In this document: piece by piece, positions 1 through 64,000 of the stretch
Numbering within the stretch: position 1 is the stretch's first letter
Layout of the letters: every line of letters starts with the position of its first letter
Virus record (IMG/VR): IMGVR_UViG_3300047372_000605
Coordinates: 28,959 to 92,958 of that record
Strand: one strand, 5' to 3'
Source of the DNA: a virus
DNA: 64,000 nucleotides
Made by a program: the position numbers and the translations under genes
Notes under the pieces: model-generated
Database searches by the model: none
What the model saw: the letters and a program-made list of their open reading frames with translations, nothing else
Told to the model about the DNA's origin: nothing

Positions 1-1
1 A

Positions 2-154
2 TATGGAGTAAAAGCAGATACATCAACAGGACATTTTGAAGTTCATGATTATGATGAAGATAGCGAATTAGAATCCCCTTCAAGACCAGTTAATCCTAAC
101 TCTAATTTTGATCATTTTGATCTTAAAAAGTTAAATCAGGAATTTAATTCCTAA
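2..154 (+). CDS. 3' end of an upstream gene (possibly DnaB-like helicase C-terminus)
   Basis: Open frame YGVKADTSTGHFEVHDY...FNS* ending at TAA 152-154; identity is a guess from context. Confidence 0.3.
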   Translation, partial: YGVKADTSTGHFEVHDYDEDSELESPSRPVNPNSNFDHFDLKKLNQEFNS

Positions 155-167
155 AATTAAATAAATT

Positions 168-1154
168 ATGGCTAAAACAAATTTACTCCAGGAAAGGATA
201 GTATATAAACCTTTCGAATACCAAGAAGCAGCTGATTACTGGCTAAAACAACAGCAAGCACATTGGTTACACACAGAAGTTCCAATGATGTCAGATGTTA
301 ACGATTGGAAACAAAACCTATCAAAAACAGAAAAAAACATTATAGGGTCAATATTAAAAGGTTTTGCTCAAACTGAAACAGTTGTAAATGATTATTGGAG
401 TGGATTAGTAACAAAATGGTTTAGAAAACCTGAAGTTATAATGATGGCTACTACATTTGGAGCATTTGAAACAATACATGCTGAAGCTTATTCTTTATTA
501 AATGAAACACTAGGTTTAGAAAATTTTGCTGAATTTATGGAAGATGAAGCAACAATGGCTAAAATAGAAAATTTAACAGCCGTTAGAGACAGCTTTAATG
601 GTGAAAAAGACATACATGAAATAGCAAAATCATTAGCTATATTTTCTGCATTTACAGAAGGTGTAAATTTATTTTCTTCATTTGCAGTTTTACTATCTTT
701 TAAAATGCAAAATAAACTTAAAGGAGTAGGTCAGATAGTAGAATGGAGTATTAGAGATGAATCATTACACTCAGAAGCTGGATGTTGGTTATTTAGAACA
801 TTAATAGCTGAAAACCCAAAAATAAAAACACCAGAATTAGAAGCAGCAATAAATGAAGCAGCTTTATTATCACTACAATTAGAACTTGATTTTATAGATA
901 AAGTATATGAACTTGGTGATTTAGAAGGATGTTCAAAATATGATTTAGTTAATTTTATAAAAAACAGAGTTAACACAAAATTAGGAGATTTAGGATACAA
1001 TCCTATAATAGGAGATGTAGACATGACAGCGGTAAATAATATGAAATGGTTTGATGCTTTAAGTGCAGGTAAACAACATACAGATTTTTTCGCTTCAAGA
1101 GTAACAAATTATGCAAAAGGTACTAAAGACTGGGATGCAGCAACATTATTTTAA
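168..1154 (+). CDS. nrdB: Ribonucleotide reductase class I beta subunit
   Basis: Ferritin-like ligands QTE, ETIHAEAY (radical Tyr kept), TEG, RDESLH; HTDFF C-terminal motif. Confidence 0.95.
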   Translation: MAKTNLLQERIVYKPFEYQEAADYWLKQQQAHWLHTEVPMMSDVNDWKQNLSKTEKNIIGSILKGFAQTETVVNDYWSGLVTKWFRKPEVIMMATTFGAFETIHAEAYSLLNETLGLENFAEFMEDEATMAKIENLTAVRDSFNGEKDIHEIAKSLAIFSAFTEGVNLFSSFAVLLSFKMQNKLKGVGQIVEWSIRDESLHSEAGCWLFRTLIAENPKIKTPELEAAINEAALLSLQLELDFIDKVYELGDLEGCSKYDLVNFIKNRVNTKLGDLGYNPIIGDVDMTAVNNMKWFDALSAGKQHTDFFASRVTNYAKGTKDWDAATLF

Positions 1155-1157
1155 GAT

Positions 1158-2867
1158 ATGGATAACAATTTAATAGCAGACACAACAAATTGGGAAAAGG
1201 GTAAAGATTATCCTGAGTGGATGAATGAAGTAGCACTAGCAACTATTTCTAAAGGATATTTAATCCCTGGAGAAACACCTAGAAAAGCCTATAAAAGAGT
1301 ATCAGGTGCAATATCTTCAAAATTAAACAGACCAGATCTAGAAAGCAAATTTTTTAAGTATATTTGGAATGGTTGGATTGGTTTAGCATCACCTGTTTTA
1401 TCTAACACAGGAACAGATAGAGGTTTACCTATTTCATGTTATGGTGTTGATACGCCCGATTCAATTAGAGGTATAGGTTTAACAAATGCAGAATTAATGA
1501 AACTTACCTCAGCAGGAGGAGGTGTTGGTATTTCTTTATCAAGAATTAGAGAAAGAGGTGCACCTATAAAAGGAAACGGCCAATCTGAAGGAGTAGTTCC
1601 ATGGGCTAAAATATATGATTCAACTATAATAGCTACTAACCAGGGTAGTGTACGAAGAGGTGCTGCTAGTGTTAATTTAGACATTAATCACCCTGATATT
1701 AGTGAATATCTTCAAATTAGAAGACCAAAAGGTGACCCAAATAGACAATGTTTAAATTTACATCAATGTGTAGTAGTAGATGATGCTTTTATGAGAAAGC
1801 TAAACGACAGAGATGAAGAAGCTATGGGATTATGGTTAGAAATTTTAAAAGCTAGAGTTGAAACAGGTGAACCTTACATAATGTTTAAAGATAATGTTAA
1901 TAAAGATAATCCAATGGCTTATCTAATGAATAATTTAGATGTTTCAATGACTAATATTTGTTCTGAGATTACATTACATACAGATGAAGAGCATAGTTTT
2001 ATATGTTGTTTAAGTTCTTTAAATTTAGCTAAATACGATGAATGGAAAGATACAGATGTAGTAGAAACTGCTACATATTTTTTAGATGGTGTAATGCAAG
2101 AATTTATTGATAAAACCAGTGGTCAAGAATCAATGAAACGAACACATAGACATGCTGTTAAAGGAAGAGCATTAGGTTTAGGTGTAATGGGTTGGCATAC
2201 ATTTTTACAGAAAAAGGATTTACCATTTAATTCAATAGCATCTACAGCTTGGACACATACTATATTTTCTCAAATAAAATTAAAAGCTGAAACAGCATCT
2301 AGACAATTAGCAGATGAATATGGAGAGCCTTTATGGTGTAAAGGAACAGGTATGAGGAATACTCATTTACTAGCAGTAGCACCAACAGTATCAAATTCAA
2401 GAATATCAGGATGCTCAGCAGGGATAGAGCCACAACCTGCAAATGTTTATACATTTAATGGAGCTAAAGGTACTTTTATAGTTAAAAATCCAGAATTAGT
2501 AGCTAAATTAAAAACTACTAAAAACAATACTGATAAAATATGGGATCAAATTTTAGCAGATAATGGTTCAGTACAAAATTTACCTGCAGAAGTACTACCT
2601 GAAGAAGATAAAGAAGTATTTTTAACATTTTCTGAAGTAAATCAATTAGGTTTAGTTCAGCAAGCAGCTATAAGACAAAAATACATAGATCAAACACAAT
2701 CATTAAATCTATGTTTTGATCCTACAGATTCTCCTCGATGGATTAATCAAGTTCATTTAGAAGCTTGGAAATTAGGAGTAAAAACATTATATTATTTAAG
2801 AACAGATTCAGTTATTAAAGGAGATTTAGGATCTCGTGTAGCAGATTGTGTATCTTGTGATGGATAA
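1158..2867 (+). CDS. nrdA: Ribonucleotide reductase class I alpha subunit, compact, no ATP-cone
   Basis: ISCY, TNICSE, APTVSNS, KTLYYLR and C-terminal CVSCDG. Confidence 0.95.
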   Translation: MDNNLIADTTNWEKGKDYPEWMNEVALATISKGYLIPGETPRKAYKRVSGAISSKLNRPDLESKFFKYIWNGWIGLASPVLSNTGTDRGLPISCYGVDTPDSIRGIGLTNAELMKLTSAGGGVGISLSRIRERGAPIKGNGQSEGVVPWAKIYDSTIIATNQGSVRRGAASVNLDINHPDISEYLQIRRPKGDPNRQCLNLHQCVVVDDAFMRKLNDRDEEAMGLWLEILKARVETGEPYIMFKDNVNKDNPMAYLMNNLDVSMTNICSEITLHTDEEHSFICCLSSLNLAKYDEWKDTDVVETATYFLDGVMQEFIDKTSGQESMKRTHRHAVKGRALGLGVMGWHTFLQKKDLPFNSIASTAWTHTIFSQIKLKAETASRQLADEYGEPLWCKGTGMRNTHLLAVAPTVSNSRISGCSAGIEPQPANVYTFNGAKGTFIVKNPELVAKLKTTKNNTDKIWDQILADNGSVQNLPAEVLPEEDKEVFLTFSEVNQLGLVQQAAIRQKYIDQTQSLNLCFDPTDSPRWINQVHLEAWKLGVKTLYYLRTDSVIKGDLGSRVADCVSCDG

Positions 2868-2897
2868 CCGTATTTATAAACATATAAAAATAAATTT

Positions 2898-2942
2898 GTT
2901 GGCCCTAATAAAGGGAAGTGGACTTCACCGTAAGTAGCCAAC
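2898..2942 (+). ncRNA. Candidate structured leader RNA upstream of the tail fibre gene
   Basis: GC-rich island: GTTGGC/GCCAAC closing stem enclosing CCCT-AATAA-AGGG and GTG-GACTT-CAC hairpins. Confidence 0.45.
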
Positions 2943-2959
2943 CGCAAAAATAAAAAATT

Positions 2960-4759
2960 ATGCCAAACTGGAAAAAAGTAGCGATATCTGGGTCCAATGT
3001 ATCGCAATTCAATAACGACGGAACTTATATAAAAATGAATGGGAATACCACAAATGGTCTCCTAACATTTGAAGCTGCAGATTGTGCAACAGTAGAATCT
3101 AAAGCAACTTATAATGGTACAACCCAAGAATTAAATAATCATGGTAAAATAGTAGCATTTTCAGGTTCACAATTTTCAACTGCTTCTCCACCTGCTGGGA
3201 ATGGGGCTTTAGTAGGTTTCAAATCCCCACTTGTAGGTTCACCTTGGTCCCCTATTTCAGGTTCAAGAAATCATTCTATATCAGCTACTACTAGATATAC
3301 TAATTTTGGTAGTGGTAATCAATGCGCTGCTACATTAGGTATAACAGCTCAAAAAGGAGTTTCTGATAAAAATGCAACTGTAGAATTAACTAGTATAGCA
3401 AAAGAAGATGGATGCCATGATGCTATATTTTCATTAGCTGTAAAACAAGATGCAGGAGCTGGTGCTGGTTTCCATCCAGTAAGAGAATTATTTAGAATAG
3501 ATGGTAGAGATGAAACTATTTTTCTTTCAGGTTCATTATCTATTAAAACTTCTAAAATGGCAACTACTGCTTCGGCGGGAAATATATTAGTTTATGATAA
3601 TTCCACAGGGCAAATAAAAAAATCATCAGCTACAATTAATACAGGAACTGCAGTAAATAGTGTAAACGGAGCAACTGGAACAGTAACTACAACACAAGTA
3701 TTAAATGGTTCAACTGTTCTTTCAGGTTCATTCCCATCTACTTCACCTGGAGGAGCTTCAGGAAATGTTCAATATAATGATGGGGCTAGTGGGTTTGCTG
3801 GTGAAGCAGCTTTTACATGGAATTCAACTACAGATAAATTAACAGTTAAAAATCCTGGATCAGGTGCTGGTGGTTTAGTAACAAATAATATTGAAGGTGG
3901 TGGAAGTACATTAACTATTAGTGATGGTGGAAATGATCAAAATATGTTATTATGTGTTGGGGATGCAAACATTAATATTTGCAACTATGGAAATAATATG
4001 GTATCAATGGGAGACTCATCAATTTCTATTTGCCAACAGGTAAAGTTACCTGATTTATCCCTTAATGCAGAAACACATTGTATAGTTAAGATACATGCAA
4101 CTACAGGAGAACTTTATTGTGCTGCACCATCTGCAGGAACAACACCAACTTTAGATGCAGTAACTACACAAGGTAATACTACTACAAATGGTATGTGTAT
4201 GACAGGACAAATTTGTGTAGGAGATGGTTCTACTTCTAGCCCTTCTATAGTATTTGCTAGTGATAGTAGTGTTGGATTTTCGAGACCTGGAACTGATTGT
4301 TTAAGAGTAATAGTTGGAACATCGGCACAAAGTTTAGCTACTTTTAATACTGATGGGTTAAATATGTGTAACGGAGCTTTATCAGTGGGTAATATAAGCA
4401 CTTCAACAACAACAGGTAGAATAGATGCTTCAAATGATATAGTAGCATATTCAACTTCAGACTGTAGGTTAAAGAAATATGTTAAACCTATTAAAAATGC
4501 TTTAGATAAAATTGATAAAATTAGAGGTGTAGAATTTGACTGGAAAGTTACTGATGAAAAGATGAAAGAAGAAGTACACTCATTTGAAGGGCATGATATA
4601 GGAGTTATAGCACAAGAGGTAGAAGAAATACTCCCAGAAGTAGTTGCAACAAGGGATAATGGGTATAAAGCAGTTAGATATGAAAAAATAGTTCCATTAT
4701 TAATTCAAGGTATAAAAGAATTAAAAGAAGAAGTAGAAATCATCAAATCTAAAATATAA
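2960..4759 (+). CDS. Tail fibre/spike with C-terminal intramolecular chaperone (Peptidase S74)
   Basis: G/S/T-rich body; C-terminal SDCRLK...GVIAQEVE...VRYEKIVPLLIQGIKEL. Confidence 0.88.
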   Translation: MPNWKKVAISGSNVSQFNNDGTYIKMNGNTTNGLLTFEAADCATVESKATYNGTTQELNNHGKIVAFSGSQFSTASPPAGNGALVGFKSPLVGSPWSPISGSRNHSISATTRYTNFGSGNQCAATLGITAQKGVSDKNATVELTSIAKEDGCHDAIFSLAVKQDAGAGAGFHPVRELFRIDGRDETIFLSGSLSIKTSKMATTASAGNILVYDNSTGQIKKSSATINTGTAVNSVNGATGTVTTTQVLNGSTVLSGSFPSTSPGGASGNVQYNDGASGFAGEAAFTWNSTTDKLTVKNPGSGAGGLVTNNIEGGGSTLTISDGGNDQNMLLCVGDANINICNYGNNMVSMGDSSISICQQVKLPDLSLNAETHCIVKIHATTGELYCAAPSAGTTPTLDAVTTQGNTTTNGMCMTGQICVGDGSTSSPSIVFASDSSVGFSRPGTDCLRVIVGTSAQSLATFNTDGLNMCNGALSVGNISTSTTTGRIDASNDIVAYSTSDCRLKKYVKPIKNALDKIDKIRGVEFDWKVTDEKMKEEVHSFEGHDIGVIAQEVEEILPEVVATRDNGYKAVRYEKIVPLLIQGIKELKEEVEIIKSKI

Positions 4760-5625
4760 TGACTTTACCTGCTTCAGGGCAAATATCAGTATTACAAGCA
4801 GCTGATGAATTAGGTCTTCCTACTCAATCAGTTGGAACAACTTGTCCCCATGCTGGAGTTTCAATAGAAGTTATGGGTAAAATGATTGATGACCAGCAAG
4901 GATCATCAACTACATATAATTTTCCTCAAGATGGTTTTTATGGGTATGATTTTAGTGGTGATTGTATAGCAGCTTTTGATGCTAGAGATGCTAGATCTAA
5001 AAAATCAGGTGTATCTACTTGGTATGATTTATCAGGAAATGAGAATAATATGACCATTCTTAATTCTCCCTTATTTTATACTAATGCTAATGCCGCTGGT
5101 GGATCTTTTTACTTTTATAGTAGTAATTATGGAACACTTTCTGGTTTAAATAATGAAAATGAAACTATTGCATCAACGGGTTTAACTATTGAAATATGGT
5201 CACAAAGAACTTCTGGAACAAATGCTCAATATTTATGGGATGCCAGAGGTACTAATGGACAATCAACAGGTTACATGTTAACTGAATATGCAGGTTATGA
5301 TTGGAATTGGGCAAATGCAGTTAGATATAATTCTAGCAATGGATATAATAATTGGCACCAATGGGCAATAAGTATGAGTCCTACATTTAATGAGGCAAGA
5401 GGAGGATATCCAGCCACAGGATATCTCAACGGGACTTCAGTTGCAACTGGGTATCAATCTCAAACACCAGCTTTACCTAATACTTTTTATATGGGAAAAA
5501 GATTCTCTGGTACTGGTTATCTTACAGGTTATGTTCAAATTTTTAAAATTTATAGCAAACAATTATCTGCTAAACAAATACAGGGTTCATATGATTTTTA
5601 CAAAGGAAGATTTGGTTTAACTTAA
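4759..5625 (+). CDS. LamG/concanavalin-A-like tail-associated protein
   Basis: N-terminal MTLPASGQIS; WYDLSGN, TIEIW, YLNG, IYSKQLS motifs. Confidence 0.75.
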   Translation: MTLPASGQISVLQAADELGLPTQSVGTTCPHAGVSIEVMGKMIDDQQGSSTTYNFPQDGFYGYDFSGDCIAAFDARDARSKKSGVSTWYDLSGNENNMTILNSPLFYTNANAAGGSFYFYSSNYGTLSGLNNENETIASTGLTIEIWSQRTSGTNAQYLWDARGTNGQSTGYMLTEYAGYDWNWANAVRYNSSNGYNNWHQWAISMSPTFNEARGGYPATGYLNGTSVATGYQSQTPALPNTFYMGKRFSGTGYLTGYVQIFKIYSKQLSAKQIQGSYDFYKGRFGLT

Positions 5626-5630
5626 ATAAA

Positions 5631-5900
5631 ATGGAAACACTTGATCATATAATTTTTGCTACTTTATCTAGTTCATACTTAGAACAGATAAATTATTCTC
5701 AGATATTAGAAACAAATTCTACAACAGTAGGTAAATCAATAGATGAGTCTTTATTTTCTATATCCTGGTATACCAGTAGTATTCCTACATTTATAAGTGA
5801 TAACTCAGTTGAATTAAACTGGTCTGGATCTTATACTAATTGGTTAGATATAAGAAGTAGCACATCTTGGACTCCTTTAGACCCTGAAGCTGAAGAATAA
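5631..5900 (+). CDS. Small tail-associated hypothetical protein
   Basis: ORF coupled to the LamG gene. Confidence 0.5.
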   Translation: METLDHIIFATLSSSYLEQINYSQILETNSTTVGKSIDESLFSISWYTSSIPTFISDNSVELNWSGSYTNWLDIRSSTSWTPLDPEAEE

Positions 5901-5930
5901 TTTGGTATCTTTAAATTAATTTATTATATT
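5901..5930 (+). promoter_or_regulatory. TTG-N20-TATATT promoter (variant)
   Basis: TTTGG...ATTATATT with the same spacing as the other copies. Confidence 0.55.
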
Positions 5931-5946
5931 ATATTAAAATTAAGTT

Positions 5947-6831
5947 ATGTCAAAGTATTCAATATTCCATATTGAAGGTGGATTAGGTAAACATGTAGCA
6001 GCAACCGCTGTAGCTAAATGTATAAAAAACAACCACCCAAATAGAAAATTAATAATAGTTTGTGGATGGCCTCAAGTTTTTTTAGGGCTTGATTTTGTAG
6101 AAAAGGTTTATAGACATAACATGACTCCTTACTTTTATGAGGAATATATAGAAAATAAAGATTCCATTATTTTTAGACACGAACCTTATTTTACCACAGA
6201 ACACATAGTAAAAAGAAAACCATTAATAGAAAATTGGTGTAGGCTATATAAGCTAAAATATACTAATGAAACCCCAGAGTTAAAGTTTAATTTAAGACAA
6301 AAACAAATAGGGGCTAATAAATGGAGAAGAGATAAACCAGTATTATTAATCCACACAAACGGTGGACCTTTACAGGGTCAAAAACATGACTATGCTTGGA
6401 CAAGAGACTTACCAGGAAAAAATATAGTAGAAGTAGCAAATCATTTTTTAAAAAAAGATTATCACATAATTCAAATATGTAGAAAAAAGGAACAATGTAT
6501 AGAGGGTATTGAACACGTTTATGAATCGATAGACAATCTAGAACTTTTCCAGTTACTAGCCTATGCAGATAAACGTTTACTTATTGATTCGTGTTTACAA
6601 CACGCTGCTTATGCGATGAATTTACCTTCTACAGTATGTTGGATAGGAACACCTCATACTATATTTGGGTATGATTTCCATAAAAATATCCAGGCTACAT
6701 TACCTAAATATAATTTCCCAGATAGGTATATGTTTGATTCTCAATTTACAGGAGAAACAATGGAATGTCCTTTTGAAAGCGATAACATATTAGATAGTGC
6801 ACAAATTATTAAATCATTGGAAGAACAATGA
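5947..6831 (+). CDS. GT9-like glycosyltransferase
   Basis: GGLGK N-terminus; IDSCLQHAAYAMNLP matches the GT9 DSGxxHxAxA motif. Confidence 0.7.
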   Translation: MSKYSIFHIEGGLGKHVAATAVAKCIKNNHPNRKLIIVCGWPQVFLGLDFVEKVYRHNMTPYFYEEYIENKDSIIFRHEPYFTTEHIVKRKPLIENWCRLYKLKYTNETPELKFNLRQKQIGANKWRRDKPVLLIHTNGGPLQGQKHDYAWTRDLPGKNIVEVANHFLKKDYHIIQICRKKEQCIEGIEHVYESIDNLELFQLLAYADKRLLIDSCLQHAAYAMNLPSTVCWIGTPHTIFGYDFHKNIQATLPKYNFPDRYMFDSQFTGETMECPFESDNILDSAQIIKSLEEQ

Positions 6832-6868
6832 TTTTTTTAGTATTTATAATAAATCAAAAAAATAAAAA

Positions 6869-7099
6869 ATGAAATATTTAAAAAGATTTTGGAACTGGTT
6901 ACTAGGAAAAACTACTATTGACGAGAAGATTGAAGCTAAAGTAGACGAAGTTGTCGAAGAAGTAAAAGAACGAGTTAGTAGAGTAAAAGAAGAAGTTGCT
7001 GATGTAAAAAAAGCAGCTAAAGAAGTAGCTGACCAAGCAAAAGATGTAGTTGATGCTGCCAAAGGTAAAAAAAGAAGAGGCAGACCAAAGAAAAAATAA
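6869..7099 (+). CDS. Small K/E/A-rich protein with AT-hook-like tail
   Basis: Amphipathic helix plus KRRGRPKKK. Confidence 0.6.
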   Translation: MKYLKRFWNWLLGKTTIDEKIEAKVDEVVEEVKERVSRVKEEVADVKKAAKEVADQAKDVVDAAKGKKRRGRPKKK

Positions 7100-7133
7100 T
7101 CAATTAAATTAATAAGTTTTAAAAAATAGTTTT

Positions 7134-7403
7134 ATGAATAGAATTACAAATTATATAAAACATAAACTTATGTCATTTAGGAATATTTTTAAGGATGAAA
7201 ACGACATCAATGAAAAAAATGTAGTTGGATTTGCAGCATTTATGGTAATGGTAGTATTTGCCGCAGTAGATATTATTACAGGAATTTCAGGCAAACATTT
7301 AGAAATTCAAGAATATATTTACAATTCATTTGTTATAATCGCACTAGGTAGCTTTGGTATAGCTGAAGCAGGAAAAATATTTAGTGGTAAAAAAGAAGAA
7401 TAA
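7134..7403 (+). CDS. Putative holin (2 TM)
   Basis: Two hydrophobic segments, charged C-terminus, overlaps the endolysin start. Confidence 0.5.
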   Translation: MNRITNYIKHKLMSFRNIFKDENDINEKNVVGFAAFMVMVVFAAVDIITGISGKHLEIQEYIYNSFVIIALGSFGIAEAGKIFSGKKEE

Positions 7404-8350
7404 TGCTATTAAAAAAAGGGTCTAAAGGACCAGATGTTAAAGACTTGCAAGAGGCCTTAGGACTAGCAGCTGATGGTATATTTGGCTCTGGTACAGAAGC
7501 AGCAGTAAAAGAATTTCAAAAAGAAAATAACTTAACCGTTGATGGTTTAGTAGGTAGAGGAACTTGGGAAATGCTAGGTTTAGATACTGATGAATCAGGA
7601 TGGGATGCTGCAACTGATAAAGATGATAAACTAGAACGTTTAGGTAAATATACAACTAAGGGTGGTTTAGAAATAGATAGAGCTTATTTAGATGGAGATG
7701 AATTTGTTAGAGACTATGGTAAGATAGAACCATTAGGGTTTTTTATTCATCACACAGCTGGTTGGGATAATCCTTACAACACAATTAATAACTGGAACCG
7801 AGACACAAGAGGTAGAGTAGCTACACAATATTGTATAGGTGGTACTAATGTAAAAGGTAAAGATGCACCTCATGATGGTGTAGTAGTAGAATGCTTCCCA
7901 AATAACTATTTAGGATGGCATTTAGGTAAAGTAGGAGGATTTGCTATATCTAAATTTTCAGGAGGTGTAGAATTAAATAATTTTGGTTATTTGACTAAAA
8001 AAGGAGATAAATACTACACTTATGTTAATACAGAAGTAAAACCAGAATATGTTTGTGATTTAGGATATAAATTTAGAGGTCACCAATACTGGCATGCTTA
8101 TTCAGATAAGCAAATAGAAAGTTTAAGACTACTTATTTTACATTTAAAAGACATTTATCCAAAAATGGACTTAGAAAATGGTATTCCTAAAATGTTAAAA
8201 GAAGGAGTACACCCAAAAGAAGCATTTGAATTTAATGAAGATGCTTATAATGCAAAACAATTTGGGTTATGGTCACACACATCTGTAAGAAAAGACAAGT
8301 TTGATTGTTTTCCTCAAGAGGAACTTGTCAATATGCTAAGAAATTTGTAA
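7403..8350 (+). CDS. Endolysin: PG-binding domain + N-acetylmuramoyl-L-alanine amidase
   Basis: DGIFGSGTEAAVKEFQ...DGLVG PG_binding_1 domain; HHTAG and SHTSVRKDKFDCFP Zn ligands. Confidence 0.88.
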   Translation: MLLKKGSKGPDVKDLQEALGLAADGIFGSGTEAAVKEFQKENNLTVDGLVGRGTWEMLGLDTDESGWDAATDKDDKLERLGKYTTKGGLEIDRAYLDGDEFVRDYGKIEPLGFFIHHTAGWDNPYNTINNWNRDTRGRVATQYCIGGTNVKGKDAPHDGVVVECFPNNYLGWHLGKVGGFAISKFSGGVELNNFGYLTKKGDKYYTYVNTEVKPEYVCDLGYKFRGHQYWHAYSDKQIESLRLLILHLKDIYPKMDLENGIPKMLKEGVHPKEAFEFNEDAYNAKQFGLWSHTSVRKDKFDCFPQEELVNMLRNL

Positions 8351-8359
8351 ATTAATCTT

Positions 8360-9523
8360 ATGATTAAAAAAATAACAGATAGGATATTCCCTGCTTTAAT
8401 AGCACTATCGGCACTTTCCGTATCTGCTTCGGCAGCATTTTATTCAATTAGTGGGTTAAGTAAATTATTTGCAGGAGCAGCATTTGCAGTTATAGTAATG
8501 GCAGCTTCATTGGAGATAGCCAAATTAGTAATAGCATCTTTACTTTACCAATATAGAAAAACACTACCTTTTTTACTTAAAGCTTATTTATCAATTGCTT
8601 GTGTGGTATTAATATTAATTACTTCAATGGGCATATATGGGTTTTTATCTGCTGCTTACCAAGATACAGCAAATAAAGAAGGTAATGCTGAAGCCCGAAT
8701 AGTGCTTATAGAAACTAAAAGAGATAATGTTAAAGAACAATTAGAAGTTTATACTGAAGAAAAAACATCTATAAATGAAGCAGTAGCTGAACTTAGAAAA
8801 GGTTTATCTAATAATAAAGTTCAATGGAGAGATAAAGAAACTAATCAAATTATTACTTCAACTTCTAGTAGAACTAGAAAAGCACTAGAAAAACAATTAG
8901 ATCAAGCTATAATCAGACAAACAGAAATAAATGCTAAGGTAGATGTTTTAAATGAAAAAATATTTGAATATGAAACCGAAATAGTAGAAACAAGAATAGG
9001 AGATGGTTCTACAAGTGAATTAGGCCCTCTTAAATATCTTTCAGGTTTAACAGGTTTACCTATGGATAAAATAATAAATTATCTTTTATTAACAATAATA
9101 TTTGTGTTTGATCCTTTAGCAATAGCACTAGTAATAGCAGCTAACTTCGCATTTGCTAGATTAAGAAAACCAACTAAAGAAAATTTATATGGCGAGACAG
9201 TAGAATGCTCTGTGCCCGAAGGTAGAGAATTTAATACTCCCTATGATATAGATGATTTAATACCTAATACTCCTTATACAGAAAAAGAAGTTAATAAAGT
9301 TATAAAAAATGAAGTTGAAAAAATAGAAAAAGAACCACCTGTTGATTTTGATGATGATTCTCAAACAATAAGTGATACTGGATCCAAAATTAAATCATTA
9401 GAATCTCAAAAAGAAAAAATCCAAAGAAATGGAGGTACTGCTAAAAAAGTAGGAGATGCTTTAGCTCAAATAGATAAAAAAATTAAAAAATTAAGAGACG
9501 AAGATAATACAATTACTTATTAA
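8360..9523 (+). CDS. Multi-TM + coiled-coil membrane protein
   Basis: Three to four N-terminal TM helices, long coiled coil, IFVFDPLAI helix. Confidence 0.6.
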   Translation: MIKKITDRIFPALIALSALSVSASAAFYSISGLSKLFAGAAFAVIVMAASLEIAKLVIASLLYQYRKTLPFLLKAYLSIACVVLILITSMGIYGFLSAAYQDTANKEGNAEARIVLIETKRDNVKEQLEVYTEEKTSINEAVAELRKGLSNNKVQWRDKETNQIITSTSSRTRKALEKQLDQAIIRQTEINAKVDVLNEKIFEYETEIVETRIGDGSTSELGPLKYLSGLTGLPMDKIINYLLLTIIFVFDPLAIALVIAANFAFARLRKPTKENLYGETVECSVPEGREFNTPYDIDDLIPNTPYTEKEVNKVIKNEVEKIEKEPPVDFDDDSQTISDTGSKIKSLESQKEKIQRNGGTAKKVGDALAQIDKKIKKLRDEDNTITY

Positions 9524-9528
9524 AATTA

Positions 9529-9558
9529 TTTGGCTTCCCCAATAAAGGTTCGTATATT
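9529..9558 (+). promoter_or_regulatory. TTG-N20-TATATT promoter
   Basis: TTTGGCTTCCCCAATAAAGGTTCGTATATT. Confidence 0.75.
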
Positions 9559-9563
9559 TAAGC

Positions 9564-10076
9564 ATGACTAAAAATTATATTTACGATGTAGATGAAGATA
9601 CAGTTTTAGAAAAAATATCACAACTGCAACCCCTTAATTATAATCAATTTAGATGGTGGAGAAGATTTGATTCTCCAAACAAACCATTACACAAATATTC
9701 TGATTTACTAGATAAAATCCAAAATGGTGATTATGAATTCTCTCATTATTACTGGCAAGCAAGATATGCCGAAATGGAAATAAATCATTTACACCATGAA
9801 ACATATCCCGATGCTGTTTTATTTAATGAAAAAAATGCTATGAACGGTGCTAGAAGAAAACGTTTGTGGGATGATTTTGAAAAAGACGAAAAAGAACGTA
9901 TTAATAGTATTGAAAAAGATTTCTATATGAAGTTCAAAATGTCTCGAAAGCAAGTAAAAGAAGAAATGGGAGGGTTTGGAGGTACACTAGAAAATTTTTA
10001 TCATTATTGTGATAAAGAATTTGGAACAAGACGAGAAAAATTACAAACACGAGGAAGACCAAGAAAAGTTATATGA
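9564..10076 (+). CDS. Hypothetical protein
   Basis: 170-aa ORF, C-terminal TRGRPRK. Confidence 0.6.
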   Translation: MTKNYIYDVDEDTVLEKISQLQPLNYNQFRWWRRFDSPNKPLHKYSDLLDKIQNGDYEFSHYYWQARYAEMEINHLHHETYPDAVLFNEKNAMNGARRKRLWDDFEKDEKERINSIEKDFYMKFKMSRKQVKEEMGGFGGTLENFYHYCDKEFGTRREKLQTRGRPRKVI

Positions 10077-10864
10077 AAGTATCACATGAAGCACCAATTC
10101 CCTACATGAAACAAGTTAGGGGGTTAATTGATTATGACTATTGTTTACCACACTTGCTAGATGAAAGCGAAGAATATAAACAATATTTTCAAGAATCTAA
10201 AGAAATGCAACGTTATATTATTATGGATAATTCCTTACATGAATTAGGAGAACCATATGATTCAGAACGCCTAGCCCATTGGTTATATTATTTTAAACCT
10301 GATGAATTTATAGTACCAGATTACTGGCAAGATAAAACAGCTACATTAGTATCAGCTAAAGAATGGGTTAATAAAAAATATCCTGAAAATACAACCCCAG
10401 TAGCTGTAGTACAAGGTAAAAATGAAGGTGAAGCTAGAGAATGTTATAGAATATTAAAATATCAAGGTTATGAAAAAATAGCATTTAGTTATGGTGCAGA
10501 TTGGTATTATGGTAAGGGAAAAGAAACATCTAAAAATATAGAAAATATAACAGTAACAAAAGCTCATGGTAGATATAACTTTATAAAAGAATTATATGAA
10601 GAAGATACTATTAAAAAATCAGATAGAATACATTTATTAGGATGCAATATTCCTCAAGAATTTAAATGGTATAAAAATATGCCATTTATTAAAACAATAG
10701 ACACATCAAACCCAGTTATACATGGTTTATCAGGAATAAAATATGAGCCCTGGGGATTGGATAACAAAATATCTACTAAGGTAGATAAATTTAAAGGAGA
10801 AGCTGAACATTGGGAAACAGCAATTTATAACATACAATTATTTAAAACATTTATACCAACATGA
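10073..10864 (+). CDS. TGT-fold transglycosylase (DpdA-like)
   Basis: IIMDNS, VVQG, IHLLG, IDTSNP resemble TGT motifs; overlaps queC. Confidence 0.62.
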   Translation: MKVSHEAPIPYMKQVRGLIDYDYCLPHLLDESEEYKQYFQESKEMQRYIIMDNSLHELGEPYDSERLAHWLYYFKPDEFIVPDYWQDKTATLVSAKEWVNKKYPENTTPVAVVQGKNEGEARECYRILKYQGYEKIAFSYGADWYYGKGKETSKNIENITVTKAHGRYNFIKELYEEDTIKKSDRIHLLGCNIPQEFKWYKNMPFIKTIDTSNPVIHGLSGIKYEPWGLDNKISTKVDKFKGEAEHWETAIYNIQLFKTFIPT

Positions 10865-11730
10865 AACAAGCAGTATTAAGTTTAAGTGGTGGAATGGATA
10901 GCAGTACACTATTACTTCACCTATTAGCAAACGATTATAAAGTAACAGCTCTTAGTTTTGATTATGGTCAAAAACATAGAGTTGAATTAGAAAGAGCACA
11001 ACAATTAGTAGATTACTTAAATAGTAAAGCAAGTGAAACTTTAGCTAAAAATGATTTAGGAGAAACTATTAAACATAATTTTGAGCCTATTACATATCAA
11101 TCTATTAAATTAGACGGTTTAACATCACTATTAGATTCAGCTTTAGTAGAAGGTGGAGATGATGTTCCTGAAGGACATTATGAAGAAGATAATATGAAAG
11201 CAACAGTAGTGCCTAATAGAAATAAAATATTTTCATCACTAATACAATCTGTAGCATTATCAATTGCTAACAAAACAGAATCAGCGGTAAAAATAGCAAT
11301 GGGTATTCATGCTGGAGATCATGCAATTTATCCTGATTGTAGACAAGAATTTAGAGATGCAGATTATAAAGCATTTTCGGAAGGTAACTGGGAAGCATCA
11401 AGGGTATCATTATACACACCATATTTAAATGGAGATAAATTTGATATTTTAAAAGATGGAGAAGTATGTTGTAAAGAATTAGGGATTGATTTTAATGAAG
11501 TATATAAAAGAACTAATACATCATATAAACCAACAGCTGAAGGATTATCAGATTATAAATCAGCATCTTCAGTAGAAAGGATAGAAGCATTTTTAAAACT
11601 AGGTAGAAAAGACCCTGTCATATATGTAGATGGTTGGGACACAGCAAAATCTCATGTTGAAAAATTATTAGCCGATCATGCAAATAAGCCTAACATGAAT
11701 GATACTATCGACATGGTAAATAATATGTAA
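10861..11730 (+). CDS. queC: 7-cyano-7-deazaguanine synthase
   Basis: SGGMDS, FDYGQKH, VPNRN, YPDCR. Confidence 0.93.
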   Translation: MKQAVLSLSGGMDSSTLLLHLLANDYKVTALSFDYGQKHRVELERAQQLVDYLNSKASETLAKNDLGETIKHNFEPITYQSIKLDGLTSLLDSALVEGGDDVPEGHYEEDNMKATVVPNRNKIFSSLIQSVALSIANKTESAVKIAMGIHAGDHAIYPDCRQEFRDADYKAFSEGNWEASRVSLYTPYLNGDKFDILKDGEVCCKELGIDFNEVYKRTNTSYKPTAEGLSDYKSASSVERIEAFLKLGRKDPVIYVDGWDTAKSHVEKLLADHANKPNMNDTIDMVNNM

Positions 11731-11731
11731 T

Positions 11732-11887
11732 ATGAAGCAACCAGACGCAAAAAAGCATCAAGTAATAAGTTTTATAAAATCAGGAATTCGTATCTTAGGA
11801 TATGGATTTCTTGTAATTAATTTGCCTATTGCAGTAATTTTACTTATATTAAGTGAAGCAGTAGGAATAATAGAAGAATTAGTATAA
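11732..11887 (+). CDS. 51-aa membrane protein inside the que cluster (not in ORF track)
   Basis: MKQPDAKKHQVISFIKSGIRILG...SEAVGIIEELV*, exactly filling the queC-queD gap. Confidence 0.65.
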   Translation: MKQPDAKKHQVISFIKSGIRILGYGFLVINLPIAVILLILSEAVGIIEELV

Positions 11888-12351
11888 TGGGAAAATTTCA
11901 ATCAAGTAAAGTTTTTGACGGGTTTAGTACAGTGTTTCGTCAATGGAAAGCTGAAGATACACACTGTAGGTTTTTACATGGGTATGGTATTTCATTTAAA
12001 GTATATTTTGAAGGTGAATTAGATGGTAGAAATTGGGTTTGGGATTTTGGAGGAATGAAAAGAGCCAAAACTAAAATTGATGGTAAATCTCCTAAAGAAT
12101 GGTTTGATTTTATGTTTGACCATACTGTAATAATAGCAGAAGATGACCCAGGAATGGGTGGTTGGGAAACAATGAATAAATTGGGAGTTATTCAATTAAG
12201 AGTTATTGAAGCAACAGGAGCAGAAAAATTTGCAGAGTTTATCTTTAATAAAGTAAATGATTTTGTCCATGAAGAAACTGAAGGTAGAGTAAGAGTTACT
12301 AAGGTTAAATTTATGGAACATGGTAAAAATGCAGCTTACTACTGTGAATAA
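11887..12351 (+). CDS. queD: 6-carboxy-5,6,7,8-tetrahydropterin synthase
   Basis: [24 protein letters not shown]. Confidence 0.9.
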
Positions 12352-12358
12352 AAAAATA

Positions 12359-12443
12359 GGAAAGATGGCAGAGCGGTCGAATGCGCTGGTCTTGAAAACC
12401 AGTTTACTGAAAAGTAACGGGGGTTCGAATCCCTCTCTTTCCG
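12359..12443 (+). tRNA. tRNA-Ser(UGA)
   Basis: GGAAAGA/TCTTTCC acceptor, CTGGT-CTTGAAA-ACCAG anticodon arm, long variable arm, GGTTCGAATCC; CCA not encoded. Confidence 0.93.
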
Positions 12444-12450
12444 CAAAAAT

Positions 12451-12521
12451 TACCGGGTCGTCTAGTGGCAGGACATTTGGTTTTGGTCCAGAGAACGGAG
12501 GTTCGAATCCTTCCCCGGTAA
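12451..12521 (+). tRNA. tRNA-Gln(UUG)
   Basis: TACCGGG/CCCGGTA acceptor, loop TTTTGGT, GGTTCGAATCC. Confidence 0.9.
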
Positions 12522-12530
12522 CTATTAAAT

Positions 12531-12607
<77 letters not shown>

Positions 12608-12621
12608 CTAAAATTAAATAA

Positions 12622-13392
12622 ATGAAAAGAATAGAAGATTATAATAAAGTATTACCAGTTTTAGAAGTATATAGGTGTGTACAATCAGAAGGATCTAGAT
12701 TTGGTAGACCTACAATAGCAGTTAGAACAACAGGTTGTACTCACAGATGCTATTTTGGAGAAGGTGGTTGGTGTGATTCTTGGTATACAAGTATACATCC
12801 AGAAAAAGGTACATTTACATTTAATGATATTATTAAAATATATGATGATAATCCTCATGTAAAAGAAATGATGTTAACAGGTGGTTCACCTACAATGCAC
12901 CCTGCTTTAGTAAATGAAATAACACACTTTGCAAATGAAAGAAATATACTTGTTACAATTGAAACTGAAGGTTCTCATTTTCTTGAAACCGATTATCCCT
13001 TGGATCTTATTAGTCTTAGTCCTAAGTTTTCTAATTCAGTTCCTGTAATAGGAGCTATTACACCTAATGGAGCAGTAGCAGATGAAAGAATGATTAAAGT
13101 CCATAACAGACTTAGATTAAATAAAGAAGCTATAGGAAAAACAATTGCATACCATAAAGACTATCATTTTAAACCAGTATGGGATGGCACAGATAAAAAT
13201 TTAGAAGAAATAGAGGCATTTAGAGTTGAAATGGATATACCAAAGGACAAAACATTTATTATGCCAGCTGGAGATACTAGAGAAACACTAATAAAAATGT
13301 ATCCTTTAGTATTTGAATTATGTGCTGAAAAAGGATATAATATGACAGGTAGAGACCATATTATAGCATTTGATACAGAACGAGGTGTCTAA
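12622..13392 (+). CDS. queE: 7-carboxy-7-deazaguanine synthase (radical SAM)
   Basis: QSEG, GCTHRC...WCDS, TGGSP, IETEG, SLSPK. Confidence 0.9.
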   Translation: MKRIEDYNKVLPVLEVYRCVQSEGSRFGRPTIAVRTTGCTHRCYFGEGGWCDSWYTSIHPEKGTFTFNDIIKIYDDNPHVKEMMLTGGSPTMHPALVNEITHFANERNILVTIETEGSHFLETDYPLDLISLSPKFSNSVPVIGAITPNGAVADERMIKVHNRLRLNKEAIGKTIAYHKDYHFKPVWDGTDKNLEEIEAFRVEMDIPKDKTFIMPAGDTRETLIKMYPLVFELCAEKGYNMTGRDHIIAFDTERGV

Positions 13393-13519
13393 GGAGGAAG
13401 CATTAGAAATATTAGAAGAAATAAAAGAAAACGTAAACGTTTGTTGTGCCATTACTATGGAACCAGACGAAGTATTAGATTTAATAGAAAAATTAGAAGA
13501 ATATTTAAGAAATGAATAA
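13385..13519 (+). CDS. 44-aa hypothetical protein (not in ORF track)
   Basis: GTG-start MSKEEALEILEEIKENVNVCCAITMEP...RNE* bridging queE and the nuclease. Confidence 0.5.
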   Translation: MSKEEALEILEEIKENVNVCCAITMEPDEVLDLIEKLEEYLRNE

Positions 13520-14087
13520 AATAAAAATAACATTAATTTTAATACTTAGCAGTGTTTTAAATTATAGTCAAGTAATAAAAACTGACATATTTACAGTTAA
13601 ATATTCTGAAGAATATCAACAACCAATTTGGTTAGAATATACAATACAATGCCCAAACGGACACGCTGAAAGAACAGGTATGAATTTTTGGGTACCTAAA
13701 GGGGTAAAAACATCAGATGATGCAGATTATGTAGATAATATTTACGATAAAGGTCACTTAGCACCTGCGGCAGCATTTAACTGTGATAAAGAAACCCTAC
13801 TTAAAACATTTTCATACTTAAACTCAGCTTTACAACATGAAGGACTAAACAGAGGACAATGGGCAAGACTAGAATCATTTGAAAGAAGTTTAGCTAATTT
13901 CTTTGATAAAGAAGTAAAAGTAAGAGTAGATGTCTTATTCGAAGGTAAATTAAAAAAGGTAAAAGGTGGAGCTACAATACCTAGTGGCTTTAGAAAAACA
14001 ATAATAATGGGAGATATTAAAAAAATATTTGAATTTCCAAACGCCGATACAAAAGGTACAAGTTGGATAGAATATCTCAAAAAATAA
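13512..14087 (+). CDS. DNA/RNA non-specific endonuclease (His-Me finger), secreted
   Basis: Signal-like N-terminus; DKGHLAPAA, LNRGQW..LE. Confidence 0.88.
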   Translation: MNKIKITLILILSSVLNYSQVIKTDIFTVKYSEEYQQPIWLEYTIQCPNGHAERTGMNFWVPKGVKTSDDADYVDNIYDKGHLAPAAAFNCDKETLLKTFSYLNSALQHEGLNRGQWARLESFERSLANFFDKEVKVRVDVLFEGKLKKVKGGATIPSGFRKTIIMGDIKKIFEFPNADTKGTSWIEYLKK

Positions 14088-14093
14088 AAAATT

Positions 14094-14249
14094 ATGAAAG
14101 TAACAAATTTATGGAATAAACTTAGAATATTAAGTGGTAATATTTTAGAAATTAAGATTAGGATAAGTAAATTTATAATATTAGATTTATTTGTAAGTAC
14201 AAACAGATTTAAATTAATGATTTTAAATATTGGATTTGAAAGCAAGTAA
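14094..14249 (+). CDS. 51-aa hypothetical protein (not in ORF track)
   Basis: MKVTNLWNK...IGFESK* fills the gap. Confidence 0.45.
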   Translation: MKVTNLWNKLRILSGNILEIKIRISKFIILDLFVSTNRFKLMILNIGFESK

Positions 14250-14805
14250 AATATTACTTATACTTTTAGTTTTAATAGGTTGCAATAAAGAAGATGAAGA
14301 TGGTTATAGAGTTTATACTATAGATAGAGGTAACCATTACTCAGATGGCCCTATAGATAAATTATTTGGTAATAATAATAGAGCTGAATCATGGGAATGG
14401 GAAGTTATATTTGAACCATCTTGTATTTACTCAGAATCAGATTTATTTAATCCCTCAAATTATTTAGACGTTAATAAATTAATAGGTTTTTCAGATTGTG
14501 ACAGACACCATTCTCAATATTCATGTAGAATAGGTTGGAGAGCATCAGGTGATTCTATTGAATTACTAATATATAAGAGGGATGATAATAATATAGAATT
14601 TAAATCCCTTAAAAAAGTATACCCAGACCAAATAGTAAACGTTACTTTAGATTTTAAAGACACTATTTACACATCTTGTATAGATGGAACTTGTGATACG
14701 TTAATAAGACCTTGTCCAGATTGGTCAGGTAGAAAATATTCACTGTTTCCATTCTTTGGTGGTCAAGAAACGGCACCACATAAAATGAAAATTAGAATAA
14801 AATGA
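14230..14805 (+). CDS. Putative lipoprotein
   Basis: KILLILLVLIG-C lipobox followed by NKEDED. Confidence 0.6.
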   Translation: MDLKASKILLILLVLIGCNKEDEDGYRVYTIDRGNHYSDGPIDKLFGNNNRAESWEWEVIFEPSCIYSESDLFNPSNYLDVNKLIGFSDCDRHHSQYSCRIGWRASGDSIELLIYKRDDNNIEFKSLKKVYPDQIVNVTLDFKDTIYTSCIDGTCDTLIRPCPDWSGRKYSLFPFFGGQETAPHKMKIRIK

Positions 14806-15239
14806 AAAAATACAATGTAGATTGGGATGAAATAAAAGCTTTAGTATTCAGGCTATCCCATAAAATAATTACCAACGATTTAGAATTTAAAAACATATAT
14901 GGTTTACAAAGAGGAGGTTTAATACCTGCAGTAATGTTATCTCACCAATTAGGAATACCTATGGCTAAAGGTGATATAGGACCTGACACTTTAATAGTAG
15001 ACGATATTTGTGATAGTGGAGAAACACTAGATAATTTAGTAAAAAAATATCAAACATTATATTCTTACCCATTTAACCTTAAAACAGCAGTTTTACATTA
15101 TAAACCTCATACTTCATGTTTTGAACCAACTTTATATGCCGAAAAATGGAATAAGGATGTTTGGTTAATATATCCTTGGGAAAAAGAAGATTCAGAAGCT
15201 ATACAAGATTACAAAGTAAAAGTTGGAGAATTGCAATAA
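14802..15239 (+). CDS. Purine-type phosphoribosyltransferase
   Basis: RGGLIP, LIVDDICDSGET PRPP-binding motif, WLIYPWE. Confidence 0.9.
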   Translation: MKKYNVDWDEIKALVFRLSHKIITNDLEFKNIYGLQRGGLIPAVMLSHQLGIPMAKGDIGPDTLIVDDICDSGETLDNLVKKYQTLYSYPFNLKTAVLHYKPHTSCFEPTLYAEKWNKDVWLIYPWEKEDSEAIQDYKVKVGELQ

Positions 15240-15251
15240 TTTTATTATATT
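15222..15251 (+). promoter_or_regulatory. TTG-N20-TATATT promoter (variant) upstream of folE
   Basis: GTTGG...ATTATATT, conserved spacing. Confidence 0.55.
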
Positions 15252-15268
15252 AACGTAAAAATTAGTTA

Positions 15269-15964
15269 ATGGAGAACAAACGAAGAAAAATACACGAGGA
15301 GTTAGAAGTAGTAAAAGAAGGTTTTGCAAACGGAGTTGCACCTGGTTTTCCACTCCCACAATCTGAAAAAGATAAGATGATAGATAAAGCAGAATTGGCG
15401 TATGGTCAATTTTTAGATGCTTTAAAATGTGATTGGAGAAATGATCCAAATTCAATGGAAACACCTAGACGTGTAGCTAAAGCTTATGTTAATGATTTAT
15501 GGGCGGGTAGATACACAGCAATGTCTCCTATTACATCTTTTCCTTCTGATGGTTATGATGGTATTATTATAGAAAGAAACATACCTTTAACATCAATGTG
15601 CTCTCATCATCATCAAACAATTGGAGGTGTAGTTCATATTGGTTATATAGCAGGAGAAGGTGGTCAAGTAATTGGGTTATCAAAACTAAACAGAATTGTA
15701 GAATTATTTGGTAGAAGAGGAGCAATACAAGAGCAACTAACCTCAGCAATTCATAATGCCGTATCTAAAATTACAGAAGGTAATAAAGGTGTTATAGTTA
15801 CAATAGTAGGTACTCATAATTGTGTTAGTTGTAGAGGAGTAAAACATCAAGGAGCAGCCATGGTTACAACTAAAGCTTCAGGTGTGTTTAGAGAAAACGA
15901 TAATTTAGCTAGAAAAGAATTTTTTGACAGCCTAAAGATTAACAACGGAGGGCATAATATATAA
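15269..15964 (+). CDS. folE: GTP cyclohydrolase I
   Basis: ETPRRVAK, SMCSHH, GLSKLNR, QEQLT, HNCVSCRG. Confidence 0.95.
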   Translation: MENKRRKIHEELEVVKEGFANGVAPGFPLPQSEKDKMIDKAELAYGQFLDALKCDWRNDPNSMETPRRVAKAYVNDLWAGRYTAMSPITSFPSDGYDGIIIERNIPLTSMCSHHHQTIGGVVHIGYIAGEGGQVIGLSKLNRIVELFGRRGAIQEQLTSAIHNAVSKITEGNKGVIVTIVGTHNCVSCRGVKHQGAAMVTTKASGVFRENDNLARKEFFDSLKINNGGHNI

Positions 15965-15967
15965 ACA

Positions 15968-16609
15968 ATGAGTAAACAAAGAACATTAAATGAGCTGAGA
16001 CAAACTAAGGATGCACATTATATTCCAAAGTATGATCCTCAAACAGGAGATAAAAATCCTCATTATAAAGAACTAACAGGTGAAGAACTTGAAGAGATGA
16101 TGAATGAAACAGATGCACCTCCAGGAGTTCAATTTGTAAATGAAGTAGAAATATTTAATGCCACATTTGGTAAACCAAACAACTATGTCCCAACAATCCC
16201 AGAAAAGAAAGAAACAGATTTCGTCTACGACTTTTGTATCGAAGAAATCACAGAATATCAAGAAGCTTGCAAAAACGGAGACATCGTGGAAATTTTGGAT
16301 GCTATTTGCGATATTGCTTATGTTACCTTGGGGAATGCCACTATGTTACATGGCCTTAAAGATAAGATTTGGCCAGCGTATAAAGAAGTCCAGGCGTCAA
16401 ATATGTCTAAGTCTTGCAAAACTGAAGAAGAAGCAGCACAAACTGTCACTCAAAGAGCTAAGGAACAAGGTGAAGAATGCCATTTTGAAAAAGTAGGAGA
16501 TAGATATGTTGTATACAGAACAAGAGACAGAAAGGTTATGAAATCTATTAACTATTTTAGACCAGATTTAAAGCAGTTTTTCACTGAAGAGGAATTAAAA
16601 AATGTTTAA
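15968..16609 (+). CDS. All-alpha NTP pyrophosphohydrolase (MazG/PRA-PH-like)
   Basis: EEITEY...EILDAICDIAYV...SNMSK...KVMKS. Confidence 0.85.
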   Translation: MSKQRTLNELRQTKDAHYIPKYDPQTGDKNPHYKELTGEELEEMMNETDAPPGVQFVNEVEIFNATFGKPNNYVPTIPEKKETDFVYDFCIEEITEYQEACKNGDIVEILDAICDIAYVTLGNATMLHGLKDKIWPAYKEVQASNMSKSCKTEEEAAQTVTQRAKEQGEECHFEKVGDRYVVYRTRDRKVMKSINYFRPDLKQFFTEEELKNV

Positions 16610-18278
16610 AAAAGCATTTGCACGAAGAATAGGAGGAAACAAACATTTAATACATCTTTGGACTGACACAGGTTATGAGAAAGTTGAATGGACAAACTTT
16701 GCCTATAAAGAATGCAGTGAAGCAGATGCTGATTATATAGGTTTAAATGGCGAACCACTAAGAAAGACTAGTAAATGGGGTCCTGATGATTCAGGACTCC
16801 ATTTTCATGACATGAAAGCATATCAAAAATTCTTAATTGAAAAATATGGTACTAATGATGAACCATCTACTACACACAGAGAATTATTTTTTGATATTGA
16901 AACTGAAATGGGTGATGCTTTAACACCTGAATACATTCAAAATGCACCTAAAAAAGTTACATCTATAGCTTGGTATGATAAACAAGTAGATGAATGGGGT
17001 ATATTAATTTTAGATACTAAAAACCAATTAGAACATACTAAAGCTAGAAACAAAGAAATTACACCTTGTAAAACCGAAAGTGATTTACTAGCTAAATTCT
17101 TAGAAAAATTTAGAGAAATCGATCCTGATATTATAATAGGATACAATAGTGATTATTTTGATATACCATACCTATACTACAGAATGTGTAATGTATTAGG
17201 TGAAGATTGGGCTAGACATTTATCTCCTATTGGTTATGTAAGAGAAACACCTTGGTTTAAAGACCAATATATTCAAATAGCAGGTGTTGAATCTCTTGAT
17301 TACATGCGTTTACATAAAAAGTTTAGTTGGAAAGATGAACCATCATGGAAATTAGATGCTATTGGAGAAAAATATGCAGGTATAAATAAAGTTGAATATG
17401 AAGGTAATTTAGATTCTTTATTTGAAAGTGACATAAATAAATTCATCCAATATAACTTTGTTGATGTTGAAATACTAGTTGAATTAGATAAAAAATTAGA
17501 ATATTTAGCTTTAACTAAAAATCTATCACATAAAGGTAAACATAACTATAGTGAGGTATATGCTAATACAAATACCCAAGATGGTGCTATTTCGGCTTAC
17601 TTATTATCCCAAAATATTATCCCACCTGCTAAAGACAAAGACTTAAAAGCAGAAAAAGGATATGCTGGAGGTTATTTATTTTGCCCTAAAGCAGGAATAT
17701 ACAACTATATGTTTGATGAGGATTTAACTTCACTATATCCCTCAATTATTATGTCTCTTAATATAGGTAAAGAAACATTAAAAGCAAGAATCATAGATGC
17801 TGATGATAGAAATAATAGATTAGGATTAAATGATTTAAAAGCTAAAGACCCAGATAGTACTATTATTATTAAAAACCATAAAGGCAAACGAGCTGAAGTT
17901 ACAATAGCTAACCTATTAAAATTTATAGAAGGAAATCAATTTACTATATCAGCTAATGGTACTATGTTTGCTACAAATAGACAATCAGTACTATCAACTA
18001 TACTAGCTAAATGGTTTGGTGAAAGAGTATTATATAAAGGTAAAATGAAAAAAGCATACCAAGCTAAAGATAAAGAAGCAGGAGCTAAATATCATTTACT
18101 ACAATATACAATGAAAATTTTATTAAATAGTTTATATGGTGCAACAGCATTACCTAGTTTTAGATATGGTAATGTTAATTTATCAAAAGCTATAACACTT
18201 TCAGGACAAAGAATTATTCAAGAATCAGCTTTAATAGCAAATAAAAAAATGAACGAGGAGATAAAAAATGTTAAGTAA
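16602..18278 (+). CDS. Family B DNA polymerase, N-terminal part (exonuclease, motifs A and B)
   Basis: FFDIET, GYNSDYFD, YNFVD, DLTSLYPS, KILLNSLYG. Confidence 0.93.
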   Translation: MFKKAFARRIGGNKHLIHLWTDTGYEKVEWTNFAYKECSEADADYIGLNGEPLRKTSKWGPDDSGLHFHDMKAYQKFLIEKYGTNDEPSTTHRELFFDIETEMGDALTPEYIQNAPKKVTSIAWYDKQVDEWGILILDTKNQLEHTKARNKEITPCKTESDLLAKFLEKFREIDPDIIIGYNSDYFDIPYLYYRMCNVLGEDWARHLSPIGYVRETPWFKDQYIQIAGVESLDYMRLHKKFSWKDEPSWKLDAIGEKYAGINKVEYEGNLDSLFESDINKFIQYNFVDVEILVELDKKLEYLALTKNLSHKGKHNYSEVYANTNTQDGAISAYLLSQNIIPPAKDKDLKAEKGYAGGYLFCPKAGIYNYMFDEDLTSLYPSIIMSLNIGKETLKARIIDADDRNNRLGLNDLKAKDPDSTIIIKNHKGKRAEVTIANLLKFIEGNQFTISANGTMFATNRQSVLSTILAKWFGERVLYKGKMKKAYQAKDKEAGAKYHLLQYTMKILLNSLYGATALPSFRYGNVNLSKAITLSGQRIIQESALIANKKMNEEIKNVK

Positions 18279-18531
18279 ACAATCCATAAGAAAAGAACAC
18301 ATTATACTTTTAAATAGAGTAAAAATGTCAAAAGATGAAATCATAGAAATATCTAAAGATTTCACAGAACCTGAAGAACAACGATTTAGAAAAATATTAC
18401 AACAAGGTGGTAAAATTTCTATTCAAGGTAAAAAATTTGAAATAGTAAAAGATTTAAAAGACTATGCTAGAAATAGTAAAGGTGAATATGAAGCTCCAGC
18501 TAAACCTCATAGAAACGAAGACTGGGAATGA
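18268..18531 (+). CDS. 87-aa protein between the two polymerase halves
   Basis: Overlaps both neighbours (ATGA coupling at 18528). Confidence 0.65.
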   Translation: MLSKQSIRKEHIILLNRVKMSKDEIIEISKDFTEPEEQRFRKILQQGGKISIQGKKFEIVKDLKDYARNSKGEYEAPAKPHRNEDWE

Positions 18532-19505
18532 AGCATTTAGAAGACACACCATGGTGGATATGTGATCCTGAAGATACTAACTATTGTGCTTATGTAGACA
18601 CAGATAGTAATTATTTTCATGCTGAACCTTTATTAAGACATAGATTTCCTAATTTTGATGGAATGTCTGATAAGGAAAAGGATACTGAACTAGAAAAAAT
18701 TGCCCTAGAATATCAAGATATTATTACAGACCATTACAATAATGTAGCTAAGGACGTTTTTAATATAAATCAATTTGAATGGTTTGATAAGCCACATTGG
18801 TTAGAAATGAAAACTGAATGTGTAATAAGATCAGCTTATTTTAGAGCAACTAGAAGGTATGCACAATGGATCACTAAACAAGAAGGTGTTGAAAAAGAAA
18901 CACTTGATATTAAAGGTTTAGAGTTCCAAAAATCTAATTTTCCACCTATACTAGGTAAATTCTTTAATGATGTTTTAGTAGACGTTTTAAAAGGTGAAAC
19001 ACAAGATGATATAGATGCTAGAGTAAAAACATTTAAAAAGCAAGTATTAGATGGAACCATACCATTAACAGATTTAGGTAACCCAACATCAGTAAAACAA
19101 ATAGGTAAACATCAAGGCAAACCAGCCAGAAAAGGAGAAATGTTATCAACATTTAATCATGTAGAAAATAAAGTAGGCAGAAAATTAGGTGCACCTGCAG
19201 CAGTAAAAGCAGCTATTAGATATAACGATTTACTTAGATTTTGGAAATTAGATAGCAAATACGAATTAATTACCAATGGTACTAAAATAAAATGGATTTA
19301 TCTTAAAAATAACCCATATCAAATTGAAGAAATAGCATTTCTAGATTATGATATGCCAGAAAAAATTCGTACATTCATTGAGCAGTATGCTGATAGAAAA
19401 AAAGTATTTGAAAGTATTTTATTAAATAAATTAGAGGGATTCTATGGTGATTTAGAATGGAACTTAAACTTAAACCCCTACATTAATCAATTTTTTGACT
19501 TATGA
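18528..19505 (+). CDS. Family B DNA polymerase, C-terminal part (motif C, thumb)
   Basis: YVDTDS, RRYA, IKGLE; C-terminal INQFFDL resembles a clamp-binding motif. Confidence 0.92.
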   Translation: MKHLEDTPWWICDPEDTNYCAYVDTDSNYFHAEPLLRHRFPNFDGMSDKEKDTELEKIALEYQDIITDHYNNVAKDVFNINQFEWFDKPHWLEMKTECVIRSAYFRATRRYAQWITKQEGVEKETLDIKGLEFQKSNFPPILGKFFNDVLVDVLKGETQDDIDARVKTFKKQVLDGTIPLTDLGNPTSVKQIGKHQGKPARKGEMLSTFNHVENKVGRKLGAPAAVKAAIRYNDLLRFWKLDSKYELITNGTKIKWIYLKNNPYQIEEIAFLDYDMPEKIRTFIEQYADRKKVFESILLNKLEGFYGDLEWNLNLNPYINQFFDL

Positions 19506-20242
19506 TAAGTAAAACACAATTACAATCAATAATATCTAAATACCATTTAGGTGAAATAGAACAAATCAAATGGGAAATCGAAGACAACCATTTACAAATA
19601 AATTTTATAGCACCATCAAATATGGTATTAGGATCAGTTAAATGCAACGATTTCCAAATGCAAGATGCAGATTTAGCTATATACAACACAAAAAAATTAG
19701 CTAATTTAATTTCAATATGTAGTGGGGATTTAGTATTAGATTTAGAAAGACAAAGAGAAATAATTACTAAATTAAAAATAGCTGATTTGAACTTTAATTT
19801 AGAATATGCTTTATCAGATCCTTTATTAATCAAAAAAGTAGGTAAAGCTAAACCAGTAGATAGTTGGTATGTTGAACTACAATTAAGTAGTGAAGAAATA
19901 TCTAACATATTAAGAGCTAAAAGCGCTATGTCAGAAGTAGAACAATTTTTAGTTACCACTACAAAAGATTTAGATAATATGGATGTATGTGAACTTATAT
20001 TTGGAGATGAAATAGGTCACAACAATAAAATATCATACCAATTACAAGGTACGATAAATAAAGAATTTATGAAAATAAAATATAACTCTAATATGATGAA
20101 AACTATATTAAATGCAAATAAAGATATGGATGAAGGTACATTCAAAATATCTAATGCAGGTTTAATGTATTTACATTTTACAGATGGTGTTATAGAAAGC
20201 GAATATTACATGGTTCCTACAGAGGACGGTATTATTTCTTAA
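19502..20242 (+). CDS. Sliding clamp (gp45/PCNA-like)
   Basis: 246 aa, directly after polymerase; AIYN..KL, ISNAGLM..F pattern. Confidence 0.7.
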   Translation: MISKTQLQSIISKYHLGEIEQIKWEIEDNHLQINFIAPSNMVLGSVKCNDFQMQDADLAIYNTKKLANLISICSGDLVLDLERQREIITKLKIADLNFNLEYALSDPLLIKKVGKAKPVDSWYVELQLSSEEISNILRAKSAMSEVEQFLVTTTKDLDNMDVCELIFGDEIGHNNKISYQLQGTINKEFMKIKYNSNMMKTILNANKDMDEGTFKISNAGLMYLHFTDGVIESEYYMVPTEDGIIS

Positions 20243-20261
20243 TTTTCATATATTTATAGAT

Positions 20262-20790
20262 GCAAACTTAGGATGCACAAACAGCTCACCAAAATGGGAG
20301 CTTAGTAATTTAATAACAGGGTAGTTTAAACACCCACAAAACTAAATGATATGAGTACATTATTTCACGAACGAACACCGTTCGACATTTTATTCAAAAA
20401 CTTCTTTCAAGCAGAAGGAAAATTTCAACCAACAACATTCGAAAACAAACAACCTCACCCACTAGATATATTCTATAATGATGATGGTCTCAATTTTGAG
20501 ATTGCCTGTACAGGTTTAACTAAAAAAGATATACAATTAAAAATTGATGGAGATCAATTAAATATATCTTATGATAAACCATCAGAAGAAGAATCATATG
20601 AGGGTTATATCTATAAAGGACTAGCTAAAAGGTCTTTTAAACTAGGATATAAAATAGCAGCTAAATTTGATTTATCAAAAATAGAAGCTAAAATGGAAAA
20701 TGGTTTACTCCATTTATTCATCCCAACAGCCGCAGATAAAAAATCAAAAATAGTAACAATAAAATAAAAAAAACTGCATCCTAGGTTTGC
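20262..20790. repeat. 16-bp inverted repeat bracketing hsp20
   Basis: GCAAACTTAGGATGCA (20262-20277) vs TGCATCCTAGGTTTGC (20775-20790); the only mismatch is a G-U pair in RNA. Confidence 0.85.
20351..20767 (+). CDS. Small heat-shock protein (Hsp20)
   Basis: YKGLAKRSF...AKMENGLLHLFIP alpha-crystallin domain. Confidence 0.92.
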   Translation: MSTLFHERTPFDILFKNFFQAEGKFQPTTFENKQPHPLDIFYNDDGLNFEIACTGLTKKDIQLKIDGDQLNISYDKPSEEESYEGYIYKGLAKRSFKLGYKIAAKFDLSKIEAKMENGLLHLFIPTAADKKSKIVTIK

Positions 20791-20814
20791 TTATTAAACT
20801 ATTTTTATTATATT
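20785..20814 (+). promoter_or_regulatory. Promoter variant upstream of groES
   Basis: TTTGC...ATTATATT (spacing 1 nt shorter). Confidence 0.5.
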
Positions 20815-20842
20815 ACCCACAAACATTAAATTAAATTAAGTT

Positions 20843-21208
20843 ATGGAATTAGAAGCATTATTCGATGCCGTTATTGTTAAACCTCAAGAAGAGGAAGAGA
20901 CACAATATGGATCAATAGTAGTACCCGATTTAGGAAAAGACAGAAACGAACATGGAGAAGTAGTTGCTGTGGGTCCTGGAAGACAAGTAGCAGGAATTGG
21001 CTTTGTAGAAACTAATATTAAAGTTGGAGATAAAGTAATTCTACCAACAATAGGTTTTACTAAACTTGAACATAAAGGAGATGAATATTATATCGGTTCT
21101 GAAAATCAAATATTAGCAAGAATAAATAATACAACATCAGTAGAGGATGTTTTAGCAGAAACAGAAGTATCAGAGGAAGATTTTGATGCTCTTAAATCAA
21201 TAGATTAA
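20843..21208 (+). CDS. groES: Co-chaperonin GroES
   Basis: GSIVVPD, GEVVAVGPG, VGDKVI. Confidence 0.92.
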   Translation: MELEALFDAVIVKPQEEEETQYGSIVVPDLGKDRNEHGEVVAVGPGRQVAGIGFVETNIKVGDKVILPTIGFTKLEHKGDEYYIGSENQILARINNTTSVEDVLAETEVSEEDFDALKSID

Positions 21209-21209
21209 G

Positions 21210-22817
21210 ATGAGTAAAATTATAGAATTTGGCCCTGAAGCCAGAAAAAAACTAGTAAAAGGAATAGACCAAATAGCAGATGCTGTAGTATCTACATTAG
21301 GTCCAAATGGTAGGAATGTTGTTATTTCTAAACCAGGCCAAACACCACAATCAACAAAAGATGGTGTAACAGTAGCAAAAAATATTTCATTAGAAGATCC
21401 AACTGAAGAGTTAGGAGTTCAAATGCTTAAACAAGCAGCTATTAAAACCGCAGATAAAGCAGGAGATGGTACAACTACTTCTACTCTATTAGCTAGAGAA
21501 ATGGTTAAAGCAGGTTTATCAGCTTTAGATAGTGGAGCAAATGCTGTTGATATTAAAAGAGGAATTGATAAAGCTGTAGAACAGGTAATTCACCATTTAA
21601 CCCCATTTCAAGAAGATGTCTCATCTCAAGAACAATTAGAGCAAGTAGCTACTATTTCAGCTAATAACGATGAAACTATAGGTAAATTAATTGCTACTGC
21701 AATGGAAAAAGTAGGTAGAGAAGGGGTAGTACATATTGAAGAATCTAAAACAGGTGAAACTTATCTTGAAACCGTAGAGGGTATGCAATTTGATAGAGGT
21801 TATAAATCTCCTTATTTTGTTACTGATAATAATACTATGTCTACTACTTTGAATGATTGTTATGTTTTAATAGCAGATCATACTTTTACCCAAGTAAAAG
21901 AATTATTACCGATATTAGAAAGTGTATCAAATACAAATAAATCCCTTTTAATCATTGCCAAAGACATAGACAATGAAGCATTAGCTACCCTTATTGTAAA
22001 TAAAATGAGAGGTTCATTAAAAGTATGTGCTGTTAAAGCTCCTGAATTTGGAGATAGACAAAAATTAGTTCTAGATGACATAGCTGTTCTAACTGGAGGT
22101 CAAGTATTCAGTAAAGAAAAAGGTATGAAACTAGAAAAGTTTAGTTGGGAATGGTTTGGTGAAGCTAGAGTATCTACTATTACTAAAGAAAAAACTACAA
22201 TTGTAGATGGTAAAGGTTCAGAAGAAGCAATTACTGCTAGAGTAGAAGAATTATCTCAACAAATAGAAAGAGCTGATACACCATTTGCAATGGAAAAGTT
22301 ACAAGATAGAATGTCTAAATTCGTAGGTGGAGTAGCAATTGTTCATGTAGGTGGAAATACTGAAACTGAGATGAATGAAAGAAAAGATAGAGTAGATGAT
22401 GCCCTTAATGCCACAAAAGCAGCTATTGAAGAAGGTATTCTACCAGGAGGAGGAGTTGCAATAGCAAGAGCTACACAGTGGGTAGAATATAATGGTAATG
22501 TAGATTTTAACATTGGAGTAGATATTGTTAAAATAGCATGTCAAAAACCATATGAACAAATCTTAAAAAATGCTGGAATAAATGAAATTCCTGAATTGGC
22601 AGAAGATGGAGAGTGGGAAGGATTTGATATTAGACAAAATAAAATGGTAGACTTTAAAGAAGCGGGTATTATAGATCCATTTAAGGTTACTAGAAGTGCA
22701 TTACAAAATGCTGCATCAATAGCTGGAACTATTCTGTTAACAGAAGCCACAGTTGTTGATAAACCATCAGAAAATACAACACCAGAAATAGATCCATCCA
22801 TGATGGGTATGATGTAA
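21210..22817 (+). CDS. groEL: Chaperonin GroEL
   Basis: TLGPNGRNV, KDGVTVAK, GDGTTT, C-terminal MMGMM. Confidence 0.97.
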   Translation: MSKIIEFGPEARKKLVKGIDQIADAVVSTLGPNGRNVVISKPGQTPQSTKDGVTVAKNISLEDPTEELGVQMLKQAAIKTADKAGDGTTTSTLLAREMVKAGLSALDSGANAVDIKRGIDKAVEQVIHHLTPFQEDVSSQEQLEQVATISANNDETIGKLIATAMEKVGREGVVHIEESKTGETYLETVEGMQFDRGYKSPYFVTDNNTMSTTLNDCYVLIADHTFTQVKELLPILESVSNTNKSLLIIAKDIDNEALATLIVNKMRGSLKVCAVKAPEFGDRQKLVLDDIAVLTGGQVFSKEKGMKLEKFSWEWFGEARVSTITKEKTTIVDGKGSEEAITARVEELSQQIERADTPFAMEKLQDRMSKFVGGVAIVHVGGNTETEMNERKDRVDDALNATKAAIEEGILPGGGVAIARATQWVEYNGNVDFNIGVDIVKIACQKPYEQILKNAGINEIPELAEDGEWEGFDIRQNKMVDFKEAGIIDPFKVTRSALQNAASIAGTILLTEATVVDKPSENTTPEIDPSMMGMM

Positions 22818-22818
22818 T

Positions 22819-23082
22819 ATGAAAACAGAAGTTATAGAAAGAAATGAGTTAATAGCTACTAGAGTTCCACCTGGAGACAGATGGAATCTAGTAGATGACT
22901 CAAAAAAAGTTATTCACAAAAGTTTAACAGATGCTTTGGAAGCCTACCTAGGAGTTACTAACTTTAAGGGTGAGTATAGATTAGATCCTATTGGGAGTAA
23001 ATTATATGCTATTAAAACTTCTGAAGAAGAGGTTAAACCTGAACCAATAAAGAAGTATAACATTTATGGAGATGAATATTAA
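22819..23082 (+). CDS. Hypothetical protein
   Basis: 87-aa ORF. Confidence 0.6.
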   Translation: MKTEVIERNELIATRVPPGDRWNLVDDSKKVIHKSLTDALEAYLGVTNFKGEYRLDPIGSKLYAIKTSEEEVKPEPIKKYNIYGDEY

Positions 23083-23416
23083 AATTGATGAGTCCTAAAT
23101 TACCTAAAAAACAACGCTTATGGAAAATTTAGATATAATTATAGGAACCCTGATTGGATCAGGTTTAACTACTTTAGTGGCATTTTTTATTACTAGGGTT
23201 TCAAATCGATTCAAACAGATAAATCAAGATTTACATGATGTAAATCAAGAACAATCAGCTCAATTGAATGAGATGTACGAAAGTACTTCAAAAGAAATTG
23301 AGAATTTACATAGAGAACTTGATTCTCAAATTAATAAACTAGAATCTAGATTGGTAAAACAATTTAAAGATTATAATTACAATAAATAATTAACCAATTT
23401 AGGACTCTCAATTTTA
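23080..23416. repeat. 21-bp inverted repeat (1-nt bulge) bracketing gene 23120-23389
   Basis: TAAAATTGA-t-GAGTCCTAAATT (23080-23101) vs AATTTAGGACTCTCAATTTTA (23396-23416). Confidence 0.88.
23120..23389 (+). CDS. Single-TM + coiled-coil protein
   Basis: N-terminal hydrophobic helix followed by a heptad-rich tail. Confidence 0.65.
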   Translation: MENLDIIIGTLIGSGLTTLVAFFITRVSNRFKQINQDLHDVNQEQSAQLNEMYESTSKEIENLHRELDSQINKLESRLVKQFKDYNYNK

Positions 23417-24339
23417 TGAAAGAACATTCATTATTAGTAGAAAAATATAGATCAAAAGATTTAACAGAGTATGTAGGAAATGAACACATTAAAACACAAA
23501 TACAAAAATATCTAGACCAAGATGATATTCAAAACTTTATATTCTATGGTCCTGCTGGTACTGGAAAAACAACCCTTGCTAAACTTATTGTTAATAATCT
23601 GGAGTGTGACTACCTTTACATCAACGCTTCTGATGAACGAGGTATCGAAACTATTAGGGATAAAGTCACAAGTTTCTCAAGCACTATATCGTTTAAAAAG
23701 ATTAAAGTTGTCATCCTTGATGAGGCGGATTTTCTCACCATCCAAGCACAAGCATCTCTAAGAAATACAATTGAAACGTTTTCAAGAACCACACGTTTCA
23801 TCCTCACTTGTAATTTTATAGAGCGTATTATAGATCCGCTTCAATCAAGGTGTCAAACATTAAAAATAGTACCACCAAGCAAAAAAGAAGTAGCAAAACA
23901 TATAAAAGGGATACTAGACAAAGAACAAACAAAGTTCAAAATTGAAGCTCTTGTTAACATAGTTAATAAACATCATCCGGATATACGAAAAATGTTAAAC
24001 ACTATTCAGTTATCAACACAAAATAATGAATTAGTATTAGATGAATCTATTTTAGTATCATCCAATTATATTAAACAAATTATAGAAGAACTAAAACAGA
24101 AAAAAACCGATTTTAGAAAACTAAGGCAAATAATAGCCGATTCTCAAGTACGTGATTTTGAAGAATTATATAGAGCATTATTTGATCATGCCTCCGAATA
24201 TGCCATTGGTAGAGAAGGAAGTGTAGCCATAATTTTAAATGAGCATCAATATCATTCTAACTTTCGTATTGATAAGGAAGTCAATATAGCGAGTGCATTA
24301 GCCAAAATAATTGAAATAAAAAAACCTCAAGTAATATAA
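23416..24339 (+). CDS. Clamp loader ATPase (gp44/RFC-like)
   Basis: VEKYR, GPAGTGKT, NASDERGI, ILDEAD, SRC. Confidence 0.93.
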   Translation: MKEHSLLVEKYRSKDLTEYVGNEHIKTQIQKYLDQDDIQNFIFYGPAGTGKTTLAKLIVNNLECDYLYINASDERGIETIRDKVTSFSSTISFKKIKVVILDEADFLTIQAQASLRNTIETFSRTTRFILTCNFIERIIDPLQSRCQTLKIVPPSKKEVAKHIKGILDKEQTKFKIEALVNIVNKHHPDIRKMLNTIQLSTQNNELVLDESILVSSNYIKQIIEELKQKKTDFRKLRQIIADSQVRDFEELYRALFDHASEYAIGREGSVAIILNEHQYHSNFRIDKEVNIASALAKIIEIKKPQVI

Positions 24340-24882
24340 ATGGATTTTTATTATCAAATAGGTCCTGTTATAACAACTACACCATGGATAACCCCTCCTC
24401 CATTAGATAAAGTAAATGATTGGTGGAATGATTTTTCTAAAAATAGTTTTGAAGACTATAATGTATGGATAGGAGGAAAATATGTTATTGATCCAGATAA
24501 TACTAATGACGTAGATATAATACTAACAGGACCTGTCTATGATTATATTAGATTATTTAACTTATTTAAAAATGCAACAGAATTAGGATTCAAAAACCAA
24601 ATACTAATAGACATATGTCATTATGATAGTATAGATTTTTTTAAATATCCTAGGAATAAAGATTTTATAAGGTATCATTTAAGGACAAAATTAAGTGGGA
24701 AAGAAATTAAAAAAATAGATGGTAAAACTGTTTTAGAAAATGAATCTACAACATCACTATTAAACCACAATATTCCAAAGGAATTAGCAGTTAATTTAAT
24801 TAAATTTCCTATGGAAAAACAAATAGAAGATAGTAGGATATATGATCCTATATTATTAAATAGAAAAAAAATAAATAAATGA
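24340..24882 (+). CDS. Putative Pol-beta-family nucleotidyltransferase
   Basis: WIGG-x-NDVDII motif and a later IDI. Confidence 0.5.
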   Translation: MDFYYQIGPVITTTPWITPPPLDKVNDWWNDFSKNSFEDYNVWIGGKYVIDPDNTNDVDIILTGPVYDYIRLFNLFKNATELGFKNQILIDICHYDSIDFFKYPRNKDFIRYHLRTKLSGKEIKKIDGKTVLENESTTSLLNHNIPKELAVNLIKFPMEKQIEDSRIYDPILLNRKKINK

Positions 24883-25124
24883 AAAATCCACAACAACAAG
24901 GAATGAATATTGACTTTAAAAACACAACCTCAATTGAAGGATTCGATGGAGGTTTATTATTTGGTCAAGCATTTGTATTAAGAAAAGTATCAAAATTCGT
25001 AGCAGGAACAGATGAAGATGCAATGCTTCCAATACCTGTATTTTATGATTTAGAGACTAAAAAAATAATAGCTGATTCTTTACCAAAAGAAATTAGAGAA
25101 GATTATAAAGATATTACGATATGA
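24879..25124 (+). CDS. Hypothetical protein
   Basis: 81-aa ORF. Confidence 0.6.
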   Translation: MKNPQQQGMNIDFKNTTSIEGFDGGLLFGQAFVLRKVSKFVAGTDEDAMLPIPVFYDLETKKIIADSLPKEIREDYKDITI

Positions 25125-25184
25125 TATATGTAGGAATTACATTTGCGATAGGATTAATTTTAATAGGAATTTGGGTATACAAAG

Positions 25185-25622
25185 GTGAGCAAGAACGAAA
25201 AGGACAAGATTAAAAATATTTTTGACTGGTTACAACATATAACGTTGTATAAGACACCTGCTTCAGAATTCACGGATAACGACTGGGAAAAATTTAATTC
25301 ATATATGGTGCATAGATTTGTTAGTATGCACGTATATTACGTTGAAATCGCAGATTATGCGCAAAGTATGTTACCAACTATGAAAAAACAAATATATAAT
25401 TTTTATAAAGAAATGTTACCTAAAAAGAAAGTATGGTTACAATATATAAAGTCAAAAACTGAAAACATTAACAAAGATTTAGTAGAAGACATAGCAAAAT
25501 ACTATGAAGTTGGAGCAGCAGATGCTCTTTCATATATTACAGTAATGACTAAAGAAGAAATACCCATTATATTACGTGAAATGGGTAAAGACGAAAAAGA
25601 AATTAAAAAATTACTAAAATGA
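25185..25622 (+). CDS. Clamp loader small subunit (gp62-like)
   Basis: FNSYMVHRFVSM...YNFY...PKKK, near gp44. Confidence 0.7.
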   Translation: MSKNEKDKIKNIFDWLQHITLYKTPASEFTDNDWEKFNSYMVHRFVSMHVYYVEIADYAQSMLPTMKKQIYNFYKEMLPKKKVWLQYIKSKTENINKDLVEDIAKYYEVGAADALSYITVMTKEEIPIILREMGKDEKEIKKLLK

Positions 25623-25771
25623 GCAGGTTAGAAGAATTACTTTATAGTGCTGAAGAACATGGCAAACGACAACAAATGTTTGAAGAAATTTTAAAAGTAA
25701 GAGATCAAAATCCTAAATTCACTTTAGAACAACAGTACGAACAAGCATATCAAAATGTAATGAAAACATGA
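25619..25771 (+). CDS. 50-aa hypothetical protein (not in ORF track)
   Basis: MSRLEELLYSAEEHG...MKT*, ATGA-coupled on both sides. Confidence 0.55.
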   Translation: MSRLEELLYSAEEHGKRQQMFEEILKVRDQNPKFTLEQQYEQAYQNVMKT

Positions 25772-25995
25772 AAAAAAGTAAAGTTATACAAGCTTTAACT
25801 GCACAGGCTAATGCAGATAAAGCAAAAGCCATGATGGCACTAGATTTATTAGAAAACCAGGCAGTAGGAATTGGTGATCACACAGTAAATGATTTTATGA
25901 AAGATGCTACAGAAGCATTAGAATTATTAACTGATGCAGATGATAGATTAGAAACATTAAATAAATATTGGGGTGAACAACCTCTACCTTTTTAA
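25768..25995 (+). CDS. Hypothetical helical protein ending PLPF
   Basis: VGIGDH motif, helical hairpin. Confidence 0.6.
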   Translation: MKKSKVIQALTAQANADKAKAMMALDLLENQAVGIGDHTVNDFMKDATEALELLTDADDRLETLNKYWGEQPLPF

Positions 25996-25996
25996 T

Positions 25997-26371
25997 ATGA
26001 ATAAGGAAGAATTAATAAAAGAATTAGAAGAATCAGACCACATAGTGGCTCATTTTGAAAAAGAATATCCTGAATTATCTCAGGAATTTAAAATAATCCA
26101 GGATGAAATGTATAGAATGTTTGCTGCTAAACATATGGATTATGGTTTGCAAAACATTTCATTAGGAGGAGATTTAACTAAAGAAAACGATAAAAAATTT
26201 TCATTAACAGGTTTAGCTATTAGGTTAACAGATAAAATTTCAAGATTAAGAAATTTACTTACTAATGGTAGGAATTTTGTTAAAGGTGAAGGAATGGAAG
26301 ACACGTTTATAGACATAGCTAATTATGGTATAATTGGTTTACTAGTAGGACGTGACAAGTGGAAAAAATAA
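25997..26371 (+). CDS. DUF1599-like nucleotide-modification-associated protein
   Basis: KHMDYG, IRLTDKISRL, EDTFIDIANYGII. Confidence 0.75.
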   Translation: MNKEELIKELEESDHIVAHFEKEYPELSQEFKIIQDEMYRMFAAKHMDYGLQNISLGGDLTKENDKKFSLTGLAIRLTDKISRLRNLLTNGRNFVKGEGMEDTFIDIANYGIIGLLVGRDKWKK

Positions 26372-27319
26372 ATGGCTAAAACACCTGCAATAGTAAAAGA
26401 GATACAACTAGCTCCTAAAAGGGAATTAGATTATTCTTATCAAAAGAACATTTCATATTCACAATATACAATGTGGAAAAAATGTCCTAAACAATGGGCA
26501 TTACAATATAGAGATGGTCACAAAGTATATAAACCAAGCATTCACACAGTATTTGGAAAAGCATTACATGAAGCATTTCAACATTATATTCAAACAATGT
26601 ATGAAACAAGTGCAGCAGCAGCTGATAGGGAAGATATTAATGAAATGCTTAAAGACCAACTTAGAGCACACTATCAAGATGAATATAAGAAAAATAACAA
26701 ACAACATTTTTCTAACCCAGGTGAATTAAGTGAATTTTATCAAGATGGTGTTGAAATATTAAATTACCTAAAAAAACATAGAGGTAAATATTTTTCTAAA
26801 CGAGGTTGGCATTTAGTAGGAATAGAAACACCTATATTAATGCCTCCTGTAAAATATAACCCTAATATTTTATTCATGGGTTATTTAGACATTGTAATGT
26901 ACAATGAAAAATTAAATAAATTTAAAATAATAGACATTAAAACCTCTACTAATGGTTGGAAATTAGATTATGTTAAAAAAGACGAAGACAAACAATTCCA
27001 ACTTATACTATACAAAAAATTCTTTGCAGAACAATTTGGAGTAGACGAAAAAGATATTGATATTGAGTTTTTTATTACAAGAAGGAAAGTATACGAAGAA
27101 GGAGATTTCCCACAGAAACGATTCCAAATGTATTCTCCCCCTTCAGGTAAGATAAAAATAAGTAGGGCAACTAAAGCAATAGAAGAATTTATGAGTGAAT
27201 GTTTTATAAAAAATGAACACTCAACAAAAGAAATGTTACCTAACCCAAGTAAATGGAACTGTACTTTCTGTGCTTTTAAAGAAGACAAAAAACTATGCGG
27301 TTTAGGTGCATTTTTATAA
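26372..27319 (+). CDS. PD-(D/E)XK Cas4/RecB-like exonuclease
   Basis: ISYSQ...CP, GYLD, IIDIKT, QLILY, C-terminal CxxC...C. Confidence 0.85.
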   Translation: MAKTPAIVKEIQLAPKRELDYSYQKNISYSQYTMWKKCPKQWALQYRDGHKVYKPSIHTVFGKALHEAFQHYIQTMYETSAAAADREDINEMLKDQLRAHYQDEYKKNNKQHFSNPGELSEFYQDGVEILNYLKKHRGKYFSKRGWHLVGIETPILMPPVKYNPNILFMGYLDIVMYNEKLNKFKIIDIKTSTNGWKLDYVKKDEDKQFQLILYKKFFAEQFGVDEKDIDIEFFITRRKVYEEGDFPQKRFQMYSPPSGKIKISRATKAIEEFMSECFIKNEHSTKEMLPNPSKWNCTFCAFKEDKKLCGLGAFL

Positions 27320-27362
27320 AAATTAGTATATTTATATATAAAGTTTTAATAAATTAAAGATT

Positions 27363-27551
27363 ATGAATAATAAAAAAGAAAAAACACTAACCAGTGTTAA
27401 AATACAAAGTGATTTATTTCAAGATTTCAAAATAGAGTGCGTAAAACGTAAATTTTCCTTCCAGAAACTTGCCGACCGTGCTATTTATTTGTATCTTACA
27501 GATGAAGATTTTAGAAGAACGATTAGTAATCAAACCAATTTAGAATTATAA
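27363..27551 (+). CDS. Small ribbon-helix-helix-like protein
   Basis: TSVKI strand followed by two helices. Confidence 0.5.
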   Translation: MNNKKEKTLTSVKIQSDLFQDFKIECVKRKFSFQKLADRAIYLYLTDEDFRRTISNQTNLEL

Positions 27552-27552
27552 A

Positions 27553-29010
27553 ATGAATAAAGATTATAAGTACCTTCCTAAAGACCAAAGGAAAAAAATA
27601 CTACTAATATGCGATGATATTAGAGTACATTCAGGGGTAGCAACTATAGCCCAACAAATTGTTAAAAAAACATGCCAACATTATAATTGGGTTCAAATTG
27701 CAGGGGCAATTAAACACCCTGATCAAGGTAAAAAATTATCACTAGATAAAGAAATGGCAAAAGAGACAGGAGTAAAAGATCCAAGTATAATGTTATATCC
27801 AGTACATCAATATGGTGATAGCACTTTTCTTAGACAAATTATCAACCACGAAAAACCAGATGCTATAATGATATTTACAGATCCTAGATATTTTGCTTGG
27901 TTATTTGCTATAGAAAATGAAATTAGAAAAAATATCCCTATTATATACCTTAATATTTGGGATGATTATCCAGCTCCTTTATATAATAAAGAATTTTATG
28001 AGTCGTGTGATTTATTATTTGGAATTTCAAAACAAACAGTAAATATAAATAAAATTGTTTTAGGAGATAAGGCAGCGGATAAAATTATAGAATACCTTCC
28101 ACATGGTTTAGACCATACTGATTATAAACCTTTATCTGAGTATAATGAAGAAGAAAGTAAGGGGTTAGAAAAAATGAAAAAGTATTTTTTTGGTAAAGAT
28201 GAAGTAGATTTTTGTTTATTTTTTAATTCTAGAAATATTAGGAGAAAGCAAATTCCTGATACATTATGGGCTTTTAGAATGTTTTTAGATAATTTACCTA
28301 AAGAAAAAGCAGATAAATGTAGATTTTTATTACATACAGAGATGGTATCTGAAGCAGGAACTGATTTAAGAGCTGTAGCTGAATTATTATTCGGAGATGG
28401 TAAATATCCTAAAGCTATTATTTTTGATACTAAAAGATGGGAAGTTAAAGACTTAAGATACTTATATAATATTTCAGATTGTCAAATTCTTTTAACATCA
28501 AATGAAGGATGGGGATTAACAATAACAGAGGGGATACTTTCAGGTAACCCTATTATAGCTAATACAACAGGAGGAATGCAAGATCAAATGAGATTTAAAG
28601 ATGAAAAAGGAAAATGGTTTACACCATCACCAGAAGTACCTTCAAATAATACAGGCAAATATAAAAAACATGGTGAATGGGCATTTCCGGTTTATCCAAC
28701 TTCTAGATCACTTCAAGGATCACCTGTTACACCTTATATTTGGGATGATAGATGTAAACCTGAAGATGCAGCTGATAGAATAAGAGAAGTATATGATTTA
28801 GGACCAGAAAAGAGAAAAGAAGCAGGTCTTAAAGGTAGAGAATGGGCACTCAGTGATGAAGCTGGATTTACAGCTGAGGCACAAGGTAAAAAATTTATCG
28901 ATGTTACTGATAAATTATTTAATACCTGGGAGTCAAGAGAAGCTTTTGAAGTAATAGATACTGATGAAGCTAATATTTTAAGAATTCAAACACATGATTT
29001 AGTATATTAA
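27553..29010 (+). CDS. GT4-like glycosyltransferase
   Basis: HSGVA, PHG, RNIRRKQ, EGWGLTITE. Confidence 0.85.
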   Translation: MNKDYKYLPKDQRKKILLICDDIRVHSGVATIAQQIVKKTCQHYNWVQIAGAIKHPDQGKKLSLDKEMAKETGVKDPSIMLYPVHQYGDSTFLRQIINHEKPDAIMIFTDPRYFAWLFAIENEIRKNIPIIYLNIWDDYPAPLYNKEFYESCDLLFGISKQTVNINKIVLGDKAADKIIEYLPHGLDHTDYKPLSEYNEEESKGLEKMKKYFFGKDEVDFCLFFNSRNIRRKQIPDTLWAFRMFLDNLPKEKADKCRFLLHTEMVSEAGTDLRAVAELLFGDGKYPKAIIFDTKRWEVKDLRYLYNISDCQILLTSNEGWGLTITEGILSGNPIIANTTGGMQDQMRFKDEKGKWFTPSPEVPSNNTGKYKKHGEWAFPVYPTSRSLQGSPVTPYIWDDRCKPEDAADRIREVYDLGPEKRKEAGLKGREWALSDEAGFTAEAQGKKFIDVTDKLFNTWESREAFEVIDTDEANILRIQTHDLVY

Positions 29011-29011
29011 T

Positions 29012-30334
29012 ATGAAAAAAACAGTTATAATAAGTTGTCCTATAGACACATACTCAGGTTATGGAGCAAGAGGAAGAGATGTAGTTAAAGCATTTTATGA
29101 GTTAGATAATTACGATGTAAAAGTATTACCTCAAAGGTGGGGAGATACACCTTGGGGTTTTATAGATGACCATGAAGAAGAGTGGGGTTTTTTAAATCCT
29201 CTTTTAATAACCCCAGAAACGGGTCAATTACAACAGCCTGATATTTGGGTGCAAATAACAATACCTAATGAATTTATGCCTCAAGGAAAATTTAATATTG
29301 GTATTACTGCAGGGATTGAATCTAATTTAGCACCTGCTGATTGGCTAGTAGGATGTAATAGAATGAATTTAGTATTAGGTTCATCTAAACATACAATTGA
29401 GGTTCTTAAAGCTAGTAAATGGGAACAACAAGATAAAAGAACAGGTCAAAAACAATCAGTAATGGTAAACCCTAACTTACCTATGGATATTTTATTTGAA
29501 GGTTTTAATGAAAAAAATTATAAAAAAACAACTGATAAATTAGATTTGCCCGAAATTAAAGAACAGTTTTGTTTCTTATTTACTGGAATGTGGATTCAAG
29601 GAGACTTTGGACATGATAGAAAAAATATAGGAGTAATGATAAAAACATTTTTAGATACTTTTAAAAATAAACAAAAACAACCAGCTTTAATTCTTAAAAC
29701 AAGTGCTGGAAGTGCTTCTTATTCTAGTAGACAACAAATATTAAAAAGAATTAATGATATTAAATCTCAAGTAAAAGGCAAATTACCTAAAATATATTTA
29801 ATTCATGGAGATCTTACTGATGGAGAAATGAATCAGTTATATAACCACCCTCAGGTAAAATGTATGGTTAGCGCTACAAAAGGAGAAGGATTTGGTAGAC
29901 CATTACTTGAATTTACCCAAACTAAAAAACCTATAATAGCTTCAGGTTGGTCAGGTCATGTTGATTTTCTTAAACCAGATATGAGTTATTTAGTTCAAGG
30001 GAAATTACATAATGTTCATCCAAGTGCAGCTAATAAATGGTTAGTTAAAGAATCTCAATGGTTTGACATTGACACAGCAGCTTTAAATAATGCTTTTAAA
30101 ACGATATATTTAAAATATAAAGACTGGGTTGTAAGAGCTAAAAAACAGGGAAACTTTACTAAAGAAAATTTTAGTTATACAGCTATGAAAGAAAAATTAG
30201 GTAATATTTTAAAAGAAAAAACTGGGAATATGCCTCAACAAGTTGGGTTGAGTTTGCCTAAACTTAAAAAAGTAGGAAAAAATGATAAACCTGAACTTCC
30301 TAAATTAAAACTACCCAAACTTCAAAAATTGTAA
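29012..30334 (+). CDS. GT4-like glycosyltransferase
   Basis: SGYG, DRKN, GEGFGRPLLE. Confidence 0.85.
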   Translation: MKKTVIISCPIDTYSGYGARGRDVVKAFYELDNYDVKVLPQRWGDTPWGFIDDHEEEWGFLNPLLITPETGQLQQPDIWVQITIPNEFMPQGKFNIGITAGIESNLAPADWLVGCNRMNLVLGSSKHTIEVLKASKWEQQDKRTGQKQSVMVNPNLPMDILFEGFNEKNYKKTTDKLDLPEIKEQFCFLFTGMWIQGDFGHDRKNIGVMIKTFLDTFKNKQKQPALILKTSAGSASYSSRQQILKRINDIKSQVKGKLPKIYLIHGDLTDGEMNQLYNHPQVKCMVSATKGEGFGRPLLEFTQTKKPIIASGWSGHVDFLKPDMSYLVQGKLHNVHPSAANKWLVKESQWFDIDTAALNNAFKTIYLKYKDWVVRAKKQGNFTKENFSYTAMKEKLGNILKEKTGNMPQQVGLSLPKLKKVGKNDKPELPKLKLPKLQKL

Positions 30335-30336
30335 AA

Positions 30337-30798
30337 ATGGAATCAGATAAATTACAAATTTGTCCCAGATGCGGATCCGACGCTTGTTATGTTACTGAGG
30401 TAAATCAAGATATAAATAATTATTATTGTTATGGTTGTGGTTTTCAATCTAATACTTTATTAAGAGAAGGAGAATTATTATTTGATGAACAAATGGAAAC
30501 TTTACCAGAATTGTATAAAGATCTTAAATTTGAAGATAAAAATGGTCAAATGTGGTTTCCTACAACTGTAAATTTAACTGAGCAAGGAATGGTATTTGCA
30601 AATGGCTCTTCAACCGAAAACTGGAAATGGGGAGCAGTTTTAGCAATTGAAGTAACAGAAGAAGAAAAACATAAATACCCTATCCCCGGAAAAGAAAATG
30701 AGTTTTATAAATGGAGAATGGATATGAGTACATTAAAACAGTTTGAAGAACGTGATTTTATGGAAGCTCTTTCGTATATTGGAGTATTACCAAGTTAA
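30337..30798 (+). CDS. Zn-ribbon hypothetical protein
   Basis: CPRC...CYGC. Confidence 0.6.
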   Translation: MESDKLQICPRCGSDACYVTEVNQDINNYYCYGCGFQSNTLLREGELLFDEQMETLPELYKDLKFEDKNGQMWFPTTVNLTEQGMVFANGSSTENWKWGAVLAIEVTEEEKHKYPIPGKENEFYKWRMDMSTLKQFEERDFMEALSYIGVLPS

Positions 30799-30801
30799 GA
30801 T

Positions 30802-31425
30802 ATGAAAATAAGTTATGCAATTCCAGTTTGTAATGAATTTGTAGAAATTCAACGTTTATTAGGTTTTTTAATGCAAAATAAACGTAAACAAGATGAAATT
30901 ATAGTATTATATGATACTAATAATGGTACAATTGAAGTAGAAAAAATTTTAAATCATTACTTGCAATTAAACCAATATTCTTTATATAAATCACCTTTTA
31001 ATAAACATTTTGCAGAGTGGAAAAATCAATTATCTTCTTATTGTACTGGGGATTATATTTTTCAAATAGATGCAGATGAAATGATTACAGAAGTTTTAAT
31101 TGGTAATTTACCTACTATACTAGAAAATAATCCCAATAATGAAGTTTATTTAGTCCCCAGAGTAAATACAGTATCTGGTTTAACTCAAGAACATATTACA
31201 AAATGGGGATGGAATGTAGATAAAGAAGATAGGGTAAATTGGCCTGATTATCAATGGCGTATTTGGAAAAATAAACCTGAAATAAAATGGGTAAATAAGG
31301 TACATGAAAAATTAGAAGGATTTAACACTTATGCTCCACTTCCTCAAAATCCTGAATTAGCTCTACAGCATCACAAGACAATAGAAAGACAAGAAAAACA
31401 AAATAATTATTATGACACATTATGA
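30802..31425 (+). CDS. GT2 glycosyltransferase
   Basis: ISYAIPVCNE, QIDADE, KVHE. Confidence 0.85.
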   Translation: MKISYAIPVCNEFVEIQRLLGFLMQNKRKQDEIIVLYDTNNGTIEVEKILNHYLQLNQYSLYKSPFNKHFAEWKNQLSSYCTGDYIFQIDADEMITEVLIGNLPTILENNPNNEVYLVPRVNTVSGLTQEHITKWGWNVDKEDRVNWPDYQWRIWKNKPEIKWVNKVHEKLEGFNTYAPLPQNPELALQHHKTIERQEKQNNYYDTL

Positions 31426-31715
31426 AAATTTATGTAGATATTGATGAGACAATATGTTTTTATGATGGAGAACGTGAATACCCCAACGCTATACCTAGTA
31501 AAGAAAATATAGCTAAAATAAATAAGTTATATGATGAAGGTCATGAAATAACTTATTGGACAGCAAGAGGAACTGTTACGGGCATTAATTGGTTTAATTT
31601 AACAAAAGAACAACTTACAAAATGGGGATGTAAATGGCATAGTTTAGTTGTTGGTGTAAAACCTGCTTATGATTTACTGATATGTGATAAAACTAAAAGA
31701 ATAGAAGAAATATGA
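31422..31715 (+). CDS. Minimal HAD phosphatase
   Basis: DIDET, WTARG, KP.YD...CDK. Confidence 0.8.
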   Translation: MKIYVDIDETICFYDGEREYPNAIPSKENIAKINKLYDEGHEITYWTARGTVTGINWFNLTKEQLTKWGCKWHSLVVGVKPAYDLLICDKTKRIEEI

Positions 31716-32413
31716 AAAATGAAATATTAGATAATTTAAATAAAGTAGGAATATGTGTAATTGAAGATTATTTCAATTCGGATTGGTGTGATAAAGCAGT
31801 ATTAGACTTAGAGGATTCTTTAATAACTTATAAAGATAAGATACAATCTGAAGCTAAAGAGGAAACATCTGGGGATTTTAGAATATTTAAGATGGAAAAT
31901 CAATATGATACTGCTAAAACATTTGCTAATGATAATTTTTTATTAGATATTGGTAGTGAATATTTTGGTTATAAAATAGTTAGTCATTTTGTATTAGGAG
32001 GAAAAGTTCAATATAATCCAAATCAAATAACTAATAGTGGAGGAGGATGGCATAGAGATAATAGAGGTAAACAGATAAAAACAATTGTATATCTTACAGA
32101 TGTAGAAGAAACATCGGGTCCTTTTTCATTTTTACCTTTATCTAATCAGTTCGATCTACAAACTAGAGATGGTATTGGAAAAGCAACAAGATATGATGAT
32201 GATATAGTTAATGAATTTTGTAAAAAAAATAATATAGAACCTTTTAAGGTAATAGGAAAGAAAGGAACTATAATTTTTGTAGATACATCTTACATACACA
32301 GAGGTTTAAATATCCAATCAGGTTCTAGATATACTTACACTAATTATTATTTTGAGGATCATCCCCAACGATTCCAACTAACAGAAGATAAATGGGGTAA
32401 AATGTTCATATAA
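31712..32413 (+). CDS. PhyH-like 2OG-Fe(II) dioxygenase
   Basis: WHRD...YLTDV...GP...IHRG...R. Confidence 0.82.
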   Translation: MKNEILDNLNKVGICVIEDYFNSDWCDKAVLDLEDSLITYKDKIQSEAKEETSGDFRIFKMENQYDTAKTFANDNFLLDIGSEYFGYKIVSHFVLGGKVQYNPNQITNSGGGWHRDNRGKQIKTIVYLTDVEETSGPFSFLPLSNQFDLQTRDGIGKATRYDDDIVNEFCKKNNIEPFKVIGKKGTIIFVDTSYIHRGLNIQSGSRYTYTNYYFEDHPQRFQLTEDKWGKMFI

Positions 32414-33474
32414 TGGCTCATATTTTTAAATATCCTAAAGATAATAGTAAAGGTATTATAGTTTTTACTCATAAGGAATGGCCTTGGTTGCTACAAAATG
32501 CTTTATCAACCCTCCAGGATTTAAAACAAATGTTTTACTTAGGTTGGAACCAAGGAACATATTTTGGAGAAATTCAAATGCCTAATATTGTTGATTTTTC
32601 ATTCTCATCTCCTTCTACTCTTACTTATAAAGATAATGGAAATACTTTATATATTCCTTTATGTGGGAGAAATTTTTTAACTAGTGATTTTAAGAATTTA
32701 GATATTAAAGAAAAAAATTTTGATATAATATCAACTAGTAGAGCAGTTAAAATTAAACAACTCCCCCCATTATTACATTCTATTAAAAAGTTAAACAATA
32801 GAGGAATATATCCTAAAACTTTATTTATAATTCCCACAGCCGAAAATGAAACCCCAGAATATGCTGATATTAATATTGTAAAAACTTTTAATGAATTATT
32901 TACTGTTGAAGAGAAAAAACATATAACTATGATGAGGCTCTCTCCAGAATTAGGTTTTTTAGGAATTAATCAACAAACTTTAAATTGGTTTTATAATAAT
33001 AGTAAAATACTTTACATAGGATCTAAAAGTGAAGGAAATTGTAGAGTAGTTCATGAAGCTCTTATGGGTGGATGTAATATTGTTTATTATAAAAACCATA
33101 AGGGAGCTTTAGTGGATTATTTAGATAAAACTAATAGTACATCATATGATACCCATGAAAATATTGATATCGCATTAGAAAAGGCTTTAAAAAGTTATAC
33201 TTACTCAAAAATAAAAACAGATTCTTATGAAGACATTTTAAGTGAGAGAACTTCATTGAAAAAATTAATCCCCTATTTTGAAAAATTATATGAGTTAAAT
33301 AATTCAAAATTTGATGGAGAATTAATAAATTATGATAATTTATCCAATAGATTCCCAGCTCATTATTTAGATGTTCCTTGGAATAGCAAAGATCCTAAAG
33401 TCCCAACGGCTGATATTAAAACTCTAGATCAGTTAACTATTTTCATAAATTATATAAATGGAAATTGGAATTAG
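32413..33474 (+). CDS. GT-B (GT4-like) glycosyltransferase
   Basis: SRAVKIK, EGNCRVVHEA (E-x7-E). Confidence 0.6.
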   Translation: MAHIFKYPKDNSKGIIVFTHKEWPWLLQNALSTLQDLKQMFYLGWNQGTYFGEIQMPNIVDFSFSSPSTLTYKDNGNTLYIPLCGRNFLTSDFKNLDIKEKNFDIISTSRAVKIKQLPPLLHSIKKLNNRGIYPKTLFIIPTAENETPEYADINIVKTFNELFTVEEKKHITMMRLSPELGFLGINQQTLNWFYNNSKILYIGSKSEGNCRVVHEALMGGCNIVYYKNHKGALVDYLDKTNSTSYDTHENIDIALEKALKSYTYSKIKTDSYEDILSERTSLKKLIPYFEKLYELNNSKFDGELINYDNLSNRFPAHYLDVPWNSKDPKVPTADIKTLDQLTIFINYINGNWN

Positions 33475-33495
33475 TAAAAATTTATCGTATATTTG
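33464..33495 (+). promoter_or_regulatory. Promoter with full Bacteroidota -7 box upstream of neuB
   Basis: TTG-N20-TATATTTG (TAnnTTTG). Confidence 0.75.
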
Positions 33496-33535
33496 AAAAG
33501 CAATAGTTTAGTATAAACAAATAAAAAATAAAAAT

Positions 33536-34999
33536 ATGTTATATATATTTGAAATGGCAAATAATCATATGGGTAGTGTTTCCCATGCCAAAACTATCAT
33601 TGATGAATTTGCAAATTTATCAAAAAAATGGAAAATAACAGCAGGAATTAAATTACAATTTAGAAATCTAGATACTTTTATTCATCCTGATTTTCAACAG
33701 CGTAATGATTTAAAATATGTTAAAAGATTTAATGAAACTAGATTATCTAAATCAGAATTTAAAGAAATAGTTGATTATATTAAATCTACGGGATTATTAG
33801 CCATTACAACTCCTTTCGATAATGAATCAATCCCTATGACTTCAGAATTAAATATTGATGTATTAAAAGTAGCAAGTTGTTCTGTGGATGATTGGCCCTT
33901 ATTAGAAGAATTATCAAATATAAATAAAAAAATAATTATATCAACTGCAGGGGTTGAGTTAAATACTTTACGTAAGGTTTATAGAATATTTAAACAAAAA
34001 AGAAGAGATTTTGCATTTATGCATTGTGTTGGTGAATACCCAACAGCTAACGAAGTTGCAAATTTAAATAGAATTAAAGAATTAAAAAATGAATTTCCTG
34101 ATATAGAAATAGGATTTTCAACACATGAATCTCCTTTAGAAAAATCAATGACTCCTTATGCTGTAGCTATGGGATGTACAATAGTTGAAAAACATGTTGG
34201 GGTGCCTACAGATGAATGGTCTTTAAACGCTTATTCATTAACCAGTAATCAAATGGATAAGGTATTGTTTGAAATTGATGAATTATTAAGAGCATCAATA
34301 GGTAAATCTAATGAGCAAATTAAATCATTAAAATCTTTAAAACGTGGAGTTTATGTAAAAAATGATCTAAAAAAAGGCCATAAAATTAGTAAAAATGATA
34401 TATATTTTGCAATGCCAGTTCAAGATGGTATGCTAGATGCTTCTAACTATTATGATATTTTAAATTCTCATATTAAAACAGATAAAGTAAAAAATGAAGG
34501 GTTATATTTAAGTAATGTTGTAAATTTAGATCGAAAAGAAATAATAGAAAAAATAAAATCCCAAGTTAAAAAACAACTATCAGAAGCTAATGTTACAATT
34601 ACGGATAAGGATGATATAGAAATTTCATCTCATTATGGGTTAGAATCATTTTTTGAAACAGGTTGTGTTATTATTTCAAAAATCAACCGTAAATATTGTA
34701 AAAAAATATTAGTAGTTTTACCAAATCAATCTCATCCTACCCATAGACATATGATAAAAGAAGAATCATTTGAATTATTATCTGGAGATTGTAAATTAGT
34801 TTTAAATGGAAGGGATATAGATCTTAAATTAGGGGAACCAAAGCTTATTAATACAAAAGTTGATCATTCTTTTAGTAGTAAAAAAGGATGTGTAGTAGAA
34901 GAAGTGTCAACAACTCATATTCCTGGGGATTCTATATATCAAAATCCTGAGATAAATAAATTATCTTTAAGTGAACGTAAAATTAAAATATCTTTATAA
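33536..34999 (+). CDS. neuB: NeuB-family nonulosonate synthase with SAF and C-terminal cupin domains
   Basis: EMANNHMG, KLQ, TPFD, KVAS, HCVGEYP, GFSTHE, VEKH; C-terminal HPTHRH..KEE. Confidence 0.9.
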   Translation: MLYIFEMANNHMGSVSHAKTIIDEFANLSKKWKITAGIKLQFRNLDTFIHPDFQQRNDLKYVKRFNETRLSKSEFKEIVDYIKSTGLLAITTPFDNESIPMTSELNIDVLKVASCSVDDWPLLEELSNINKKIIISTAGVELNTLRKVYRIFKQKRRDFAFMHCVGEYPTANEVANLNRIKELKNEFPDIEIGFSTHESPLEKSMTPYAVAMGCTIVEKHVGVPTDEWSLNAYSLTSNQMDKVLFEIDELLRASIGKSNEQIKSLKSLKRGVYVKNDLKKGHKISKNDIYFAMPVQDGMLDASNYYDILNSHIKTDKVKNEGLYLSNVVNLDRKEIIEKIKSQVKKQLSEANVTITDKDDIEISSHYGLESFFETGCVIISKINRKYCKKILVVLPNQSHPTHRHMIKEESFELLSGDCKLVLNGRDIDLKLGEPKLINTKVDHSFSSKKGCVVEEVSTTHIPGDSIYQNPEINKLSLSERKIKISL

Positions 35000-35003
35000 A
35001 AAT

Positions 35004-35621
35004 ATGGGTACTCATTTCATAATACCTGCTCGAAAAAATTCAAAGGGATTTACTTATAAAAATAGATTTTTATTTGAAAATTTACCTTTAGAACTAAAAG
35101 ATAAAAATACTATAATTACTTCTGATGATGAAGTTATTAAAAAAATGAATCAACAACTATATAATTTTAATTTTTTAAAACGCCCTTCCCATTTATCAGA
35201 AGATACAACCAGCATAAAACCTGTATTAGAGCATGTAGTATCTGAATATAATCTTCCTCCAGAAGATGATTTAGTTGTATTATATTTAACTTACCCTGAA
35301 CGCACTTATGATGATATTGAAAGGATACTTACTTTTTACCATCATTGGAAAGGGGAGTCATTGTTATGTAAAGAACCTTTAAAACAACATCCTTATTTAT
35401 GTTTTTATGATAAAGGAATTTATGGTAAACGTATTGTTGATCATAATATGTACCGTCGTCAAGATTATCCAAAATGTTTTTTTGGATCCCATTATGTAGC
35501 AATTGTCAAAGTAAAATTTTTATCTTCAGTTGATTTAAATCTTTATAGTAAAAAAACTTTATTTTATGATTTGCAAGAGCATAAAATTGATGTTGATAAT
35601 AAAAGTGATTTACCCCTATAA
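35004..35621 (+). CDS. neuA: CMP-nonulosonate synthetase (NeuA-like)
   Basis: IIPARKNSKG..YKN, KRP..LSED, TYP.R, RRQD, IDVD. Confidence 0.85.
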   Translation: MGTHFIIPARKNSKGFTYKNRFLFENLPLELKDKNTIITSDDEVIKKMNQQLYNFNFLKRPSHLSEDTTSIKPVLEHVVSEYNLPPEDDLVVLYLTYPERTYDDIERILTFYHHWKGESLLCKEPLKQHPYLCFYDKGIYGKRIVDHNMYRRQDYPKCFFGSHYVAIVKVKFLSSVDLNLYSKKTLFYDLQEHKIDVDNKSDLPL

Positions 35622-35637
35622 AATCTAATTAAATGTA

Positions 35638-36288
35638 ATGATAGTAAATATAAACGATACTAATTTTAACTTATTTTTAAATTCCAATACATCTTTTTTT
35701 AATAATTTAAATGATAAATCAGTAGCGGTAGTTGGAAATAGTGGTATTTTATTAGATAATGAATATGGGTCTAAAATAGATAAACACGATATTACCATTA
35801 GGTTTAATGCTGCTCGAGTTAAAGGATATGAAAAAAATGTGGGTTCTAAAACTGACATAAGACTTATGAATGGTCATATATTTAATGGAAGTTCTAACCC
35901 TAAAAGATTTAAAAAAAATGATCCAAATTTTACTTCAAATTTAAATAATGAAACTTTAATAGTTAAATCATGGAATCAACAAGAATTTGTAGAAGGAATA
36001 CTAAAAACCACTCCCCAAAATAAAGTTTATTTTCTTAATCCTCCTTTTACTCAATATTGTAATTCTTTAACTGGTCAAGAAGCTACTTGTGGTGTGGTAG
36101 GGGTATTGTTTTTAAGTTTATTTACTTCTAAAATTTCTTGTTTTGGGTTTAATTTTTATAAAGATGGTTGGTCTAAAAATCATTATTGGGAAGAGATGGA
36201 AGAATATAAACAAGGACATTCATTTAATGTTGAGGAACAATTATTTGATCAATTAGAACAAGAAGGAAAAATAAAAATATTTAAATGA
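35638..36288 (+). CDS. GT29 sialyltransferase
   Basis: Sialylmotif L (AVVGNSGIL...GSKIDKHD..IRFN...GSKT), S (TCG...CFGF), III (HYWE), VS (HSFNVE). Confidence 0.88.
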   Translation: MIVNINDTNFNLFLNSNTSFFNNLNDKSVAVVGNSGILLDNEYGSKIDKHDITIRFNAARVKGYEKNVGSKTDIRLMNGHIFNGSSNPKRFKKNDPNFTSNLNNETLIVKSWNQQEFVEGILKTTPQNKVYFLNPPFTQYCNSLTGQEATCGVVGVLFLSLFTSKISCFGFNFYKDGWSKNHYWEEMEEYKQGHSFNVEEQLFDQLEQEGKIKIFK

Positions 36289-38309
36289 ATTATACGATTG
36301 AAAAGTTTGACTTAGAAAATTATAAATTTAATTTTGCTCAATGGTCTCATCCCTATTGTTCTCCTAAAAAATTTACCCAAGAACAAATAAATACTCAAAC
36401 TACATATTTAAATAAGGGAGATATTGTAATTGACATTGGAGCTTTTTCTGGAGATACTCCTGTCTTATATGCTAATGCTGTTGGAAAAAAAGGTAAAATT
36501 ATTTCATTTGAAGCTAATCCACATGCTTATGAGATTTTAGAAGTTAATTCAAAACTAAATAATCATTTAAATATAATCCCTATAAATAAAGCAATCACTG
36601 AAAAACCAGGAAAATATACATTTCATTACTCAGATAAAGGATTTTGTAATGGAGGTTTTGCTGAAGAAATTGATATGGGAGTTGGAGCTACAGGTCATGT
36701 GGTACCTTTAGAGGTAGAAGGGGTAAATCTAACAAATTGGTTAGAAAATAATTTAGATAAACAAGAATGGGATAAAATAAGCTTTATTAAAATTGATACT
36801 GAAGGCTATGATTATAAAATTTTAAGATCAAATAAAAAGCTATTTAAACAAATTAGACCCATTTTAGAAGTTGAATTATATCCTGCTTTATCATTAAGAG
36901 AAGTAAAAGAATTTTATAAAATATTAAAGGAAATAGGATATGAAGTATTTCAACAAAATAAAGGAAGAGATTGCTCTTTAAATTCTTTAACTACTAGTTT
37001 GGATGAACGAGGATTTATTCGTACATTTAAAAATATAAAAAGTGGGCAAGATATAGTAGCATATCCTAAAGAAAAAGTACCTAAAGAAAAATTAAAACAA
37101 CCTATGAAAATTAGTTTAATACAACCAAGTAGAAATAACTTAAAATACCTTAAATGGTCTTACAATTCAATTCGTAAAAATCAAGGTGATCATGAAGTAG
37201 AAATTTGTGTTGCTGATGATTTTAGTAATAAAGATAATACTTGGGAGTGGTGTCAAGAAATGATGGAAAAAGATCCATTATTCAAGGCAATTAGAAATGA
37301 AGGCCCAACACGTTTAGGCCATACTATATTATATGATACTCTGGTAAATGACGTGGCTACCAGCGATGTCTGTATGATTTACCATGCTGATATGTACTTA
37401 TGTCCTGGTGCTTTAGATGCGATTGAAAAACATTTAAAAGAAAAAACAATAGTATCACTTACTAGAATTGAACCACCATTACATCCAGATGGGCCAGAAA
37501 AAGTATTAAGAGATTATGGTATAGAACCTGAGGAGTTTAAGGAAGATTTGTTACTAAATAATTTAGGTAGTTCTGATTTTACAGGGCCTGGTCTTAATAC
37601 AACAACAGAAGGTATATTTGCACCTTGGGCATTCTGGAAGAAAGATTTTCAAGAGATAGGAGGACATGATCCTATATTTGCACCTCAATCAAAAGAAGAC
37701 ACAGATATATTTAATCGCTTTCATTTAAACGGAATTAAGTTTATCCAAACATGGGAAGGATTTGTTTATCATATGACTTGTAGAGGTAGTAGATTTGCAG
37801 ATGGAGCCCAAAGAAATCCAAATGGTGAAGTGTTCATGAAAAACCGAGAAACAGATGAATGGTTAAAACAAAATCAAAAATCCACTAGAGAATTTTTACG
37901 TAAATGGGGCCATTTTTGCAAACATGATGCTTTAATGAAACCAATTGTCCCTCCCAAATATGATATTGGTATAATATTAACAAATACAAAAATAGAACAA
38001 TTAGAATTACTAGAACCATGGTGTTCAAACATTTATACAGATGGAGATTATGTGGCTTACCAACAACAAGAATCTTTAAAAACCTCATTTGATTTAAATG
38101 ATAGAGTTAGAATTTTAGAATCTGGAAAAATTAATAATATACTAGTTAATATTGATGGAAATACTTTTACCCAATCTGATTTCCAAATATTACAACAACT
38201 TTCAGAAATAATTCAAGATAGTGGAGAAGTTGGAGAATTTGAATTAGGTAATTTAAAAATTAAAATTAATGATTTAAAAACTTATGAAAATACTTTAATT
38301 AAAGTATGA
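36285..38309 (+). CDS. FkbM-family methyltransferase fused to GT2 glycosyltransferase
   Basis: IDIGA, FEANP, IKIDTEGYD; from ATG 37104 MKISLIQPSRNN, ADD, HADM, IGGHD, EDTD. Confidence 0.85.
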   Translation: MNYTIEKFDLENYKFNFAQWSHPYCSPKKFTQEQINTQTTYLNKGDIVIDIGAFSGDTPVLYANAVGKKGKIISFEANPHAYEILEVNSKLNNHLNIIPINKAITEKPGKYTFHYSDKGFCNGGFAEEIDMGVGATGHVVPLEVEGVNLTNWLENNLDKQEWDKISFIKIDTEGYDYKILRSNKKLFKQIRPILEVELYPALSLREVKEFYKILKEIGYEVFQQNKGRDCSLNSLTTSLDERGFIRTFKNIKSGQDIVAYPKEKVPKEKLKQPMKISLIQPSRNNLKYLKWSYNSIRKNQGDHEVEICVADDFSNKDNTWEWCQEMMEKDPLFKAIRNEGPTRLGHTILYDTLVNDVATSDVCMIYHADMYLCPGALDAIEKHLKEKTIVSLTRIEPPLHPDGPEKVLRDYGIEPEEFKEDLLLNNLGSSDFTGPGLNTTTEGIFAPWAFWKKDFQEIGGHDPIFAPQSKEDTDIFNRFHLNGIKFIQTWEGFVYHMTCRGSRFADGAQRNPNGEVFMKNRETDEWLKQNQKSTREFLRKWGHFCKHDALMKPIVPPKYDIGIILTNTKIEQLELLEPWCSNIYTDGDYVAYQQQESLKTSFDLNDRVRILESGKINNILVNIDGNTFTQSDFQILQQLSEIIQDSGEVGEFELGNLKIKINDLKTYENTLIKV

Positions 38310-38701
38310 AAGATAAAAAATCAAAAAAATCTATTACTATTGGGGGTTTAAAACTTCAAATAGAACAAAATCCTAAAAAGATAGAAAATAAACATAAGAA
38401 ATTTTTTATTCATCTTTTAAATAGATTAGTTTCAATTCAAGAACGTACTGATAAGATATTTACCCAATATGGTTTAAATCTTATAATGTATGAGGATCTA
38501 TATTTTCAAGTAATAGAAGATATGGTATATGAGCATTATGATATAGAAGTAGGCGAAGTTATATTTTGGTATGTTAATGGGGTTAAAATTGAAGATGAAG
38601 ATCAATATATAGAAGATAAAAAAACAGGGAAAAAATATAAAGCAAAAACACCCTTACAAGTATATAATGTTTGTAAAAAATTAAAGTTATTTAAAGATTA
38701 A
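38306..38701 (+). CDS. Hypothetical protein
   Basis: 131-aa ORF. Confidence 0.55.
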   Translation: MKDKKSKKSITIGGLKLQIEQNPKKIENKHKKFFIHLLNRLVSIQERTDKIFTQYGLNLIMYEDLYFQVIEDMVYEHYDIEVGEVIFWYVNGVKIEDEDQYIEDKKTGKKYKAKTPLQVYNVCKKLKLFKD

Positions 38702-38704
38702 TAT

Positions 38705-39016
38705 ATGTATCAAACAAAAACAATGGAAAAATTAGAAATGATGGAATGTCCTCAATGTGATGGACCTATGCCTGTAAAACGAAGAGAATTAGGTTATCAT
38801 GTTTGTGTTAATTGTTCTACAGTTTCAGCTAAAAGAGGTATACCTGTAATGAGAGGAACAGGTGACCATACTTGGGTTGATTTAGAAGTAATGACACAAG
38901 AACAATTTGAGAGATATGAAGAGATGGAAAACAAAACCAAAACTGAAATAACTCCAAATAAAACTGAAGGTAGAAATCTACAAGGCCCATTTACAATAGT
39001 AGAAACCGATAATTAA
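38705..39016 (+). CDS. DksA/TraR-type C4 zinc-finger protein
   Basis: CPQCDGPMPVKRRELG...CVNC. Confidence 0.6.
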   Translation: MYQTKTMEKLEMMECPQCDGPMPVKRRELGYHVCVNCSTVSAKRGIPVMRGTGDHTWVDLEVMTQEQFERYEEMENKTKTEITPNKTEGRNLQGPFTIVETDN

Positions 39017-39663
39017 TGCCTGCGGCAAAAAGTTTTACAAAAGAACAAATTTTGAATGCTATGGATAAAACTCAATCCGTAGCTGGTGCTGCTCGTTACT
39101 TAAATTGTTCTTACCAACATCTTAAAAAATACATGAAATTGTATAAAGATGAAGAATCTGGTAAAACCTTATTTGAAATACACCTAAATCCTTCAGGAAA
39201 GGGTATACCTAAATTTTTAACTAATGGAAAAAAAGATCCTGCTTTATTAGATATAATAGAAGGTAGATTAAATCCATCTTCATTTTCACCTGATAAATTA
39301 AAATATAGATTAACAACTGAGGGTTATTTAGAAGAATGTTGTGGTAATTGTGGGTTTCAAGAGCATAGAGTAACAGATCATAAGGTACCTTTAATATTAC
39401 ATTTTAAAGATAAAAATAAATTAAATTATAACTTAGATAATATTGAATTTTTATGTTATAATTGTTATTTTTTATTTATAGGAGAAGTATTTACTGAAAG
39501 AGACATACAAAAATTAGAAGATAATAAATCAGTCACTAAAACTACTAATGCTGTAGATATGCAACTAGATGACTATCATTTACAAAGATTGCGGGAGCTA
39601 GGTCTAGATGGTGAAAATCCCACAGACGAAGATGATCCTTATAATTTAGTTTCATATAGATAA
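39016..39663 (+). CDS. HTH + degenerate HNH-like protein
   Basis: SVAGAARYLNCSY HTH; CGNCG...LHFKD...N...LCYNCY. Confidence 0.6.
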   Translation: MPAAKSFTKEQILNAMDKTQSVAGAARYLNCSYQHLKKYMKLYKDEESGKTLFEIHLNPSGKGIPKFLTNGKKDPALLDIIEGRLNPSSFSPDKLKYRLTTEGYLEECCGNCGFQEHRVTDHKVPLILHFKDKNKLNYNLDNIEFLCYNCYFLFIGEVFTERDIQKLEDNKSVTKTTNAVDMQLDDYHLQRLRELGLDGENPTDEDDPYNLVSYR

Positions 39664-39693
39664 TTTGCCAATGGTATCTTGCCTTCATATATT
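39664..39693 (+). promoter_or_regulatory. TTG-N20-TATATT promoter
   Basis: TTTGC...TTCATATATT. Confidence 0.6.
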
Positions 39694-39701
39694 TATGGGC
39701 G

Positions 39702-39878
39702 ATGAAAAAAATCAAACCTCTTCTTAAAAAAAAGAAACATGACAAAATTGTAAAAGATTTTGACAAGCAAAAAGCTAAGCATGTAGAAAAATTAGCTACA
39801 CAAATGCTCAAAAAAGATGAGCAGTTTCAAAAACTTAAGGAGAAAAAGATAAATACTAACTTTTTAAAATTGTTTTAA
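39702..39878 (+). CDS. 58-aa basic protein (not in ORF track)
   Basis: MKKIKPLLKKKKHDK...FLKLF*. Confidence 0.55.
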   Translation: MKKIKPLLKKKKHDKIVKDFDKQKAKHVEKLATQMLKKDEQFQKLKEKKINTNFLKLF

Positions 39879-39879
39879 C

Positions 39880-40224
39880 ATGGCAACAGAATTTGAAGTA
39901 CAAAATGCGGAAGAATTTGAGAAATTAATCCGATCAAGAGATTTTAGAGTATACGAAGCACTAGTTAGTACAGTATTAAAAAATCTTACTAGTAAAAAAC
40001 GCCATCACCATGCTTTAAGTGTAATAAGCACAGATGAAGATGCTGTATATGATATTACAATTGATAAGCAAGATTTTCATCACACATTAGAAGAAAGTCT
40101 AATAGCATACGAAGAACAAGAAAAATATGAGAAATGTGCTGAAATTAAAAAAGCAATGGACTTTTTAGATAAAAAAAAAGCTGAAAAAAAATTAACTTCT
40201 ATCATGGATTCCTTGGCTACCTAA
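39880..40224 (+). CDS. Hypothetical protein with UVR-like motif
   Basis: YEEQEKYEKCAEIK. Confidence 0.55.
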   Translation: MATEFEVQNAEEFEKLIRSRDFRVYEALVSTVLKNLTSKKRHHHALSVISTDEDAVYDITIDKQDFHHTLEESLIAYEEQEKYEKCAEIKKAMDFLDKKKAEKKLTSIMDSLAT

Positions 40225-40241
40225 AGAAGGATTCGTATATT
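40212..40241 (+). promoter_or_regulatory. TTG-N20-TATATT promoter
   Basis: CTTGGCTACCTAAAGAAGGATTCGTATATT. Confidence 0.8.
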
Positions 40242-40269
40242 TACGGCATAAATTAAAAAAATAAAGGTT

Positions 40270-40437
40270 ATGCAAGTATTAAGATTTTTCAAAGATGAGT
40301 TAACAGGAGATGAATGTGCAATTGCTTGGAATGGTACAGAAGAAGTTTGTATTACAGAAGCTCAAGCATATGATATATTAGCTAAAGAACAGGCACAACA
40401 CGATGCTTATGAATTAAGATGTGAGAGAGGGTGGTAA
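40270..40437 (+). CDS. 55-aa hypothetical protein (not in ORF track)
   Basis: TAAAGGTT-ATG start; MQVLRFFKDELTG...RGW*. Confidence 0.65.
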   Translation: MQVLRFFKDELTGDECAIAWNGTEEVCITEAQAYDILAKEQAQHDAYELRCERGW

Positions 40438-40440
40438 ATA

Positions 40441-40470
40441 TTTGGCTACCCGAAGAAGGGTTTGTATATT
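40441..40470 (+). promoter_or_regulatory. TTG-N20-TATATT promoter
   Basis: TTTGGCTACCCGAAGAAGGGTTTGTATATT. Confidence 0.8.
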
Positions 40471-40488
40471 CACGTCAAAATTAAGGTT

Positions 40489-40635
40489 ATGAATCAATTA
40501 GATAAAATGTTTGGAGGGAATCCAATAGAAAAAATAAATCAAATATGTGATGAAGCGCTTACATTTGCTAGAACAGCAGGTACAGTTGTAGATTGTGGAG
40601 CATGTAATAATAAAGGTTGTAACATTTGTAAATAA
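40489..40635 (+). CDS. 48-aa Cys-rich protein (not in ORF track)
   Basis: MNQLDKMFGG...CGACNNKGCNICK*. Confidence 0.6.
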   Translation: MNQLDKMFGGNPIEKINQICDEALTFARTAGTVVDCGACNNKGCNICK

Positions 40636-40639
40636 AGGT

Positions 40640-41083
40640 ATGGCATTATTCAAATTTCAAAATTTAAACAAACACGGTAATTTAAGAACTAGAATAGTTC
40701 ACAGTCCAACATCACAATTTTCATTTAAACCAGCTGGTTATGGTAAATTTGTAAATGTGCAAAGATTTTACTATAAAATGGAACACCCATATTTGAGTGC
40801 TTCACTATTCACAGATAATAATGGTGATAAGTTTATATTACCATCAATGGAAAAGGTTCACCCTGAAACAACCTTAAATGATATTATCAATATCAAGCCC
40901 AAAGTTAAAAAAAGAACTGAGCCAATAATAGAAACTAGCATTAGCAGTTCAGGTGATGTTACCTATGAAACTAAGTATTATCCAGATTCAGATAATTACT
41001 ATTGCAGTTGTCCTGGAACATGGAGAGCAAAAGATAGAAGATGTAAGCATATTAAAGCATTAGAAGAAAAAAATAAAAAATGA
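40640..41083 (+). CDS. SWIM zinc-finger protein
   Basis: C-terminal CSCPG...RCKHI; start moved to ATG 40640. Confidence 0.7.
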   Translation: MALFKFQNLNKHGNLRTRIVHSPTSQFSFKPAGYGKFVNVQRFYYKMEHPYLSASLFTDNNGDKFILPSMEKVHPETTLNDIINIKPKVKKRTEPIIETSISSSGDVTYETKYYPDSDNYYCSCPGTWRAKDRRCKHIKALEEKNKK

Positions 41084-41213
41084 AAGCAAAAATTACCAAA
41101 AAATTAATAAAAGAATTAGAAAAAAAAGGAGCAACTTATACATCACCTAAAGAAAATAGTTTAGGTGTTGTTGAAAGTTTCTTAGATTTGACAACTATAA
41201 AAAATAAATAATT

Positions 41214-41810
41214 ATGATATCAACATTCGGATTCGAAAGAAACCCTTATAGAAAAGATGTAAATTTTAATGGATTTTATTGGTCTGAGAATAAATTTACC
41301 TCATATGAATTACAAACCATAGAAGATATGACCGAACGGATTTCATTTGAGGACACATTAATAGGCACAGGAAAGGACATATCTGATGAAAGAAAATCAA
41401 GAATTAAATGGTGTCCCCAAAATGCGGAATGGGCATGGGTTTATAAAAAACTTCATGATGTGATTAAAGAAGCAAATGATGCAATGTGGAAATTTGATTT
41501 ATCTGCAATGAATGAACCAATACAATACACAGAATACTATGGAACACAAGAAGGTGGGTATGAATGGCATATGGATTGTGGAGATGGGCTCCCAAGCCAA
41601 AGAAAAATATCAGTAACAGTACAACTTTCAGATCCAGATGAGTATGAAGGAGGTGATTTAGAATTTAATATAGGCCAAAAATTTGTAGGCCAAAGAAAAC
41701 AAGGTGCAGCAATTATTTTTCCATCATTTTTTTTACATAGAGTAACTCCTGTAACAAAAGGTATAAGAAAATCTTTTGTTTTATGGGTAGGTGGAGAACC
41801 ATATAGATAA
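41214..41810 (+). CDS. 2OG-Fe(II) oxygenase (prolyl-hydroxylase-like)
   Basis: WHMD, RKIS, YEGGDL, FPS..LHRV.PV..G.R.S. Confidence 0.9.
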   Translation: MISTFGFERNPYRKDVNFNGFYWSENKFTSYELQTIEDMTERISFEDTLIGTGKDISDERKSRIKWCPQNAEWAWVYKKLHDVIKEANDAMWKFDLSAMNEPIQYTEYYGTQEGGYEWHMDCGDGLPSQRKISVTVQLSDPDEYEGGDLEFNIGQKFVGQRKQGAAIIFPSFFLHRVTPVTKGIRKSFVLWVGGEPYR

Positions 41811-41923
41811 GATATGAAAGGTAGATATTATTGTGAAATGGAAAGTCCTATATATAGGCAAATAATAGCTGAAAAATTAAAGCTAGAAAAAAAACAAACT
41901 AAAGGTACTAAAAAAGGTAAAAG

Positions 41924-42283
41924 GTGTGTAAAGTAACTTGGTGTAACAAAGATGCTAAAACTTATTGTTCTACCCACATCCAATATAAGGAATGGGTTAG
42001 AAATGCACCTAGAAGACCTTGGCTAATGTACAAATTAGAAAGAATATTAGAAGGAAAAGGTACAATATGTGAAATTTGTAAAGATGATTTGCAAAAGCGA
42101 TTTCCTAATCGTACATTAAAGGATATAATACAAGGGATGGATGTTGACCATATTAATCCTAAAATTAAAGGTACTCTAGAGGGTGAACAGCCATCTAATT
42201 ACCAACTAGTTTGTAAATATTGTCATTTATTTAAATCAATAGATGAAGGAGATTTTATTAATAAAAAACATAAACATGCCTAG
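41924..42283 (+). CDS. HNH endonuclease
   Basis: CEIC, DVDHI, NYQLVCKYCH. Confidence 0.8.
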   Translation: MCKVTWCNKDAKTYCSTHIQYKEWVRNAPRRPWLMYKLERILEGKGTICEICKDDLQKRFPNRTLKDIIQGMDVDHINPKIKGTLEGEQPSNYQLVCKYCHLFKSIDEGDFINKKHKHA

Positions 42284-42503
42284 AGAAAAGTCATATGTAT
42301 ACCCAACAGTATTAGTATTTAAAACGTCAAACCGTTCAAACGCTAAAACAAAAATGAAAGTTTATAAAACTAAAAACGTAGATGAAGTTATAGATGGTCT
42401 TGAAAAAGATAAACTGCCTGGAGTTCCTTCCAAAGCAGAAATATTACATTTATCAATAGGAGAAAGCTTTATCAAAACATATAAAGAAAAATATGTCTTA
42501 TAA
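42276..42503 (+). CDS. Hypothetical protein
   Basis: ORF from ATG 42276. Confidence 0.55.
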   Translation: MPREKSYVYPTVLVFKTSNRSNAKTKMKVYKTKNVDEVIDGLEKDKLPGVPSKAEILHLSIGESFIKTYKEKYVL

Positions 42504-43044
42504 AAAATGGATTCATAAATATAAATTTCTTCAAGAAGACTTAAATGACACTGATGAATTATTAAAAAAATATGTTAAAAATTTTAATGAAGATTTTGAA
42601 GATAATATTAGCGAAGAAGAAATAAGACAAAGAACCATTAATAAAGAAAAACTAAAAAATCTTAAAGAAGAACAAGAAGAAAAAGAAGAAACAAATAAAG
42701 AAGATAAACCTGGAAAAAAATTATATAAAGAATTAAGTAAAATATACCACCCAGATAGAGAAAATGGGGATGAAGATAAATTTAAATTAATCTCAACTTT
42801 ATATAATAGTGGAAATGTTATAGGTCTAATTTTAGAAGCATTAGATATAGATATTGAAGTTAAAAACTATATTAATGAAGAAATGGCTAATTCATTTGAA
42901 CAAACTTGCAGGACGTTAGAGGATAAAATAGCTGGTAAAAAAAATAGTTTAGCTTGGCATTGGTCTAATATACCAGATGATAAGAAAGAAGCATTTAAGG
43001 AACATTTACTTAAAACTCAACCTATAAAAGAAAGAAAAAAATAA
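42493..43044 (+). CDS. J-domain (DnaJ-like) protein
   Basis: LYKELSKIYHPDR...F..I...Y. Confidence 0.7.
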   Translation: MSYKKWIHKYKFLQEDLNDTDELLKKYVKNFNEDFEDNISEEEIRQRTINKEKLKNLKEEQEEKEETNKEDKPGKKLYKELSKIYHPDRENGDEDKFKLISTLYNSGNVIGLILEALDIDIEVKNYINEEMANSFEQTCRTLEDKIAGKKNSLAWHWSNIPDDKKEAFKEHLLKTQPIKERKK

Positions 43045-43046
43045 CA

Positions 43047-43709
43047 ATGGCAGAAAATATTTCAAAAAACCCACCAAAGGGAAATATTAAATTTAGTATT
43101 TCTTTATCTGAAGAGCAAAAAGTAGCTAAAGCTGAGGTATTAAACCATCCTTATAATTTTATTATAGGTAAAGCAGGTAGTGGAAAAACATTATTAGCAG
43201 TTCAAGTTGCATTAGATATGTTTTTTAAAAGAAACGTTAATCAAATTATTATTACTAGACCAACAGTGGCAAATGAAGATAATGGATATTTACCTGGATC
43301 ATTAGATGAAAAAATGGAACCGTGGTTAGTACCAATTCGTTCTAATATGAGAAAAGTATATAATAAACCTAATATATTAGAAAAAATGGAAAACGATGAT
43401 AACATTGAATTAGTATCATTATCACATTTTAGAGGTAGAACATTTGAAAATGCTTGTGTTATAGTAGATGAATTTCAAAACTTAACTAAACAACAGTTAG
43501 GAATGGTATTAGGTAGATTAGGTAAAGGTTCTACAATGATATTAACTGGAGACCCACAACAAATTGATTTAAAATTTGGTAATGATTCAGCTATACATGA
43601 TGTTCCTAAAGTTAAAGAATCTAAATTCGTATATGCTGTCACTTTAAAAGATAATCATAGACATAATGCGTTAAATGAAGTATTAAAGCTTTTACAAGCT
43701 TATGCATAG
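43047..43709 (+). CDS. phoH: PhoH-like ATPase
   Basis: GKAGSGKT, ITRP, GYLPG, RGRTF, DEFQN, GDPQQID. Confidence 0.93.
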   Translation: MAENISKNPPKGNIKFSISLSEEQKVAKAEVLNHPYNFIIGKAGSGKTLLAVQVALDMFFKRNVNQIIITRPTVANEDNGYLPGSLDEKMEPWLVPIRSNMRKVYNKPNILEKMENDDNIELVSLSHFRGRTFENACVIVDEFQNLTKQQLGMVLGRLGKGSTMILTGDPQQIDLKFGNDSAIHDVPKVKESKFVYAVTLKDNHRHNALNEVLKLLQAYA

Positions 43710-43712
43710 ATA

Positions 43713-43742
43713 TTTGGAGAAGCAAAATAGGGTTCGTATATT
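43713..43742 (+). promoter_or_regulatory. TTG-N20-TATATT promoter followed by leader hairpin
   Basis: TTTGGAGAAGCAAAATAGGGTTCGTATATT; AGTTAAG-AAACG-CTTAACT downstream. Confidence 0.8.
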
Positions 43743-43789
43743 CACCAAGAAGTTAAGAAACGCTTAACTCACTAAATTAAATAAAGGTT

Positions 43790-43942
43790 ATGATTAGATA
43801 TATAGCAAAATCAAAAACAACAAATAAATCACTATTACCAGGTAATTATGCAACTCCTGCAAATTTAATTAAAGCAGTAAAAACAGCTGGATTTAGTCTT
43901 CAAGATTTAACAATTCAAACATTTACTAAAGAAATTGAGTAA
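43790..43942 (+). CDS. 50-aa hypothetical protein (not in ORF track)
   Basis: TAAAGGTT-ATG start; MIRYIAKS...KEIE*. Confidence 0.6.
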   Translation: MIRYIAKSKTTNKSLLPGNYATPANLIKAVKTAGFSLQDLTIQTFTKEIE

Positions 43943-43968
43943 AACATTTAAAAATAATTGCGTAAATA

Positions 43969-43998
43969 TTTGGGTACCACAGAAAGGGTTCATATATT
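43969..43998 (+). promoter_or_regulatory. TTG-N20-TATATT promoter
   Basis: TTTGGGTACCACAGAAAGGGTTCATATATT. Confidence 0.78.
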
Positions 43999-44016
43999 TA
44001 CCTCAAAATTAAGGTT

Positions 44017-44481
44017 ATGAATAAAGAAAATTTAGAACATGTAGTAAATGATTATGTGATTTGTTACCCACATAATCAAACTGGAGAAATTGATCAATCC
44101 AGAATATATAAATTGACAGAAAAAATCACACATAAAAAAGGAGAAATGTATAGATATCACTTCAGAGAAAATACAAGACATTATGCTCATTGTGTATTTT
44201 TTGAAAATAGAAAAAAATTAGATCAACATTTAAATAAATCCAAATCCTCTAAAAGAAAAGAATCTAAAAAAACTCCTAGGTATAATATAGATGTACCTGT
44301 TGGAATAGCAGATGAATTAAAATCTATACACAGAGATAAGGGAGGTGGTTTTACTAAGGAATTAGTTGATAAAATTAATCCTTATTTTCCCTATTTTGAT
44401 TTACATACTAAAATACCAAAATATGGAGCATCAGGATATAAAGTATTATTTGCAATGTTAAAACCATTTAAAACAATATAA
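44017..44481 (+). CDS. Hypothetical basic protein
   Basis: 154-aa ORF after promoter. Confidence 0.6.
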   Translation: MNKENLEHVVNDYVICYPHNQTGEIDQSRIYKLTEKITHKKGEMYRYHFRENTRHYAHCVFFENRKKLDQHLNKSKSSKRKESKKTPRYNIDVPVGIADELKSIHRDKGGGFTKELVDKINPYFPYFDLHTKIPKYGASGYKVLFAMLKPFKTI

Positions 44482-44495
44482 AATAAATAAAAGTT

Positions 44496-44747
44496 ATGAT
44501 TAAATTTGATAAAAACACAGAGTTCCCCATCACTAAAGCATGGCAAAAAGGTCAATTAGCAGTTAAAGAAGGTAGAATGGATGAAGCCAGAGATTGGTTT
44601 GATTCTGGAATAGCTATGGTTGCTACTTATTCAATGGAAAATAATGAGTTCGCTGATGAATCTATTATTGAAAATAAAACTAGAAAATTATGGTTAATGA
44701 GATTTTGGAAGGTTGGTTTAGAAAACAATAATTTATTATTAGGCTAA
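44496..44747 (+). CDS. Hypothetical protein
   Basis: 83-aa ORF. Confidence 0.55.
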   Translation: MIKFDKNTEFPITKAWQKGQLAVKEGRMDEARDWFDSGIAMVATYSMENNEFADESIIENKTRKLWLMRFWKVGLENNNLLLG

Positions 44748-44748
44748 T

Positions 44749-45093
44749 ATGAATATTAATATATTATATGGAATGTTGTTTTTTGCTTTAGGGCATTTAG
44801 GAGCATTCTTACAATTAAACGGTCAATTTAAATGGGATTGGTTTAAAAATAATGAATGGATAATAGCTGCTTGTGGTTTTATACTTTCATTCTTTTATAT
44901 TTGGGGTACTAAATACACAGTTGCAGGTACTGAAGGTTTACTTTGGCCAGCTAGATTTATTGGATTTGGTATTGGTATTGTAATTTATGCTTTAATGGTT
45001 AGTTGGTTATTTGGGGAAGGTTTTACTACTAAAACTATAATTTCAATAGCTATATCTGCTTGTTTAATAGCAATTCAAGTATTATGGAAATGA
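44749..45093 (+). CDS. 4-TM small membrane protein (DMT/SMR-like)
   Basis: Four hydrophobic helices; WLFGEGFT.K..I pattern. Confidence 0.6.
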   Translation: MNINILYGMLFFALGHLGAFLQLNGQFKWDWFKNNEWIIAACGFILSFFYIWGTKYTVAGTEGLLWPARFIGFGIGIVIYALMVSWLFGEGFTTKTIISIAISACLIAIQVLWK

Positions 45094-45281
45094 ATTATTA
45101 CCATCACCAAGGCCAATTATATAGAGTGCTTAGAGAAATTAGACACCATAATTTTCCAGATAAAAGTCAACTTAAAGAATTCATGAAAACAATATCCCAT
45201 TGTGACCATGTATTAAGTAGTAAAACCCATTACATGTTTTGCGAAACGGTGCAAGAAGCAGAAGTAGTTGAATATTTATAG
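45090..45281 (+). CDS. Hypothetical protein
   Basis: ORF, ATGA-coupled. Confidence 0.5.
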   Translation: MNYYHHQGQLYRVLREIRHHNFPDKSQLKEFMKTISHCDHVLSSKTHYMFCETVQEAEVVEYL

Positions 45282-45295
45282 CATATACTCAAATT

Positions 45296-47530
45296 ATGAA
45301 GAATTTTAAAAAACTTATTAAAGAAGCTTATTTAGGAAATCCATTAAATGAAGTAGATAGAGCTACACAAGCAGATTTATACTTATCTGGAGAAGAAGAA
45401 TATCCAGAGTTTGATATTAATGATGTTATGGATGATTTAGAGGATGAAGAAAAAGATTATAGTAAAATGCATAATATTGAACTAAATGCTAGATATAAAG
45501 ATAAACTTGGAGTTAGGGATACAAAGGGTTTAACTAGAGATGATCTTATTAGGGGATTAAAATTTCATGAGGCATCAATAAAAATGTTTGATGGTAAAAA
45601 ATTTGATGAATTAGATATTGCTCAAAAGCAAAAACTTCTAAGCTACATGAATAGAGATGCAGAAAAGGAATTTGAAAGAAGAATGGCTATGAGGGAAGAA
45701 TTATTAAAAGAATTTACTTTACCTGGAGGTGATTATAGAGATAGTTATGCAAATCGCTTACCTGAAGAACAACTTACAACTACAGATGACTATGAAGTAT
45801 TCATGGAAATGTTTCCTCGAGGAGAAGCTTCAAGAATTTTAATGAATCCTAATAGAAAAAAACTTTATGACCAACATTTAGAGTGGACAAAAGATAGCCA
45901 ATACAATAATGTTTTTGTTCATATGCAATACCATGAAGTAGAACATGAAGGTGAATTATATAAAATTCATCAAACCCAATACTATAATACTAATTATGAC
46001 GATTTTAGAAGTCCTCGTTTTACTGAATTAATGATTTCAAAAGATGGAAAACGTATGGGGACATATTTAGTTGATACTAAAGAATACGTTGAAGATTTAA
46101 AGAATTTAGATATTAAAAAAAGAGTATCAGAATCATTAAATGAAGATATGGGTGAATGGCCTAAAGAACTTAAATCTAGATACAGTGATGAATATAGATT
46201 TGAGTTAGAAAAAGTAACACCAACTTACAAAGACAAACCAGGAAGAGCTAAGTATAGAGTAATTGATATTGAAAGTGGAGAACTTAAAGGTACACCTGTA
46301 TTTGGGAAACCAGAATCTCTTATGGATTTTGCTGATGATTTAATTAAACCTCAAGGTGGAACACAATCATCCCATTTTGGTACTAATGAAAATATTAATG
46401 ATCCAGTTTTAATGAGAACAAGAGCAGCTCAAATGAAAAGAGATGCTATAGATAAAAAAGATCTAGAAAATAAAAGTAAAAGAATTAGTGCTGATAAAGC
46501 TATAGATTTAAGATATGAACTTGATATCCTAAGTAAGGAAAGAGAAAACATTTTAATGAGAATAGAGGATTTAGGATTTGAAACTGATCAAACTGCTGAA
46601 CCCGAGGGAGGTAAAAAAGCAGATGATGTTGGAAGAAGAATGGAAATAGCCATAAAAGATCTTAGAGATATAGACAGTAAAATAACTGATATTAAAGATG
46701 ACTTAGGAATTTTTGATATGAATGAAGATAAGTTTGCTGGTTCGGATCCTAGAGCAGGTTCTACTATTAGAGGTACTGGTTTTGCTAAGTTTAAACCTAC
46801 ATATGGGGATTTAGTAAAAAAATATGGTAAAGATTTAATTAATTTTGTTATTGGCATAGATGATATTTCTGAAAAAGAAATAGAAGGCATAATTAAAAAA
46901 TATGGTAGTGATTCCTTTATTGAGTATTTAGATGATAGAATTCAAGTTCATTTAGAAGAACCTGGAATTAGACAAAAATTCAAATCAGTTAATGAAGGTA
47001 AATATTCAATTGGGTATGAAGATAAAGATGATAATAGACATTATATTACAATAGAGGCCTCAAGTGAAAAGGAAGCAAAAAGTAAATTAATGAAAGATGC
47101 AGGTGATGAGGTTAGAATTTTAAAATCTATTGAATTAGTTGATGAAGGCACTTGTGGTTATGGGGAAGATGGTAAAGTTGATCCTGAAAATACAGATAAA
47201 TTAAAACCAGCTGGCCCTATAAATGAAATTGAATCAGGTGATATAGTTACTTACAAAGATGAAGATCACACTGTAATGAGAATTGATGATGATGGAAAAA
47301 TATACATTAGACCAAATGAAGAATCTGCTATATTAGGTAAAAAAGATACTTTTTGGGTTAAACCTGAGGATTTAGAGGAAGGAAATGGTGGTGCAAAACA
47401 GGATTTTACACTTAACATTAATAACCCAGGTGCTGAATCACGTGCTCTCGATGATGAAGTAAATAAAACAGGATATTCAGAATCTTTACAAGAATCTTTA
47501 AGAAAAAAACTAAGAGAAAGACTAAAGTAA
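45296..47530 (+). CDS. Acidic mosaic protein, putative internal head polyprotein
   Basis: Recurrent (L/I/V/M)-x-E junction motifs: LIKE, PLNE, LLKE, SLNE, DMNE, SVNE, LVDE, PINE, DLEE, SLQE. Confidence 0.55.
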   Translation: MKNFKKLIKEAYLGNPLNEVDRATQADLYLSGEEEYPEFDINDVMDDLEDEEKDYSKMHNIELNARYKDKLGVRDTKGLTRDDLIRGLKFHEASIKMFDGKKFDELDIAQKQKLLSYMNRDAEKEFERRMAMREELLKEFTLPGGDYRDSYANRLPEEQLTTTDDYEVFMEMFPRGEASRILMNPNRKKLYDQHLEWTKDSQYNNVFVHMQYHEVEHEGELYKIHQTQYYNTNYDDFRSPRFTELMISKDGKRMGTYLVDTKEYVEDLKNLDIKKRVSESLNEDMGEWPKELKSRYSDEYRFELEKVTPTYKDKPGRAKYRVIDIESGELKGTPVFGKPESLMDFADDLIKPQGGTQSSHFGTNENINDPVLMRTRAAQMKRDAIDKKDLENKSKRISADKAIDLRYELDILSKERENILMRIEDLGFETDQTAEPEGGKKADDVGRRMEIAIKDLRDIDSKITDIKDDLGIFDMNEDKFAGSDPRAGSTIRGTGFAKFKPTYGDLVKKYGKDLINFVIGIDDISEKEIEGIIKKYGSDSFIEYLDDRIQVHLEEPGIRQKFKSVNEGKYSIGYEDKDDNRHYITIEASSEKEAKSKLMKDAGDEVRILKSIELVDEGTCGYGEDGKVDPENTDKLKPAGPINEIESGDIVTYKDEDHTVMRIDDDGKIYIRPNEESAILGKKDTFWVKPEDLEEGNGGAKQDFTLNINNPGAESRALDDEVNKTGYSESLQESLRKKLRERLK

Positions 47531-47572
47531 ATAAAAGTTATAATATGTATAATCGTTATACTAATATAGCTT

Positions 47573-50533
47573 ATGAAAAAAATATTATTTAGTTTTATAA
47601 CAGTACTAAGTTTATTATCAACTGTTGTAAACGCTCAAAACACAATCTTCGGCTGTACAGATACAGCTGCAGCAAATTATGATTCAACTGCTACTCAAGC
47701 ATTAGCAGGCCCTGTTGAATTTCCAGTACAATGTAACCAAAACGGTTGGGGAGGTAATTATGTAGGTATAAACTTAGCTTTATATCAAGCACACCCATCT
47801 GAATTTGCAGTAGGTACTAAAGTAACAATAGCAGGACATGATTATTGGATTGATGCTATGAATATACCTGGAAATTGTAACCAAGGTGTAGCTTTAATTT
47901 ATATAGCATTAGCTCCTGGATTAGCAGATGGTAATCCATGGTCACCAGCAGGAAATGTAGTACAACCTGTAGTACCAGGTGATGAATGGAGCATAACAGA
48001 ATGCTTTTATAATCCTGGCTGTATGGATGATGATTATGTAGAATATGATCCAAATGCAGATTGGGATGATGGTAGTTGTCAAACATTAAAATTATATGGT
48101 TGTACTGATTCAACTTCATTAAACTATAATCCTTGGGCTAATACAGATGATGGTTCTTGTATAGCTGATTTAAATTGTGGTTTTAATCATGTTGAAATTA
48201 AGGTAACAATAAAAGTAGATAATTGGCCGGGTGAAACAAGTTGGTTATTATTACATTCAAACCCTAATTTAGGAACCACAGATACAACTTATTATGCGCC
48301 TAGAGGAACTTATGTTTGGGGACAACAAGGACAAACTATAGTAACTCGTTTTTGTGCACCTGCAGGTCCAAATCATTTATTACAATTTGTGTTGCAAGAT
48401 TCATATGGTGATGGTATAAGAGGTTCTTCACCACCAAATAATAGTGGGTTTTGTTTAGTTGAAAATATGTCTTGCCCAGATACTATTTTTTATATGTCTG
48501 AAGCAGATGCTGATTTTGGATATGTAATTACTAGTGATGGTACTTATTGGAGTCAAAGGGAACAATTTTGTGGTAGTACTTTAGTTTATCCTGGTTGTAC
48601 AGATCCAGCATATCAGGAATATGATTCACTAGCTACTAATGATGATGGTAGTTGTCAAAATCTTCATGTTTATGGTTGTATGGATTCTACTTCATATAAT
48701 TATGATCCTAATGCTACAGCTTGGGATAATATAGACCAGTGTGAATATAGAGTTATACTTGAAGATGATGGTGGAGATGGTTGGGGAGAAAGCTTTATAG
48801 GTATTAAACAAGGAAATCAATTATGGGATTTTCGTTTGGATCCAGGAGTATATGTTGATACTGCTATAGTATATTTTGATGTAACTGATAATCCAGGTTT
48901 ACAAGAACCTGTTGAATTATACTATTTTGAAATAGGAGATGGGCAACAATCGGCTCAACAAATAGATATTCAAACAATACAAAACTCAGTTAAAATAGAA
49001 AATGATTATGGAATTTTATTCCATGAAGGTAATTTCCCATGGGCAAATGGAAATAAGTTAAAAAATTATCAAACAACAGCAGATATATATTTTGCAACAC
49101 CATTTTGTGGGTATGAATGTATTCCTGCAGTTTATGGTTGTATGGATCCAACTTCATTAAACTATAACCCAGATGCAAATGTAGATGATGGTAGTTGTAT
49201 TCCTATAATTTATGGTTGTACTAATCCTTTAGCATTTAATTATGATTCAACTGCTACTGTTGATGACAATTCCTGTATAGCAACAGTTTATGGTTGTACA
49301 GATCCTACTTCATTTAACTATGACCCAAATGCTAATGTTGATAATGGAACTTGTATTTACCTAGGTTGTACAGATATTACAGCTTGTAATTATGATTCAA
49401 CCGCAAATGTTGATAATGGAGGTTGTATGTATCCTCCTCAATATTATGATTGTAATTATGTTTGTTTAGAAGATACAGATGGAGATGGTATTTGTGATTC
49501 ATTAGAAATACCGGGCTGTACAAATCCACTTTCATTAAACTATAATCCTAATGCTACTGATGATGATGGTAGTTGTATACCTTATGTTTATGGTTGTACT
49601 GATTCTACAGCTTATAATTATAATCCTTTAGCAAATACTGATGATGGTTCTTGTGTTCCTGTAATTTTAGGTTGTACAGATCCCACTATGTTTAATTTTA
49701 ATCCTAATGCAAATGTAGATGATGGTAGTTGCATTCCTATAGTTTATGGTTGTATGGATAATACAATGTTTAACTATAATCCAAATGCAAATGTAGATAA
49801 TGGAAGTTGTATACCATTTATTTATGGTTGTACTGATTCAACAGCATTTAACTATGATCCTCTAGCTAATACTGATAATGGAACTTGTATTCCTGTAATA
49901 TATGGTTGTACAGATCCAAGTGCATTTAATTATAATCCTTTAGCTAATACAGAAGATTTTAGTTGTATACCTGTAGTTTATGGTTGTACAGATTCATTAG
50001 CAGTAAATTATGACCCTGCAGCAAATGTAGATAACGGTTCTTGTATAACAGCAGTTCCTGGTTGTACAGATCCAAATGCTTATAATTTTGATCCAAATGC
50101 AAATGTTCCAGATTCGGCAACTTGTTTATATGATGCAGGTTGTATTACAGGACCTGGTAACCCATATTGGTTAAATGATGATTGTTATGCTTGGGTAATT
50201 AGTGTAGATCCTTATTGTTGTAATGTAGCTTGGGATGCTAATTGTCAAAGTACTTATGATTACTGTGCTTCAAATAGTGGTTGGGTTGGAGTTGAAGATT
50301 TAATCTACGATGGAGGAATAGCCATTTATCCAAATCCTACTACAGGAGAATTAAATATAGTAAGTTCAAGAATTAAAAATGTACTTGTAACTATATATTC
50401 AGTTTCAGGTCAAGTAGTTGTTAATGAAACTAGTGAAAACGTTATTGATATAAGCCATTTAGAAGATGGTGTTTATTTCATGAATGTGAAAGTAGGAGAA
50501 TTAACATATATAAGAAAAGTGATTAAACAATGA
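47573..50533 (+). CDS. Secreted Cys-repeat protein with T9SS type-A sorting domain
   Basis: Signal peptide ...VNA-Q; ~17 GCTD...NY..A..DDGSC repeats; C-terminal IYPNPT...IYS..GQ...DISHL..GVYF...KVIKQ. Confidence 0.88.
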   Translation: MKKILFSFITVLSLLSTVVNAQNTIFGCTDTAAANYDSTATQALAGPVEFPVQCNQNGWGGNYVGINLALYQAHPSEFAVGTKVTIAGHDYWIDAMNIPGNCNQGVALIYIALAPGLADGNPWSPAGNVVQPVVPGDEWSITECFYNPGCMDDDYVEYDPNADWDDGSCQTLKLYGCTDSTSLNYNPWANTDDGSCIADLNCGFNHVEIKVTIKVDNWPGETSWLLLHSNPNLGTTDTTYYAPRGTYVWGQQGQTIVTRFCAPAGPNHLLQFVLQDSYGDGIRGSSPPNNSGFCLVENMSCPDTIFYMSEADADFGYVITSDGTYWSQREQFCGSTLVYPGCTDPAYQEYDSLATNDDGSCQNLHVYGCMDSTSYNYDPNATAWDNIDQCEYRVILEDDGGDGWGESFIGIKQGNQLWDFRLDPGVYVDTAIVYFDVTDNPGLQEPVELYYFEIGDGQQSAQQIDIQTIQNSVKIENDYGILFHEGNFPWANGNKLKNYQTTADIYFATPFCGYECIPAVYGCMDPTSLNYNPDANVDDGSCIPIIYGCTNPLAFNYDSTATVDDNSCIATVYGCTDPTSFNYDPNANVDNGTCIYLGCTDITACNYDSTANVDNGGCMYPPQYYDCNYVCLEDTDGDGICDSLEIPGCTNPLSLNYNPNATDDDGSCIPYVYGCTDSTAYNYNPLANTDDGSCVPVILGCTDPTMFNFNPNANVDDGSCIPIVYGCMDNTMFNYNPNANVDNGSCIPFIYGCTDSTAFNYDPLANTDNGTCIPVIYGCTDPSAFNYNPLANTEDFSCIPVVYGCTDSLAVNYDPAANVDNGSCITAVPGCTDPNAYNFDPNANVPDSATCLYDAGCITGPGNPYWLNDDCYAWVISVDPYCCNVAWDANCQSTYDYCASNSGWVGVEDLIYDGGIAIYPNPTTGELNIVSSRIKNVLVTIYSVSGQVVVNETSENVIDISHLEDGVYFMNVKVGELTYIRKVIKQ
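49133..50125 (+). repeat. Tandem ~78-nt (26-aa) coding repeats
   Basis: About 12 near-consecutive YGCTD...DDGSC units. Confidence 0.85.
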
Positions 50534-51651
50534 TTAGAATTTTATTAATATTAACCTTAATACCATCCATTTTATTTAGCCAGTTTACAGTAACTACTAA
50601 TACTGAATCTTGGGATAAAGAAAAAAAAGAATGGAAACCATTTGAAGATTTTGATGTAAAGTTTAAGAAAGCAATTAAATTTGCTACTTTTTATGGAGCA
50701 TTCAATGGTAATAATAGTATTGCAGATGTAGACAGATATTCAATCAGTACAGGTCAATTAATAACAAATACAGAAAAAACCCCATTTGATTATTCATTAG
50801 TATTAGGAGTAAGAAAAATAGCTAGATTTGGATATGAAAATAGGCAAGCTGTATTTTATAATGGTGAAGAACATTCATATGCAGATGCAGCTACAATAGG
50901 TAAAGTATCTGGATTTGAATTTTTATTTGAAGCTGATTATAAAAGAAGATTTGGTAATACATTTTTAGACCAACAACACTTTTTAAGATACGTAGCTGAT
51001 CATTGGATAGTAAAAATAGAATACATGCAGCAAGGTTTTGCTGATATAAAATATTTTGAAGCATCTCAAAGGTATAGACAAAAAGTAGGTAAGAAATTTT
51101 CATGGAATATAGGTATAGTTCAAAGAATATCTGAACCTTATGGCTACAATCCACTAGAAGAATTCATATTACCAAATGGAAGTTTACATTACACTTCACT
51201 AGCATTACAAGAAGGATACAATATAGATTTTTTACCTAGTGGTGAAATAAATTACTTAAACCCAGAAGGAGAAGTAGTAGCTGATAATAGTATAATTTGG
51301 GAAGAAGTAGTAATACCTCAAGTATTATCTGATTATGTTAAAAGAAAAAAAGAAGAAATACCACAACAATGGAATCATTCTCTTGTATTAGGGTATGATT
51401 TTTATCATTATACTAAAACATTTTGGGTACACTCTTGGGCAAGCATTATGCCATTTCACTTAGAAAGTGGTGAATATGCTTATCATAAATTCATAGCACC
51501 TAAACAAACATGGGTCGATTTTGGAGCAGGCTTTATTTTAGGACATAAATTTAACAAACATCTTGGTGTATTTATAGAAGGTAAATATAATAAGTATTGG
51601 AATAGACAATGGCACGATTTTAGTGTTGGATTAAACTACGTAATTTTCTAA
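50530..51651 (+). CDS. Putative outer-membrane beta-barrel protein
   Basis: Signal peptide, alternating aromatic strands, C-terminal SVGLNYVIF beta-signal. Confidence 0.7.
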   Translation: MIRILLILTLIPSILFSQFTVTTNTESWDKEKKEWKPFEDFDVKFKKAIKFATFYGAFNGNNSIADVDRYSISTGQLITNTEKTPFDYSLVLGVRKIARFGYENRQAVFYNGEEHSYADAATIGKVSGFEFLFEADYKRRFGNTFLDQQHFLRYVADHWIVKIEYMQQGFADIKYFEASQRYRQKVGKKFSWNIGIVQRISEPYGYNPLEEFILPNGSLHYTSLALQEGYNIDFLPSGEINYLNPEGEVVADNSIIWEEVVIPQVLSDYVKRKKEEIPQQWNHSLVLGYDFYHYTKTFWVHSWASIMPFHLESGEYAYHKFIAPKQTWVDFGAGFILGHKFNKHLGVFIEGKYNKYWNRQWHDFSVGLNYVIF

Positions 51652-51661
51652 AAAAATAGTA

Positions 51662-51955
51662 ATGGCAAAAGAGTTAAGTGAAGAATCAGGTTTTAATGTA
51701 AGTATCAAAAGCTTAGCAGGTATAGGTTTTGTGATGGCTACAATCATCGGAATGTGGTTTACATTACAAGCCGATATTGCTGAAGCAAAAGAATTACCTA
51801 CACCCCCACCTTCAGAAGTAACAAGAATGGAATTTGACATGAAAGATCAATTAATACGTCAAACCATTATGACAACACAAAAAGATGTTGAGGAATTAAA
51901 AGAAGATATGGGGCGTATTGAAGAAAAATTAGATAGGTTAATTGAAAAAAGATGA
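51662..51955 (+). CDS. Single-TM + coiled-coil protein
   Basis: TM helix, PTPPP linker, coiled coil. Confidence 0.6.
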   Translation: MAKELSEESGFNVSIKSLAGIGFVMATIIGMWFTLQADIAEAKELPTPPPSEVTRMEFDMKDQLIRQTIMTTQKDVEELKEDMGRIEEKLDRLIEKR

Positions 51956-52278
51956 AAAAGTTTTTAACATTAGTTGCTTTATTTATAACACTTAGTGTTA
52001 CATCACAAATACAAGTAGTACAATTTAATGCTAACTGGAATGCTGCAAATGGGGTTAATTGGTTAAGCAAATTAACTGATTGTAAAACTAATCAAGTAGA
52101 TATTGCTGTGGATAAAGCAGCACAAGCAAAATATAAAATAATAGTAGTGCCAACTATTGTTATTTTTAATCATGGAGAAGAAGTAAAGCGTTTTCAAGCA
52201 AATATTATGATGCAAATAGAGGCTAAATTAGAAGACATACAAAACGTAGTAGATGAAACCGTAATGGAATCATTTTAA
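51952..52278 (+). CDS. Secreted thioredoxin-like protein lacking CxxC
   Basis: Signal peptide; FNANWN replaces WCxxC; VPTIVIF..GEEVKRF. Confidence 0.7.
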   Translation: MKKFLTLVALFITLSVTSQIQVVQFNANWNAANGVNWLSKLTDCKTNQVDIAVDKAAQAKYKIIVVPTIVIFNHGEEVKRFQANIMMQIEAKLEDIQNVVDETVMESF

Positions 52279-52284
52279 AATTCT

Positions 52285-52314
52285 TTTGGATCCTAAATAT
52301 AGGATTCTTATATT
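52285..52314 (+). promoter_or_regulatory. Promoter whose spacer forms an 8-bp hairpin
   Basis: TTT-GGATCCTA-AATA-TAGGATTC-TTATATT. Confidence 0.7.
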
Positions 52315-52332
52315 ACCCTAAATTTATAAGTT

Positions 52333-52572
52333 ATGTTTACAGATAATGAAATGAAACTTAGTTTAAAACAAGAGAAATATCTTTGTATGTTAAATCGCTT
52401 AGATGCATTTAAGTTAATCAAACTTGAGCAACAAAAACAAGTTCAAAAAGGATTAATTACATATAAATCTGATTTCAACCCACAAAACTTTGATTTTCTT
52501 AAAGCAATAGAATGCGAAAATCAGCTAGAAATGATTGATGCAGTCCTTCGTGTAAGAGCTGTAAGTAATTAA
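52333..52572 (+). CDS. Hypothetical protein
   Basis: 79-aa ORF. Confidence 0.55.
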   Translation: MFTDNEMKLSLKQEKYLCMLNRLDAFKLIKLEQQKQVQKGLITYKSDFNPQNFDFLKAIECENQLEMIDAVLRVRAVSN

Positions 52573-52579
52573 AAAATAA

Positions 52580-52609
52580 CGTGCTATATGCACTTATTTT
52601 TCGTATATT
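52580..52609 (+). promoter_or_regulatory. Promoter variant (GTG-N20-TATATT)
   Basis: CGTGC...TTCGTATATT. Confidence 0.6.
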
Positions 52610-52798
52610 CATGCCATAAAATTAAGGTATGAATAGATATAAAATTTCAATTACAAATTATAATAAACTAGGATACCCAGTTAGTGGTGTATCCAGAGTT
52701 ATTTCTAGTTTAACATTCAGTAAAATTAGAAAATTCCAAAATGCTTATCCAGGTAGGGAAGATTTACATAGAAAATTAGATATTAAAGAAATATAGTC

Positions 52799-53380
52799 AT
52801 GGCAAATAATTTAACAAGTTGGATTACAGTTAGGGCTAATGATGATACATTAAAATATGTTGACTCTTTAGTTACTAAAGCTGAGGAAAGAAATGAAAAT
52901 GATAGTTACGGTATAACATCATTTGCAAAAGCATTTTATAAAGATGTTGATTGTGGAGATGGTGGAGGTGTGATGTATGATTGGGCACTTGATAATATAG
53001 GTGCTAAATGGACTTACTTAGAAGAGGTTCAAGATGAAGGAGAATTTTCCACTACATCAGCTTGGTATCCTCCAAAAGAGTTTTATATTCACTTATATAA
53101 ACTATGTGCTGAATTAGATGAAAATGTAGAAATTGAAGTACAATATGAAGATGAATCATATGATCCAATAGGTGCTTTTGTTATTAAAAAAGATAAAGAT
53201 GGAACTCCTTGTATATGGGGAGAAGAAGATACTATAGAAAATCCAACTGATGATATGGATTGGGAGGATGAAGATTATGATGAAACACAACAAGAGTTTT
53301 ATGATGAACTTTATGAAACTAAACAAGAACTTTTAAAAGAATGTCACTCATTAGTGCTTACTGATGGTGAACCTATTTAA
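52799..53380 (+). CDS. YubB ferredoxin-like/DUF1281-like protein
   Basis: YDWALDNIGAKW...F.T.SAWYPP. Confidence 0.6.
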   Translation: MANNLTSWITVRANDDTLKYVDSLVTKAEERNENDSYGITSFAKAFYKDVDCGDGGGVMYDWALDNIGAKWTYLEEVQDEGEFSTTSAWYPPKEFYIHLYKLCAELDENVEIEVQYEDESYDPIGAFVIKKDKDGTPCIWGEEDTIENPTDDMDWEDEDYDETQQEFYDELYETKQELLKECHSLVLTDGEPI

Positions 53381-53400
53381 TAATAAATAAAAATAAAGTT

Positions 53401-53595
53401 ATGGCAAAATTAACAAGAAATGTAAATTACTGTAATTACAGATGGGAAGAATATGTGTTAACAGAAGAAGAATTAGCAAAGTGGAAAACGGGTGATGAAG
53501 ATCTCCAACAAGAAATCATAGATGATGCAGATTGGGACCTAGTAAGAGATAAACCAATTGATGATTACGGAGACGTAGAATTTGTAGAAGATTAA
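53401..53595 (+). CDS. Small acidic hypothetical protein
   Basis: 64-aa ORF. Confidence 0.55.
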   Translation: MAKLTRNVNYCNYRWEEYVLTEEELAKWKTGDEDLQQEIIDDADWDLVRDKPIDDYGDVEFVED

Positions 53596-55370
53596 TGAAG
53601 TTTTTAAAATTTTTATTAGTATGGATCAGTCAAAATTTAGCTATACCATTTTGGATAGTAGGACATATTCATTTATCAATACATAATTTTCATGATATGG
53701 TAGAAATAGTATCATCAATAGGAATGAATGTATTAGTAGCAATAGGGTTTTGTATAGATTATTATGAAAACGGAAGATAAGAAATGGTAGTATCTTTAGC
53801 TTATGGGTTAGCAGGGTCAATGTTTTTGGTTGTGTTAACAAATTTATTAATTAAATTATTTAAAAAGTTTAACAATATAGGTTATTCAATAATATATGCT
53901 AGTTTATTCCTTAAATTAATATTTTTAAGTGGGTTTGTATTAGTAACTAAAAATGAAATACCTAATCAAATAATATTTGCAGTTGTAATACTTGGAGGTA
54001 TAATGTATTCAACAGTAAACGTAATATTAAAAGTAAAATGATAAAAAAAGAATGGTTTTGGATGTCAAAACAAAATGAAGATCATTGTCATTATTCAGGA
54101 TTACCATCCCCAATGGCATATGAAAATAAAAAAAATAAAATAACAGTTATGAAAGAATCAATTTTAAAATGGTACCCAATTATAATAGCATTTATTTGCC
54201 TATTATATTCAGTTGGATTAGGTTTATATGGCAATACAACTGAAGCAATGTATTCAGCACATTGGCCAGGAACAATATTATTATTTAGTATAGCAATCAA
54301 TCAAATTAAAAGACAATGAGTATAGTATTTTTCGGAGTTGGGTTTATATTATTTTCAATTTATTTAGTATTTCTTATTTGGAATATTATTTACAATGGAA
54401 ATAAACAACAAGAAGAAAATTACCCAACGTTACAAGATAATGTAATTGATATGGATGGAATTGGTAATCAAGGTAGATTTCCAGCCGAAATTAGTAAACG
54501 TAAAAAAGTCAAAAAGAAATGAAAAATTTTGATTATGAATATTTTTTAATAACGGGTTTACTATTAACCTGGTTATTTATAGTTGTTTTTTATGCCTATG
54601 GGATGGCAGAAAGACAATTTAAAAGTCGAGGTAAAAAAATAAAAAAAGGTTGGTTACAACATTTAGTTAGAAATAGAAGACTAACACCTTTAGAAAGATT
54701 AGGTTCAAGGATAGGTTATTTAGGTGCTGGATTATTAATAGCAGCTCAATGGACAGTAGCTCCACCTTTATATATAGGTGGATTTATTTGTGTATTAGTT
54801 CAAACAACAATTCGTAAACAATGGAATTTAGTATTACTTCAGATTAACGGATTAATAGCTTGGATAATACATTTATTATTTTAGCATACGTATATAGAAA
54901 ATGCAAGAAAGAATTGGTCTGATTCTAATAGCTGGTGTGTTATTAGGAACAATGTTTATAGTAGATTATATTAAAGAAACTATAAAGAAAAATAAAAATA
55001 AGAAACGAAAAAGTTATACATGAAATTAAAATTAATAGTTATATTCTTAATAAGTTTTGTTACAATTAGTAGCCAAAAACAATTAAGTCATGAAATAGCT
55101 CTGGAAGAATTAATAAAAGTATTCCCAGAAGTAGAATTAAATTTAACTAAACCACAAAATAAATTTGTAGCAAGAAAGCAAGCTAACAATAAAGCTTTGG
55201 TATTTATAGCAGGCGCAACTTTTACCACAATAGGTACAACACAATTATTACGCGCTAGAAATAGTAGTTTTAGGTTTGATAGACCTAAAAATACCATTCC
55301 AATTAACCCTCACAATATGCTCATAGGGTTAGGTTTGTTAACAATAAGCTTTAGCTTTGTTATATCTTAG
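53595..55370 (+). other. Run of ~7 small membrane-protein genes (53595, 53784, 54038, 54316, 54519, 54901, 55020)
   Basis: Each ORF has 1-3 hydrophobic helices; tightly coupled. Confidence 0.6.
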
Positions 55371-55389
55371 TATTAACCAAAACCAATAT

Positions 55390-55959
55390 ATGAAATTATA
55401 CACTTTTGACTCAAAAACACTAAAATATAAAAGTTTTAATGTGAGAGGAGGATTAGTGAGGATTGTATCTCTATTATTTATAATATTTTTAGTATTAGGT
55501 GTTTCACCTGCTCCAATAAGAACAGAGTATATTACTGCTGAAAAATTATTATTGATAGAAATAGAGGAAGAAAATAAATTTAGTGAAGAAAATTTAATTA
55601 AAGAAATTAGTAAATTAAATTTCAAATACCCTTATATTGTATTAGCTCAAGCTATTTTAGAAACAGGTACATATGAATCTAAAATATTCAGGGAGAATAA
55701 TAATTTATTTGGTATGAAAGAAGCTAGAGTTAGACTTAACTTAGCTAAAGGTACTCAATATGGACATGCTTATTATGATAATTGGAAAGAATCATTATCA
55801 GATTATGCTTTATGGTATTCAACGTTTGCATATAAATGCAAAACTGAGAATCAATTATATACATTGCTAAATAAGCAATATGCTGAGGCAAATCATTATC
55901 CTCAGGCATTAAAAAGAATAATCAAAAAACAACAATTAAAACAAAAATTTAATAAATGA
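55390..55959 (+). CDS. GH73 glucosaminidase, membrane-anchored
   Basis: AQAILETG, NNLFGMK, YA...Y motifs after a TM helix. Confidence 0.85.
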   Translation: MKLYTFDSKTLKYKSFNVRGGLVRIVSLLFIIFLVLGVSPAPIRTEYITAEKLLLIEIEEENKFSEENLIKEISKLNFKYPYIVLAQAILETGTYESKIFRENNNLFGMKEARVRLNLAKGTQYGHAYYDNWKESLSDYALWYSTFAYKCKTENQLYTLLNKQYAEANHYPQALKRIIKKQQLKQKFNK

Positions 55960-56171
55960 AACGAATAATTTGGATTATGTTAATCCTTTCATTATATTCG
56001 TGTGCATCTATTAAAAAAGCAAAGATGAATAGGATAGTTAAAAAGTTTAACTATACCCAACCTCATCAGAGTTATAGTGATAAATCAACAAGAAGGAGAG
56101 TATTAAAAGTAGTAGGACATGCTCACCATTTTAGTTATAAAATAAAAAGATCAGAAAGTTATGGCAAGTAA
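55956..56171 (+). CDS. Small basic lipoprotein
   Basis: LYS-C lipobox. Confidence 0.5.
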   Translation: MKRIIWIMLILSLYSCASIKKAKMNRIVKKFNYTQPHQSYSDKSTRRRVLKVVGHAHHFSYKIKRSESYGK

Positions 56172-56460
56172 AGGAAGACCAACAGGCAGTACAAGTAGAT
56201 ACTGTTTAATTAAAGATGAAGCATTATTACCTTATGAAATCCACGTAGATGAATCAACACATACTTATTTAAAAGTAGTAGCTGAAACACAATCTACAGC
56301 TGGATATTATGCTTCATTACCTCATTTAATAAGAAGTATAGCTAGAGAAAGAAATGTACCTCAAGGTGATAATGGTAAAACATACACTTTAAAAGAATAT
56401 TTAGGTGCAATGGAAAAAATGACAGAAGAAATGAATTCTCTTCTCTTTCCTGCGCAGTAA
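56161..56460 (+). CDS. Hypothetical protein
   Basis: 99-aa ORF. Confidence 0.55.
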   Translation: MASKGRPTGSTSRYCLIKDEALLPYEIHVDESTHTYLKVVAETQSTAGYYASLPHLIRSIARERNVPQGDNGKTYTLKEYLGAMEKMTEEMNSLLFPAQ

Positions 56461-56461
56461 A

Positions 56462-56491
56462 TTTGGCTACCTGAAATATTGTTCGTATATT
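56462..56491 (+). promoter_or_regulatory. TTG-N20-TATATT promoter with leader hairpin
   Basis: TTTGGCTACCTGAAATATTGTTCGTATATT; GTTAAG-AGGTA-CTTAAC downstream. Confidence 0.82.
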
Positions 56492-56540
56492 CACCGGGAA
56501 GTTAAGAGGTACTTAACATCATAAATAAAAAATAAAAGTT

Positions 56541-57347
56541 ATGTTAAATTTAGAAAAAAGTGAATTCTTAAGTAAAGAACAATTAAAAGAAGTATGTCCA
56601 GTTATTTTTGCTGATAAAGCTTCAAAAGAAGTATCAAAACATTATACACACATCCCAACATCTAAAGTAATAGATGATATGGCTACATTAGGTTGGAATG
56701 TAGTAGATGCTAAAGCTGTTAAAGCTAGGAAAGAATCAACTCAAGGTTATCAAAAACATTTAGTAGTATTCAGAAATGATGATGTTGTTATTGATGGTAA
56801 AGGTGGTGACACAGTTTTTCCACAAGTATTACTTACAAATAGCCATGATGGTAAAAATGCATTTACATTTACCGCTGGGTTATTTAGAATGGTTTGCGAA
56901 AACGGTTTAGTTATTTCAACTACGCAATTCGAAGATGTCAAAATGAGACATATGGGTTATTCATTTGAGGAATTACAGGTTAAAATTAAAGAAATGGTTG
57001 AAAAATTACCTTTAACTGTTGAATCAATGAATAAAATGCAAGCAACTGAGCTTGCTCAAAATGAAATGGTTAAATTTGCTAAAAAAGCAATTACAACTAG
57101 ATTTAATGATGATGAGTTAAAAAGAATCAAAATTAATTTTAAAGATTTACTTAATCCTACTAGAGATGAGGATAAAGGTAATGACTTATGGTCAGTATTT
57201 AATGTAGTTCAAGAAAAAATCATTGATGGTGATTTTGAATACAAAGTTGCTGGTAAATTAAGAAAAGCTAGACAAATCAAAAACTTCAAACAAGATCAAA
57301 AGATCAATAAAGAGTTATTTGATGTTGCATTAGAATTTGCAAAGTAA
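56541..57347 (+). CDS. DUF932/DUF945-family protein
   Basis: YTHIPT, NSHDG, GLFRMVCENGLV, DLWSVFNVVQE. Confidence 0.85.
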   Translation: MLNLEKSEFLSKEQLKEVCPVIFADKASKEVSKHYTHIPTSKVIDDMATLGWNVVDAKAVKARKESTQGYQKHLVVFRNDDVVIDGKGGDTVFPQVLLTNSHDGKNAFTFTAGLFRMVCENGLVISTTQFEDVKMRHMGYSFEELQVKIKEMVEKLPLTVESMNKMQATELAQNEMVKFAKKAITTRFNDDELKRIKINFKDLLNPTRDEDKGNDLWSVFNVVQEKIIDGDFEYKVAGKLRKARQIKNFKQDQKINKELFDVALEFAK

Positions 57348-57369
57348 TTTAAAGATAATTGCGTAAATA

Positions 57370-57399
57370 TTTGGAGGAGCGAGAGCTCCTTCGTATATT
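57370..57399 (+). promoter_or_regulatory. Promoter whose spacer forms an 8-bp GNRA hairpin
   Basis: TTT-GGAGGAGC-GAGA-GCTCCTTC-GTATATT. Confidence 0.78.
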
Positions 57400-57553
57400 T
57401 ATGTCATAAATAAATAAAGGTTATGAAAAAAGTATTAAATTATATCAACAACAACTTAGTAGAGCTTATTGCAGTTAGAGATACTATCTTATTAGCAGGA
57501 ATGATTTATCTTGCAGCACAAGCTTGTAAATTTGTATTATTATATTTCGCATA

Positions 57554-57940
57554 ATGTATAAGAAAGAAGTTAAAAATATCGTAGAAGAGGTTTATCCATT
57601 AATACAACAGTATTATGGTAAATCCAAGTTTAATGGTAAAGCACCTAAGGTAGATTACCATCACAACATATATGCTAGAATTACTGGTGTAGCTGAAGCA
57701 GAAGGTGAATGTTCACCATCAGCTGAATTTGAAAGAGAAACAAACACAATTTGGATCTACTATCCAGAAATGAAGAGTGAAAAAGATATTATCCAAACAC
57801 TAATTCATGAATATATTCATTACCTTCAAGATGGAGATGAAATGAAGAGATTATATGATGAAGAAGGATATGAATATGACAATCATCCATTTGAACTAGA
57901 AGCAATAGAAGGTGAAAGTGATTGGCATCTCTTTGCGTAA
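57554..57940 (+). CDS. HExxH zinc metallopeptidase-like protein
   Basis: TLIHEYIHYLQ...HPFELEA. Confidence 0.75.
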   Translation: MYKKEVKNIVEEVYPLIQQYYGKSKFNGKAPKVDYHHNIYARITGVAEAEGECSPSAEFERETNTIWIYYPEMKSEKDIIQTLIHEYIHYLQDGDEMKRLYDEEGYEYDNHPFELEAIEGESDWHLFA

Positions 57941-57943
57941 ATA

Positions 57944-57973
57944 TTTGGCTACCTGAAATACTGTTCGTATATT
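57944..57973 (+). promoter_or_regulatory. TTG-N20-TATATT promoter (near-copy of 56462)
   Basis: TTTGGCTACCTGAAATACTGTTCGTATATTCACCGGGAAGTTAAG. Confidence 0.82.
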
Positions 57974-58012
57974 CACCGGGAAGTTAAGGTTATAAATAAA
58001 TAAATAAAGGTT

Positions 58013-59306
58013 ATGTTAAGTAAAGAAAATATAGAAAAGTTAGTTTTAAGTTGGAATAGTAAATCTGAACACGATTGGGAATTATGTTGTGCTATAAATT
58101 CAGAAAACCCAGTTATTACTTGGGATGAATATTTTGAAATAAATAGAAGATATGCTGCATTTGAGATTGCATTTGAAAAATTAGGAGTTAAATTTATATA
58201 AAATAATACCCCCTTCCGATAAAAGCCCGAAAGGGCTTTTGGGGGCCAAAAATAAAGGTTATGACAAATTTAGAAAAAGCTCAAAATATATTTAATAGTT
58301 TTAAAAGTAAAAACTATACTAGTGAATTAAAAGCAGATACTGCTATTCAATTAGCTCAAAAGGAAGCTAATGAAGTAGGTGTTGGTGTAGAATTTAAAAA
58401 ATTAATTATTCAAGATTTATTAAAATAAAAATTATGAAAGAAGTATTTATCAAAATAAAATATAAGTTAAAAAAATTAAGCCCAACTGGGAGAGAAATGT
58501 TTATAGAGGATTTATTAGAGTTTATTAAAAATTATTAAAATAAAGGTTATGAGATTAAAATTTGATACATTATTAAAAGTTCAAGATTATTATGGATCAT
58601 CTGATTTCCAGGTTGAGGCAAGATATGATAAATTTGATGGTGAAGAATATATTATGTTTAGATTTGGCTATTGGGCTGAAGTAGATTTGATAAAATTAAA
58701 AGAAATATTTAACCCATTAGGTTATGAAGTTGAAGCGAGTGAATTTGAAGATGATGAGTGTGGTTGGTTGTATAGTTATAATATTAAAAGTATAACATTA
58801 TGAGTAATTTAGTAAATGATGAATTAATGGAAAACTTGTTTGAAATGTTTATTGAAGCAGGTTATACAGATAAAGAAGCTGAAATAGCAGTTTTAGAAGC
58901 AATAAGTGCAAAAGGATTATAATATGAGAAATAAAAAAAGATACGCAGTAGTAATAGACACTTATGTCTATGCAGATAACGATTATATGGCTAGAAAAAT
59001 GGCTCATAATCTTAAAAGAAACATAAATGGTGACCATACAAGAGTAATAGACATTTATGAGCAGCCATTTGCAGGTATAAAAACTAGATCATTAGAAGAT
59101 CTTACTGAACCTACAATATCAACATCTAAATGGACTGATAAAGATCCCTTACCATTTTGATAGTAGTAATGAAAACAACAATTGACTATCTAGTGTCAAA
59201 TCAAATGGCAGTAGAATTAGATCAATTAATGGGTCATAATTTACCTTGGCAACAAGCTTCAACAAAAGATGGTGTAAATTATTTCAAATTAGATGAAGAG
59301 CTGTAA
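58013..59306 (+). other. Series of small hypothetical genes (58013, 58261, 58434, 58549, 58800, 58924, 59169)
   Basis: Short ORFs, several with the TAAAGGTT-ATG start. Confidence 0.55.
58209..58246 (+). terminator. GAAA-tetraloop hairpin element, copy 1 (terminator or processing site)
   Basis: CCCCC-ttccgat-AAAAGCCC-GAAA-GGGCTTTT-GGGGG. Confidence 0.6.
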
Positions 59307-59310
59307 AATT

Positions 59311-59435
59311 GTAGGGGTATGGCAGGTAAGCCACCTATTGGAAATGTCTGAAAGCAGAAATGCAAAGTCGAGTGCGAATGGTGGAATATGCACGAGGTAA
59401 TGGCGTAACGAAGAGTTCGAATCCTTCACCCCTAT
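59311..59435 (+). ncRNA. tRNA-like RNA with expanded anticodon domain
   Basis: GTAGGGGT/ACCCCTAT acceptor-like stem, TGGC-AGGTAA-GCCA D-like arm, GAAGAG-TTCGAAT-CCTTC T-arm. Confidence 0.7.
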
Positions 59436-59476
59436 GTTTTACAACTTTAAATTAGATAAAGAGCTTGCGTGAGATA

Positions 59477-59506
59477 TTTGGTTACCTGAAATAGGGTTCG
59501 TATATT
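59477..59506 (+). promoter_or_regulatory. TTG-N20-TATATT promoter
   Basis: TTTGGTTACCTGAAATAGGGTTCGTATATT. Confidence 0.82.
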
Positions 59507-59534
59507 CACATCGTAAGTTAAAAAAATAAAGGTT

Positions 59535-59732
59535 ATGATTAAAAATAAAAATACTACAATTGATAAAATTGCTTTAGCTGAGTTTGATACTCATTATGAT
59601 AATTTAAGTGATAATCTTAAGCAATATTGCCATTTAGAAATGGTAAACAATCCTGTATGGTTACAACCATTTTGGAAGAAAGAAGATTATATGACTGTAG
59701 GTGAAAAGTGGGAAAAGGGTTTACCATTTTAA
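59535..59732 (+). CDS. Hypothetical protein ending GLPF
   Basis: 65-aa ORF between two promoters. Confidence 0.6.
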   Translation: MIKNKNTTIDKIALAEFDTHYDNLSDNLKQYCHLEMVNNPVWLQPFWKKEDYMTVGEKWEKGLPF

Positions 59733-59752
59733 TAAAAGTAATTGCGTAAATA

Positions 59753-59782
59753 TTTGGTTACCTGAAATAGGGTTCGTATATT
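59753..59782 (+). promoter_or_regulatory. TTG-N20-TATATT promoter (identical core to 59477)
   Basis: TTTGGTTACCTGAAATAGGGTTCGTATATT. Confidence 0.82.
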
Positions 59783-59822
59783 TACCATGTAGTTAAGTTA
59801 AAAAATATATAAAATAAAGGTT

Positions 59823-60632
59823 ATGTTAAAAGTAGAAAATAAAGTTAAAAGAGGTCGTCCAAGTAAAAAGCAAGTTATAGGTAATGCTACAGTTACTAAA
59901 TGGAAGCCTGAATTAGTAAAAATGGATAATTTATCATTCGATAAAGATTTATTCGTTCCAATGCCAACTGGTAAAAAAGTAGATGCTTTGCTTTCAAGCG
60001 AAGGTGGATTAATGAAAGGTACAAATTTTGCATTTGTAGGTGATCCAGGAGTTGGTAAATCAACAGTTATGTTAGATATATTAGCTGATTTGCAAGCTAA
60101 AGGTCAAAAATGTTTATTCATTTCTGGTGAGATGACAAGTATTGATATGTTTGGATATGTTAAAAGATTTCCAAAGTTTGGTCAATTAGATATTTTATTT
60201 ATGGGTGATTATATTGAAAAAGATCCTATAATAGTATTAAAAAGCGTATTAGCTCAAGGTTTTGATGTTGTACTAATAGATAGTATGGCTGAAGTTTGTA
60301 CTAACATTGTAGATTTTCATGGTGGTACTTTCAAGAATGCTGAGAGCCAAGTATTAAATTTACTTGAAAAGCATAACAAAGCTGAGAATATAGCTAAAAA
60401 GAATACAACGTTTTTAATAATACAACAAGTTACCAAAGGTGGTGAATTTGCAGGTTCAAACAGATTCAAGCATATGCTTACTGGAATGGGTCATTTAAAA
60501 TTCACTGATGGTAGTAGAGTATTATTTTTCAGCAAAAACCGAAGAGGTGGTAAAATGGATAAATTGCATTTTAGCCTTGATCAGAGTAATCACGTTGGGT
60601 GGTTATTTACTGAAGCAATGAATGCTGAATAA
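59823..60632 (+). CDS. RadA/Sms-like RecA-fold ATPase
   Basis: GDPGVGKST, ISGE, LIDS, QVTKGG.FAG...KHM, KNRRG. Confidence 0.8.
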   Translation: MLKVENKVKRGRPSKKQVIGNATVTKWKPELVKMDNLSFDKDLFVPMPTGKKVDALLSSEGGLMKGTNFAFVGDPGVGKSTVMLDILADLQAKGQKCLFISGEMTSIDMFGYVKRFPKFGQLDILFMGDYIEKDPIIVLKSVLAQGFDVVLIDSMAEVCTNIVDFHGGTFKNAESQVLNLLEKHNKAENIAKKNTTFLIIQQVTKGGEFAGSNRFKHMLTGMGHLKFTDGSRVLFFSKNRRGGKMDKLHFSLDQSNHVGWLFTEAMNAE

Positions 60633-60656
60633 AGGTTTAACTACAACATAACCAAT

Positions 60657-60691
60657 CCTCAAGATTCTAGCCCGAAAGGGCTCTTGGGGGC
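60657..60691 (+). terminator. GAAA-tetraloop hairpin element, copy 2
   Basis: CCTCAAG-attct-AGCCC-GAAA-GGGCT-CTTGGGG. Confidence 0.6.
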
Positions 60692-60714
60692 TGTAAAAAA
60701 CAATTGTCAAAATA

Positions 60715-60744
60715 TTTGGCTACCACAGATAGGGTTCGTATATT
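60715..60744 (+). promoter_or_regulatory. TTG-N20-TATATT promoter
   Basis: TTTGGCTACCACAGATAGGGTTCGTATATT; leader identical to that after 59477. Confidence 0.82.
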
Positions 60745-60772
60745 CACATCGTAAGTTAAAAAAATAAAGGTT

Positions 60773-61129
60773 ATGAATAAAAAAGATAAAAATATAGTAG
60801 TTAGAGAAAAATTAATGACACAAAAAGATGTTGTTTTCACTTGTGGTATTAAAGATGTTTTAGGTAGAATCCAGGAATATAAAGTTCATGGTCATGAAGT
60901 GACAGATGAAATGAGTTATTGTATTGTAGAAAATGATAATTTGTTTGGTAAATCAATGAATGTTCAAAAGTTTGGTCCTACTTGTGTTACACTTTATACA
61001 TTTGATATGTTAAATAATAAAACGACTGGTAAAATTAAATATGAAGATATTAAATTTGTAGAACCAAAAGTTGAAGAATCAAATTCATTAAAAAAATTAC
61101 CTGGTTTTTTAGGTACTGAAAAAGGTTAA
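60773..61129 (+). CDS. Hypothetical protein
   Basis: 118-aa ORF. Confidence 0.6.
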   Translation: MNKKDKNIVVREKLMTQKDVVFTCGIKDVLGRIQEYKVHGHEVTDEMSYCIVENDNLFGKSMNVQKFGPTCVTLYTFDMLNNKTTGKIKYEDIKFVEPKVEESNSLKKLPGFLGTEKG

Positions 61130-61133
61130 AATT

Positions 61134-61349
61134 ATGGAAAAATTAGAAATATTAACTCCAGAAATAGTAGATCAGAGCTATAAAAATGCTCTGGGTCTAC
61201 TTTTAGGTAATTTAAGTTTTGAAGACTTAGAAGAAAAAGGTGAATTTTATTTACCTTCAGATTATGATGATCCCAAAATTATATTAGAGTATTTTGAGGA
61301 CATTGAAGATTATGAAACGTGTATTTTAATCAGAGATAATAAGTTATGA
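61134..61349 (+). CDS. Hypothetical protein with UVR-like motif
   Basis: YFEDIEDYETCILIRD. Confidence 0.55.
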   Translation: MEKLEILTPEIVDQSYKNALGLLLGNLSFEDLEEKGEFYLPSDYDDPKIILEYFEDIEDYETCILIRDNKL

Positions 61350-61570
61350 TAAGAGAAAAACAACCCCATACAGGCCCAATAATAATAGATTTAACAGGTC
61401 CAGATGGTAACGCTTTTGCATTAATGGGATATGCAAAGCGATTTGCAAAGCAATTAGGGTGGAAAGATAATGGTTCTGCTCTTATAAATGAAATGATGGA
61501 AGGCGATTATGAGCATTTATTAGAAGTGTTTGATAACGCATTTGGTGAATTTGTAATATTAGAAAGATGA
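61346..61570 (+). CDS. Hypothetical phage protein
   Basis: IDLTGPDGNAFALMG...EMMEGDYEHLL. Confidence 0.65.
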   Translation: MIREKQPHTGPIIIDLTGPDGNAFALMGYAKRFAKQLGWKDNGSALINEMMEGDYEHLLEVFDNAFGEFVILER

Positions 61571-61699
61571 AAAGTAAAGAAGAAATAATGCTACTTTGGA
61601 TAGTATTGGGTTTAATAGTAATACCTTTAGTAATACTTTATCCTTTAATCCTTGTATTTGGAATATTTATGTACGCAGCAATCAGCTTATATAAACACT

Positions 61700-61915
61700 A
61701 TGCCAATGGATGAAATAATTAGAGACAATCAAGGTAATAAAATTACTACAGGTGATCGTGTTAATTTTTATTGTAAAAATGATAACATAATGAAAGAGGG
61801 TTTAATTACTAAAATGACAGGAGGTACATTTGGTATTAAATGTGATAGGTATGTTATGCTTTATAAGTATAAAGAAGTAGATAAACATATTATATCAAAA
61901 ATAAATAAAAAATAA
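61700..61915 (+). CDS. Small KOW/SH3-like hypothetical protein
   Basis: DNQGNKITTGDRV. Confidence 0.45.
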   Translation: MPMDEIIRDNQGNKITTGDRVNFYCKNDNIMKEGLITKMTGGTFGIKCDRYVMLYKYKEVDKHIISKINKK

Positions 61916-61945
61916 CGTGAGAGGTTATAAAAAAGTTCGTATATT
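61916..61945 (+). promoter_or_regulatory. Promoter variant (GTG-N20-TATATT)
   Basis: CGTGA...TTCGTATATT. Confidence 0.6.
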
Positions 61946-62282
61946 AAATCAAAAAAACAAATGAAAGAGTTTATTTATCATGCATTAGGGATTTGTGGTG
62001 AGCATTCGCATCCACATTTATTAAACATAGGTTATATTGCATTAGCTATGTTTTTAGTATATTTAGTAGTTAATAAAAAAATAAAATCAAATGGGTAGTA
62101 ATAGTATAAGATTAACAGTTGCAACAATGTCTAATTGGAGAAGTGATTTGAAACATATTAAGGAAGCAAAGGCGAAGCAAGATGAGTGGAAGAGGAGAAA
62201 GCAAAAGCGCAACAATATAGAGAAGCAAAATTCAAAAGGCTCTTTTAACAATAATAAATATTAACCTACATATATACAGAAC

Positions 62283-62684
62283 ATGGAATTGGATTATAAG
62301 AAAATAGTGTTGGAGTATTTGAATACTTCTATGGAACATGATGATTTTACTAAAGCCGAGTTTAAAGTATATTCAGAAACTACTGCCGATGGGTATGAGG
62401 TGTATGTTGCTACTTTGGATGATAGGAATCCTTCTATAAATGAGGATGTGTATTATTATGATTCCGATTTGGCAGAGACAGTAATGGATGCTTTGGAGGA
62501 TCATTATTCGGTTTATATTGATTCATATTTGTATGATGATATCTATTTGAATGATACATTTGAGGAGTATTTTAACGAGCATGTGGAGGATATTGTTTCA
62601 GATAGTCCAGATTCATTTACTAAAGAGGAATTAGCATTTGTTAAATCAGAATATTTAGATGAGGAAGAAGCAGCAGCAGAGTAA
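62283..62684 (+). CDS. Highly acidic hypothetical protein
   Basis: D/E/Y-rich, 133 aa. Confidence 0.6.
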   Translation: MELDYKKIVLEYLNTSMEHDDFTKAEFKVYSETTADGYEVYVATLDDRNPSINEDVYYYDSDLAETVMDALEDHYSVYIDSYLYDDIYLNDTFEEYFNEHVEDIVSDSPDSFTKEELAFVKSEYLDEEEAAAE

Positions 62685-62762
62685 TTGGTGGGCATTTTGG
62701 GATAATGTTAATATGCCCTTGTTAAAAAAAATTAGACGTGTTAAACGTGAAAAACCTAGTGT

Positions 62763-63182
62763 ATGGGATCTCAAGTGATGGAAATAATAGTATGGGTGCT
62801 TTCAATTGTTATTGTTAGTACTTTTTTAGGGATGGTATTTCAAGTGTTGAGAGGTATGTTTGATGGTTATATGGATAGGTGGGAAGAAAAGTATTTGGTA
62901 AATAAGAAAGCCGAGTATTTGGAGGATGAAAATATTTTGAGTGTTAATGATCCATTACCAGATGAATATGATGAAGATGATGAAGGTGAAATAGATGATG
63001 AAGATGATCCATTTAATGATCCAGATGTATTGGATTTTTTAGAACGTGCAGATGAACAAGGTCCTTGGGATGAGCAATATGATAAGTCTTATACTGTTGG
63101 GGGTTTATCAGCTGATAAAGATAAAAGTTTTATGGAGTTTCAAAAGAAAATGGACGAGCGAGATAAAGAAAATAAAAAATAA
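62763..63182 (+). CDS. TM + acidic tail protein
   Basis: N-terminal TM helix, D/E-rich tail. Confidence 0.55.
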   Translation: MGSQVMEIIVWVLSIVIVSTFLGMVFQVLRGMFDGYMDRWEEKYLVNKKAEYLEDENILSVNDPLPDEYDEDDEGEIDDEDDPFNDPDVLDFLERADEQGPWDEQYDKSYTVGGLSADKDKSFMEFQKKMDERDKENKK

Positions 63183-63375
63183 GATATTTATTATTGTATG
63201 AATTTTTTTATAAAACATAAAAAACGTAAACACATAGCATATGTTGAAAAACGTGTTGTACAATTACGTAAACAAATTGCAGATCAAGCAGTGCAGTTTG
63301 GATATATTGATCAAATGGCTCGAACTCAGTTCTTAAAATATAATGAGTATTTAAAAAAATTAATCAGTTAAAATT

Positions 63376-63636
63376 ATGAAAACAAATAATATACTAATGA
63401 TATTAATTATACTTTCGTTTACTGGCGCTGTGTGGTTAATAAATGAAAATCATACTTTAAAACATAGGGAAATTGATATGTTGGATAGGTGGTTTCATAT
63501 GGAGGAAGACCTGAGTGATATGCAAGTGGAGATATTCGATATGAAAACTCAGATGAATAGAATTGAATCATTAATTGATGAGATGGCAATTGATTATTCT
63601 GATACTAATTCTGCTAATACTGTAAATTATAATTAA
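63376..63636 (+). CDS. TM + coiled-coil protein
   Basis: N-terminal TM helix. Confidence 0.55.
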   Translation: MKTNNILMILIILSFTGAVWLINENHTLKHREIDMLDRWFHMEEDLSDMQVEIFDMKTQMNRIESLIDEMAIDYSDTNSANTVNYN

Positions 63637-63637
63637 T

Positions 63638-63898
63638 ATGAAAGGAAGATTTATATCATTAATAATAATATTGTCTATGCTTATTATGACTTGGCAATTT
63701 GGGAAAAGTAGAGCGTTAAATCAATTATTAAATGAGTGTAAGGATAAGGATGCTACTCATATTGATTTGATATTTGATTTGGAGCAGGAAAATGCTAAAT
63801 TAAATGATTATATTATTAGTATTGAGGAGGAAAACGCTATATTAAGCTCATGTTGTGCTAATGGTGGTTTACAACCTGATACTGTTATTTTAAATTAA
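63638..63898 (+). CDS. TM + coiled-coil protein
   Basis: N-terminal TM helix. Confidence 0.55.
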   Translation: MKGRFISLIIILSMLIMTWQFGKSRALNQLLNECKDKDATHIDLIFDLEQENAKLNDYIISIEEENAILSSCCANGGLQPDTVILN

Positions 63899-64000
63899 AA
63901 GTTATGGAATGGTTTTATGTTTTTTCTAGGGACCAAAGTAATGATCAGATTGATTTACAAAGATTTGAAACATTGGATGAGGCTAATATCTATAAGACTA

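What the first reader, a model, noticed from the sequence alone, without database searches (positions are those of the whole stretch)
47544..52278. Phage four-gene envelope cassette predicted to use the host type IX secretion system
Seen: four tightly packed genes encode a 986-aa signal-peptide protein with ~17 Cys/Asp repeats and a T9SS type-A C-terminal domain, a predicted beta-barrel ending in Phe, a single-TM coiled-coil protein, and a secreted thioredoxin fold without CxxC. Known: T9SS sorting domains target proteins for secretion or surface display in Bacteroidota. Inference: the phage builds a cell-surface apparatus (adhesin, barrel, membrane anchor, folding helper) on the infected cell, for example for aggregation, particle attachment, grazer avoidance or superinfection exclusion. 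It also identifies the likely host phylum.
Basis: partly seen in the sequence, partly recalled or inferred. Interest (0 to 1): 0.82.

Follow-up and report, generated by a model that had tools for sequence, protein, structure and literature searches.

The report
Phage T9SS cargo beside lysis-linked trio
An uncultured marine phage, most likely of Bacteroidota, carries a cysteine-rich protein tagged for its host's type IX secretion system, and the three envelope proteins next to it (outer-membrane barrel, inner-membrane coiled coil, inactive thioredoxin) form a separate set that many phages keep beside their lysis genes and whose role has never been tested.

Summary
The 986-aa protein has a signal peptide, exactly 17 Cys/Asp repeats and a type A T9SS sorting domain (TIGR04183, 52 bits against a cut-off of 23). 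It is followed by a predicted outer-membrane barrel ending in Phe, a single-TM coiled-coil protein and an exported thioredoxin fold without CxxC. The four genes overlap or abut, and they stay linked in about 55 of 60 related viral contigs.

In more distant phages the barrel, coiled-coil protein and thioredoxin stay together with no T9SS-tagged protein. In more than half of the loci with enough flanking DNA they lie directly against an M15 endolysin and a holin. Relatives of the coiled-coil protein also stand alone before the endolysin, including in cultured Pelagibacter phages, which are isolated on SAR11 alphaproteobacteria.

My best reading is a composite. One part is a variable, lineage-specific T9SS cargo. 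The other is a conserved envelope trio that belongs to the lysis module, possibly a spanin-like bridge between the two membranes.

A Bacteroidota host is supported by the sorting domain, by Gln after nearly every signal peptide, and by the lack of Shine-Dalgarno motifs.

Nothing is tested experimentally. This scan has already found the same cassette on other genomes, and those follow-ups reached the same reading.

The parts
47531..47572 (+). 42-nt AT-rich intergenic leader before the cargo gene. It has no Shine-Dalgarno motif. Whether it holds a promoter is not established.
47573..50533 (+). P0001, 986 aa. It has a Sec signal peptide (cleavage predicted VNA|Q), 17 Cys/Asp repeats interspersed with two non-repeat domains (about 200-340 and 390-520; relatives there carry MAM, PF00629), a conserved Cys-rich module, and a T9SS type A sorting domain.
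50126..50266 (+). Conserved Cys-rich module just before the CTD (residues 852-898, motif NPYWLND.C...CC...WD..C...YDYC). It is kept in all relatives, even those with a diverged or shortened tail.
50324..50530 (+). T9SS type A C-terminal sorting domain (residues 918-986).
   Evidence: TIGR04183 52.3 bits (cut-off 23) and PF18962 52 bits (cut-off 27). PF18962 is above cut-off in 9 of 10 diverse relatives.
50530..51651 (+). P0002, 373 aa. It has a signal peptide (FS|Q) and is a predicted outer-membrane beta-barrel of about 14 strands, with an insert of about 70 residues (205-276) and a C-terminal ...NYVIF. It belongs to a virus-only family with no Pfam, NCBIfam or PDB sequence match.
51662..51955 (+). 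P0003, 97 aa. It has a 17-residue N-terminus, one TM helix, a Pro-rich linker and a coiled coil. It is the most conserved of the four (61-85% identity across set 1). It has i-spanin-like architecture but no homology to known spanins.
51952..52278 (+). P0004, 108 aa. It has a signal peptide (TS|Q) and a thioredoxin fold in which WCxxC is replaced by W-N-A-A-N. The cis-Pro motif VVVPT is kept and the C-terminal Phe is invariant.
52288..52307 (+). Terminator-like hairpin 10 nt after the P0004 stop. It marks the end of the four-gene block. A promoter-like TATATTACCC motif follows it.
53595..56171 (+). The window's own probable lysis cluster, 1.3 to 3.9 kb downstream. It holds six small membrane proteins, a glucosaminidase-type endolysin (55357-55959) with an N-terminal TM segment, and a 71-aa lipobox protein (55956-56171) that overlaps the endolysin stop.

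Best explanation
The region is a composite of two things.

**(1) The cargo, P0001.**
- It is exported by Sec into the periplasm, where its 53 cysteines can form disulfides.
- Its type A C-terminal domain is then recognised by the T9SS of a Bacteroidota host, which moves it across the outer membrane.
- The result is a long repeat fibre on or near the surface of the infected cell.
- Its passenger part is the fast-evolving part. Only the last 135 or so residues (Cys-rich module plus CTD) are conserved.

**(2) The trio, P0002, P0003 and P0004.**
- These are an older and more widespread phage unit that belongs to the lysis module.
- P0003 is an inner-membrane protein with a periplasmic coiled coil. 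P0004 is a redox-dead periplasmic thioredoxin fold. P0002 is an outer-membrane barrel.
- Together they cover all three envelope layers.
- I propose that they form a bridge across the periplasm that acts at the outer-membrane step of lysis, or sets its timing. This would be analogous to an i-spanin/o-spanin pair, with a barrel instead of a lipoprotein.
- In the window's clade the cargo gene has been coupled to the barrel gene by stop/start overlap. The barrel may therefore also dock the cargo's conserved Cys module.

**Shown:** the domain identities, predicted folds, synteny, linkage to endolysin and holin, and the Bacteroidota-type signal peptides.

**Inferred:** physical contact among the trio, any role in lysis, T9SS-dependent export, and what the fibre does.
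For: **Domain and fold identities.**
- The CTD is above curated cut-offs.
- The barrel and thioredoxin folds are predicted with confidence.

**Linkage within the window's clade.**
- The four families occur in 60/58/58/55 of 60 loci.
- The gene order is rearranged in L012, L013, L015 and L029, yet the four genes stay linked.

**The trio without the cargo.**
- In 82 loci anchored on barrels only 31-32% identical to P0002, BARREL, TMcc and TRX persist with 0 of 77 CTD proteins upstream.
- The neighbouring small secreted protein there gives no TIGR04183 or PF18962 signal.

**Linkage to lysis genes.**
- An M15_3 endolysin (phrog_894) and a holin (phrog_3427) lie within 2.5 kb downstream of TRX in 33 of 56 loci (set 1) and 30 of 53 loci (set 2).
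- The endolysin directly abuts TRX in 30 and 22 of those loci.

**Endolysin-anchored loci (79).**
- These show CTD-BARREL-TMcc-TRX, BARREL-TMcc-TRX, TMcc-TRX-TMcc, or TMcc alone immediately before the endolysin.
- 68 of the 79 have a TMcc.

**Cultured phages.**
- TMcc relatives occur in Pelagibacter phages. HTVC027P gp15 lies two genes before a peptidase M15. HTVC041P gp46 lies just before the maturase genes.

**Conservation.**
- Identity to the window in set 1 ranks TMcc 61-85% > barrel 52-92% > TRX 45-84% > cargo 29-74%.

**The window itself.**
- Its endolysin cluster is 1.3-3.9 kb downstream.
Against: - There is no homology to any characterised spanin, holin or antiholin.
- In this window the cassette is not adjacent to the endolysin. 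A separate lipobox protein beside that endolysin could be the real outer-membrane lysis factor.
- 23 of 56 set-1 loci show none of the recognised lysis genes within 2.5 kb. My profiles cover only one endolysin family and one holin family.
- Some phages have TMcc-TRX without a barrel (L187-L198), so a three-part bridge cannot be universal.
- Synteny with lysis genes could simply reflect shared late transcription of exported proteins.
- No multimer modelling could be run.
Confidence: 0.5

Rival explanations
1. First reader's model. All four products form one dedicated surface-display apparatus. The barrel anchors or shuttles the T9SS cargo, much as PorP/SprF-type proteins serve SprB-type cargo. 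The coiled-coil protein and the inactive thioredoxin help assemble or fold the Cys-rich fibre. The purpose is adhesion, receptor masking or superinfection exclusion, not lysis.
For: - The cargo stop overlaps the barrel start.
- A CTD protein abuts the barrel in 44 of 45 set-1 loci.
- The conserved Cys module sits before the CTD.
- The barrel has a conserved 70-residue insert that would face outward if the model's 14-strand count is right.
- A periplasmic thioredoxin fold next to a 53-Cys protein is suggestive.
- The passenger is hypervariable, as expected for a surface protein.
- Variable phage T9SS cargo has been reported before (PMC7468147).
Against: - The trio is kept without any CTD protein in 82 deeper loci.
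- TMcc-TRX occurs without a barrel, and TMcc occurs alone, next to endolysins.
- TMcc relatives occur in Pelagibacter phages.
- The barrel shows no PorP/SprF homology: PF11751 gives no hit, and hhalign gives 3.6% probability.
- The thioredoxin has no redox cysteines in any homologue.
Confidence: 0.25
2. The trio regulates lysis timing rather than breaking the outer membrane. P0003 would be an antiholin-like or holin-partner membrane protein, and P0004 and P0002 would feed it a periplasmic or surface signal. This would be comparable in logic to T4 RI/RIII lysis inhibition.
For: - The TM segment and the short cytoplasmic N-terminus of P0003 are its most conserved parts, which suggests contacts within the membrane.
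- Its position is immediately beside the holin and endolysin.
- The window's phage is a distant T4-like phage, with a clamp loader and family B polymerase.
Against: There is no sequence similarity to RI, RIII or any antiholin. There is also no evidence that these phages show lysis inhibition.
Confidence: 0.12
3. The four genes are merely neighbours in a plastic region of exported-protein genes, with no functional link between them.
For: The flanks are highly variable. The cassette lies among many small unknown ORFs.
Against: - Linkage survives rearrangement of order and transfer between unrelated phage backbones.
- The reading frames overlap.
- Identity stays at 52-85% where the neighbours are unalignable.
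Confidence: 0.05
4. P0001 is a virion fibre or decoration protein rather than a secreted host-surface protein.
For: Two of its repeats match a 'virion structural protein' beside the tail-fibre genes of Synechococcus phage S-CAM3 (59.6% identity over 47 residues).
Against: P0001 has a cleavable signal peptide, a T9SS CTD and 53 cysteines, all of which point to export. Virions assemble in the cytoplasm. The match covers only 5% of the protein.
Confidence: 0.03

Closest known systems
Phage-encoded T9SS type A cargo genes: the 'Cryophage' variable genes (Bellas et al. 2020, PMC7468147) and T9SS sorting-domain ORFs in crAss-BACON contigs (de Jonge et al. 2019, PMC6949934)
   Same: A phage gene encodes a secreted protein that ends in a T9SS sorting domain. 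The cargo is highly variable between related phages. The feature is used to infer a Bacteroidota host.
   Different: Those reports describe enzymes, PA14 proteins or BACON proteins as single genes. They do not describe a Cys/Asp-repeat fibre, a conserved pre-CTD Cys module, or an accompanying barrel, coiled-coil protein and thioredoxin set.
Two-component spanins (lambda Rz/Rz1, T4 PseT.3/PseT.2, T7 gp18.5/18.7)
   Same: P0003 has the i-spanin architecture: an N-terminal TM anchor and a periplasmic coiled coil. The set lies beside the endolysin and holin in many phages. The products cover the inner membrane, periplasm and outer membrane.
   Different: There is no sequence homology. The outer-membrane partner would be an integral beta-barrel plus a soluble thioredoxin fold, not a lipoprotein. 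No function has been tested.
SprB/SprF-type pairing of a T9SS cargo with a cognate PorP/SprF-family outer-membrane protein in Flavobacterium johnsoniae (from my own knowledge of the literature)
   Same: The cargo gene is directly followed by a gene for an outer-membrane barrel.
   Different: That pairing concerns type B CTDs, whereas P0001 has a type A CTD. P0002 shows no PorP/SprF homology. The barrel also occurs in phages without T9SS cargo.
Phage-encoded outer-membrane proteins such as lambda Lom, and the cyanophage OMP-like barrels (Pfam PF24653, seen only as an Atlas lead)
   Same: A phage encodes an outer-membrane beta-barrel that is inserted by the host machinery.
   Different: There is no sequence match to either, and the size and genomic context differ.

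Membership tests
T9SS type A cargo (TIGR04183 / PF18962 CTD proteins) | Domain at the extreme C-terminus scoring above the curated cut-off | tested here: met
   52.3 bits (cut-off 23) and 52 bits (cut-off 27), residues 918-986 of 986
T9SS type A cargo (TIGR04183 / PF18962 CTD proteins) | N-terminal Sec signal peptide | tested here: met
   A hydrophobic N-terminus ending VNA|Q was read from the sequence, and relatives show the same. No SignalP was available.
T9SS type A cargo (TIGR04183 / PF18962 CTD proteins) | Secretion depends on a host T9SS | not testable with these tools
   The host is unknown and uncultured. Only indirect signs of the phylum are available.
PorP/SprF family (PF11751) for P0002 | Sequence match to the family profile | tested here: not met
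   PF11751 gives no hit at E<=10 in the whole viral record. hhalign of the P0002 family against five PorP/SprF proteins of a Flavobacteriales MAG gives 3.6% probability.
Outer-membrane beta-barrel (BAM substrate) for P0002 | Signal peptide, barrel fold, C-terminal aromatic residue | tested here: met
   The AF2 model shows about 14 strands. The best matches are Tsx at Z 11.1, NanC and OmpG. The family consensus ends ...NY.IF.
Thioredoxin family for P0004 | Thioredoxin fold with cis-Pro loop | tested here: met
   Foldseek gives 158 hits at E<0.001, and all listed hits are thioredoxins. VVVPT is invariant.
Thioredoxin family for P0004 | CxxC redox site; Pfam gathering score | tested here: not met
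   The site reads W-N-A-A-N, and none of 25 homologues has CxxC. PF00085 scores 21.4 bits against 23.5.
Two-component spanin | i-spanin: N-terminal TM anchor plus periplasmic coiled coil, encoded beside the lysis genes | tested here: inconclusive
   The architecture is met. Adjacency to endolysin and holin is met in relatives, but the gap is 1.3-3 kb in the window. There is no PHROG spanin match.
Two-component spanin | o-spanin: small outer-membrane lipoprotein with a lipobox Cys, embedded in or next to the i-spanin gene | tested here: not met
   P0004 and most homologues have no lipobox Cys. The outer-membrane member here is a barrel.

The most novel reading that the evidence does not exclude
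The barrel, coiled-coil protein and inactive thioredoxin are a lipoprotein-free, three-part replacement for spanins in phages of marine Bacteroidota. They would form an inner-membrane to outer-membrane bridge that opens the outer membrane at lysis. In the window's clade this device would also dock a T9SS-exported fibre through its conserved Cys module, so that surface display and lysis are mechanically coupled.
Probability: 0.22. Interest if true: 0.85.

Novelty: new variant of a known kind. Interest (0 to 1): 0.62.

Why it matters
How phages of Bacteroidota breach the outer membrane is largely unknown. I found no paper describing this barrel, coiled-coil protein and thioredoxin set.

The set is abundant. 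The barrel family has about 3,300 homologues in metagenomes and the cargo tail has 779, all on unnamed contigs of viral size.

If the trio acts in lysis, it would be a new class of outer-membrane lysis factor. It would also be a marker for lysis modules in marine viromes.

The T9SS tag, the Gln after the signal peptide and the missing Shine-Dalgarno motifs together give a practical way to assign uncultured phages to Bacteroidota hosts.

A phage-made, hypervariable surface fibre on infected flavobacteria could also matter for particle attachment or superinfection. That remains speculation.

Tried and rejected
- **PorP/SprF identity of the barrel.** No profile hit, and hhalign gives 3.6% probability.
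- **Pfam, NCBIfam, PHROGs and PDB sequence searches for P0002 and P0003.** Nothing significant. DUF7365 matches 6 of 15 coiled-coil relatives only weakly (best E 0.007).
- **Cultured relatives.** There was no megablast match to the region. There was no tblastn match in 50,697 phage records for P0002, its distant relatives P0260 and P0270, or P0003.
- **Cellular homologues of the barrel.** Only three MAG contigs were found, assigned to Nitrosopelagicus, Flavobacteriales and Rickettsiales. I read these as misbinned viral DNA, so they give no host information.
- **Is the small secreted protein of the distant loci ('X') a short T9SS cargo?** Its last 25 or so residues look CTD-like by eye. However, Pfam and TIGR04183 give nothing, and hhalign against the P0001 tail gives 1.6% probability. 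I rejected this as unproven.
- **Contexts of the most distant barrel relatives (P0312, P0318).** No viral loci were found.
- **Alignment A1.** It was too diverse for a genome scan, so A2 was used instead.
- **Sigma-70 promoter scan.** It found fewer sites than in shuffled sequence and is uninformative.
- **Multimer modelling.** This was not available.
Full report
**What the window is.**
- The window is bases 28959-92958 of a 92,958-bp IMG/VR virus record that CheckV rates 59% complete.
- Its GC content is 26-33%, and nearly all ORFs lie on the + strand.
- It encodes ribonucleotide reductase, a tail-fibre protein, a family B DNA polymerase, GroEL, a clamp loader and PhoH.
- It carries three tRNA genes.
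- No cultured phage is close. The polymerase is at most 35% identical to any deposited phage, and megablast of 20 kb finds nothing.
- I conclude it is an uncultured phage distantly related to T4.

**The observation.**
- Four + strand genes lie at 47573-50533, 50530-51651, 51662-51955 and 51952-52278. Genes 1/2 and 3/4 share ATGA overlaps, and genes 2/3 are 10 nt apart.
- P0001 has a signal peptide, 53 Cys and exactly 17 C..D..NY..A..DDGSC units. The DNA repeat period is 78.
- The C-terminus of P0001 matches TIGR04183 at 52.3 bits (cut-off 23) and PF18962 at 52 bits (cut-off 27).
- P0002 has a signal peptide and ends ...NYVIF. An AlphaFold2 model built on 28 homologues (pLDDT 74.8) gives about 14 strands plus a 70-residue insert.
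- Every good structural match for P0002 is an outer-membrane barrel: Tsx at Z 11.1, then NanC, OmpG, KdgM and autotransporters.
- P0003 is a single-TM protein with a coiled-coil tail.
- P0004 misses the Pfam thioredoxin threshold (21.4 bits against 23.5). Its model (pLDDT 83.9) matches only thioredoxins.
- In P0004 the WCxxC site reads WNAAN, and none of 25 homologues has CxxC. The cis-Pro motif VVVPT and a C-terminal Phe are invariant.

**Co-conservation in the window's clade.**
- A scan of IMG/VR with P0002 returned 60 loci.
- All-against-all clustering of their ORFs gives the four families in 60, 58, 58 and 55 loci. The next family occurs in 35. Absences lie mostly at contig ends.
- The CTD protein abuts the barrel gene in 44 of 45 loci with enough upstream DNA.
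- PF18962 is above its cut-off in 9 of 10 diverse relatives. The L016 group has a diverged tail (TIGR04183 21.1 bits).
- The order is changed in L012, L013 and L015 (P3-P4-P1-P2) and in L029 (P2-P3-P4-P1), but the four stay together.
- Identity to the window ranks TMcc 61-85%, barrel 52-92%, thioredoxin 45-84% and cargo 29-74%.
- The passenger part of the cargo varies in length (721-1353 aa) and in domains (MAM, CBM-like). The last 135 or so residues are kept.

**What changes the reading.**
- The two next most common neighbours are an endolysin (phrog_894, Peptidase_M15_3) and a holin (phrog_3427).
- In about 30 set-1 loci the order is cargo, barrel, TMcc, thioredoxin, endolysin, holin, followed by GroES and the large terminase.
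- I then anchored on barrels only 31-32% identical to P0002 (P0260 and P0270, from the exhaustive search). This gave 82 further loci.
- In those loci barrel, TMcc and thioredoxin are still linked, and an endolysin or holin follows within 2.5 kb in 30 of 53 loci with enough DNA.
- None of those 77 barrels has a CTD protein upstream.
- Instead, a 150-310 aa secreted, acidic, Cys-rich protein with an LDL-A-like motif follows the barrel. It gives no T9SS signal.
- Anchoring on the endolysin gave 79 loci with every intermediate arrangement: the full four genes, the trio alone, TMcc-thioredoxin-TMcc, or a TMcc-type protein alone overlapping the endolysin start.
- The longer TMcc subtype has homologues in cultured Pelagibacter phages, sharing the motif EFR[IV]KWPRG. 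HTVC027P gp15 lies two genes before its M15 peptidase, and HTVC041P gp46 lies just before the maturase genes. Those phages were isolated on Pelagibacter; that SAR11 lacks a T9SS is my own knowledge, not a result here.
- So the coiled-coil protein is tied to lysis genes, not to T9SS. The thioredoxin and the barrel are successive additions, and the T9SS cargo is the most recent and most clade-specific one.

**The window's own context.**
- The cassette ends in a hairpin at 52288-52307.
- From 53595 there is a run of small membrane proteins.
- Next comes a glucosaminidase-type endolysin (PF01832 59 bits, phrog_21890) with an N-terminal TM segment.
- A 71-aa lipobox protein overlaps the endolysin stop.
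- In this phage the cassette is therefore near the lysis genes but not against them. That lipoprotein is a competing candidate for the outer-membrane step of lysis.

**Host.**
- The T9SS tag points to Bacteroidota.
- Independently, almost every signal peptide of the barrel, thioredoxin and cargo families ends in a small residue followed by Gln. This is the Bacteroidetes Q-rule as described in PMC10367356.
- Shine-Dalgarno-like motifs occur before only 9 of 94 genes, against 17% at random positions. From my own knowledge, this fits the weak use of Shine-Dalgarno sequences in this phylum.
- Cellular genome hits were three inconsistently binned MAG contigs and say nothing about the host.
- The host genus remains unknown.

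**Mechanism.**
- *Shown:* the identities, predicted folds, locations implied by the signals, and genetic linkage.
- *Inferred:* P0001 crosses the inner membrane by Sec, folds with disulfides, and is exported by the host T9SS.
- *Inferred:* P0003 (inner membrane), P0004 (periplasm) and P0002 (outer membrane) contact one another and act in or on lysis.
- I favour a spanin-like bridge, because the architecture of P0003 and the position of the set match the spanin slot. There is no homology to known spanins, and the barrel is not universal.

**Prior knowledge.**
- Phage-encoded T9SS cargo has been reported: Cryophage (PMC7468147) and crAss-BACON contigs (PMC6949934).
- I found no paper on the trio.
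- Earlier notes of this scan describe the same cassette on other genomes and reach the same 'trio beside lysis genes' reading.
- I reached that reading, before looking at those notes, and I tested it here on my own loci. They are not independent evidence.

**Limits.**
- No multimer modelling was available, and there are no expression data.
- My lysis-gene profiles cover only one endolysin family and one holin family, so the linkage counts are lower bounds.
- ORFs in the loci were called mechanically.

Noticed in passing
window 53595-56171: Probable lysis cluster of this phage. It holds six small membrane proteins (1-3 TM each), a glucosaminidase endolysin with an N-terminal TM segment (possibly signal-anchor-release type), and a 71-aa protein with a lipobox (..LYSC) whose start overlaps the endolysin stop. 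That last protein is an o-spanin or u-spanin candidate.
   Followed up: partly
window intergenic regions, e.g. 9524-9563, 43710-43789, 43943-44016, 52573-52628, 56461-56540, 57941-58012, 59733-59822, 60633-60772: A promoter-like motif recurs before many small genes: TTTGG, then a spacer of about 17-20 nt, then GTTCGTATATT(C/T)A. A second motif, TATATTACCC, occurs at 20768-20842 and 52279-52332.
   Followed up: no
L073-L152, gene directly after the barrel (e.g. L122:7554-8234, L142:8011-8559): A family of 150-310 aa secreted, very acidic, Cys-rich proteins with an LDL-receptor-A-like motif (NDGWEDCVDASDE) and D/T-rich repeats. It occupies the place of the T9SS cargo in distant phages and gives no CTD signal.
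   Followed up: partly
L234 (Pelagibacter phage HTVC027P gp15-gp17), L235 (HTVC041P gp46-gp47): Cultured SAR11 phages carry a TM coiled-coil protein related to the longer TMcc subtype. It is followed by a 71-74 aa protein and, in HTVC027P, by the M15 endolysin. This is a possible unannotated lysis pair.
   Followed up: partly
IMGVR_UViG_3300030116_004105 (L023/L166 and L030/L156): One 96-kb contig carries two divergent complete copies of cargo-barrel-TMcc-thioredoxin-endolysin-holin, one near each end and with different downstream genes. This is either a duplication or a chimeric assembly.
   Followed up: no
L002-L004, L007-L010, gene after the thioredoxin (e.g. L002:2019-2474): In seven of the window's nine closest relatives a staphylococcal-nuclease-like protein (about 117-151 aa) follows the thioredoxin. 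In four of these (L002, L004, L007, L008) a 115-aa protein with several predicted TM helices comes next. In the window the nuclease is absent, and the membrane protein's homologue lies upstream at 44749-45093.
   Followed up: no
L072 (Synechococcus phage S-CAM3, record 36382-37932): A cyanophage 'virion structural protein' next to tail-fibre genes shares two of the Cys/Asp repeats (59.6% identity over 47 residues). The repeat is therefore a module shared with virion proteins of unrelated marine phages.
   Followed up: partly
L016-L021, L054, L057: In this sub-clade the cargo ORF appears fused at its N-terminus to a phrog_7595-like basic protein that is a separate 104-aa gene elsewhere. Its CTD is diverged (TIGR04183 21.1 bits), and the thioredoxin signal peptide does not follow the Q-rule. 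This may be an ORF-calling artefact or a different host group.
   Followed up: no
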